36,544 nucleotides of DNA from a virus (taxonomy: Duplodnaviria > Caudoviricetes): the IMG/VR virus record IMGVR_UViG_3300042997_000106, positions 1 to 36,544 of that record; one strand, 5' to 3'. This document shows, in pieces, positions 1 to 36,544 of this stretch. Each line of letters begins with the position of its first letter. Position 1 is the stretch's first letter. The position numbers and the translations under genes are program-made. The notes beneath the pieces are model-generated. The model did not search any database. It was not told the DNA's origin and was given only the letters and a program-made list of their open reading frames with translations.

Positions 1-290
1 GTCCGTAATATTATACCATACATTCCCGCCACTCAATACTAAAGTATCTGCTGTGCGTTTTTGTCCGTATTTTTCAGCAGCTAAATAATACGTTCCTGCT
101 TCACTTGGTGCAAAGTAAACATAATAACTACCCGCATTTACATTTGATGCAAAGTATTTAGTAGTACCATCTGCTTTGAATATACAAAGTGAATATCCGT
201 TGCTTGGTGGGTTTAATTCTAATACTGTTGATGTTCCTGTACTATCTTGATAAATTCCTGTAATTTTTGCAGTACCATTTAAGGTAACTG
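1..290. repeat. Direct repeat X, copy 1 (copy 2 at 34413..~34702)
   Basis: 1..120 identical to 34413..34532; then substitutions at 121, 133, 154, 202, 232, 256, 267 (mostly synonymous); similarity fades near 290. Confidence 0.95.
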
Positions 291-1926
291 TACCTAATGT
301 TCTTAAAGTTGAAATGTTAGTTGAAGCTGTTAAAGTTACTCCTGTATTAACTACAATATTCCAATTTTGAGTGTTTAAAGTTCCACCTGTACAAGTCCAA
401 GTATCATTTGAAGTTTTATTTGCAAATTGTGAAATCCACCATCTGTAATAATTCCAAATATCTTGGTATTCTTTATTTGAACTAATTGTAATAGTTCCAC
501 CTGTTGCACCGCTTGGAGTTAAGGTAATTCCTGTTATTGCACTTGCAACTGTTTCTGTAACCGTTGTTGCAGTATCTAATGAAATCATACCTGCTGAAAC
601 ATCTTGAATGCTATTTGAGCCTAAAACAACTGAAACATTCATTGTTTTGTAATTGTATGCTCTACCTTGATACGTTGCTGTACTTAAAGGAAATCTTAAA
701 TTCTTTTTAAATGAACCTTCCCAATACCAAGCCTGTAACGCAGGAGTTGATAAAGCTATTCCACTTGCATTTGTAGTTGTTTCGTAACTGAAAGGGTTTC
801 TAAAATCCCAAGTTTTTAGATTTCCTGCTGTTGTAAAAGTAACCGTTGGGCTGTTTGCAGGTGTATCTGTACAATTAAATCTTACGTTTTCAAGTACTGC
901 ACCACTTGTATCTTTTGCTGTAATTCTTAAATCTTGATATAAAGGCACTAAGTGTTTAACCCAAAAAGTTGAACTTGGGTGTTGTGTGACTACGTTTAAG
1001 TTTGCACCTTTAACACAATTATAGAGTTCAACCCAACCACTTGCAAAATTGTCAAAGTCGTAAGTTCCATCAGGGTTTTCTAAAGCAGAAGCTGCGAACT
1101 TTGCGTCTGCCCCACCAAAAGCAGCACCTACATATTGATAAACGTATTCCGAGCCTATTGCTTTAATACTTGGCGGAACCGTTGGCATTCTAAACAAGTC
1201 AAAAGCTATATCGTATATTTCAACATTTTCAAATATGGCATTTGTAGTGTAACTTCTAAAACGTGCCGAAGATGCTCCAAATTCTTTAGTGTTTCTCCAT
1301 CTTGTTTTATAAGTTCTTGGAGTTGTTCCTGCATCAAAACTTATACCACCCGAACACTGAACCTCACCCCCAATAAAAGTACATTGACCATTATTTTGAA
1401 TAAAAAATGCAGTTGGGTCTGCTCCACTTGTTGTGGTTCTTGTTGTTGCAAAATGCACCCCGTCCCAACGTGGTGTAACTCCATCACTTGCCCAAGCACC
1501 ACTTATAAAGTTACCTGCAAAAATAAATAAATCTAAACAGTGGAAGTTTTGTTGTTGTGGATTTGCGTTGGTTAAAGTTCCTGTAATTTGAACTCTAATA
1601 GCAGGCATATAATAATGGTTTGTTGTTCCTAATGTTTGTACATCAGGTGCTTTAAATGCAGTCCATACAGAAGTACCATCTGTTGTAGTTCCACCATCTG
1701 TAGTTCCATAAGTGGGTGCTGTTGCTGCTGAAGTTCCAGCAGTTGAACATCTATACCAAAAGCCTGTTGGAGTTGGCGGTTTTCTTAACATTGCTGTTGT
1801 ATATGCTGTACTCCTTGCAACTGTTGCCACTGCTGTAATTGCTGTTGCAATACCACCTAATCCTGTATCTGTTCCCGATTGTGTTAATCGTGGTATTCCT
1901 GATGTTACATCGAATGCAAATGCCAT
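1..1926 (-). CDS. Large virion adhesin/tail-fibre-like protein, allele A (642 codons, runs off the window edge; not in ORF track)
   Basis: Hand translation from ATG at 1926 is open to base 1: MAFAFDVTSGIPRLTQSGTDT...GFWYRCSTAGTSAATAPTYGTTDGGTTTDGTSVWTA...AKITGIYQDSTGTSTVLELNPPSNGY...NITD. Last ~95 aa nearly identical to the 915-aa ORF at 33687..36434. Confidence 0.85.
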   Translation of the reverse strand, partial: MAFAFDVTSGIPRLTQSGTDTGLGGIATAITAVATVARSTAYTTAMLRKPPTPTGFWYRCSTAGTSAATAPTYGTTDGGTTTDGTSVWTAFKAPDVQTLGTTNHYYMPAIRVQITGTLTNANPQQQNFHCLDLFIFAGNFISGAWASDGVTPRWDGVHFATTRTTTSGADPTAFFIQNNGQCTFIGGEVQCSGGISFDAGTTPRTYKTRWRNTKEFGASSARFRSYTTNAIFENVEIYDIAFDLFRMPTVPPSIKAIGSEYVYQYVGAAFGGADAKFAASALENPDGTYDFDNFASGWVELYNCVKGANLNVVTQHPSSTFWVKHLVPLYQDLRITAKDTSGAVLENVRFNCTDTPANSPTVTFTTAGNLKTWDFRNPFSYETTTNASGIALSTPALQAWYWEGSFKKNLRFPLSTATYQGRAYNYKTMNVSVVLGSNSIQDVSAGMISLDTATTVTETVASAITGITLTPSGATGGTITISSNKEYQDIWNYYRWWISQFANKTSNDTWTCTGGTLNTQNWNIVVNTGVTLTASTNISTLRTLGTVTLNGTAKITGIYQDSTGTSTVLELNPPSNGYSLCIFKADGTTKYFASNVNAGSYYVYFAPSEAGTYYLAAEKYGQKRTADTLVLSGGNVWYNITD

Positions 1927-2036
1927 TATTTTCTGTCAATTAAAAAGATTAATAATATATATATTTTTCTGAATATCTTGCGAACTACTCCGCCAAAACT
2001 CCCTGCGTATCCTTTCATTAGATGTATGTTAAAGTT
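1914..2036. repeat. Direct repeat Y, copy 1 (123 bp; copy 2 at 36422..36544)
   Basis: Exact match read by eye, ending at the last base of the window. Confidence 0.95.
1926..2018 (-). CDS. 30-aa micropeptide MKGYAGSFGGVVRKIFRKIYILLIFLIDRK
   Basis: Fills the intergenic gap exactly, with TAATG stop/start overlaps at both ends. Confidence 0.6.
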   Translation of the reverse strand: MKGYAGSFGGVVRKIFRKIYILLIFLIDRK

Positions 2037-2470
2037 GTTCTATTATTCCAAACTTGGTTAAATGTTTCGTCACCATTTGCGTATTCGCTTTTTAAGATAG
2101 AACCTGTTTGAGTGTATCTTACTATTTGCCACAAATCTTGACTATCTAAACTACCTATTAACGCTTTACCTACATAAAACAAAGTATCTGAAACTTGGTC
2201 TAACCTTACTGTTAATCTTTTAGCTAAAGTATCGTTTCGTATTTCTTCTAAAATATCTGTTGAATTATCTCTAATAACAGTTAAAAAACCACCTTGATTT
2301 TCAGTTTCATTTAATAAATCATCTAATTGAGCAATCATTGTTACCTGATTGTCTGAAGTAGCTGCTCCACTTGCACCACCAGCAGCTAATGTTACTGGCA
2401 AAGGATTTGTTTCGCTTACCTTTATTCCATTTTGATTAATGGTTACCTGTGCTGCCGAAAATTCACTCAT
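2018..2470 (-). CDS. Hypothetical virion-associated protein (150 aa)
   Basis: Translationally coupled ORF between the head-tail adaptor and the adhesin gene; beta-rich C-terminus. Confidence 0.6.
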   Translation of the reverse strand: MSEFSAAQVTINQNGIKVSETNPLPVTLAAGGASGAATSDNQVTMIAQLDDLLNETENQGGFLTVIRDNSTDILEEIRNDTLAKRLTVRLDQVSDTLFYVGKALIGSLDSQDLWQIVRYTQTGSILKSEYANGDETFNQVWNNRTTLTYI

Positions 2471-2574
2471 TTTTCTATCTTTTTTAAGAATATTTCTAAC
2501 TTCTTTTTGTTTTCTTCTCTTGGCTTTTCATATTTGCCAACCTTTTTTCTTTTCTTACAAAACCCAGCCACCAT
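2467..2574 (-). CDS. Small basic protein (35 aa, MVAGFCKKRKK...)
   Basis: Likely start at ATG 2574 within track ORF 2467..2661; ATGA overlap with the next gene. Confidence 0.45.
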   Translation of the reverse strand: MVAGFCKKRKKVGKYEKPREENKKKLEIFLKKIEK

Positions 2575-3067
2575 AGAAATTGTTTGTATCAGGGTACATA
2601 TCACCACTAGAGTTGCTGTTGTATTCAGGAAAATCTGAATTGTTAAAACATATATAATCAATAAATCTTTGAGTATAATGTTCTGCTATGTCTCGCTCTT
2701 TTTCAACCAAATAATCTATCTCTGATTTTTCTACGCTTGTTGATGCTTCGGCTGTATGCTTAAATACGCCTTTATTAGCTATTGTATAAGCTGCAAAAGG
2801 TAAATACTGCACCATTGCAAAATGTATCAGCATAGGCTTAATATAATCGTTTAAAAGCGTCTTATATTTAAGGTTTCCAATTAAATTAATATCACTATTT
2901 AAAATCAATGCTTGAAACTTATTATATAATTCAGTTCCTAAATAGTTTTGTATAGTTATATCTTGTGCAATTTTGATATATTGTATAAAATCATCTACGT
3001 CTAAATTTCCATTTAGTATAGTGAATTTCTTAATATCTTCTGTACTGATTAATAATGCGTATGCCAT
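2555..3067 (-). CDS. Probable head-tail adaptor/connector protein
   Basis: 170-aa helical protein directly after the portal; AQD...YLGTELY pattern resembles Bacteroidota phage adaptors. Confidence 0.6.
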   Translation of the reverse strand: MAYALLISTEDIKKFTILNGNLDVDDFIQYIKIAQDITIQNYLGTELYNKFQALILNSDINLIGNLKYKTLLNDYIKPMLIHFAMVQYLPFAAYTIANKGVFKHTAEASTSVEKSEIDYLVEKERDIAEHYTQRFIDYICFNNSDFPEYNSNSSGDMYPDTNNFYGGWVL

Positions 3068-3079
3068 TTCTAATTGTTT

Positions 3080-4861
3080 TTATGATGGATATTCTCCTCT
3101 TCCTGCTCTATTAATTGGTGCTGTTTGTGCTGTTGTTAACCCACTAGGATTAGGATTGTAACCCTCAATAGAACTAACCTCATTACTTGATGCTAACGAT
3201 TTATCAGCATAAGGTGTTCCATCTGTTTTAGTTTTTAATCTATAAAGATTTTCATTCCAAAAATGATGACAATATTTACCGCCAGAATATAACCATAAAG
3301 AATAATTTTGTCTATTGTGTCCAAACTCATTATTTACACCTGAAAAACTAGCTTGGTCTATATCTTCTTTTCTATAAACAACACCACTTTCAGTTCTACT
3401 CATCATTTGCTTACAAAAATCCCTCGATTTACTTCTATCAGTTCCATTAATTTCAGAATATTCATATCTTACTTTATAAATATCTTTATCTAAATAAGAT
3501 TTTGCATTTGGGTTTGATTTAATAACACCAGCTAATTTTTTTAATAAACTTTCTTTTTTATTAATTTTTGTATTTGCCCATTCCTCAATAGAAGTATTTG
3601 TATCAGTAAATTGTCTTTTGTCTACTAATTCCCATTCATCATCTATATTCTCACCATTTAAAGATTCAAGTAATTTAGTGCCCTCTTCATCTGTAAAATC
3701 CTCATCACTAGAACAACAAACTTTACTCATTTTAACTCCCGTTTCTTCTTCTCTTGTTTGTGCATTTGTACCACTAGCGTCAATAAATTCTAATGGCTGT
3801 ATAGTCTTAAAATATATGTTTAATGATATACCATTAATAGCTAATATTTCGTCTAATGCTTCGATAATTTCTAGTTGATAAGGTCTAATAACTATATTGT
3901 CCATTAATCTAGTAGCAGTTTCAATTTCATTTGAATTGTTACCTAATCCGCCACCAGTATCTCTAATTCCTAATAACATAGGACTTGTAACTCTATGTCC
4001 TACAATTAATTTCTCAAAACATTCTTTACTTAAATATTCATAGTGTGCCGGTGCATCATTCAAAGGTATGTCATCAACCGTTGTTTTATTTTCTACACTT
4101 GCATTAAACGATACAATTACTTTATCACCTTTTGATCCTGTTAACTTTCTTTTTACATCGTTTGCAACCTCTTGTCTTTTTTCTTCAGGCGGTATATTGT
4201 TATTAAAGTTAATTACTTTAGTACCACTAAAACCATTCATTACATCATTAATCAAATAATCAGATATTTCTTCCTCTAACTTTGCATAAGGTAAAGCACC
4301 AGAATAATCAATAGGAGTGTAATAATGATAACCAGATATATAAGGTTTAATAATATATACCTCAACATCTTTTTGACTACCATATCCAAAAGCAGGTATC
4401 TTTTTTAAGTCATCACCTTTTTTATAATTTGCCCAATCAGGGTGATAATACCACGCTTCAATTTCACCTTTATCGTTACATTTTTCTGCTCTTAAAGTGT
4501 GCATAGGAAAATGCTCAATAAACGCAACTTGCCCTTTATCATATCCTATTTGTAAAGCAGCCATTCCTAAAAGTTTACGTTCTAAAGCTACTTTTCTTAA
4601 ACAATCTTTTTTAACCAAAGAAATCATTTGAGCGTATTCGTTTGGTTTTCTGTTTGAATCAGTTGCATCTATTCCTTTACCATAAACCATATTAGCTATA
4701 CCAGTTATAATAGCGTGGTTAGTATTAGAATATAAAAACCTATCAATTAAATACTGAAAATAGTTATTATCGTTACCATATTCAACAAAATCTTTATTTT
4801 TAGATTCTATAATTACTGGTGAATTGTAAGCACTTAAACTTAAAATGTGTATATTACTCAT
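3080..4861 (-). CDS. Portal protein with C-terminal extension
   Basis: 593 aa; YGNDNNYFQYLIDRF...HAII, YYTPIDY and IVGHRVTSPMLLGI motifs typical of Bacteroidota phage portals; Cys/His C-terminal domain (SRDFC...YSGGKYCHHFW). Confidence 0.8.
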   Translation of the reverse strand: MSNIHILSLSAYNSPVIIESKNKDFVEYGNDNNYFQYLIDRFLYSNTNHAIITGIANMVYGKGIDATDSNRKPNEYAQMISLVKKDCLRKVALERKLLGMAALQIGYDKGQVAFIEHFPMHTLRAEKCNDKGEIEAWYYHPDWANYKKGDDLKKIPAFGYGSQKDVEVYIIKPYISGYHYYTPIDYSGALPYAKLEEEISDYLINDVMNGFSGTKVINFNNNIPPEEKRQEVANDVKRKLTGSKGDKVIVSFNASVENKTTVDDIPLNDAPAHYEYLSKECFEKLIVGHRVTSPMLLGIRDTGGGLGNNSNEIETATRLMDNIVIRPYQLEIIEALDEILAINGISLNIYFKTIQPLEFIDASGTNAQTREEETGVKMSKVCCSSDEDFTDEEGTKLLESLNGENIDDEWELVDKRQFTDTNTSIEEWANTKINKKESLLKKLAGVIKSNPNAKSYLDKDIYKVRYEYSEINGTDRSKSRDFCKQMMSRTESGVVYRKEDIDQASFSGVNNEFGHNRQNYSLWLYSGGKYCHHFWNENLYRLKTKTDGTPYADKSLASSNEVSSIEGYNPNPSGLTTAQTAPINRAGRGEYPS

Positions 4862-5279
4862 AAATAGTGTATTCGTTATTTGTGGTATGCTGTATATATT
4901 GGTCTTTGTTTATAGTGTAATTTGCAATAGTTTGATTAGTACAAAATATTTTATCTCTATAAACCTTTTCAGCTTCATAATCTAAACTTTCTAAAACAGA
5001 ATAAAAACAAGCATAAGATTCAAATATTCCACCATCTGCAATAACTCGGTTTTTAAAATCTATTCCTGCAGTTTTATATATTTCAATAGTATATGTTTTT
5101 CCATCTACTAATGGTAGTAATATTGTAGCAGTAGAATAATAAGAATTAGTTGTAAAATCAACAAATAAAGTTTTAGTTATATTTGTTTCTTCATCTCGCA
5201 ATACAATCATATCACCAGCACCACCATCTAAAATAGCGTTGATTGTGTGTGGCGTAGTTTGTTGTTTTAAGATTATCAT
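4854..5279 (-). CDS. Virion structural protein (141 aa; possible head-closure/neck)
   Basis: Overlaps the portal start; preceded by the late-promoter motif; carries DFKNRVIADGGIFESYAC. Confidence 0.55.
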   Translation of the reverse strand: MIILKQQTTPHTINAILDGGAGDMIVLRDEETNITKTLFVDFTTNSYYSTATILLPLVDGKTYTIEIYKTAGIDFKNRVIADGGIFESYACFYSVLESLDYEAEKVYRDKIFCTNQTIANYTINKDQYIQHTTNNEYTIYE

Positions 5280-5289
5280 TCTTTTTTAT

Positions 5290-5317
5290 TTTAAAAATTA
5301 AAATGTTAAAGTTTTGT
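5290..5317 (-). promoter_or_regulatory. Putative late promoter ACAA-N13-TAATTTTTAAA
   Basis: One of five spaced copies upstream of late genes. Confidence 0.65.
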
Positions 5318-5354
5318 TAATAGCGTTTTTGTATTGTAGAATTTTATATATTTG
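5305..5354 (+). promoter_or_regulatory. Bacteroidota-type promoter (-7 TATATTTG at 5347-5354) with GTTAA-N6-GTTAA box (5305-5320)
   Basis: Matches TAnnTTTG consensus upstream of the plus-strand lipoprotein gene. Confidence 0.65.
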
Positions 5355-5377
5355 TCAAATAATTAAAAAAAAACATT

Positions 5378-5650
5378 ATGAAAAAATTAGCATTATTATT
5401 TTTAGCAGTATTATTTATTAGCTGTTCAGCAGACGAGCCTACAACATCAAATCCAACTCCACCAGTAGATTGTAATTGTGATAGAATTGTACAAATTAAT
5501 ACTTTTAACGTAGTAGGTACACCACAAAATCCTGCATTGAATTATTACTCTGTTTATACTACAATAAACGATTGTACGCAAATTCAAAGGGAAAAAACAC
5601 ACAACACAACTAATCCTGATTTAGTTCCGAAACTTGGTGATTGTAAATAA
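5378..5650 (+). CDS. Cys-rich lipoprotein (moron; possible superinfection exclusion)
   Basis: MKK + hydrophobic stretch + FISC lipobox; opposite strand; own promoter and terminator. Confidence 0.75.
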   Translation: MKKLALLFLAVLFISCSADEPTTSNPTPPVDCNCDRIVQINTFNVVGTPQNPALNYYSVYTTINDCTQIQREKTHNTTNPDLVPKLGDCK

Positions 5651-5687
5651 AAAAAAGGGTAGCTTAAAAAACTACCCTTTCTTATTT
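5649..5687. terminator. Bidirectional intrinsic terminator
   Basis: AAAGGGTAG...CTACCCTTT hairpin with A/T tracts on both sides, between convergent genes. Confidence 0.85.
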
Positions 5688-5703
5688 AAAAAAAGTGCAT
5701 CAA

Positions 5704-6228
5704 TTATGTTCCAGCTACAACTGTAAATCCAGCTAATACTAAAGTAGTATCAATAAAGTTAGCAGGTACTTGTTCCATTCCTGTTAAAGTTAAAGTATAA
5801 CCTGACAAATCACCAAAAGCACCACCTGTTACGATAGTACCACCTGTAACATCCATTCCGTGCTTTAAACCAGCATAGAATAAGTTACCGTTGTTATCCT
5901 CTACAATAACTTGTGGTCTACCATAAGCCATCAATTTTAATTCTTTATGGTCTTTAGGAGTTAATTTCTTAAAAGTCAATTCCAAAACCTGCTCGAAAAA
6001 TGTTGTACCATTCTCACGAGAACTATTTATATTTTGTGTAAAAGTAGAAGCACCTTTTAAATCATACTTGTAAGCGGTAGGAGTACCAGTTACAGTATCG
6101 ATTGCATCGGTATTAGTAGCGTCATAAGTGTAACCTGTTGCATCACCGTAATTAACGAAATAAACAGATTTTAAACCCCCAACGCTATCTTTACAAACTT
6201 CTAATCTTCCACGTGTTAAATCACACAT
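5704..6228 (-). CDS. Major tail tube protein
   Basis: 174 aa; MCDLTRGR..CKDSVGG, ENGTTFFEQ and GYTLTLTGME motifs typical of Bacteroidota siphovirus tube proteins. Confidence 0.7.
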   Translation of the reverse strand: MCDLTRGRLEVCKDSVGGLKSVYFVNYGDATGYTYDATNTDAIDTVTGTPTAYKYDLKGASTFTQNINSSRENGTTFFEQVLELTFKKLTPKDHKELKLMAYGRPQVIVEDNNGNLFYAGLKHGMDVTGGTIVTGGAFGDLSGYTLTLTGMEQVPANFIDTTLVLAGFTVVAGT

Positions 6229-6248
6229 AGTATATATATTTATAAGTT

Positions 6249-6274
6249 AAAAAAAAGGGAGCGGTTAAACTCCC
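6249..6274 (-). terminator. Intrinsic terminator after the major capsid gene
   Basis: GGGAGT-loop-GCTCCC + T8 on the minus strand. Confidence 0.8.
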
Positions 6275-6281
6275 ATTAAAA

Positions 6282-7223
6282 TTATGCCGCAGGAGTGTAA
6301 AGTACAATTTCTGAACCGAAACCGTATTGAACACCAGCTGTAAATCTCATTACGATTCTTACATTTTGTGAACCATCGATGTCAGCCATATCAATCACCT
6401 TAACCTCATTGTGGTCTGCTAATAAACCAGTACCAAAATACAAGTTAGATTTTTGAGCAGCCATCATATAACCGTTAGCTAATCCGTTTGCAACGAAAAT
6501 TTTAACACCATCAAACATTAAATCACCAAAAGATTGATTGTTTCCTTTTGCATCAAAACCAGCAGCACCTAAACCTGATGCACCAAATCCACCTAATGCT
6601 CTTACATACGCTCTGTAAACGCTTTGAGAAACATATAAATATAAATCTTCTTCACCATATAAGTTAGCAGGAATAGCGTCTACTACTTTACCCATTTCGG
6701 CAATTACGTTTCCAGCATTTACACCACCAGCAGCAGGTGAAGCTACATCAATTACAGTTGCATCAGCAGTAGCTAAAGTAACAAATCCGTCAAATTGTCC
6801 AGCAGTAGCATTAACACCACGCCAAATTGAAATTTCATTATTTTGAGCAGCTTTTGCAGCAACGTGTGCTAACAAAAATTCTTGGAACGTTGGAGGTAAA
6901 TTATCAAATGCAGAATATCCCATTGAAATCGCTTCCCAATCTGAACGGAAATCTTTTTTACAAAGTTGTAAATTGATTTGAAATTCCTCCGGTTGTAAAA
7001 CATTTTCTGTTAAAGTTACAGTAGAAGTAGCATCAAAATCACAAGTAGCGTTTTTAACTAAATCATTTGTAGCAATTTTTTTAATAACCTCTTTGTATTT
7101 TACATTCGGTTTTACTTCGATACCACCGTTTTCGATGGTATTAGCTGATAATAAAGCTGCAGAAATATATTTCCCAGCAAACTCTCCAGCATAAGTTGTT
7201 GTAATACTTGTTGTTGTTGGCAT
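6282..7223 (-). CDS. Major capsid protein
   Basis: 313 aa after protease and scaffold; TTYAGEFAGKYISAALLS N-terminus; followed by a terminator. Confidence 0.85.
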   Translation of the reverse strand: MPTTTSITTTYAGEFAGKYISAALLSANTIENGGIEVKPNVKYKEVIKKIATNDLVKNATCDFDATSTVTLTENVLQPEEFQINLQLCKKDFRSDWEAISMGYSAFDNLPPTFQEFLLAHVAAKAAQNNEISIWRGVNATAGQFDGFVTLATADATVIDVASPAAGGVNAGNVIAEMGKVVDAIPANLYGEEDLYLYVSQSVYRAYVRALGGFGASGLGAAGFDAKGNNQSFGDLMFDGVKIFVANGLANGYMMAAQKSNLYFGTGLLADHNEVKVIDMADIDGSQNVRIVMRFTAGVQYGFGSEIVLYTPAA

Positions 7224-7231
7224 TTTTTTAT

Positions 7232-7801
7232 TTATTTAATGTTTGAAATTTTGTTAAGTACACTATCAAAAGTTGATTTTGCTCTTTTTTGAGAAAACAA
7301 ATTCAATTTAACTTCTGATTTAGCTTCAGGATTGTGTGTTAAAGGCTCAATAGATAACTCTACTTTTTCCTCAACTACTTGTTTTGCTAATTCTGTTTTT
7401 AGCGTTTCGATTTCAGCTTTTAAAGCATCTACTTCTTCTTGTGAAAAATGTGATTCTTTTACTACGCTTTCAATTACTTTTTTAGCCACAGTAGCTTGTG
7501 TTGCTGATGGTGCTGATTGCGTTGCTTCAACTTCTTCCTCAACTGCAGGAGCTTCTTCCTCAACAACTGCCTCTTTGATTTCAGCAATAATTCCCTCTTC
7601 GGCTACCATTAGAATCATACCATCTTCAAGCATATATTCCCCAACTGGCAAAGCCACTCTATCCTCACCATTTACGATAAAAATAGATTGTCCTGCTTCA
7701 AAGATTTCAGCTTCAACGATTGTACCATTATCTAAAGCCATTTGCTCGAGTTTGATTTCCATACCCAGCAACTTTTTGATTTCTGTAATTACGTTTGACA
7801 T
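7232..7801 (-). CDS. Capsid scaffolding protein
   Basis: Acidic, coiled-coil-like 189 aa immediately before the MCP; LPVGEY motif. Confidence 0.7.
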   Translation of the reverse strand: MSNVITEIKKLLGMEIKLEQMALDNGTIVEAEIFEAGQSIFIVNGEDRVALPVGEYMLEDGMILMVAEEGIIAEIKEAVVEEEAPAVEEEVEATQSAPSATQATVAKKVIESVVKESHFSQEEVDALKAEIETLKTELAKQVVEEKVELSIEPLTHNPEAKSEVKLNLFSQKRAKSTFDSVLNKISNIK

Positions 7802-7827
7802 TTATATTTAATTTAATTATTCTTAAC

Positions 7828-7853
7828 TTTAAAATTAATTTATAAACTATTGT
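7828..7853 (-). promoter_or_regulatory. Putative late promoter variant (ACAA-N12-TAATTTTAAA)
   Basis: Same bipartite motif, spacer one base shorter, upstream of scaffold/MCP. Confidence 0.55.
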
Positions 7854-7871
7854 TATATTTTTAACAATAAG

Positions 7872-8066
7872 TTATCCGTTTACTCTTGTTATTGTTCTCG
7901 GTGCGTTTGTGTTTGTAACACTTGCGTTTGATTGTTCTGATGTTCTACCAATTCCTTGGTGCAATAATTCACCATTACAACATTCTTTGCTATACGTTTC
8001 ATCGTCGCATAAACAACCACGTTCACCACCTACTGGACTTGTTTTACTTTCTGTTTTCTGACTCAT
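7872..8066 (-). CDS. Small Cys-rich head-region protein (GCLC...CC)
   Basis: Likely start MSQK at 8066 within track ORF 7872..8099. Confidence 0.55.
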   Translation of the reverse strand: MSQKTESKTSPVGGERGCLCDDETYSKECCNGELLHQGIGRTSEQSNASVTNTNAPRTITRVNG

Positions 8067-8646
8067 AAATAAGTTTTTTAATTTGGTTAATAATTTCATC
8101 TTTTTTATTTTGTTTGCTTAATTCTTTTTTAGTTTCTAATTTGTCGGCAAAATATCCTTCCAAACTTAGTCCTTTTACTTTTCCTGTTTTAACGTAGTCA
8201 TTCCATATTTCATCATTCTCAACTTTTACTGAAGCCATCCAAGTACCAACAGGAACACTTAAATTATAGATTGCTGATTTGTCTTTTGCTACATCCTCAA
8301 CTATCCAACTTTCAACTACGGTTAAACCTTGTATTTCTTTTCCGTGTTCTAATGTCCAGTTGTTTTGGTTACCATTTTTAAAAAATAATTGACTTGCTTT
8401 ATTTACTGTATCTTTTGAAAAATAAATATAATATTCATCTTCACCATTTCTACGATAAATTGGTTTTTCAGGAATTAAAACCGCACCCATTAAAATACGT
8501 TTTTCAGTATCTACTTGTGCAAGTTTTATTTCTTCTGTTTTAAGTGCTACAAAGTTTGATTCAATAGCAGGATTTTCTACAACTGAAATAGCTTCAACAC
8601 CACTTAAATCATCTTTTTCATCTATAATAAGTTCTATTAAATTCAT
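8044..8646 (-). CDS. Prohead protease, XkdF-like
   Basis: AISVVENPAIESNF, KRILMGAVLIP, LEH, ESWIVED, GTWM, GLSLEG motifs. Confidence 0.8.
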   Translation of the reverse strand: MNLIELIIDEKDDLSGVEAISVVENPAIESNFVALKTEEIKLAQVDTEKRILMGAVLIPEKPIYRRNGEDEYYIYFSKDTVNKASQLFFKNGNQNNWTLEHGKEIQGLTVVESWIVEDVAKDKSAIYNLSVPVGTWMASVKVENDEIWNDYVKTGKVKGLSLEGYFADKLETKKELSKQNKKDEIINQIKKLIYESENRK

Positions 8647-8651
8647 TTTAT

Positions 8652-8679
8652 TTTAAAAATTAATTATTTATTAAATTGT
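8652..8679 (-). promoter_or_regulatory. Putative late promoter ACAA-N13-TAATTTTTAAA
   Basis: Exact motif and spacing directly upstream of the protease ATG. Confidence 0.65.
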
Positions 8680-8703
8680 TTTATGTAAACAAATTTGTTT
8701 ATA

Positions 8704-10674
8704 CTACCCAAGTGAAGCGTTTGTTACTATGTTTCTATCTAAACTTTGTTGAGTAGTTACATTTGATGCTACTACATAAGCCTGAACAGGTTGTTGACTG
8801 CCTAATGTTTGAGCAATTTGGTTTACACCGCTATTGCCTACTACATTAAATTGAGGAGCAGCAGCAGGAGCACCACCACCGCCACCTGTATCACCACCGC
8901 CACCCCCAGCAGAACCACCGCCTAAACCTTTTAAACCTTTTGCAGTAGCAGCTAAAACAGATGCAATACTTATACCCATTTTAGCATATAAAACAGCAGA
9001 AGTACTTAAACCAAATACACCTTTTGTAGCTACCTCTTTAGACGAACCTACATTTGTATTGGCTATAATTTGTGCAATAGATAAAGCACTATTTGCTAAT
9101 AAAGCAGCTTTTTGAATCCCTTTATTTTTTTCACCTAAACCACCTAATATGGCAACTAAACCTTGTGCCGATTCTATTGCTATGTTATTGATATTTTTTC
9201 TTGCTTCTTCCGCAGCTAATTTATCAGCGGTTATTTTATCTTCAATTACTTTTTTATCGTCAGCTAATTTTTGAGCATCAGCTTTTGCTTTTTCATCATC
9301 TGCTAATTTCTTTTCAGCATCTTCCGCATCAAACTTATCTTGTAACTCTTTTTCTTTTGTACGTTGTGCCTCTTTTAATGCGGTTGTATCTAAACCATAT
9401 TTTGTAGCTTCTTCAATTAATAATCTATATTCTTCCTGTACTTGTCTTAATTGTTCTGCTCTACGTTCTGCCTCTGTATCAATTTCACCTTGTCTAATAC
9501 GTTCTAAAGCATCAGCTTTATCTTTAGCTGCTTGTATTTCTTTATCGTTATTTTCTTTTGTTTTTGCTTTGCTATCTTTAGCTGCTTGATTGTCTATGTT
9601 TTTAACAGATAATTGTAAACCATCCCTATCGCTTTTTAGTTTTGCTAATGCTTTTCTTTGTTCAGCTACAACTTTATCACCTTGCTCTTGTGTTTCTTTA
9701 GGATCAAAAACAAATGAAGCTAAACCGCTAAATACTTTTTCCTCAAGCCCAAAATCTTTGCCTAATGCTTTACCTACTAAATCAACTGTTTTTAAAATCA
9801 TTGTTAAGGGTAAACTAACAAACTTTAAAACTCCTGCTAAAATATCTTGATTCCTTTTTGCTGCTTCAGTTTGTGCTTTTGTGGTAGCTATTGACTGCTC
9901 TATTTGAATTTCAGACGCTTTTATTATTTCATTTGTTTGCTTAATTTTCATTTGCAAAATTTCCTTTTCAGATTTTCCTTGTAATCTTAAAGAATTTTCT
10001 TGCAAAGAAAAGCTATCTAATTTATTTTTTTCTGTATCTAAATTCTTTTGAGATAGTTTGTTTAAATCTTCTTGCTCACTACTTACACCGCCTACTGCCT
10101 CTTTAATATCATCCCAATAAGCCACAACCGCACCCAATGCAAGTAATAAAACACCAATACCAGTAGCGGCTATTCCTGTTCTAATACCTGCTAAAGCGTT
10201 TTTAGCAACAGCACCCATTTGTTTAAAGCTATCTATACTTTCACCTAAACCTTGTAAACCTTGAGAAAGTGCCATAGCAGCCTGTAACCTTACCATTGTT
10301 TCTTGTAGGTTTTCACTTTGTACACCTGCTAAAGCTAAACTACCCTCAACCGCACTAAAACCACTTGCAACACCTGCTAACGAACCACTTAATGCACTAA
10401 ATTTTGCATCAGGATTAAACGCATCAGTTAACGCTTTTGCATCACCAATAGCATCTTTTAATTGACCTGCTCTTTTAGCTGCTTCAATAGCTTCTTTAGA
10501 AGTAGCACCAAATTTTTCGGAAAGTTCAGCAACGTCTGCTTGTGCTTGTCTTAATTGACTTCTTAAAGATTGAGTTGCTTTATCAGTTTGCTCAATAGAA
10601 TTAGTAATGTTATTTATTCCGCTTGTAGCACCCTGACTATTTACATCTATTTCTATTGTCTTTGTAATTGCCAT
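8704..10674 (-). CDS. Tail tape measure protein (656 aa)
   Basis: Ala/Gly/Lys-rich helical protein with hydrophobic stretches (ATGIGVLLLALGAVVAYW), coiled coils and a QAYVV C-terminal motif. Confidence 0.8.
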   Translation of the reverse strand: MAITKTIEIDVNSQGATSGINNITNSIEQTDKATQSLRSQLRQAQADVAELSEKFGATSKEAIEAAKRAGQLKDAIGDAKALTDAFNPDAKFSALSGSLAGVASGFSAVEGSLALAGVQSENLQETMVRLQAAMALSQGLQGLGESIDSFKQMGAVAKNALAGIRTGIAATGIGVLLLALGAVVAYWDDIKEAVGGVSSEQEDLNKLSQKNLDTEKNKLDSFSLQENSLRLQGKSEKEILQMKIKQTNEIIKASEIQIEQSIATTKAQTEAAKRNQDILAGVLKFVSLPLTMILKTVDLVGKALGKDFGLEEKVFSGLASFVFDPKETQEQGDKVVAEQRKALAKLKSDRDGLQLSVKNIDNQAAKDSKAKTKENNDKEIQAAKDKADALERIRQGEIDTEAERRAEQLRQVQEEYRLLIEEATKYGLDTTALKEAQRTKEKELQDKFDAEDAEKKLADDEKAKADAQKLADDKKVIEDKITADKLAAEEARKNINNIAIESAQGLVAILGGLGEKNKGIQKAALLANSALSIAQIIANTNVGSSKEVATKGVFGLSTSAVLYAKMGISIASVLAATAKGLKGLGGGSAGGGGGDTGGGGGAPAAAPQFNVVGNSGVNQIAQTLGSQQPVQAYVVASNVTTQQSLDRNIVTNASLG

Positions 10675-10793
10675 TTTATCGTTTGTTTTAATTCTTTAAA
10701 GTTTTCGGGCATTTTATATTTTCCTTTTGCTATTGCAATAGCTTCGCTGTCATTCTTTAACAACGGTAGCATTTCTATTATAAGTTTAAGCAT
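10653..10793 (-). CDS. Small tail-region protein (46 aa, ...IAIAKGKYKMP...)
   Basis: Hand-translated ORF overlapping both neighbours; below the track cutoff. Confidence 0.55.
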   Translation of the reverse strand: MLKLIIEMLPLLKNDSEAIAIAKGKYKMPENFKELKQTIKWQLQRQ

Positions 10794-13119
10794 TTTGTAT
10801 GATTATTATTCTATCGTTTAAATTACTTTCTATTACTGCTGAACGTTTTACACCACTAACATTTGCTTTTATTGTTACATTAACATAGGTATCAAAATTT
10901 GAGATACCAGTTATAAGACTACTTGGGTCTGAATCAATAGTCCAAGTCAAAGGCTCAACTGAAACATTATCTATTTTAATAGTTTGTACTGCATTACTTA
11001 AAATTCTAAAAGTGCTATTATCAAAATCTAAACTTCTAAAATCTTGTATCAATTCAAAATCACTTTCAAACGTTGTTAAATCAGTTGTAAATTGGTTTAT
11101 AATATATCTTTTATCTCTGATTACAATTCTATCGTTTAACTTTAAGTTTAATAATTCTAAATAAGGCAAACGCATTTTAACTTTTACCATTCTTGATTTT
11201 AAAGAATAAAGATTAGTCAAATAAGCTAAATAATAAGTATTAAATAAACTGTTATTTACTAAAACAAAATCCAATGAACTTATTTCTACTCCAAAATTAT
11301 TTGTGTATCGTTGTGCAGAATTTACTATGTCCTGTCCAAAAGCATTATAAGTAGTTTGACCAGTTGAAGTTACACCATTATTAAAATGATAATTAGCAGG
11401 TAATAAACCATATCTATATAATAAAACAGGTTTTGGAATATACTTTGCTAAATCAGATTTTACAGCATAAGCTACTTGAAATTGTGTGCCAGTAAATCTA
11501 TTAAAAGCTATATTTTCAAATGGTAATTGAATTGTATAATCAGAACCATCATTAGTAAAAGTATAACTCAAATCACCATACTCCCGTTGGTTAACATCAA
11601 AGAAGTTTTTATTTAAAATATTCTCTGACTTTTGATATTTAAAATCTATTTTCTTATATGGTTTAATTCTGTTAAATTCAAAATCAGAAACAGTGTGTTG
11701 TGTAAAATCTTTTATTCCACCTAAATAATACCAATTTTCTAACTGCTCGATTGTAAAATTAATTCCATCCTCACTAAAAGCTGTAAGGTTAAAAGCCTTT
11801 AATATTCCTGTAACAAAATCAGTTACTTTTATATCAGGTGCTAGTGCGTTTAAATTTAACGTGTTAGTTGTGTTTCCTGCAACGTTATATAAATCTGATA
11901 TTACCTCTTCATTTGTGTTATCGTTTATCCATAGCTGTCTTAAAACACCTGTATAAGTTGTAGTATCAGAAGTTTGAATATAGAACTCATATACATCGTT
12001 TAAATTATCGTTACCTATTCCCCAACTAAAATTGAAAGTTGTTTGAGGTAAAAGTCCAATAGTTGAAGTGCTAAAAATAAAACTACCATTTCTATAAACT
12101 TGCATCGATGGAATAGTAGCAATATTAAAAGTCAAATCAATTTTTATTTCAGCAAAATTAAAAGGTATTAAATCAATTACTTTAATAGTATCATTTGTAG
12201 CATTTACTTGTAAGAAATCACTACTGCCAATATAAGTAGTAAAATTAACTTTACTTGGTGCTCCTAAAACATTAACTAAAGCCTGTTCATTATTCTTAAA
12301 CCAAATGTAAGCATCAGTAAATCTTTTATCGCTTAAAAAAGTTCCGCTAAATTCTAAACCATAATGGCTTTCAATAGCATTAAAAATAGTAGGTAAATTA
12401 ACAGCAGGGTATAATTCTCTATAATTTAAAGCGTGTCCATTTGTGTTTATATTATCTGTACTTGCACCAGTACCAACATTCCATATTCTATTTGAACTTA
12501 TAAAAGGAAACATAACATTTTGTGCTGTACTACTTGTAACCTTGCTTAAAACATTTGCACCTGTATAGCTAAAAGAATAATCATTCAAAGTAGAAATATC
12601 TTTTAATTTATCCTCTTTGAATTTATCTGATAATGATTTTAAATTACCATAAAAAGTAATCTTATAATCCTCTACTCTATTGTTTTTTATTGATGCTGAT
12701 TCTAACTGCCATCTACCTACTCTAAAAGTAGCTGTATCTACTTCAATATAACCATCGTATCTTAATCGTTGGTCAAAAGCATTGTCTAAACTATTTTCGT
12801 ACCAGTGTTTAAATATTTCATTATTTGTATCACTTGCAGGAATAGTAAAACTTTGAGAGTAGTCTGTAAATACTTTTGATATATCGTTTATGTTTTGAAT
12901 AGAAGATGTTAAAGAAATCTTTTCATCATCAAATAACTCAATACGTTTTGCAGTAGTTGTGTTTCCAAATGTACCACCTAAAGAATTAATAGTTTGTTTA
13001 CAGCAGTCTAAAGATTCAAATGTACCACTATCAGCAATTACCCTTGTTTTAAAGTCGTTTACTACTACATTTGTAATATTCTCATAACTTTCTGTGTATA
13101 TATATAAAGCTACTTTCAT
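10786..13119 (-). CDS. Tail tip/baseplate hub-like protein (777 aa)
   Basis: IELFDDE...DISKVFTDYSQSFTIPAS..NN motif typical of Bacteroidota phage tail proteins; adjacent to the TMP. Confidence 0.65.
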   Translation of the reverse strand: MKVALYIYTESYENITNVVVNDFKTRVIADSGTFESLDCCKQTINSLGGTFGNTTTAKRIELFDDEKISLTSSIQNINDISKVFTDYSQSFTIPASDTNNEIFKHWYENSLDNAFDQRLRYDGYIEVDTATFRVGRWQLESASIKNNRVEDYKITFYGNLKSLSDKFKEDKLKDISTLNDYSFSYTGANVLSKVTSSTAQNVMFPFISSNRIWNVGTGASTDNINTNGHALNYRELYPAVNLPTIFNAIESHYGLEFSGTFLSDKRFTDAYIWFKNNEQALVNVLGAPSKVNFTTYIGSSDFLQVNATNDTIKVIDLIPFNFAEIKIDLTFNIATIPSMQVYRNGSFIFSTSTIGLLPQTTFNFSWGIGNDNLNDVYEFYIQTSDTTTYTGVLRQLWINDNTNEEVISDLYNVAGNTTNTLNLNALAPDIKVTDFVTGILKAFNLTAFSEDGINFTIEQLENWYYLGGIKDFTQHTVSDFEFNRIKPYKKIDFKYQKSENILNKNFFDVNQREYGDLSYTFTNDGSDYTIQLPFENIAFNRFTGTQFQVAYAVKSDLAKYIPKPVLLYRYGLLPANYHFNNGVTSTGQTTYNAFGQDIVNSAQRYTNNFGVEISSLDFVLVNNSLFNTYYLAYLTNLYSLKSRMVKVKMRLPYLELLNLKLNDRIVIRDKRYIINQFTTDLTTFESDFELIQDFRSLDFDNSTFRILSNAVQTIKIDNVSVEPLTWTIDSDPSSLITGISNFDTYVNVTIKANVSGVKRSAVIESNLNDRIIIIQNA

Positions 13120-14129
13120 TATATTACATCGTTAATTAAACCATAGTTATATTCGAATTCTATTTCGTAGTTAATGTTTTTATCTTTAATGTTTGTTTTG
13201 TATTCTGAACTTTGACTTTTAACTATTACGGGTACATTATTCAATAAAACAGTTTCACTTAAAAGTAAATCTTGTATTAATTCAAAGTAATTCTCATCAA
13301 CCCAACCTGTGTTACATTTTATCTTTTGTTTACCTTGTGAATTAAATACCTTTTTTTGCCCTTGTAAGACGTTATAATTTATTGAACTAGGTAACATATT
13401 AAAATCTTTAGAAGTTACGTCTATTGAACTGCTATTAGCTTTAAAAAAGGTTAGGAACTGCCAACCACCAAATCTATTTATAAAAGTACAATTTATAGGT
13501 GTGTATTTAGGTTCGCAAAGTTGCTCTGTTTTAATTGTAAAAATATTTGTACCAATAGAATATTTTAAAATATATGGGTCGTAATCGTATGGTAGTTTCC
13601 ACATAGTAGGAACGGTAGTTGTAAAATTGTAATCCTCTTGCCCTTGCCATTGGAAATTATTACTTTCTTCTATAAATACATTTATATAATTAAAACCCGA
13701 AAATGTAGTTAGTTTTATATTTGTATTTACCAAAGGCACAACATTAGCACTTGTACTTTGATTATAACCACTTGAATATTGAGTGTAACCATTTAAGCAA
13801 ACAAAAGTTTCAGTATTTAAAAGCGTTTCAACACCAGCTACTATCTTATATCTTTTTATTTTCATATAACACCAGCAGTTAACATTTTCCTCTGTTGGTA
13901 CTGAAACAGTTACAGGTGCAATAGGTTTAATATATTCCTTTGCATAGTTTGCTACATTCCAAGCTATTAAAGTTTGTGTTTCACTTGCTATGTTTTTAGT
14001 TAAAGTATAAGTTGCAGTTGTAGGCTCGGTAGTTCCTTTATTCCATAAAAATATTTCTATCTTTGCACCTGTTTGTCCTGCCTCATCTATTTGTATAAAA
14101 TACGGACTTCTTATAAATATCTTTTTCAT
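13119..14129 (-). CDS. Distal tail (Dit-like) structural protein (336 aa)
   Basis: RSPYFI N-terminus; FINRFGGW and NTGW...LLLSE motifs; TAATG coupling. Confidence 0.55.
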   Translation of the reverse strand: MKKIFIRSPYFIQIDEAGQTGAKIEIFLWNKGTTEPTTATYTLTKNIASETQTLIAWNVANYAKEYIKPIAPVTVSVPTEENVNCWCYMKIKRYKIVAGVETLLNTETFVCLNGYTQYSSGYNQSTSANVVPLVNTNIKLTTFSGFNYINVFIEESNNFQWQGQEDYNFTTTVPTMWKLPYDYDPYILKYSIGTNIFTIKTEQLCEPKYTPINCTFINRFGGWQFLTFFKANSSSIDVTSKDFNMLPSSINYNVLQGQKKVFNSQGKQKIKCNTGWVDENYFELIQDLLLSETVLLNNVPVIVKSQSSEYKTNIKDKNINYEIEFEYNYGLINDVI

Positions 14130-14635
14130 TTCTTATTAATTGTATATTGTAAAAATTGTTCTACATCTAAACCGTATGCCTCAACTAATTCATCAGGTAA
14201 ACGTTTAAAAGCTGCTTCAAATGGTTTGGTAAAAAACAAACTTGGTTTAATTCCATTCTTTAAAATACCACCAGCAATTAAATAAGCAGTAGATTTATAA
14301 GACATAAACTTTCCTGTTTCTCTGTTCCTAAATTGAAACCTTTTTTTAGTTACCCAATCTGTAATTGGTTTTATAGGTGGTCGTTTAGTTTTATAACTAA
14401 AAGGTGTATTGTATTTCTTTTGTGTTCCACTAACTCCCTTATCCTGAAAGTTACCATAATTTTCCATTAAGAAAGCTATACGAAAACTATTAGCACCAAC
14501 TTGTATTTCTTTATCTAAACTATTATAAAGTTTCTTATCTACGTTTTTACCACCCTTTGTTAAATTACTTCTACTCTGCTGAATAACATATTTAGCAAAA
14601 TCGTTTAAGTATTTATATGTTTGTTGTGTATCCAT
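14126..14635 (-). CDS. Tail completion/neck protein (HK97 gp10-like)
   Basis: Basic 169 aa with LYNSL, YG.FQDKGV, GIKP.LFF motifs. Confidence 0.55.
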   Translation of the reverse strand: MDTQQTYKYLNDFAKYVIQQSRSNLTKGGKNVDKKLYNSLDKEIQVGANSFRIAFLMENYGNFQDKGVSGTQKKYNTPFSYKTKRPPIKPITDWVTKKRFQFRNRETGKFMSYKSTAYLIAGGILKNGIKPSLFFTKPFEAAFKRLPDELVEAYGLDVEQFLQYTINKK

Positions 14636-15058
14636 TTAGCATATAGAAATATCGTTTCTAACTAATATATCAAACGTAATAGCCCAACCTGCTAAATCAT
14701 TCTCAAAACGTTCTGTAAATGGCTCAAATGTAGGGTTACCTGTTAACTCCCAAAAATCATCCGCAATATTACCAGCATTTAATTTATTTAAAACCCTTGT
14801 GCCTAAAAGTAATTGTGTGTTCCAAATATCTATTTTATTGCTGTCATCTTTTTGATTGATTATATCCATCATTAAAAGCGTTATATTAAACGATATTACG
14901 TTACCCTGATGCGTAGCACTATTAATAATAATATGTGTCAAAGGAAACATTGTTTGCTTGTTTAAATCGACCTCAAATATATCACCCTCTGTTACTGTAT
15001 TTACAAATGGTTCTAATAATAACGCATCTTTAATTTCTTTTATAATTCTATATACCAT
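14636..15058 (-). CDS. Probable tail terminator protein
   Basis: Acidic 140 aa with FPL.H and EPFTERFENDLAGW; position in the neck cluster. Confidence 0.5.
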   Translation of the reverse strand: MVYRIIKEIKDALLLEPFVNTVTEGDIFEVDLNKQTMFPLTHIIINSATHQGNVISFNITLLMMDIINQKDDSNKIDIWNTQLLLGTRVLNKLNAGNIADDFWELTGNPTFEPFTERFENDLAGWAITFDILVRNDISIC

Positions 15059-15302
15059 TTCTTTTTAGGTTTTTAATTTCTATTTCTGTTTTTTCTTTTT
15101 CAAACATTAACCAAGTCATTAATGCTGTAATTGGTAGTTTTGTAACGGCATCAAATTTGAGAATATTTCCCTGAGCTGCTGCATAGATTGATTGATACCA
15201 ACCCCATTTTTTTCCAAAACCTGCTTCGCTTGTTCCGACTGTTCCACTTCGCTCTGTATATAATGGCTCAAAGCGTTCACGCAATCGTTGAGCAAAGTCC
15301 AA
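15048..15302 (-). CDS. -1 frameshift extension of the tail assembly chaperone (gpGT-like C-terminus)
   Basis: ORF begins inside the T9 run with only a TTG start; KWGWYQSIY...FEKEK; overlaps the next gene start. Confidence 0.65.
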   Translation of the reverse strand: MDFAQRLRERFEPLYTERSGTVGTSEAGFGKKWGWYQSIYAAAQGNILKFDAVTKLPITALMTWLMFEKEKTEIEIKNLKRNGI

Positions 15303-15790
15303 AAAAAAAGCATAGAACCTAATGCAATATCTAAAGGCATATACTTTAAAGCATCTGCATATTGATAGCTTGATTCGTATTCGTGGATAGTGTATAAGTC
15401 TTTTGTCTTTGATTTAATTGGTCTGTATAAAACAGCCATTGCTTGATGCAGTGTGTCAACATCACTTAAATAGTTTTCTAAATCAATATATTCACCAGAA
15501 GTTATATCTTCTAATTTAGGAATAAAACCAAACTCAACTCCTGATAATTTAAAAGTATTTTTTAATGGTGTTCTTTGTTGTAGTATTTTATTTAGGTGTT
15601 CTAATATTTCGTTAACATCGGTTACTTTAATTTTAGCAACGTCTTTTAAATCTATATTGCAAAATATTTCAATAGTTTTCTGATTAACGAAATCACTAGC
15701 ATCGTTATCTTTTATAAGTTTGTGGAACTTTTGATATTGAAGTAATGTAATTTCATTTAAAGAATCAGGGATATTAATATCTACTTTCAT
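15119..15790 (-). CDS. Tail assembly chaperone (gpG-like)
   Basis: Contains the slippery run ATG CTT TTT TTT TGG at 15313-15299; overlapped by a -1 frame ORF. Confidence 0.65.
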   Translation of the reverse strand: MKVDINIPDSLNEITLLQYQKFHKLIKDNDASDFVNQKTIEIFCNIDLKDVAKIKVTDVNEILEHLNKILQQRTPLKNTFKLSGVEFGFIPKLEDITSGEYIDLENYLSDVDTLHQAMAVLYRPIKSKTKDLYTIHEYESSYQYADALKYMPLDIALGSMLFFWTLLNDCVNALSHYIQSEVEQSEQAKQVLEKNGVGINQSMQQLREIFSNLMPLQNYQLQH

Positions 15791-15797
15791 ATTTTAT

Positions 15798-15825
15798 TTT
15801 AAAAATTAATTAAAATGCTAATTGT
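15798..15825 (-). promoter_or_regulatory. Putative late promoter ACAA-N13-TAATTTTTAAA
   Basis: Exact motif upstream of the tail operon, just downstream of a terminator. Confidence 0.65.
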
Positions 15826-15832
15826 ATAAAAC

Positions 15833-15859
15833 AAAAAAAGGTAGCCATTTCTGACTACC
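15833..15859 (-). terminator. Intrinsic terminator
   Basis: GGTAGTCA-GAAA-TGGCTACC + T7. Confidence 0.85.
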
Positions 15860-15888
15860 GATTTCCACCCAATTTATATTAACTAACT

Positions 15889-16113
15889 CTAAACTAATTT
15901 TAAATTTAATACCTCATACAACTCGTGTATCTTTTCTGTAAGTGTTTCATCCTGTTTGTATTTATCGTTTCCTATTTTCTTTGCACCATTTACGTTGATT
16001 TCTATTTTAACGTAATTCTTTTTTCTTTTACCCTCAAAGTAAATATCGTTTACAACTATTGGATAAATAGTTATTCCGTTATTCAGACAATTCTTTATCG
16101 CTTTTAAGTTCAC
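15889..16113 (-). CDS. Hypothetical protein (74 aa)
   Basis: GTG-start ORF inside a promoter/terminator-bounded unit. Confidence 0.6.
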   Translation of the reverse strand: MNLKAIKNCLNNGITIYPIVVNDIYFEGKRKKNYVKIEINVNGAKKIGNDKYKQDETLTEKIHELYEVLNLKLV

Positions 16114-16216
16114 GGTAAATAAGATAAAAGGTTAATAAGCAAAATGATATTTGTACTAAATGATTTTCAGTTAACATTGCAACTGATGCTGATACTACTC
16201 CTGCTATTGTTCTCAT
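16079..16216 (-). CDS. Small hydrophobic protein (45 aa, MRTIAGVVSASVAML...)
   Basis: Hand-translated; first ORF after the promoter at 16237-16297. Confidence 0.5.
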   Translation of the reverse strand: MRTIAGVVSASVAMLTENHLVQISFCLLTFYLIYRELKSDKELSE

Positions 16217-16236
16217 AATTAATTTGTTTTATGCTG

Positions 16237-16297
16237 TAAAATTACACAATTATTTTAACCTGCAAACTAATTATAAAAAAATTAACAAATATTTAAC
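16237..16297 (-). promoter_or_regulatory. Host-type promoter (-7 TAATTTTA, -33 TTTG) with GTTAA-N6-GTTAA box at 16282-16297
   Basis: TTTG-N18-TAATTTTA; box GTTAAATATTTGTTAA. Confidence 0.6.
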
Positions 16298-16300
16298 TTT

Positions 16301-16462
16301 TTAAATCTGATACATATAAGCTACGTTTAATTTAGCAACCTCATACATAGCTTTCATTTTCTTTATCTCACCTACATTTCTCGGCATAGCTATTAATACG
16401 TTTTGATTTGTTGTTAAATAGATATAACATTCTATTGTAGCTATTATTTGTCCGTATGTCAT
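16301..16462 (-). CDS. Hypothetical protein (53 aa, MTYGQIIATIECYIY...)
   Basis: Hand-translated ORF downstream of terL. Confidence 0.5.
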   Translation of the reverse strand: MTYGQIIATIECYIYLTTNQNVLIAMPRNVGEIKKMKAMYEVAKLNVAYMYQI

Positions 16463-16489
16463 TTGTCAAGTTTTTTCCATCATTTACTT

Positions 16490-17656
16490 TTAGTAAATAT
16501 AATAGTTTCCTTTGTGTGGGTTTTCTAATTGCGAAGTAATGGCGTAACGCATAGCATCTATTGCGTGGTTATAAGCATCAATAGGTTTATTAAGTTTGTT
16601 ACCTTGTTTGTCAACCATCCAAATATAGTTTTGAAGTTCATTGATTAAGTTCTTACTTCTTGATGTTATGTATATCTTATTTTGATTAATTAAATTAAGC
16701 CCATATACGATTGAATCTCTACCTTTTGATACTGGTAGTACATTATGTCCATAACTGTTTAACTCGGCTATTGATTTAGGTTCAGCACTATCAGCATATA
16801 TTACATCGGTAACATCGTTTGTTTTTAATAAGTTACTTATATCTGAATTAAGTAACCCTTTTTGGTAAATCAATTCATCAAATATATAAGCATCGTTATA
16901 TTTATACATAGCTATTAAAGAAGTAGGGTCATTTGAATATCCCCAGTCCATACCATAACATAATAATCTAGCTTCAGGTGGTAGGTTAATTTCCTGCCAA
17001 TCAGGAATACAAACTCCCTCTAGTGAACCTGTTTGACCAAGTCCATATACTTGCCACCAATTGGCCCAATAAGTTGAGGTTAATGCTTTTTCTTTTGCTG
17101 ATTCAATTTCCTTTACTATTGTATCTGATAACGCTTCATTATCTAAATAAGTTAAAGTAATGAAATCTACATCATCTTGGCTTAACAATTCTCTATCTAC
17201 CCAAAATAAACTACTCGGGTTATAATCTAACCATATCTCACCAGAAGTACGAATAGCTAATTGGTAGTAAGAATCAAAGTCAACATTGTTACATTCGTTA
17301 ACATACAAAACATTACGTCTTGCACCACGTAATTTATCTGGCTGGTCAACTGAAAAGAATTCAATATAACTACCATTACCAAATGTATATTTTAAAGTTG
17401 ACTTATTAAATTGGTTATCACTATATCTACCAAGTGCCATCATTATCTTTAAGAAGTCTTTTAACGCACCTCTACGCAAATGTGGTATTGATTCTGATAC
17501 TACACTAATTTCTAAATCAGGTGTCTTAATTGCCCTATCTATTAATATAGGTAAAATAGAAAAGGTTTTAGAAGCAGATGTACCACCTCTAACAACCTTT
17601 ATACGTTTTTTAAGACGCAATAACTTCTTTAATGCAGTAGTTACTATAAATTCCAT
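16490..17656 (-). CDS. terL: Terminase large subunit (PBSX-like)
   Basis: Walker A GGTSASKT, Walker B LYVNE, DYNP motif, nuclease GMDWGY..DP, DSAEP, NHAIDAMRY. Confidence 0.95.
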   Translation of the reverse strand: MEFIVTTALKKLLRLKKRIKVVRGGTSASKTFSILPILIDRAIKTPDLEISVVSESIPHLRRGALKDFLKIMMALGRYSDNQFNKSTLKYTFGNGSYIEFFSVDQPDKLRGARRNVLYVNECNNVDFDSYYQLAIRTSGEIWLDYNPSSLFWVDRELLSQDDVDFITLTYLDNEALSDTIVKEIESAKEKALTSTYWANWWQVYGLGQTGSLEGVCIPDWQEINLPPEARLLCYGMDWGYSNDPTSLIAMYKYNDAYIFDELIYQKGLLNSDISNLLKTNDVTDVIYADSAEPKSIAELNSYGHNVLPVSKGRDSIVYGLNLINQNKIYITSRSKNLINELQNYIWMVDKQGNKLNKPIDAYNHAIDAMRYAITSQLENPHKGNYYIY

Positions 17657-17665
17657 TATCGTTGC

Positions 17666-17929
17666 TTAAATGTCGCCTAAATCGTTTAAATCAAATATAG
17701 GCTGTTCAGTTGTTAAAGTAACATCTTTTGTTTCTCTTGGCTTTCCTGCATAGTAATTATAGAATAGTTGAGTGAATTTAAAATCACCACGTTCCAATCC
17801 TTTCTCTAATGCTGCAAAAGCTAATGGCTCTAATGGAGTTAACTTCTCAATCAATGCTACTTCTTCAAGTTTTGATTTACGACCACCAGTCTTATGTCCA
17901 CCGTTATACTTTCTTCTATCCTCTTTCAT
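17666..17929 (-). CDS. terS: Terminase small subunit
   Basis: Immediately upstream of terL; GGRK and Y.AGKP motifs; likely start 17929. Confidence 0.65.
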   Translation of the reverse strand: MKEDRRKYNGGHKTGGRKSKLEEVALIEKLTPLEPLAFAALEKGLERGDFKFTQLFYNYYAGKPRETKDVTLTTEQPIFDLNDLGDI

Positions 17930-17950
17930 ATTGAAAAAATTTATTATCAA

Positions 17951-17978
17951 TTTAAAAATAATAGATTTTATCTATTGT
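17951..17978 (-). promoter_or_regulatory. Putative late promoter ACAA-N13-TTATTTTTAAA
   Basis: Same spacing as the other copies; upstream of terS. Confidence 0.6.
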
Positions 17979-18130
17979 TAAATTACTTCCCAATAGTAAT
18001 CACATTGTTCATCTTCAATAGGTGCTTCTGTAAAATACGTTTGTCCGTATTTATTTGGTTCAGCTTTGTATCTATAACAGGTTGATTTCAATTCACAACC
18101 TTGTCCATCGCACATTATTACATCAGGCAT
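17978..18130 (-). CDS. Small Cys4 protein (50 aa, MPDVIMCDGQGCELKSTCYRY...CDYYW)
   Basis: Hand-translated; four Cys suggest metal binding. Confidence 0.6.
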   Translation of the reverse strand: MPDVIMCDGQGCELKSTCYRYKAEPNKYGQTYFTEAPIEDEQCDYYWEVI

Positions 18131-18305
18131 CTTGTTCTTCTATTTCGTTAGACATTTCTATAATAGCATTGTTAAATTGTTTTTCGCTAAAGGTTGCTGT
18201 TATCAATAAACCTTTAAACAGTTGTAAATATTCATCAAGGTTAACATCGTGGTGTTCTGTTTCAATAGTGTATTTGTATCCGTAATTTTCTAATTGTAGT
18301 TTCAT
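18123..18305 (-). CDS. Hypothetical protein (60 aa)
   Basis: Track ORF overlapping its neighbours in a small-gene cluster. Confidence 0.55.
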   Translation of the reverse strand: MKLQLENYGYKYTIETEHHDVNLDEYLQLFKGLLITATFSEKQFNNAIIEMSNEIEEQDA

Positions 18306-18415
18306 TTAAATTTTTCTTTTAGTATTTTTAAATAAATTGTATTTACTGATTCTTTATTGCAACCTCTTTTATAATAGAAGTTCATTACTCTTTGTATTCT
18401 CTGTAAGTTACTCAT
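18302..18415 (-). CDS. Hypothetical protein (37 aa, MSNLQRIQRVMNFYYKRGCNKESVN...)
   Basis: Hand-translated; ATGA overlap with the next ORF. Confidence 0.5.
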   Translation of the reverse strand: MSNLQRIQRVMNFYYKRGCNKESVNTIYLKILKEKFK

Positions 18416-18433
18416 ATCTTAGTTTTTTATTTA

Positions 18434-18622
18434 TTAAAATTCAATATCAGAATTATACCTTGGTGTTACTTTTCTTTCGTAATCATATAACTTTTTATAA
18501 ATTAAATCTTCAATTTCTTTATATTGTTCTAAAGTTATATCTCTTGGATTTGATATTCTAAAAAAAATATCAAAATATTCTGTACCATTTTCGTTTGATA
18601 CAATGTGTTCACTTATTTTCAT
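18434..18622 (-). CDS. Hypothetical protein (62 aa)
   Basis: Track ORF co-oriented with the cluster. Confidence 0.5.
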   Translation of the reverse strand: MKISEHIVSNENGTEYFDIFFRISNPRDITLEQYKEIEDLIYKKLYDYERKVTPRYNSDIEF

Positions 18623-18645
18623 AATAATACTTTATTTTAGGTTTC

Positions 18646-19107
18646 CTAAATAGATTCATATTTTTTATAATATCTTGCTTTTTCGTTAATATTTAAAAAT
18701 GCTTCAAACTTTTCTTTTATATCCTCGTTGTCTAATATTGCTAATAAGCGGTTAATATCTTTGTTTGGTTGTAATTGTTTTATAGTTTCTTTTAGTTTGT
18801 TAATCTCTTGGTCTTTTAGTTGATTTGTTTTTTGTAATGATTCAACAAATAAATCAGGTTTTGTTCCTATTATAGTGTTTTGTAACTCTTGTATTTTTGG
18901 GTTATAGTATTTTACACTTTCATATATTTTTAAGTGGTGTATTATAGTAGCGTGTGTTAAGTTTAATTCTTTTCCTATTTGTGTTAAAGAATATCCTTTT
19001 TGTCTAAATAGAAACGATGCTAATGTTTTCATTTCTACTTGTTCTCTTTTCCTACCTTTTAATGTAACATCAATTCCTGTTTCTTGTTTTATTTTTTCTA
19101 TTATCAT
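18646..19107 (-). CDS. HTH protein resembling DnaA domain IV, plus coiled coil
   Basis: GYSLTQIGKELNLTHATIIHHLK matches the DnaA C-terminal HTH pattern. Confidence 0.65.
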   Translation of the reverse strand: MIIEKIKQETGIDVTLKGRKREQVEMKTLASFLFRQKGYSLTQIGKELNLTHATIIHHLKIYESVKYYNPKIQELQNTIIGTKPDLFVESLQKTNQLKDQEINKLKETIKQLQPNKDINRLLAILDNEDIKEKFEAFLNINEKARYYKKYESI

Positions 19108-19304
19108 AATTTTTCTATTTCTTGTTTTATTTCAAATAAGTACATTGTTTTATCAAATGATTCACTTAAATCACCTGTAATAAATTCTCTTGCAAATTCA
19201 ACTGCTATTAATGCACATTGTTTGGCTTCTAAATTATTATATTCTTTATATAGAATATTATCATATTTATCAAATAACTCTATTGCTTTTTCTTTTGGTT
19301 TCAT
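19104..19304 (-). CDS. Hypothetical protein (KEKAIEL...AKQCALIAV type)
   Basis: Track ORF with ATGA overlaps. Confidence 0.6.
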   Translation of the reverse strand: MKPKEKAIELFDKYDNILYKEYNNLEAKQCALIAVEFAREFITGDLSESFDKTMYLFEIKQEIEKL

Positions 19305-19531
19305 AATTCATCAAATGTTAATTCTAATTCTTTTGGGTTAAATTTATCTATAACTGCAGTAAGTGTTAAAAAGTATGATACCTCTATTGCTAAATGTATA
19401 CCGGCACAAATTTCAAACTGCTCACGTTCTTCATAGTCTTTTAAAATAAGTCGCATACCTTCTAACGATTCACCTTGTGCAATATCGTAAAGTGTCATTG
19501 CAAACGCTTCGTCTTTAGTTACTATTTCCAT
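19301..19531 (-). CDS. Hypothetical protein (76 aa)
   Basis: Track ORF; YEEREQFEICAGI pattern. Confidence 0.6.
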   Translation of the reverse strand: MEIVTKDEAFAMTLYDIAQGESLEGMRLILKDYEEREQFEICAGIHLAIEVSYFLTLTAVIDKFNPKELELTFDEL

Positions 19532-19542
19532 TTTAAATTATA

Positions 19543-20307
19543 TTACAATACTCCTCTTAATACATATTGGTCAAGGTCTACTCCTTCTGTTTGAAAAAAG
19601 TATTTATAATTACTTACACCTTGCTCAAACTTTTGTTTGCCTTTCTCGTAAAATTCATCGCTACATTCAAAGATAGCAATATCTAAACTGCCTTTGTCAA
19701 TAGCTATAAATATAAAGTTATCTACTCCAAACATTTCACGATATAACCACGCTTGTAAATCGTAAGAATATTTGTCTGCTGAATATCTAAAGTCTTTAAT
19801 ACCTGTTGTGGTTTTTAAATCTATAATAGTATTACCTTTTAATATATCTGCTTTTGCTCTTATAGGTATTCCATCAATCATTGCTATTTGTGGCATTTCA
19901 AATTCTGCATTGGTTAAGTATTCTTTTACTGCTTCATTTCTTAATAACGCATCGCATAAACGTTCAGCAGCTTTCTTTTCAGTTTTAGTGTAAACCTCTT
20001 TTCCTGTTTCTTTTGCGAGTTTATATTCCTTTGATGCTTTTGTTGCTGCATCTACAAATATAATATCATCTAACTTTTCAGGTTCTAATATCATTGTATG
20101 GAATAATTTACCATCACGCAAGGCTTGAGTTTCACCACTTCCGTATTTAGTTGTAAAATAATACGTTTTAGGTGAATTAATTAATGTTTTAATACTTGAA
20201 CTACTTAAAGCGTTTTGTCCTAAATATCCATAGTAAAAACTATCATCGTGCATTTCAGCTAATAGTTCTTCTTTAGTCCATTGTTTGTTATCAAATGTTG
20301 TTATCAT
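19543..20307 (-). CDS. PD-(D/E)XK exonuclease (Exo VIII/RecE-like)
   Basis: LSSSSIK, G.LFH..ILEP, AKAD, IIDLKTT, YDLQA..Y motifs. Confidence 0.85.
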   Translation of the reverse strand: MITTFDNKQWTKEELLAEMHDDSFYYGYLGQNALSSSSIKTLINSPKTYYFTTKYGSGETQALRDGKLFHTMILEPEKLDDIIFVDAATKASKEYKLAKETGKEVYTKTEKKAAERLCDALLRNEAVKEYLTNAEFEMPQIAMIDGIPIRAKADILKGNTIIDLKTTTGIKDFRYSADKYSYDLQAWLYREMFGVDNFIFIAIDKGSLDIAIFECSDEFYEKGKQKFEQGVSNYKYFFQTEGVDLDQYVLRGVL

Positions 20308-20501
20308 AATCCTTTTTCTTTTTTAAATATTTCTAATAGTTCTGTTATTGTAAATTGTCCTACAGGTTTGTCATCTGTGTCAATAACCCAATTCGCAAAC
20401 TCAATAGCGTAATCGTCTGCTATTTTTACACATTCATCTCTTAATTCTTCGCTTGATATTTTAGCAAATGCTAATTCTAAAAACTTTTCTTTTAGTGTCA
20501 T
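20304..20501 (-). CDS. Hypothetical protein (65 aa)
   Basis: Track ORF in the early small-gene cluster. Confidence 0.6.
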   Translation of the reverse strand: MTLKEKFLELAFAKISSEELRDECVKIADDYAIEFANWVIDTDDKPVGQFTITELLEIFKKEKGL

Positions 20502-20504
20502 ATC

Positions 20505-20732
20505 TTATTTGTTAAATGTTTCGTTAAATAAAGTAGTTGCATACATTCTTGAAGCATTATCAAAAATTAAATTACTTCTTTTTGCTCTTTGTTTGTACCC
20601 TTCAATAAAGCATTCTAATTTTTCTTGCTTTTCCATTTCTTTGGCTTGTTGAATTTCTTCATCTGTTACTACTTGAGCAAATCCTTTTTTATTTAGTTGA
20701 CTAACCAACCATTCTACTGCTGTTTGTTTCAT
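20505..20732 (-). CDS. Hypothetical protein (MKQTAVEWL...QAKEMEK type)
   Basis: Track ORF. Confidence 0.6.
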   Translation of the reverse strand: MKQTAVEWLVSQLNKKGFAQVVTDEEIQQAKEMEKQEKLECFIEGYKQRAKRSNLIFDNASRMYATTLFNETFNK

Positions 20733-20733
20733 A

Positions 20734-20940
20734 TTATCTTATTGTTATTGCGTTTAAATTGTTAAATGTTTCTTCTTCTCTTAATACTTCTCTAATCTGG
20801 TCGTAATATAAATCTGATTCGTTCCATTCTTTTAGTAGAAGTTCTTTAATGTTATGAAGTTTATTCTTCATATATACATTGTCTAAATCCTTGCTTAATT
20901 GTATAAGGTTTTCTAATTCTTTTATTATTTCTGTTTTCAT
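20734..20940 (-). CDS. Hypothetical protein (68 aa)
   Basis: Track ORF. Confidence 0.55.
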   Translation of the reverse strand: MKTEIIKELENLIQLSKDLDNVYMKNKLHNIKELLLKEWNESDLYYDQIREVLREEETFNNLNAITIR

Positions 20941-20950
20941 AATGTTTATT

Positions 20951-21109
20951 TTAAATTTCTATTTGTAATAAAACGATAGCTACAATAATCATAGCAAAAA
21001 CAATCCACCAATCTTTTGAAAGAGGTTTTATTTCAGATTCTTTATGTCTTTTAAAATCTACGCAAATCCAAATTAAAAATGCACCTATTATGTTTAATAT
21101 AATTTCCAT
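20951..21109 (-). CDS. Small membrane protein (52 aa, two hydrophobic segments)
   Basis: Hand translation MEIILNIIGAFLIWICVDF...WWIVFAMIIVAIVLLQIEI. Confidence 0.55.
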   Translation of the reverse strand: MEIILNIIGAFLIWICVDFKRHKESEIKPLSKDWWIVFAMIIVAIVLLQIEI

Positions 21110-21116
21110 ATCTTAA

Positions 21117-21272
21117 TTAAAATATTTGTTCTATTGCTCTAATTTTTACTAATCTTTTTTCTTCTCTAAACTTTGTAAATGCTTCATCAAAGTTATAAGC
21201 CATAATGTCTTGTTCAAAGTCGATACAATCGTTTCCTGTTTCTCGCCAGTAAAATACTCTAAATGTTTTCAT
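21117..21272 (-). CDS. Hypothetical protein (51 aa, MKTFRVFYW...)
   Basis: Likely start 21272, downstream of the -7 box at 21297-21304. Confidence 0.6.
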   Translation of the reverse strand: MKTFRVFYWRETGNDCIDFEQDIMAYNFDEAFTKFREEKRLVKIRAIEQIF

Positions 21273-21296
21273 ATTGTTTTGTTTTAAATTGTTTAG

Positions 21297-21346
21297 CAAA
21301 TATAATAATTATTTTTTACTTATTAACATATTAACAAATAATTAAC
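21297..21346 (-). promoter_or_regulatory. Host-type promoter (-7 TATATTTG) with GTTAA-N6-GTTAA box at 21331-21346
   Basis: Consensus -7 box directly downstream of a terminator. Confidence 0.7.
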
Positions 21347-21374
21347 AAAAAAAAAGGTAAGCGTTAACTTACCT
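21347..21374 (-). terminator. Intrinsic terminator
   Basis: AGGTAAGT-loop-GCTTACCT + T tract. Confidence 0.8.
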
Positions 21375-21581
21375 GTATCTTTCTTTTATCATTCCTTCCC
21401 TTGCCCTTTCAAGTAAACCCTCTTTTGTTATTGGGTAGCCTTTATAAACTTCTTGTAAATTACATTGTATATCTTCACCATCTACAATAGACTTCATTAC
21501 ATACCTTATATGTTTAACACCATCTATTTCTATAATATAGTGTTCAAAACTTGTTACCTCTATTTTTGATTTTCTATCCAT
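21369..21581 (-). CDS. Hypothetical protein (70 aa)
   Basis: Track ORF ending in the terminator. Confidence 0.55.
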   Translation of the reverse strand: MDRKSKIEVTSFEHYIIEIDGVKHIRYVMKSIVDGEDIQCNLQEVYKGYPITKEGLLERAREGMIKERYR

Positions 21582-21790
21582 TGTTCCTGAAGTTTCTCGT
21601 GGTGTTCTATTTCACGCTGTAAATAGTTTAATGCTTTACGCAAGTCATCAAGTTCATTATCTTTTTTACCTGCTCTACAAATATATTTTAGAACATTAAA
21701 CCTTGAAAAATTTAAATTATAATCGTAAGCTACATCTATTAAGTCATAGTTCTTACCATTATTATAATGTAGTGGTGTTATTTTGCTCAT
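21560..21790 (-). CDS. DUF3310/SaV-like protein
   Basis: P.HY...IDV...F...NVLKYI.RAGKK...DLRKA..YL.REI pattern. Confidence 0.8.
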   Translation of the reverse strand: MSKITPLHYNNGKNYDLIDVAYDYNLNFSRFNVLKYICRAGKKDNELDDLRKALNYLQREIEHHEKLQEQWIENQK

Positions 21791-22292
21791 AATTTTTTAT
21801 TCTATTATTATTTCCTTTTAACTTTTCTCTTATTTTATCTTTTGTTTCTTGTGTTAATTTAGTTCCTAACATACGATTTTTTGAATCTATCTTTGGAGTT
21901 TCAATTATTTTATCAATAGTCCAACCAAGCCTTAATCTTTTATTAAAAGTATTTCTATTTATATTATACTTTTCACACAATTCAACTAACAATAATTTTT
22001 CATTGTTATATTCGAAATATCTATTTCTACTTGTATTTCTTGTTTGTTGTTGTCTTGTTGACCATTTACAATTGTCAGGAGAATAACCTTTTAAATTATC
22101 AATTCTATCTATTTCTAAACCAAGTTCCCAATTATTAGCAATTGACCAATTATAAAAATTAATAAAACTTAACCATTCATCACAAACAAATATACCAATA
22201 TATCTTTTATGTTTATTGGCTCTTTGAGTCATATTATTCCACGTTCTGTAGAGTGGATGTTTGCTTAAATTATGTGTTTCCATATTAATCAA
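21762..22292 (-). CDS. Free-standing HNH-type homing endonuclease with NUMOD3-like C-terminus
   Basis: LYRTW..M..R, VCDEW, IDRIDN.KGYSPDNCKW.T..QQ.RN; GTKLTQETKDKIREKLKG. Confidence 0.75.
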   Translation of the reverse strand: MINMETHNLSKHPLYRTWNNMTQRANKHKRYIGIFVCDEWLSFINFYNWSIANNWELGLEIDRIDNLKGYSPDNCKWSTRQQQTRNTSRNRYFEYNNEKLLLVELCEKYNINRNTFNKRLRLGWTIDKIIETPKIDSKNRMLGTKLTQETKDKIREKLKGNNNRIKNYEQNNTTTL

Positions 22293-22635
22293 TCTTTAAA
22301 AATTCTGCCTCTGAATATTCTTTAAACCATTCTTTGTTCTCGTTGTATTTTTCAATAACTGCATCAATCATAATTAACTCATCTAAAGTTGAGGTTGTTA
22401 ATTTAGTAACTAAACTTTCTATCTTGTTTAAAATGTTTGTAGTCATTTCAGGGTCGGTTTTATATACACTTGCATATTCTTTATTTACGACACTTTCTAA
22501 ATCCTTGTTAAGCAAGTTTATTCTATTCTTAATTTGTTGCTTGTATTGCACTGTAAAGCGTAAATTCTCGTTGCATTCTAATAGTAACTGCGAAAGTATT
22601 ACTTGTTTTAAATATTCTAATTGTATTGAGTTCAT
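22285..22635 (-). CDS. Hypothetical helical protein (116 aa)
   Basis: Track ORF with overlaps. Confidence 0.6.
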   Translation of the reverse strand: MNSIQLEYLKQVILSQLLLECNENLRFTVQYKQQIKNRINLLNKDLESVVNKEYASVYKTDPEMTTNILNKIESLVTKLTTSTLDELIMIDAVIEKYNENKEWFKEYSEAEFLKID

Positions 22636-23030
22636 TGTTTTATTATGTTTTCGTTTTGTATTGTTAAATATGTTACTTCTTTTTCTATTCTTTGTGTGTT
22701 ATAAAAATGTGTTGTAGCAGGATTCTTATTATTAGTTTCCCAAATTGGTTCTATCTTTAATAAATTCCAGATATATATTCCTTTGGGTGTTGAGTTAACA
22801 TAAATAGGTATATCTAAATGTTTCTCGCATTCCTGTAACATAGCATCGTATTTCTTTTTTTCTAAAAGCATTTCGTTAAAATGTCTTGTTCTGCATTTTA
22901 ATTCTATACGATGTTTGTATTTAGGTGAATAGCAATCCCATCTTGACATTTGGTTTTTTGATTTAACCAAGTCTTTATAAATGTTTTCTTGCAACCAAAG
23001 GAATAAATCCTGCTCATTCCAATTAATCAT
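22632..23030 (-). CDS. PD-(D/E)XK nuclease-like protein
   Basis: WDC...IELKCR motif. Confidence 0.6.
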   Translation of the reverse strand: MINWNEQDLFLWLQENIYKDLVKSKNQMSRWDCYSPKYKHRIELKCRTRHFNEMLLEKKKYDAMLQECEKHLDIPIYVNSTPKGIYIWNLLKIEPIWETNNKNPATTHFYNTQRIEKEVTYLTIQNENIIKQ

Positions 23031-23394
23031 TCTGTGCGTCGTAAACTTGTTTTAATTCGTTTATCTTATCTCGCCAACACGAACCACAATTTGATGGATT
23101 TATGTGTTGATTAAATACATTTTTATAAATTTCAGTAATACTTGCTTGTTGTTTAATCGTTAACTGCTCATTTGTAGTTGCAAAGAAATTTGTTAAATAT
23201 TCTTTATCTGCATCGTTTAAACATTCTGTTTGCTTGTAAGGAAATATCTTATTTAGTAATTCCTTTCTACCATCGCAGCCACAATCTATTCCTGTAGCTT
23301 CTGAAATAGCATCAACTACTTTTTTAATTCCTGTTGCTTTTGTAACACTTTCTATTGTGTCGCCTAATCCTTTTGGTTTTCTACCTCTTGCCAT
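23023..23394 (-). CDS. Zinc-binding protein (DCGC...CGSC)
   Basis: GLGDTIE..TKATGIK, CGC, CxxC. Confidence 0.65.
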   Translation of the reverse strand: MARGRKPKGLGDTIESVTKATGIKKVVDAISEATGIDCGCDGRKELLNKIFPYKQTECLNDADKEYLTNFFATTNEQLTIKQQASITEIYKNVFNQHINPSNCGSCWRDKINELKQVYDAQND

Positions 23395-23398
23395 AATG

Positions 23399-23920
23399 TT
23401 AAAGTTTTAAGTTATCGTAATCGTCTTGTAATAATCTTTTTAGTTTTTGCTTATTAGCTTTTAACGTGTGGAATATAGATACAAAACTTATTCCGGTTTC
23501 TTTTGCTAATTTTCTTATTGAGGTTTTATTATCCCTATATAAAGTAAATAGCTTTTTATCGTACCATTCCCAACTGTTAACTTCTTGCTCTGCTTTTATC
23601 CTGAAGTCGTTCCATTCGTTTTCTTTTTCTTCTGAATAGTCATCTATTAAGTTATAAATTTCATCATTCAGTTCACATTTGTCAATTCTTTTCCTAATGT
23701 TATGAAGCTGAAAATGTATGTTTCTTATTATGATAAAACAATATCCTCTGTTAACTTTACCATTGGTGAACATTTGCTCATCTGTTACGTTGTATTTGTG
23801 TAAAAGCAAATAAAATTCTTGAACAATATCCTCTGCCCATTCTTTATCAAACACTCCAGCGAGTTCTACCCAGTCTTTATGATAAACTGCAACCCGTTCT
23901 AATATTGATTTGTTTCCCAT
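23399..23920 (-). CDS. RNA polymerase sigma-70/ECF-like factor (candidate late sigma)
   Basis: Region-2-like AEDIVQEFYL and region-4 HTH SIRKLAKETGISFVSIFHTLK; likely start 23920. Confidence 0.7.
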   Translation of the reverse strand: MGNKSILERVAVYHKDWVELAGVFDKEWAEDIVQEFYLLLHKYNVTDEQMFTNGKVNRGYCFIIIRNIHFQLHNIRKRIDKCELNDEIYNLIDDYSEEKENEWNDFRIKAEQEVNSWEWYDKKLFTLYRDNKTSIRKLAKETGISFVSIFHTLKANKQKLKRLLQDDYDNLKL

Positions 23921-24123
23921 AATATGTTTATGCTTAATATTCCTACTAATATCTGCAACGTGTGCCATTTTTCGCCATCAACTTCTTCTACATCGTATAA
24001 ACAACCAAACATAAAACCCTTAATAGATGCTATCTGTATATCTTTGCCCGTTCTATGTGACCATACTAAAGTAATAGCTAACAAAAATAATATTAAAGAA
24101 AAAAATAAAAGAATGTATATCAT
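23899..24123 (-). CDS. Small membrane protein (74 aa)
   Basis: N-terminal hydrophobic helix. Confidence 0.6.
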   Translation of the reverse strand: MIYILLFFSLILFLLAITLVWSHRTGKDIQIASIKGFMFGCLYDVEEVDGEKWHTLQILVGILSINILWETNQY

Positions 24124-24124
24124 A

Positions 24125-24778
24125 TTAAAATAATTTAGTTTGGTTAGTGTGGTTTATTATTCTTTGTATTGCTTTATCGTAATACTCTTTATCCAATTCA
24201 CAAGCTGTTAAATTAAATCTGTAATCGTGACAAGCTATTGCTATACTTCCACTTCCTAAATGTGTGTCGAGTATTTTGTCGTTTTCTTTTGCATATTTAT
24301 CTAATATCCATTTGTAAAGTTCAAAAGGTTTGGCAGTTGGATGGAATTTCTCTATTGCTGTATTATTTGATTTTATACAACTTGCTCTACTAAATTCAAA
24401 TATTCTCATAGCTTTATTAAAAGAAGTCCAAGCCATTTCACCATCTGCTAAAGAAAAATCTCTTTGTCCTTTATCCCAAATTATCCAACCCATTGATGGT
24501 TGTAAATGTTCAGTCATATAATTACCTCCCCATATAATTTGATTTTTAGAAACTCGTTTAAGTTCTTTAAAATATTCTGCAGTTGGTATACAACTATCCC
24601 AGTCACTGTCTTTATATTTTTTATAACCAAATTGTTCGCCTCCATTATTTTGAGCTTTGTCTGCTCCAATCCCATAAGGTGGGTCTACAATAGCTAAATC
24701 AAAATAGTTATCAGGATAACGTTTCATCAATTCCATATTATCCTCATTAGTAATTTTTATTTTATCTGTTACTTTCAT
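24125..24778 (-). CDS. DNA N6-adenine/N4-cytosine methyltransferase, beta class, paralog 1
   Basis: Motif IV DPPY precedes motif I DTHLGSGS; HPT.KP; ELD..YY. Confidence 0.92.
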   Translation of the reverse strand: MKVTDKIKITNEDNMELMKRYPDNYFDLAIVDPPYGIGADKAQNNGGEQFGYKKYKDSDWDSCIPTAEYFKELKRVSKNQIIWGGNYMTEHLQPSMGWIIWDKGQRDFSLADGEMAWTSFNKAMRIFEFSRASCIKSNNTAIEKFHPTAKPFELYKWILDKYAKENDKILDTHLGSGSIAIACHDYRFNLTACELDKEYYDKAIQRIINHTNQTKLF

Positions 24779-24780
24779 AA

Positions 24781-25077
24781 CTAATAAAGTTTAGCAGTTA
24801 TCTTTGCTACCTTTTGTTCTATTGCAGGTTTTAAACTTATTCTAATATCAACATCAGTTAACTCATTATCCTGCTTTAAAATTGATTTATATGCGTTCTC
24901 AATACTTTGCCAATCTAAAACAGAATCAACCTGTAATAATTCCTCAATCATTTGTAGCTTAAAAGTAACATCTTTAAAGTAAGATAATAATTCAGGGTTA
25001 TCAGAATTGTAAACTAACATTCTTGCAGTTGAAACTTGTAACGCTTGTAAATGATTTTTAATAGTTAAATTTTCCAT
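24781..25077 (-). CDS. Hypothetical protein (98 aa)
   Basis: Track ORF; -7 box TAAATTTG (25082-25089) 4 nt before the ATG. Confidence 0.6.
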   Translation of the reverse strand: MENLTIKNHLQALQVSTARMLVYNSDNPELLSYFKDVTFKLQMIEELLQVDSVLDWQSIENAYKSILKQDNELTDVDIRISLKPAIEQKVAKITAKLY

Positions 25078-25100
25078 AGTTCAAATTTATTAATAAGTTA

Positions 25101-25952
25101 TTAACATTTTATATCTTTTAGTATATCATATAAATCACCTTCAACTTGCGGTAAACCAAAATTGTTTACTTTAAAGTTAAAATCTTCAAAACTTGCGTTT
25201 CTACTTCTTTTACAACTTACTTTAACAAGTTCTTTATTTACTGTATTTAGTTCTAATTGTATTTGTGTTTCTGCTTTCTTTTCCAAGAACGATCCTAAAT
25301 GTCCTGTTGGTTTATCAGTTCCAAAGTTTGAGTGAATAACTGTCACTATGTGACAATTCAATTCTTTTGACCAACGCATTAAATGTTGTGCTACTTCACT
25401 TGCTTGTTCTATACTATTCACATCGGAACATAAATCTGCAATACCATCTATAATAACTAATCCAATATCTTTGCCTTCTAATTTATCGTAAAGTATATAT
25501 TCAATAAATAAAACTCGTTCTTTAAATCCTAATTGTCTTAATGCGTAAGTATGGTATTTATCATCTTTTAAACCTGTCATTTGTAATGGTCTTTTAAAAA
25601 CCATTGAAGCGTGAAAATTTCCTTGCTCGGTGTCAAAATGAATAACGTGTTTATCTTGCCTGTTACCTCTTAATTTACCACCAAAGCCCTGTAACTCATT
25701 TTTCATATAAACTGCGCTTAAAAGCGATATAAAGAACGTTTTTTTTGATTTAGGTGGTGCTTGAATAAAACTAAAGTTACCATAAGTACCAATAGGAATT
25801 GGATATGTTTTATAACCATCTTTTGTTTCGTATTCTTTTTCACCAAAAGACAAAGCAGGTATTGGATATTCTATTTCTTTTTCAGGGTTAATGTAGCAAT
25901 CTTCTTCAAGCACTTGCATCATCATTCTATTGATTGTTTCTTGTTCTGTCAT
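25101..25952 (-). CDS. AAA_25/RepA-like P-loop ATPase (helicase)
   Basis: Degenerate Walker A APPKSKKT, DTEQG, Walker B LVIIDG, VIH, GHLGS. Confidence 0.8.
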   Translation of the reverse strand: MTEQETINRMMMQVLEEDCYINPEKEIEYPIPALSFGEKEYETKDGYKTYPIPIGTYGNFSFIQAPPKSKKTFFISLLSAVYMKNELQGFGGKLRGNRQDKHVIHFDTEQGNFHASMVFKRPLQMTGLKDDKYHTYALRQLGFKERVLFIEYILYDKLEGKDIGLVIIDGIADLCSDVNSIEQASEVAQHLMRWSKELNCHIVTVIHSNFGTDKPTGHLGSFLEKKAETQIQLELNTVNKELVKVSCKRSRNASFEDFNFKVNNFGLPQVEGDLYDILKDIKC

Positions 25953-26636
25953 TTAAAATAACTTTTGTTGTGATACGTGGTTTTTAATTCTTTGTATTGC
26001 TTTGTCGTAGTATTCTTTGTCAAGTTCACAAGCAGTTAGTTCAAATCCGTAATCGTGACAAGCTATTGCTATTGAACCTGAGCCTAAATGTGTATCAAGT
26101 ATTTTATCGTTTTCTTTGGCGTAAGTTTTAAGCAACCAAGAATATAACTGTACAGGTTTTTGAGTTGGATGTGTTTTCTTTTCTTTTTGTGGATTATTTA
26201 AATATCCAAACCCTATCCAATCATAAGTAAATCTTCTTAATACACAATCAAAAGAAGTCCAAGCAAGTTCTCCATCTGAAAAATTAGGGTTGTTTGCATT
26301 TGTAATTTTTTTATCCCAAAATATCCATCCCTTTTTTGGTTTTAATAAATCTGCAAAATAATTACCACCCCAAATAATTTGATTTTTTGAAACTCTTTGA
26401 AGTTCAATAAAATACTCATCATTTGGTCTTTCATTATCCCATCCTTTTTTTTCGTGGTTTTGTTTCATTGCAAATCCTTTTTTCTTTCCACTTTTTGCTA
26501 ATACGGTTGTATTTCCATCAAAACCAATTCCATAAGGCGGGTCTACAATAGCTAAATCAAAATAGTTATCAGGGTAACGTGCCATTAAAAGCATATTATC
26601 CTCGTTCGTTATTGTTATCTTATCTGTTATTTCCAT
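25953..26636 (-). CDS. DNA N6-adenine/N4-cytosine methyltransferase, beta class, paralog 2
   Basis: DPPY, WGGNYF, HPTQKP, DTHLGSGS. Confidence 0.92.
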   Translation of the reverse strand: MEITDKITITNEDNMLLMARYPDNYFDLAIVDPPYGIGFDGNTTVLAKSGKKKGFAMKQNHEKKGWDNERPNDEYFIELQRVSKNQIIWGGNYFADLLKPKKGWIFWDKKITNANNPNFSDGELAWTSFDCVLRRFTYDWIGFGYLNNPQKEKKTHPTQKPVQLYSWLLKTYAKENDKILDTHLGSGSIAIACHDYGFELTACELDKEYYDKAIQRIKNHVSQQKLF

Positions 26637-26649
26637 AATTGTTTAATTT

Positions 26650-26675
26650 AAAAAAGGGTAGCTTTTACACTACCC
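26650..26675 (-). terminator. Intrinsic terminator after ssb
   Basis: GGGTAGT-loop-GCTACCC + T6. Confidence 0.85.
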
Positions 26676-26682
26676 AATTAAT

Positions 26683-26982
26683 TTAGAATGGTAAACTATC
26701 ATCTACCAAAGCAGCTTGTTGAGGTTGTCCTTCTTTTTTAACTGCTTTAATGTTTCCATCAGTCCAAACTACGTTTCCGTTACCTAAATAGTTTTTAGAC
26801 TTTTTAGCATCACGTTCTTCTTTAGTTTGTGAATCTGTTAAAGATACGTTTTGACCCCGTTGGTTTGCATCATCGTAAATGTTTAACGTACAGTTATAGT
26901 AAACTGCTCCGTCTTTACCCATTACAAACTTCTCTTTTGGTAACTTGTCAACTCTAATACTTAAATTGATAATTGCACTCAT
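26683..26982 (-). CDS. ssb: Single-stranded DNA-binding protein
   Basis: 99 aa, YLGNG motif, acidic C-terminal tip DDSLPF; downstream of erf. Confidence 0.75.
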   Translation of the reverse strand: MSAIINLSIRVDKLPKEKFVMGKDGAVYYNCTLNIYDDANQRGQNVSLTDSQTKEERDAKKSKNYLGNGNVVWTDGNIKAVKKEGQPQQAALVDDSLPF

Positions 26983-27038
26983 AATATTTAATTTTACTTT
27001 GCCTACCTTTTTTTACTGTTGTCGGCTATTCAGTTTTT

Positions 27039-27109
27039 ATTTAACTTTGTATAAACGCAATAAAAGTTATTTATTTTAAATCATTACTGCGTCTATACGA
27101 TAGTTAAAT
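27039..27109 (+). mobile_element. attC-like recombination hairpin 1 (71 bp)
   Basis: ATTTAAC (RYYYAAC) ... GTTAAAT (GTTRRRY); arms TAACTTTGTATAAACGCAATAA / TTACTGCGTCTATACGATAGTTA. Confidence 0.7.
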
Positions 27110-27436
27110 GCAAGTTATCCCAAAATCACGTTTAAGAATCTTAATACAATTTTCTTTATTTAGCGATGGAATATAAATGCAATTATCTTTTTTAATTACT
27201 TTTTTGTTTTTCTTTTTGAAATTACCTCTAATAGCATCGTTCCAATGAATTTCTTTTATTTCAGGTTCAAAAACTGCTAATTCAATAGTTCTTTTCTTTA
27301 AATCAAATTCAAATAAAATATGATTTTCGTGTGGTGTAATTCTTGAATCAAAAACTTTTTGAATTTCTGCTTGTTGCTGTTTTGTAATTTCAATTTTATC
27401 TTTTACTTTGTCTTTTTCAAAATCTGATAGTTTCAT
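27104..27436 (-). CDS. Hypothetical protein (110 aa) carried in the attC-bounded cassette
   Basis: Its stop codon lies in the GTTA box of hairpin 1 and its start is 11 nt from hairpin 2. Confidence 0.75.
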   Translation of the reverse strand: MKLSDFEKDKVKDKIEITKQQQAEIQKVFDSRITPHENHILFEFDLKKRTIELAVFEPEIKEIHWNDAIRGNFKKKNKKVIKKDNCIYIPSLNKENCIKILKRDFGITCI

Positions 27437-27447
27437 ATTTAACCTGC

Positions 27448-27580
27448 ATTTAACATCGGTTTTGCTCTATTGCGGTTTCGGGCTTAACTGAATGTTCGGT
27501 TTGTATTTGTTAATTTAGTTTTTAATTCAAAGTTTTTGGCTTACTTTTCCGCAACAAAGCAAAGCCGAGAAACGTTATTC
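27448..27580 (+). mobile_element. attC-like recombination hairpin 2 (133 bp)
   Basis: ATTTAAC-ATCGGTTTTGCTCTATTGCGG ... CCGCAACAAAGCAAAGCCGA-GAAAC-GTTATTC; long imperfect inverted repeat with a 4-nt bulge. Confidence 0.75.
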
Positions 27581-27796
27581 ACAAACTACAACCCAGTAAT
27601 AAGTAGTATTTTGATATGTTCCTGTTTCGGTAATTTCACCACAAGCGGTATTTTGATTTGTTTGCCTTGTGTTTGAAGTTCGTTCACCGTTTACTATTTG
27701 CCTTTCGTATTTAACTTCATTAGTTTGCTCATCATTTGAACAAGCCATTATTCCGATAGCTAATGTAAATAAAAGTAGTTTTTTCATTTTTTTCAT
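27575..27796 (-). CDS. Lipoprotein (73 aa, possibly truncated)
   Basis: MKK + hydrophobic + IMAC lipobox; its stop overlaps the GTT box of hairpin 2. Confidence 0.65.
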   Translation of the reverse strand: MKKMKKLLLFTLAIGIMACSNDEQTNEVKYERQIVNGERTSNTRQTNQNTACGEITETGTYQNTTYYWVVVCE

Positions 27797-27800
27797 TTTT

Positions 27801-27923
27801 TTATCTATTTTTAATCATATCTTTTATTATAGCAAAAGATAAAACTACAATTAATGGTATTATAACTATTAATAATGCAATAACAGATATTGGTACTAAA
27901 ATTTCATATAAAAAATCTTTCAT
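27801..27923 (-). CDS. Single-TM peptide (40 aa)
   Basis: Hand translation MKDFLYEILVPISVIALLIVIIPLIVVLSFAIIKDMIKNR. Confidence 0.5.
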   Translation of the reverse strand: MKDFLYEILVPISVIALLIVIIPLIVVLSFAIIKDMIKNR

Positions 27924-27924
27924 A

Positions 27925-28524
27925 TTATTTTACTTTTAAAAGTTCTTGTTTAGTTTTAGCAGCTAACTTATATTTTTTTTCTATAACATCAATACTTCCA
28001 CCGCTTTTTAAATACTCAATAGCTTTTGTAAATTCAGGTGTATTTACGTTTAACCATTTTTGCTCAACTGCTGTTGCTTCTTTAATAGAAACAAACTTAT
28101 CCTTTCCGTGTGTATTAGTTGCATCAGGGTCTTGCGTGTCATCAATTAATAGTAAGTTACCCAATGCGTATTTTTTACCATAAGAAGATGCTGAACCAAA
28201 TGCTTGAGGTGTTTGCATACCTTTTTGTTGTAAGTCTACTCCTACTATTGCAGTAGCACTTATTTCATTGATTCCGTTATTATCATAAATAGTTGCAGTT
28301 GATTTTAACATAGGTGGTAAATTACTTTCAAATGATTCAACTCCAATAAGAGTTTCGTTAATAGTAAAAGATACACCATATTTTTCGTTGTATGGTTTTA
28401 ACGCTTCTAATATATCTTCTGCTGAACGGAAGTTATATTTTCCAAAAGAGTTGAACTTTGATTTGTTAGCTTTAAATTCTACTTGAATTTTGCTTAATTT
28501 TTCGTGTAATGATAATTCTTTCAT
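27925..28524 (-). CDS. erf: ERF-family ssDNA annealing protein
   Basis: FGKYNFRSAEDILEALKP and GSASSYGKKYAL..L..IDD..DPD signature. Confidence 0.9.
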   Translation of the reverse strand: MKELSLHEKLSKIQVEFKANKSKFNSFGKYNFRSAEDILEALKPYNEKYGVSFTINETLIGVESFESNLPPMLKSTATIYDNNGINEISATAIVGVDLQQKGMQTPQAFGSASSYGKKYALGNLLLIDDTQDPDATNTHGKDKFVSIKEATAVEQKWLNVNTPEFTKAIEYLKSGGSIDVIEKKYKLAAKTKQELLKVK

Positions 28525-28691
28525 AATTCGTAAGTTTTTTGTTTAATAATTGTTTTGTATTCGTTTGGGCAATCTTCATCACATAATTCAAATATGTGTG
28601 CTTTAACTTCGTTTAATTTGTTTTCAAGTTCGCAAATCTTTTTTTGTAATGCTTCAACCTGAAATCTTTGGTAGTCGATTAAATCTTTCAT
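28521..28691 (-). CDS. Small coiled-coil protein (56 aa)
   Basis: Hand-translated MKDLIDYQRFQVEALQKKICELE...; ATGA overlap with erf. Confidence 0.6.
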   Translation of the reverse strand: MKDLIDYQRFQVEALQKKICELENKLNEVKAHIFELCDEDCPNEYKTIIKQKTYEL

Positions 28692-28714
28692 TGTTATTGT
28701 TTTTAATTATGTAG

Positions 28715-28775
28715 CAAATATATAGTGAATTTTTTAATTAGCAAGTGTATTTTTATTTTTTAACAAATATTTAAC
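28715..28775 (-). promoter_or_regulatory. Host-type promoter (TTG-N19-TATATTTG) with GTTAA-N6-GTTAA box at 28760-28775
   Basis: Consensus -33/-7 elements; downstream of a terminator. Confidence 0.75.
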
Positions 28776-28783
28776 TTTTAGCC

Positions 28784-28810
28784 AAAAAAAGGGTAGCCGT
28801 TAAACTACCC
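28784..28810 (-). terminator. Intrinsic terminator
   Basis: GGGTAGT-loop-GCTACCC + T7. Confidence 0.85.
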
Positions 28811-28839
28811 AATTAAAACAATAAAAACAATTAGAAATA

Positions 28840-29226
28840 TTATAGAAGTTCTTTTAACTTATCTTTGTAGTGTTGTATCATATCCTGCAAATCTGCGTCT
28901 GTAAACTTAACTGTTTGCTTTGATTTTATAAGTAATGCTTCCGCAGTATCTTTTCCAAATTCTTTATTTAATCTTTTACCAAATTCAAATTGTAAACCTT
29001 GCATACCTATATTGCAAGAATAACATTGTACCTGAACGTTTAATTCTTCCCAACGTGTTGAATAGTGTCTACGTGATGCGAAATGACCTGCCTGTTGCTT
29101 TTTGTAATGGTCTTTTTTACCACAAGTGTAACATTCAGCTATTTCATTTTTTGCATAACGCAAACGTATGTATTGGCTAAATACAATATCTAAATTCTTT
29201 ACTAATGTGGAACGCTTTACTTTCAT
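28840..29226 (-). CDS. ninG: NinG/Rap-like recombination endonuclease
   Basis: FSQYIRLR, CYTCG, AGHF.SR, N...QC..CN motifs. Confidence 0.85.
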   Translation of the reverse strand: MKVKRSTLVKNLDIVFSQYIRLRYAKNEIAECYTCGKKDHYKKQQAGHFASRRHYSTRWEELNVQVQCYSCNIGMQGLQFEFGKRLNKEFGKDTAEALLIKSKQTVKFTDADLQDMIQHYKDKLKELL

Positions 29227-29231
29227 TAATA

Positions 29232-29286
29232 CAAATGTAGTTAATAGTTATTTACAAAGTATGTTAATAAAATAATTATATATTTG
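29232..29286. promoter_or_regulatory. Divergent host-type -7 boxes
   Basis: TACATTTG (minus, 29232-29239) and TATATTTG (plus, 29279-29286). Confidence 0.6.
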
Positions 29287-29301
29287 TAAAAAGTTTTTAT
29301 T

Positions 29302-29715
29302 ATGTTTAGCAACGAAACAATAAAAGAATTATCAAAACCAAATAATCACAAAATAAAATTTGATGGTTATGATTACTGGTGGTATAGTAAAATGAACGGA
29401 AAATGGAATATACATTGTATTGAGCCATTTAAAACGCATTTAAAAGCAATTAAGTTTATTAAGTATTGGTTAGTTCAATATTCTAAAATGGATGCAGAAA
29501 ACGAAATGACATTTGAAAAAATGGTTACTAATGTAATGAACGAAGTTAGAATTTACGATATATCAAAAAACAAAGATTTAAAAACTATTGATAAAGTTAT
29601 TGCTATTTTAGATATAAACCCATATTTGAATCAAGTTGAGTTAGCTGAATATTTAAATATATCAAAAATGGGAATATGTAAACAACTAAAAAAGATTAAA
29701 AAGTTTACTAAATAA
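29302..29715 (+). CDS. Protein with C-terminal HTH (137 aa)
   Basis: NPYLNQVELAEYLNISKMGICKQLKKI; own promoter on the plus strand. Confidence 0.7.
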   Translation: MFSNETIKELSKPNNHKIKFDGYDYWWYSKMNGKWNIHCIEPFKTHLKAIKFIKYWLVQYSKMDAENEMTFEKMVTNVMNEVRIYDISKNKDLKTIDKVIAILDINPYLNQVELAEYLNISKMGICKQLKKIKKFTK

Positions 29716-29787
29716 ATTTTAAAAGTAAACCTCTTTGTATGTTTAAGTATTGATTTTATTAAGTTTTTTAGTTTTTAAAAATGTTAC

Positions 29788-30237
29788 TTATATAACCCTT
29801 AAGTACTTTTTAAGAATATAATATATAATTAATAAAATAATAAGAATAAAAAAAACAAAATATTTAACATTATAATTATCTTTTTCAGTATTTTTCTGTT
29901 TAATTACTTCTTTAGATTTAATATTTGATACTTTACTTTCGTTTTTAATAACATTATTCTGTTTTTTATAAGTAGTATTATCTTTTTTATTTTCGTGTCT
30001 TAAAACAACATTAAAATACGTTTTGTTATTATATGTAAAAGGTTTTAAATTATCTTTAGCTTGTACTGTAAAAATATTTAATTCGTAATCAAATTTAACT
30101 TCTACGTTTGAACTATCTTTTGTTACTGTATTTTCTACAATATTAGTTACAACTTCTTTTTCTGTTTTGTTTATAGCTACTTTTCTTGAGCCACAGGAAG
30201 TTAAAATGATAAAAGTAAGTAAATATATGTATTTCAT
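29788..30237 (-). CDS. Probable unimolecular spanin
   Basis: N-terminal lipobox LTSC plus C-terminal TM helix; follows the endolysin. Confidence 0.7.
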   Translation of the reverse strand: MKYIYLLTFIILTSCGSRKVAINKTEKEVVTNIVENTVTKDSSNVEVKFDYELNIFTVQAKDNLKPFTYNNKTYFNVVLRHENKKDNTTYKKQNNVIKNESKVSNIKSKEVIKQKNTEKDNYNVKYFVFFILIILLIIYYILKKYLRVI

Positions 30238-30290
30238 AAAATCGTAATTTAAAAGTTAGTGTTCTGTATTTTTAAAGTTGAAGATATTTA

Positions 30291-30701
30291 TTATATATTC
30301 TTATATTCATTTTTAGCTTCAAAACTTGGACAAGCTTTTGCAACTCCTTTAAAATCTTTATGTCCTTGAACAATAGCATTAGGAAATTGTTTTTTAGCTT
30401 GTTTAACTAAATATAATAAACTTTCTTTTTGTTTTAATGTTCTGGTATCTTTTGGTTTTCCTGCTTCATCTATTCCACCAATATAACTAAAATGAATTGA
30501 TTCAGAATTAAAACCTTTTACTCCATTTGTAATTTCTTCAAACTTTGCTAATTCGTGTATCACACCATTTGCATCAATTAATCTATGATAACCTACCGAT
30601 TTCCACTTTAAAGTATTTTTCCAATAGTTTAAAATAGCATCTTTAGTTGCATTAGGATTTGAAGCTGTACAATGAATTACTATGTATTTTATATTTCTCA
30701 T
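30291..30701 (-). CDS. Endolysin, N-acetylmuramoyl-L-alanine amidase (T7 lysozyme-like)
   Basis: IVIHCTA, GYH, GHKDF, KACPSF zinc-amidase motifs. Confidence 0.92.
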   Translation of the reverse strand: MRNIKYIVIHCTASNPNATKDAILNYWKNTLKWKSVGYHRLIDANGVIHELAKFEEITNGVKGFNSESIHFSYIGGIDEAGKPKDTRTLKQKESLLYLVKQAKKQFPNAIVQGHKDFKGVAKACPSFEAKNEYKNI

Positions 30702-31018
30702 TTTGTAATTTTATCAAATTCTGCTTTTAAGTCATAGTATTTACGTTCCCAAGTTCTCAACTCTTTACGCAATTCGCTATTTTCTTTTCTTAATTGAACA
30801 ACCTCTATTCTGACCTCTTGCATTTGGTCACGCATATCAGCATATCTACTTTCAATATCTTTTACAAAATTCTCGTAAACTGTTTGCATAGATAGTACAG
30901 CATCACTATTCGCTTTTTTTTCTTCTATTGATTTCATTTTTTGTCCGCCAAAGAAAGCTATTATTGAGCCACCTATACCAGCTAATATTTGCCAGTTTTC
31001 CATTAGTGTTTTAACCAT
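30698..31018 (-). CDS. TM + coiled-coil protein (holin/antiholin candidate)
   Basis: One N-terminal TM segment; directly upstream of the endolysin. Confidence 0.5.
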   Translation of the reverse strand: MVKTLMENWQILAGIGGSIIAFFGGQKMKSIEEKKANSDAVLSMQTVYENFVKDIESRYADMRDQMQEVRIEVVQLRKENSELRKELRTWERKYYDLKAEFDKITK

Positions 31019-31335
31019 TGTTTGTAGAGGTTGTAAAAGTATTTAATGTATTGTATTGCTGTAAACCACGCTATAAAGAAAATATCATTTAAAGAATAGT
31101 TTGTTTCATTGTTAAATAAAAGTACATAAATATCGTTAAATATTATTGCACAAAATAATTTTTCAATGAAATTGCTTTGTTTTTTGTATTCGATTGCTAA
31201 TAAAATAATAAGGCAATAAATAGAAACTTTTAAATACCAAAAGAATTCAACATCACCATTATAAAATAATTTACAAATATGATAATTTGCAAAGTATAAA
31301 AATGCTATTATTAAACCTATTAGCTTGTTATTCAT
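31003..31335 (-). CDS. Multi-TM membrane protein
   Basis: Three to four hydrophobic segments in the lysis cluster. Confidence 0.55.
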   Translation of the reverse strand: MNNKLIGLIIAFLYFANYHICKLFYNGDVEFFWYLKVSIYCLIILLAIEYKKQSNFIEKLFCAIIFNDIYVLLFNNETNYSLNDIFFIAWFTAIQYIKYFYNLYKQWLKH

Positions 31336-31595
31336 TAACCTATTTTTTTAGGTGTTTGAGGTAATTGTGGGTCTAAATTTTCCCTTGCCATTGTATTATC
31401 TTTTGCACCACTAAAGAAATTCTTAATTAAATAAGATAAACCACCTGCTAAAGATACAGCCAAAATATTACTCCAGTTAAAAACTAAATGTCCCTCTGAT
31501 AATGATTGTTGAACAACCAATAAAGCTGGTGTTAAAATAGCAATTAATAATCCCTTTGCTAAATCCTTGTAATCTAATCTTAAAAATTTACTCAT
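31335..31595 (-). CDS. Holin candidate (2 TM)
   Basis: 86 aa, two hydrophobic helices, charged C-terminal tail. Confidence 0.55.
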   Translation of the reverse strand: MSKFLRLDYKDLAKGLLIAILTPALLVVQQSLSEGHLVFNWSNILAVSLAGGLSYLIKNFFSGAKDNTMARENLDPQLPQTPKKIG

Positions 31596-31923
31596 TTGTA
31601 TTTGTGTTTTGGTTAGTTTGGTTATATTCGTTTGTGTTAAATCCTAAAAATGCGTGTTTTACGTTTGTGGGTGTTACTCTTGCAGTACCGAAATCAATAG
31701 CTTGTGTTACCATAACGTCAAAATGATAACCATCTGCGTAAGTTGGTGCTGTTATTTCGTTAAAATCTTCATCGTATGTGCCACTTGTTAAAACAATAAT
31801 TCCTAATTCTACAACTGCTTGCGTTATAGACGTGTTATTTTCGTTTGTATCAATTACACCCTTTGCAATTAAATCGTTTATTGCAGTTTCTTTATCGTTA
31901 TATCTTAATTTGTATATATACAT
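31588..31923 (-). CDS. Fibre-associated small protein (111 aa)
   Basis: Follows the lectin gene; GYHFDVM...P....H.F.G pattern. Confidence 0.5.
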   Translation of the reverse strand: MYIYKLRYNDKETAINDLIAKGVIDTNENNTSITQAVVELGIIVLTSGTYDEDFNEITAPTYADGYHFDVMVTQAIDFGTARVTPTNVKHAFLGFNTNEYNQTNQNTNTNE

Positions 31924-31924
31924 T

Positions 31925-33148
31925 TTAGATAGTTGTTAATTCTGCTAATTCAGCATTAGTTAAACGTGTTTTCCATAATGTAGATAACAAAATATTGTCT
32001 GATAATTGAGCAACATTATTATAATTTTGACCTATATCTACTCTGCTACAGGTTGGTATAGTCGCACTTGTATCAGTTCCTATTTGAACTCCATTTACAT
32101 AAAATACAATATCATTATTTTTATATGCCATAGCTAATTTATAAGTTCCTGTGCTTGTTAAAGCTGAACTATTTATACTACATTGTAAAGTACCACCGTT
32201 AAAAATCCTTGCTCTTAATACATTTGAAGCCGCACCTGAAAAGGCAATATAAATACGATTATTTGCTGTGCCATCTGATAAGTGAAATATATATCTTGAA
32301 GCTGCACCTATTAATTTATTAACTTTAATTTCTGTATATAAAGTTCCCTCTGTTTGTCCTATTAAACTACTTATACCTGTTTTAGAAATAACATCTGCGT
32401 TACGAGTTACACTTGCAGTAGTTGTAGGGATGTATGATGTAGCGTAATTTGCTAAACTTTCAAATTGTGCTCCATATATATAAGCAAATTGACCTACAGC
32501 AGTAGATTTTATTCCAAAATCAAAAAAGTGATTAGCAGCCAAAGTTGTAGCCGTTAAAGTACAACTATACCAACCATTACCATATAATTTAATTGTAGCG
32601 GTAGCTCCAGCAGTTGTGTTTGCAGTAGTACCATTTGTTAAATTGTATTCAGAACTAAAAACGTTTGTTAAATCAAAAATTTGTAATCTTGCTGTTGATG
32701 AAGTACCCGCTTTTGCAAAAAAAGAAATTGTTTGACTACCACCCGAAATACCCGTTATATTATTTCTAAAAACCACGTTATTAGAATTTGCCAAAGTAGA
32801 TACAATTTTATCAGCGTTTTGTGTTCCATCAGGAGAAATAGCATCATTTGCAGTTATTGTGCATAAAAATTGTCCCCAATAAGCATTATCAAATTGTTGA
32901 GAATATAAAACTAAATTCGTTCTTTGTCCCTCTACCAATATACTCGGACATCCGCCACCGCTATAATCAATTCTCGGTACGTTACTTGCTACTGTTTCAA
33001 TTACTCCGTTAGCGTTTACCCTTGTAGCACTTGTTGCTCTTGTAACTGTTAAATCGCCACTACCATCGGTTGGTTTTATAGCATATAACTTTGATGCTTT
33101 TGTTCCGTTTGGAGTTACTACCAAACTTGCACTTTCAAATAAACTCAT
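31925..33148 (-). CDS. Tail fibre/lectin-like virion protein (CBM-like + LamG/ConA-like)
   Basis: ASLVVTP..., TRATSATRVN, PRIDY, RTNL..YS..F, ATSYIPT...VTRNAD, YVNG.Q.G motifs. Confidence 0.7.
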   Translation of the reverse strand: MSLFESASLVVTPNGTKASKLYAIKPTDGSGDLTVTRATSATRVNANGVIETVASNVPRIDYSGGGCPSILVEGQRTNLVLYSQQFDNAYWGQFLCTITANDAISPDGTQNADKIVSTLANSNNVVFRNNITGISGGSQTISFFAKAGTSSTARLQIFDLTNVFSSEYNLTNGTTANTTAGATATIKLYGNGWYSCTLTATTLAANHFFDFGIKSTAVGQFAYIYGAQFESLANYATSYIPTTTASVTRNADVISKTGISSLIGQTEGTLYTEIKVNKLIGAASRYIFHLSDGTANNRIYIAFSGAASNVLRARIFNGGTLQCSINSSALTSTGTYKLAMAYKNNDIVFYVNGVQIGTDTSATIPTCSRVDIGQNYNNVAQLSDNILLSTLWKTRLTNAELAELTTI

Positions 33149-33687
33149 TATTTAAATCCTTTAAAGTTTCCATACTTATCAATTATAGCTTCTTTTCCTC
33201 TTATAGTTACTACAGAATATTCAGAAGTTTCAATATTTCGTATCTTAATTTCTGCGTTTTCTACTTTCTTACTTTCTATTTCTAATAAATAATTATCTAA
33301 TTCAAGTTTTTTATTTTCGTTTTCTCTTGCTATTTCACTTTCTAAATCAGATAACTCTTTTCTTTTTTTATTAATAGATTGCTTTTGTTTTAAAATTAAA
33401 TCGTAATGCTTTTGTTTAATGTCCTCAAACTCTAAATATTCTTTATCTAAATTATCTTTTACATCGTTTAACGTAGTTTCTAGCGTGTTTAAGACACTTT
33501 CTTTATCTTTTAATATACTTTCATCTTCAATTAAAGATAATGCTTTTAAATCGTTTATTTCACGTTTTAAATTTATCTCATACTCAAACGCTTCCAATTT
33601 CTCTTGAAAATGTACTAAATCAATTTCCTTAAGTTTTAGTAGCTGCTCGGTCTTACCAAACAGCCACTTTATTAAAAACTTCTTCAT
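33148..33687 (-). CDS. Coiled-coil protein (179 aa)
   Basis: Lys/Glu/Leu heptads; TAATG coupling on both sides. Confidence 0.6.
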   Translation of the reverse strand: MKKFLIKWLFGKTEQLLKLKEIDLVHFQEKLEAFEYEINLKREINDLKALSLIEDESILKDKESVLNTLETTLNDVKDNLDKEYLEFEDIKQKHYDLILKQKQSINKKRKELSDLESEIARENENKKLELDNYLLEIESKKVENAEIKIRNIETSEYSVVTIRGKEAIIDKYGNFKGFK

Positions 33688-36434
33688 TATTTAAGTGCTA
33701 TAAATTGTGGTAAAGTTAATGGGTCTTTTTGAGTATCTATTTTCAAAATTAACTCATCTAACTTATCGTTGTTTTCTTGTAATTGCGGAGCATCAGTTGC
33801 TAATTGGATTTGGTTACCAACGTAAAACGCTTGTTCATACGTTCCTTTTAACATACTTGAACGTCTACGAACTCCAGAACTAACATCTCTACCTACAATA
33901 TCAAAACCACTTATCCCAATAAATCTATAAGGTAAAGCATTTGTTGCTAATGTAGTCAATAGCGTTCCTGTTGCGTAATTATCCGTTGCAGTTGCAGTTG
34001 TTACTTTCCAAAGTTCATACCCTAAATTATCACCTCCCAATATTGATACCTGACTATCACCATTTGCATCTTCAATCAATACGTTTATAATTTCTGTATC
34101 AGTTGGAGTAATAGTTTTAGGTGGTGTCGCTTTCATTGCGTTGTACTTTGTGCTTTCATTAATTACAATAGATTTGTAAGTAATTGTTCCACTCGCTACG
34201 CCTACGATTGCACTTGCATCATCTTTGATTTTTACGTTGTAATTTCCAAAATCTAAATATAAACCATCTCTTGCAACTAATTGACCTAGTTTTATTCCTG
34301 TTTCAGAAAGTCTAAAGTTAGCGGTAGCATCATAAATTTGTGCTGTATCCGCTAAAGTTGTGTACGCTTGTACGGTTGCTAAAGTAGCTTGTGTAATACC
34401 TACATCTTCTTGGTCCGTAATATTATACCATACATTCCCGCCACTCAATACTAAAGTATCTGCTGTGCGTTTTTGTCCGTATTTTTCAGCAGCTAAATAA
34501 TACGTTCCTGCTTCACTTGGTGCAAAGTAAACGTAATAACTACCTGCATTTACATTTGATGCAAAATATTTAGTAGTACCATCTGCTTTGAATATACAAA
34601 GTGAATATCCGTTACTTGGTGGGTTTAATTCTAATACTGTTGAGGTTCCTGTACTATCTTGATAAATACCTGTAATTTGTGCAGTTCCTGTTAAGGTAAT
34701 TGTATTTGCCTTTAATGTAGTAAAATTTCCGCTACCTGTTGAAAGTGTTACTCCAGTACCTACATTAATAGTCCAACCAACATAATCAGAAGTTGAGTTT
34801 GCAGTTAAGCAATTATCAGCTTGAAATAAATTTGCAGTTTGGTTTAAAGCATATTGATAAGCATCATAAATTTGTTGGTAAGTTAAATTACCTGTAATAG
34901 TCATTACTTTTGTAGTAAAGTTAAAAGCAATACCTGTAATAGCTTGTGCTGTTGCAATTACTTTATCCGAAGTTGGTAATGAAGCGTGAGATGCTGAAAC
35001 TTCAAAAGTATTGTTGCCGCTTAAAGTAAGTGTAATAGGTTGTTTATCGTAACCGTATCTACTTAAAAAAGATGGGTGTGTTTCTGCTCCTTTTGTTTGA
35101 CCACTACAGAAAAATTTAGGTAAACTTTTTAAACCAGTTGAGTTGGCATAATCCCAAGCATAAATAAATTCAGTTTCAGCAAAACCTCCACTAATTAAAA
35201 TGTTTTTTTGTGATAAATCAAAAGTTATATCTGTTGTACCACCTTTTGCTCTAATTCCTGCTACATTTGCTCCTACAGGTTGAAAATAGAAATATCCATC
35301 ATTTAAAACATTACCTAAAGCATCTTTTGAAATTGCTTTTATTTGTTTTGAATATTCAATAACATTAAAATTTGCACCCCCAACATTTAGACTTTGCCAT
35401 ACAATATTAGTTCCCAACAAGTTATTTTTAAATCTAATCCAAGCACCTCCATAAGGTACAATTTGAGAGCCAGGATAATATGCTGATTGAATATATCTTG
35501 TATCATAATTCTCAATATTAATTCTTGTAGCAACTGATACAGATGATAGGTTAATTTCTGGTCCATCTGTAAAAATTGGTGTAAATCCTTTCAAACTAAT
35601 TTGAGGCACTCCAAAATTTAACCAAGTACCTATCCAAGTTTGCGTGGCTTGTAAATCAATTACAGGTGTTGTATTGTTTAATCTAATACGAGCTTGTGAT
35701 GTACCTGTTCCTTTTGCACACAAAATCCAACATTCATCCCCTTGTGTTGTAATACGTGCAAAGTTGCCACTAGACACAGTAAACCAATCACCACCAAAAC
35801 GAATACAAGCATCAATTACTGTTAATTTTGCTGGATAAGTAGCATTGGTGCTATTAAGTGCTGTTGCTCCACCCATTCCATTTGTACCTAACCAATCAAG
35901 ACCAGCATAAGGAATAGGACCATTACCTGCAGTTGATATTCTACCATTAAAAATTAACTCTCCACCTGAAACACTACCGTTAACCGTTAATCTATTATTA
36001 CAACTACCATCGTTTCGTAATTGTGCAACTGAACTTGATACTGTTAAAGTACCGTTAATAGTTAAATCTAAACCTCTACAATCAAAAGTTCTAAATAAAT
36101 CTCCCCTATTGGTAATTAGGAAACCTGTTGCAGAACCTAAACTTAAATTCATTGTATCAGTTCCAGTTTGTGTAATACCTGTTTGAACTGTAAAAGCTTG
36201 ACTTGTAAAAGTTGGAAAAGCTGTATCAACTGTTAAAGAAGTAGCTGATGCAATAGCTATAATAGTTCTTGTATTTGCACCTACTGTAATAGTTCCACCA
36301 ACCCTTGCTTGTGAGCCTGTTGGAATACTACCAAAACCAAAGGCAAAGGCTGTTCCTGTACCTGTTACTGTTGTAGTTCCTGCACAAGATACAGTTCCTG
36401 CTCCTGCTACTGCTGTATTATATGCAAATGCCAT
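33687..36434 (-). CDS. Large virion adhesin/tail-fibre-like protein, allele B (915 aa)
   Basis: Thr/Gly-rich beta protein; N-terminal GTVS..GTTTVTGTGTAF...TSLTVD fibre-type module; shares its C-terminal region with allele A. Confidence 0.8.
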   Translation of the reverse strand: MAFAYNTAVAGAGTVSCAGTTTVTGTGTAFAFGFGSIPTGSQARVGGTITVGANTRTIIAIASATSLTVDTAFPTFTSQAFTVQTGITQTGTDTMNLSLGSATGFLITNRGDLFRTFDCRGLDLTINGTLTVSSSVAQLRNDGSCNNRLTVNGSVSGGELIFNGRISTAGNGPIPYAGLDWLGTNGMGGATALNSTNATYPAKLTVIDACIRFGGDWFTVSSGNFARITTQGDECWILCAKGTGTSQARIRLNNTTPVIDLQATQTWIGTWLNFGVPQISLKGFTPIFTDGPEINLSSVSVATRINIENYDTRYIQSAYYPGSQIVPYGGAWIRFKNNLLGTNIVWQSLNVGGANFNVIEYSKQIKAISKDALGNVLNDGYFYFQPVGANVAGIRAKGGTTDITFDLSQKNILISGGFAETEFIYAWDYANSTGLKSLPKFFCSGQTKGAETHPSFLSRYGYDKQPITLTLSGNNTFEVSASHASLPTSDKVIATAQAITGIAFNFTTKVMTITGNLTYQQIYDAYQYALNQTANLFQADNCLTANSTSDYVGWTINVGTGVTLSTGSGNFTTLKANTITLTGTAQITGIYQDSTGTSTVLELNPPSNGYSLCIFKADGTTKYFASNVNAGSYYVYFAPSEAGTYYLAAEKYGQKRTADTLVLSGGNVWYNITDQEDVGITQATLATVQAYTTLADTAQIYDATANFRLSETGIKLGQLVARDGLYLDFGNYNVKIKDDASAIVGVASGTITYKSIVINESTKYNAMKATPPKTITPTDTEIINVLIEDANGDSQVSILGGDNLGYELWKVTTATATDNYATGTLLTTLATNALPYRFIGISGFDIVGRDVSSGVRRRSSMLKGTYEQAFYVGNQIQLATDAPQLQENNDKLDELILKIDTQKDPLTLPQFIALK
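34413..34702. repeat. Direct repeat X, copy 2
   Basis: Matches 1..290. Confidence 0.95.
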
Positions 36435-36544
36435 TATTTTCTGTCAATTAAAAAGATTAATAATATATATATTTTTCTGAATATCTTGCGAACTACTCCG
36501 CCAAAACTCCCTGCGTATCCTTTCATTAGATGTATGTTAAAGTT
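36422..36544. repeat. Direct repeat Y, copy 2 (includes a second copy of the 30-aa ORF at 36434..36526)
   Basis: Exact match to 1914..2036. Confidence 0.95.

Follow-up and report, generated by a model that had tools for sequence, protein, structure and literature searches.

An integron-like gene cassette on an attI-like dock in a phage without a recombinase, likely moved in trans by a short Xer/IntI-like tyrosine recombinase

How does a phage that encodes no integrase come to carry what looks like a single integron gene cassette? The question is raised by a 36.5-kb viral record with a completeness rating of 100%, analysed here over its full 36,544 nucleotides (the window), in which two imperfect hairpins bracket one small open reading frame (ORF). 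The public runs in which the window is best represented are lake-water metagenomes, one of which, run X1, may be its source, and the host presumably belongs to the Bacteroidota. Among 30 ORFs scanned in the window, genes for a portal, a terminase, an exonuclease, methyltransferases, Erf and NinG were recognised. As the original prediction had held, no tyrosine recombinase (PF00589) was detected in this complete record, and the same search of its two closest relatives gave none. The answer that we consider likely, and for which the evidence is set out below, is that the window carries an integron-like cassette on an attI-like dock, moved in trans by a short Xer/IntI-like tyrosine recombinase.

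The element lies in an interval flanked upstream by erf (27925-28524), which encodes an Erf-like ssDNA annealing protein (PHROG 155, E 1e-37), and downstream by an ssb-like gene (26683-26982; PHROG 24909, of unknown function), with all genes on the minus strand. The ssb label is assumed from the original prediction together with an acidic tail. Transcription of erf, the cassette gene and ssb would start from a promoter-like site on the minus strand (TTG-19 nt-TAnnTTTG, 28715-28744), which we take to represent the Bacteroidota promoter consensus. The promoter proposed at 28715 fits that consensus, but the pattern is not enriched, with 9 occurrences window-wide against 8.65 by chance. Terminator-like sites retrieved by a pattern scan (28810-28791 and 26675-26656, minus strand) bracket the erf-cassette-ssb unit. 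A terminator-like repeat is common to 21342-21372, 26643-26681 and 28778-28816, the last two being 91% alike, and a second promoter-like repeat (21279-21322) resembles 28697-28740. The leader of the ssb-like gene (26985-27035, minus strand; L144-L222) is strongly conserved and holds a short stem; a paired change (GCCGAC/GTAGGC versus GCTGAC/GTAAGC) suggests a pseudoknot, for which there is no Rfam match. Such a leader recalls the autoregulatory leaders of phage ssb genes.

Within this interval, the coordinates and letters of the element as originally predicted were confirmed: two hairpins of 71 and 133 bp, an ORF of 110 aa, end complementarity of 14/15 and a unit of 471 bp. The short inverted repeat (27039-27109, plus strand, 71 bp) directly adjoins the ssb leader and has its crossover at 27103|27104. 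The long one (27448-27580, plus strand, 133 bp), retrieved by an inverted-repeat search, contains an attC-like hairpin (27451-27577, plus strand) that was delimited by an alignment of its family (A2) and by covariation, and that reads TAAC, stem, long loop, stem, 4-nt bulge and C|GTT, with the crossover at 27574|27575. The two G|TT points are 471 bp apart and enclose the cassette (27104-27574, plus strand), a body with complementary ends followed by its own hairpin. The body begins with a 15-bp end repeat (27103-27117, plus strand), which shares bases with the ORF's stop codon, and ends with an R''-like segment (27440-27454, plus strand) matching the start at 14/15 positions and conserved in the viral contigs L002 and L003. 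At 27574 the outer end is GTTATTC, an imperfect form of GTTRRRY. The cargo ORF (27104-27436, minus strand; PHROG 15043, a phage protein of unknown function) has its ATG just past the long hairpin and runs antisense to the polarity of the sites, which is given hereafter as P, the polarity of the window plus strand.

Folded as DNA, the short hairpin reached -11.0 kcal/mol on the plus and -11.9 kcal/mol on the minus strand (z -3.7 and -3.8), and none of 200 shuffled sequences folded as well. The long hairpin reached -14.1 and -15.7 kcal/mol (z -1.1 and -1.9), values matched by 32/200 plus-strand and 9/200 minus-strand shuffles; these modest scores follow from its long open loop, and the basal stem is clear. 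The better minus-strand fold that had been predicted is therefore found in both hairpins when both strands are folded, by the small margins of 0.9 kcal/mol (short) and 1.6 kcal/mol (long). Extra bases on the right arm had also been claimed for both; the long hairpin has 4 and the short one only 1. A BLAST search with the element retrieved two records, both from a single Cellulophaga phage and matching over 48 bases, and one chance plasmid match (E 0.4). Rfam gave nothing meaningful on the window at E<=5 and just a tRNA on five arrays, and the idea that the hairpins are Flavo-1 RNAs was dropped, as Rfam lent it no support.

That 27104-27574 is a single mobile cassette, made of the ORF, the complementary ends and the long hairpin, is established by its copies. 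Seven were found, with bodies 86-100% identical, and they break at the limits and G|TT crossover points that had been predicted. Their P-left neighbours are seven different sequences (two docks and five hairpins), each joined at |GTTAAATGC, and their right neighbours are six different sequences joined at C|GTT. The cassette start is present in 7/7 copies, which for the 4 metagenome copies is a consequence of the search pattern chosen. The viral contigs L002 and L003 encode the cargo at 95% and 93% amino-acid identity, four further copies come from metagenome contigs (L373-L376), all in arrays of antisense ORFs, and one of the seven copies sits in the array of a 362-kb phage, G002. The cassette is missing from the relative L175 and from a contig of run X3. 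In L004-L006 the ORF occurs at 51-70% identity, with no family hairpin flanking it. The P-right hairpin accompanies the ORF, yet it exists in three alleles, that of the window, that of L002 and L373 (93% alike) and that of L003 and L374-L376 (95-100%); these alleles are only 56-71% alike, as against 86-100% for the bodies.

The cargo itself has 78 homologues, none informatively named. Its structure model is of low confidence (pLDDT 61), the fold matches at E<=0.001 are unnamed or uncharacterised viral proteins only, and an Atlas search gave no match. A scan of bacterial genomes for the ORF yielded 319 pattern candidates, 0 of them confirmed. As a separate observation, phage cassette ORFs (L003, L373-L376) are often open through the head hairpin or start inside it, giving recurring N-terminal peptides.

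The long hairpin belongs to a large family. A pattern for one subtype retrieved about 1700 stretches from the bacterial collection, nearly all of them Bacteroidota among the 80 matches listed, and about 310 viral stretches hold the family by pattern search. Alignment A2 comprises 72 copies with TAACA ... CGTT ends and a covarying stem (6/78 candidate seeds were dropped or left unused as likely reverse-polarity or spurious). In seeds that were partly chosen for pairing, the stem is paired in 88% of cells, against 62% when shuffled and 31-39% when slid, and structure is kept over sequence, 19/23 pairs having changed on both sides. The scanner found 0 sites on shuffled loci. A right-arm bulge of 3-4 nt lies beside the GTT (4 nt in 67/86 strict matches), and the left arm is paired without inserts. 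T stands at +7 after AAC in 599/607 hairpins and A at -11 in 570/607, the latter being partly built into the scanner used. In the window, the covariance model matches only the long hairpin, which is itself in the seed; the short hairpin gives no match at E<=1. The minus strand folds better in 234/324 viral and 174/283 bacterial hairpins, with a mean gain of -1.35 and -0.83 kcal/mol, respectively, compared with -1.6 in the window.

Across cassettes, the ends beyond the GTT are complementary at 6/7 positions or more in 143/189 viral and 117/141 bacterial cases, whereas shuffled pairs reach this in about 4.5%. The predicted polarity, with the ORF inverted relative to the sites, is borne out as a rule of the phages: the ORF is antisense in 153/155 viral cassettes and sense in 96/106 bacterial ones. 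For both counts, bodies under 100 or over 2500 bp were left out, and for orientation also 35 bacterial and 34 viral bodies without a dominant ORF; the cassette, pair, folding and array-head counts exclude L001 (a copy of the window), L003, L142, L143 and L370 (overlaps) and exact duplicates. Two bacterial records, L037 and L050, hold phage-type antisense arrays (0/7 and 0/1 sense) and are perhaps prophages or mis-binned phage contigs.

The hairpin belongs to its own P-left body, so that the unit is an ORF plus its downstream hairpin, with exceptions. Where two viral cassettes share a left body (at least 0.89 identical), 13 of 21 pairs keep the hairpin (at least 0.85) and 8 of 21 do not, a change that a plain integron model does not predict and that counts against the cassette reading; the non-keepers include all three pairs among the window, L002 and L003. 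In 32/32 viral pairs with only the right-hand body in common, hairpin identity is 0.34-0.71, the random mean being 0.52. The model matches, this pair comparison and the joints of the seven copies rule out an arrangement in which both hairpins belong to one family and neither moves with the ORF.

These observations bear on whether the hairpins might instead be independent repeats, or RNA signals such as terminators and processing sites, lying at gene borders while the ORFs move by repeat recombination. Such an origin would suit an ORF with three different head hairpins, and the stems would form in RNA also, covariation being blind to the difference between DNA and RNA. It would leave unexplained, however, that the body ends are complementary and pair only after circularisation, that the hairpin tracks one particular flank, that arrays begin beside a recombinase, and that phages and bacteria transcribe opposite strands although site polarity stays the same. 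The window scan found no terminator pattern at either hairpin, which speaks against the idea that they act only as RNA termination signals, and Rfam matches are absent as well. We hold this explanation to be very improbable.

The sampled phage and bacterial cassettes shared no flank (259 bacterial and 304 viral sites). Together with the failure of the bacterial scan to return the ORF, this makes the phage cassette pool look separate from the bacterial one in this sample, and the gene acquisition that had been predicted was not borne out as an uptake from bacteria.

The short hairpin plays a different part. Judged by comparison with its relatives, it is an attI-like dock, that is, a fixed site that would take cassettes at G|TT, since the same element is empty in some relatives and loaded with differing cassettes in others. 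Of the 79 loci fetched with the ssb-like gene as query, 74 reach erf, and their erf-ssb interval is empty (49-81 bp) in 39, holds other genes with no dock in view in 28 and carries the dock in 7, in each case as a short element just before the ssb leader. The dock pattern occurs in 17 viral stretches representing 16 loci, and the 16 aligned docks are conserved up to the GTT and variable beyond it. L175 has the dock without a cassette, the first of the two docks of L147 is likewise empty, and docks loaded with other cassettes were found in L147, L196, L201, L210, L217, L222, L225 and L227. Gene gain and loss at G|TT in relatives, as originally predicted, is thus seen. A 73-aa ORF (27575-27796, minus strand), whose stop codon abuts the long hairpin, precedes the empty dock in L175 and L147 and is context rather than cassette. 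A second cassette spanning this ORF was considered and rejected, as no family hairpin lies upstream and the ORF accompanies the empty dock too.

The end of the dock resembles bacterial array-head sites, for example in L042. A stands at -8 from the GTT in 77/84 array-head sites (candidates with C at -1 having been removed as probable missed hairpins), against a background of 33%, and the window dock has this A. The dock of the window is an inverted repeat (z -3.7) with 96% pairing, in which only 1/18 pairs covaries, and the dock of L002 has no such left arm. As minor observations, a dock arm (L002 2864-2934, 4331-4352) resembles the arm of one hairpin subtype minus the bulge, which suggests that docks may derive from hairpins, and a 14-base piece of the left arm of the window dock (27049-27062) also occurs inside the recombinase gene of G002 (L370, about 2057-2070), where it forms the codons for INAI and could be chance in AT-rich DNA. 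The erf-ssb interval of L144-L222 is also a general insertion hot spot, with a tRNA-like sequence among the inserts in L158 and L168.

The exact empty and circle junctions that had been forecast were not seen: contigs of 4 runs, which drop rare forms, contained neither a circle joint nor an exact excision joint. Clean excision from the window would yield an empty site 5 nt shorter than the allele of L175, which recurs, with 17 further differences, in a run X3 contig. Owing to these 5 bases that allele is taken as belonging to a relative and not as a proven precursor of the window, and direct insertion in the window lineage is accordingly possible rather than proven. The same discrepancy would fit a window that is only a passive carrier of a real system, in which dock and cassette arrived together from another phage, through homologous or Erf-driven short-homology recombination, and no site-specific enzyme acts now. 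The missing recombinase in the window and its two closest relatives, the Erf-like annealing protein encoded next door, the duplicated dock of L147 with a cassette lacking its matching end, and the entry of many unrelated genes into this slot without a dock (28/74 relatives, a figure that also counts against the preferred reading) would all agree with such passive receipt. Against it, the 16 aligned docks have different cassettes joined exactly at G|TT, which points to repeated site-specific entry in relatives that have no recombinase, and both sites of the window are intact. Passive carriage is accordingly regarded as unlikely, and the preferred reading remains a dock at which a site-specific enzyme acts in trans.

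A candidate for this enzyme is linked to the hairpin family elsewhere. In a motif screen, a tyrosine recombinase was present in 9/78 bacterial loci, and in 7 of those 9 the recombinase adjoins a cassette start to which the first hairpin is complementary; the expectation that similar hairpins occur in recombinase-linked bacterial arrays was thus upheld. The covariance model found family hairpins in 54/61 genomes from the genus to which G010 belongs (record title Flavobacterium sp.). The recombinase was present in 39/61, all 39 with hairpins; the 7 genomes without hairpins also had no recombinase (Fisher p 4e-4, the genomes not being independent), and 15/61 have hairpins with no recombinase match, which counts against the linkage. 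Among the matches listed, enzyme and hairpin lie no more than about 11 kb apart on the same contig in 13 genomes, with the enzyme P-upstream every time. A phage has such an enzyme too: in G002, this very cassette is part of an array with 15 model matches in one orientation, headed by an intact recombinase that has all six catalytic residues (R133, K158, H218, R221, H244, Y253), faces away from the array and starts just beyond the first G|TT. It is 34-41% identical to the bacterial enzymes and aligns with them without an insertion. Among curated phage records, 23 match the recombinase, all under 60% identity. The original prediction of an enzyme supplied in trans by the host can thus be kept in part: the window, having no recombinase, needs one from outside, but a host is not required as its source, for G002 has its own.

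All eight bacterial array-linked enzymes scanned fall under the cut-off of TIGR02249, the IntI model (175-232 versus 265 bits). Their best stretches end near model position 181 or begin at 236, and this split around positions 181-236 suggests that they have no IntI-specific insertion. The XerA/XerCD models (NF040815, TIGR02224, TIGR02225) were the best or second-best family for the 8 enzymes, and the NF040815 cut-off was passed by 4/8. The array enzymes share the conserved catalytic R-K-H-R-H-Y set of these families; unlike XerC and XerD, they fall below both of the respective cut-offs and are located at the heads of cassette arrays.

Phage CALINs have been described by Qi and others, including that of the Polaribacter phage P12002L, in which two sites were taken as divergent attC (Qi et al., 2023; PMC9892861). 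P12002L, a lytic Bacteroidota phage, resembles the window in that its small genes are surrounded by attC-like sites and no integrase is encoded (PMC9892861). P12002L_attC1 is a weak match to the present hairpin family (scanner 22.2; E 0.012 with the model), probably as one of its short members, and P12002L_attC2, of which that genome has two copies, takes the dock position of a methyltransferase cassette. In the available parts of that report there is no hairpin family, dock, inverted-ORF rule or linked recombinase (PMC9892861). In P12002L (L372, NC_028924), 9 scanner matches and 8 model matches at E<=0.1 were found here, nearly all of one polarity, as against the two sites given in those parts.

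The original prediction had taken both hairpins for integron attC sites, and divergent but true attC/attI sites served by a classical IntI would make the locus an ordinary CALIN or an integrase-less integron in a phage. The AAC/GTT ends, the T at +7 after AAC (599/607) and the minus-strand folding bias would agree with this, and IntI1 recombines 5/6 phage sites, including P12002L_attC2 at a dock-type position (PMC9892861). The sixth, P12002L_attC1, is the one family-like site tested, a short and weak member (E 0.012), and it was not recombined by IntI1/attI1 (PMC9892861). This failure, the scores of 8/8 scanned enzymes below the TIGR02249 cut-off and a bulge that lies on the R' arm and not near L'' as in integron anatomy (PMC5027507) make a classical IntI system very unlikely. 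The claim of attC identity is not supported in its classical form: the hairpins depart from classical attC, and the enzymes linked to them score under the IntI cut-off.

The same holds for the supposed CALIN of two attC sites, for which the threshold is at least two attC without an integrase (IntegronFinder 2.0; bioRxiv 10.1101/2022.02.28.482270): only one attC-like site is present, the short hairpin being an attI-like dock. The system does resemble classical integrons in having a recombinase, a dock and cassettes with their own downstream hairpin (PMC5027507), as well as a G|TT crossover, complementary ends and one strand that folds better. It differs from them in the 3-4-nt bulge beside the R' box, where classical sites have extrahelical bases near L'' (PMC5027507), and in lacking the small central spacer of the classical site. 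It differs also in its antisense phage ORFs (153/155), in hairpins that are sometimes exchanged, and in linked enzymes that score under the IntI cut-off and seem to have no insertion. What the window carries works like an integron cassette on attI and is neither a classical integron nor a CALIN, given its attC geometry, ORF orientation, single attC-like site and non-IntI enzyme. A search of the openly searchable literature gave no account of this hairpin family, the nearest report being that of Qi et al. (PMC9892861).

How the cassette would move can be proposed along these lines. The enzyme would come in trans from the Bacteroidota host or from a co-infecting large phage. The long hairpin would be recombined as folded single-stranded DNA, its minus strand folding and being cut in the AAC at R', as integron chemistry suggests (PMC5027507) and as the folding bias of the family fits. 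The looped-out bulge of 3-4 nt would bring the hairpin A from -11, where it partners the T at +7, towards -8, the dock-like position, which would speak for a folded donor and probably a double-stranded dock. Cassettes would be transferred in circular form and enter through the dock; the inverted ORF would then point the same way as the erf-ssb transcript, and the early promoter of the phage would read it. In classical sites, loss of extrahelical bases favours recombination of the top strand at R'' (PMC5027507), and if strands crossed over there, the exchange of hairpins would be accounted for. As a weaker part of the proposal, an occasional crossover at the AAC side of the hairpin may swap hairpins between cassettes and so have given this ORF its three alleles.

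A wider and decidedly tentative suggestion is that Bacteroidota phages run a cassette economy of their own, in which phage genes become fitted with hairpins, giant phages keep arrays and small phages tap the pool. Hairpin fitting might be helped by crossover at either hairpin end; giant phages would use their own insertion-less enzyme, and small phages a portable dock with an enzyme from co-infection or the host. If this were true, the present ORF, which has no hairpin in three phage loci and three hairpins in seven places, would trace the birth of a cassette.

The contribution of the window lies in one dock seen both empty and loaded, one cassette followed in seven contexts, among them a giant phage that bears the recombinase, and one ORF with three hairpin alleles. 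Its meaning extends to the bacterial side. Bacteroidota are counted as nearly integron-free; the available part of the IntegronFinder 2.0 census gives one complete integron in Bacteroidetes proper, in Salinibacter ruber M1 (bioRxiv 10.1101/2022.02.28.482270), compared with the hairpin family in 54/61 and the recombinase in 39/61 genomes of one genus sample here. With sites in most genomes of that genus and the enzyme in two thirds, a large gene-shuffling system seems to have been missed by standard tools. If an insertion-less enzyme recombines folded single-stranded sites, this would bear on the origin of integrons from Xer recombinases, and a separate pool of inverted phage cassettes would be a precise route for exchanging accessory genes between unrelated phages. 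The window, with one dock, one cassette and a matching enzyme in G002, also offers a minimal test kit and a handle on cassette origin. As a last observation on gene content, two related DNA methyltransferase genes of the window (24125-24778 and 25953-26636) are 74-83% alike in stretches; they have no flanking hairpins there, and genes like them stand after family hairpins in L002 and within such cassettes in P12002L.
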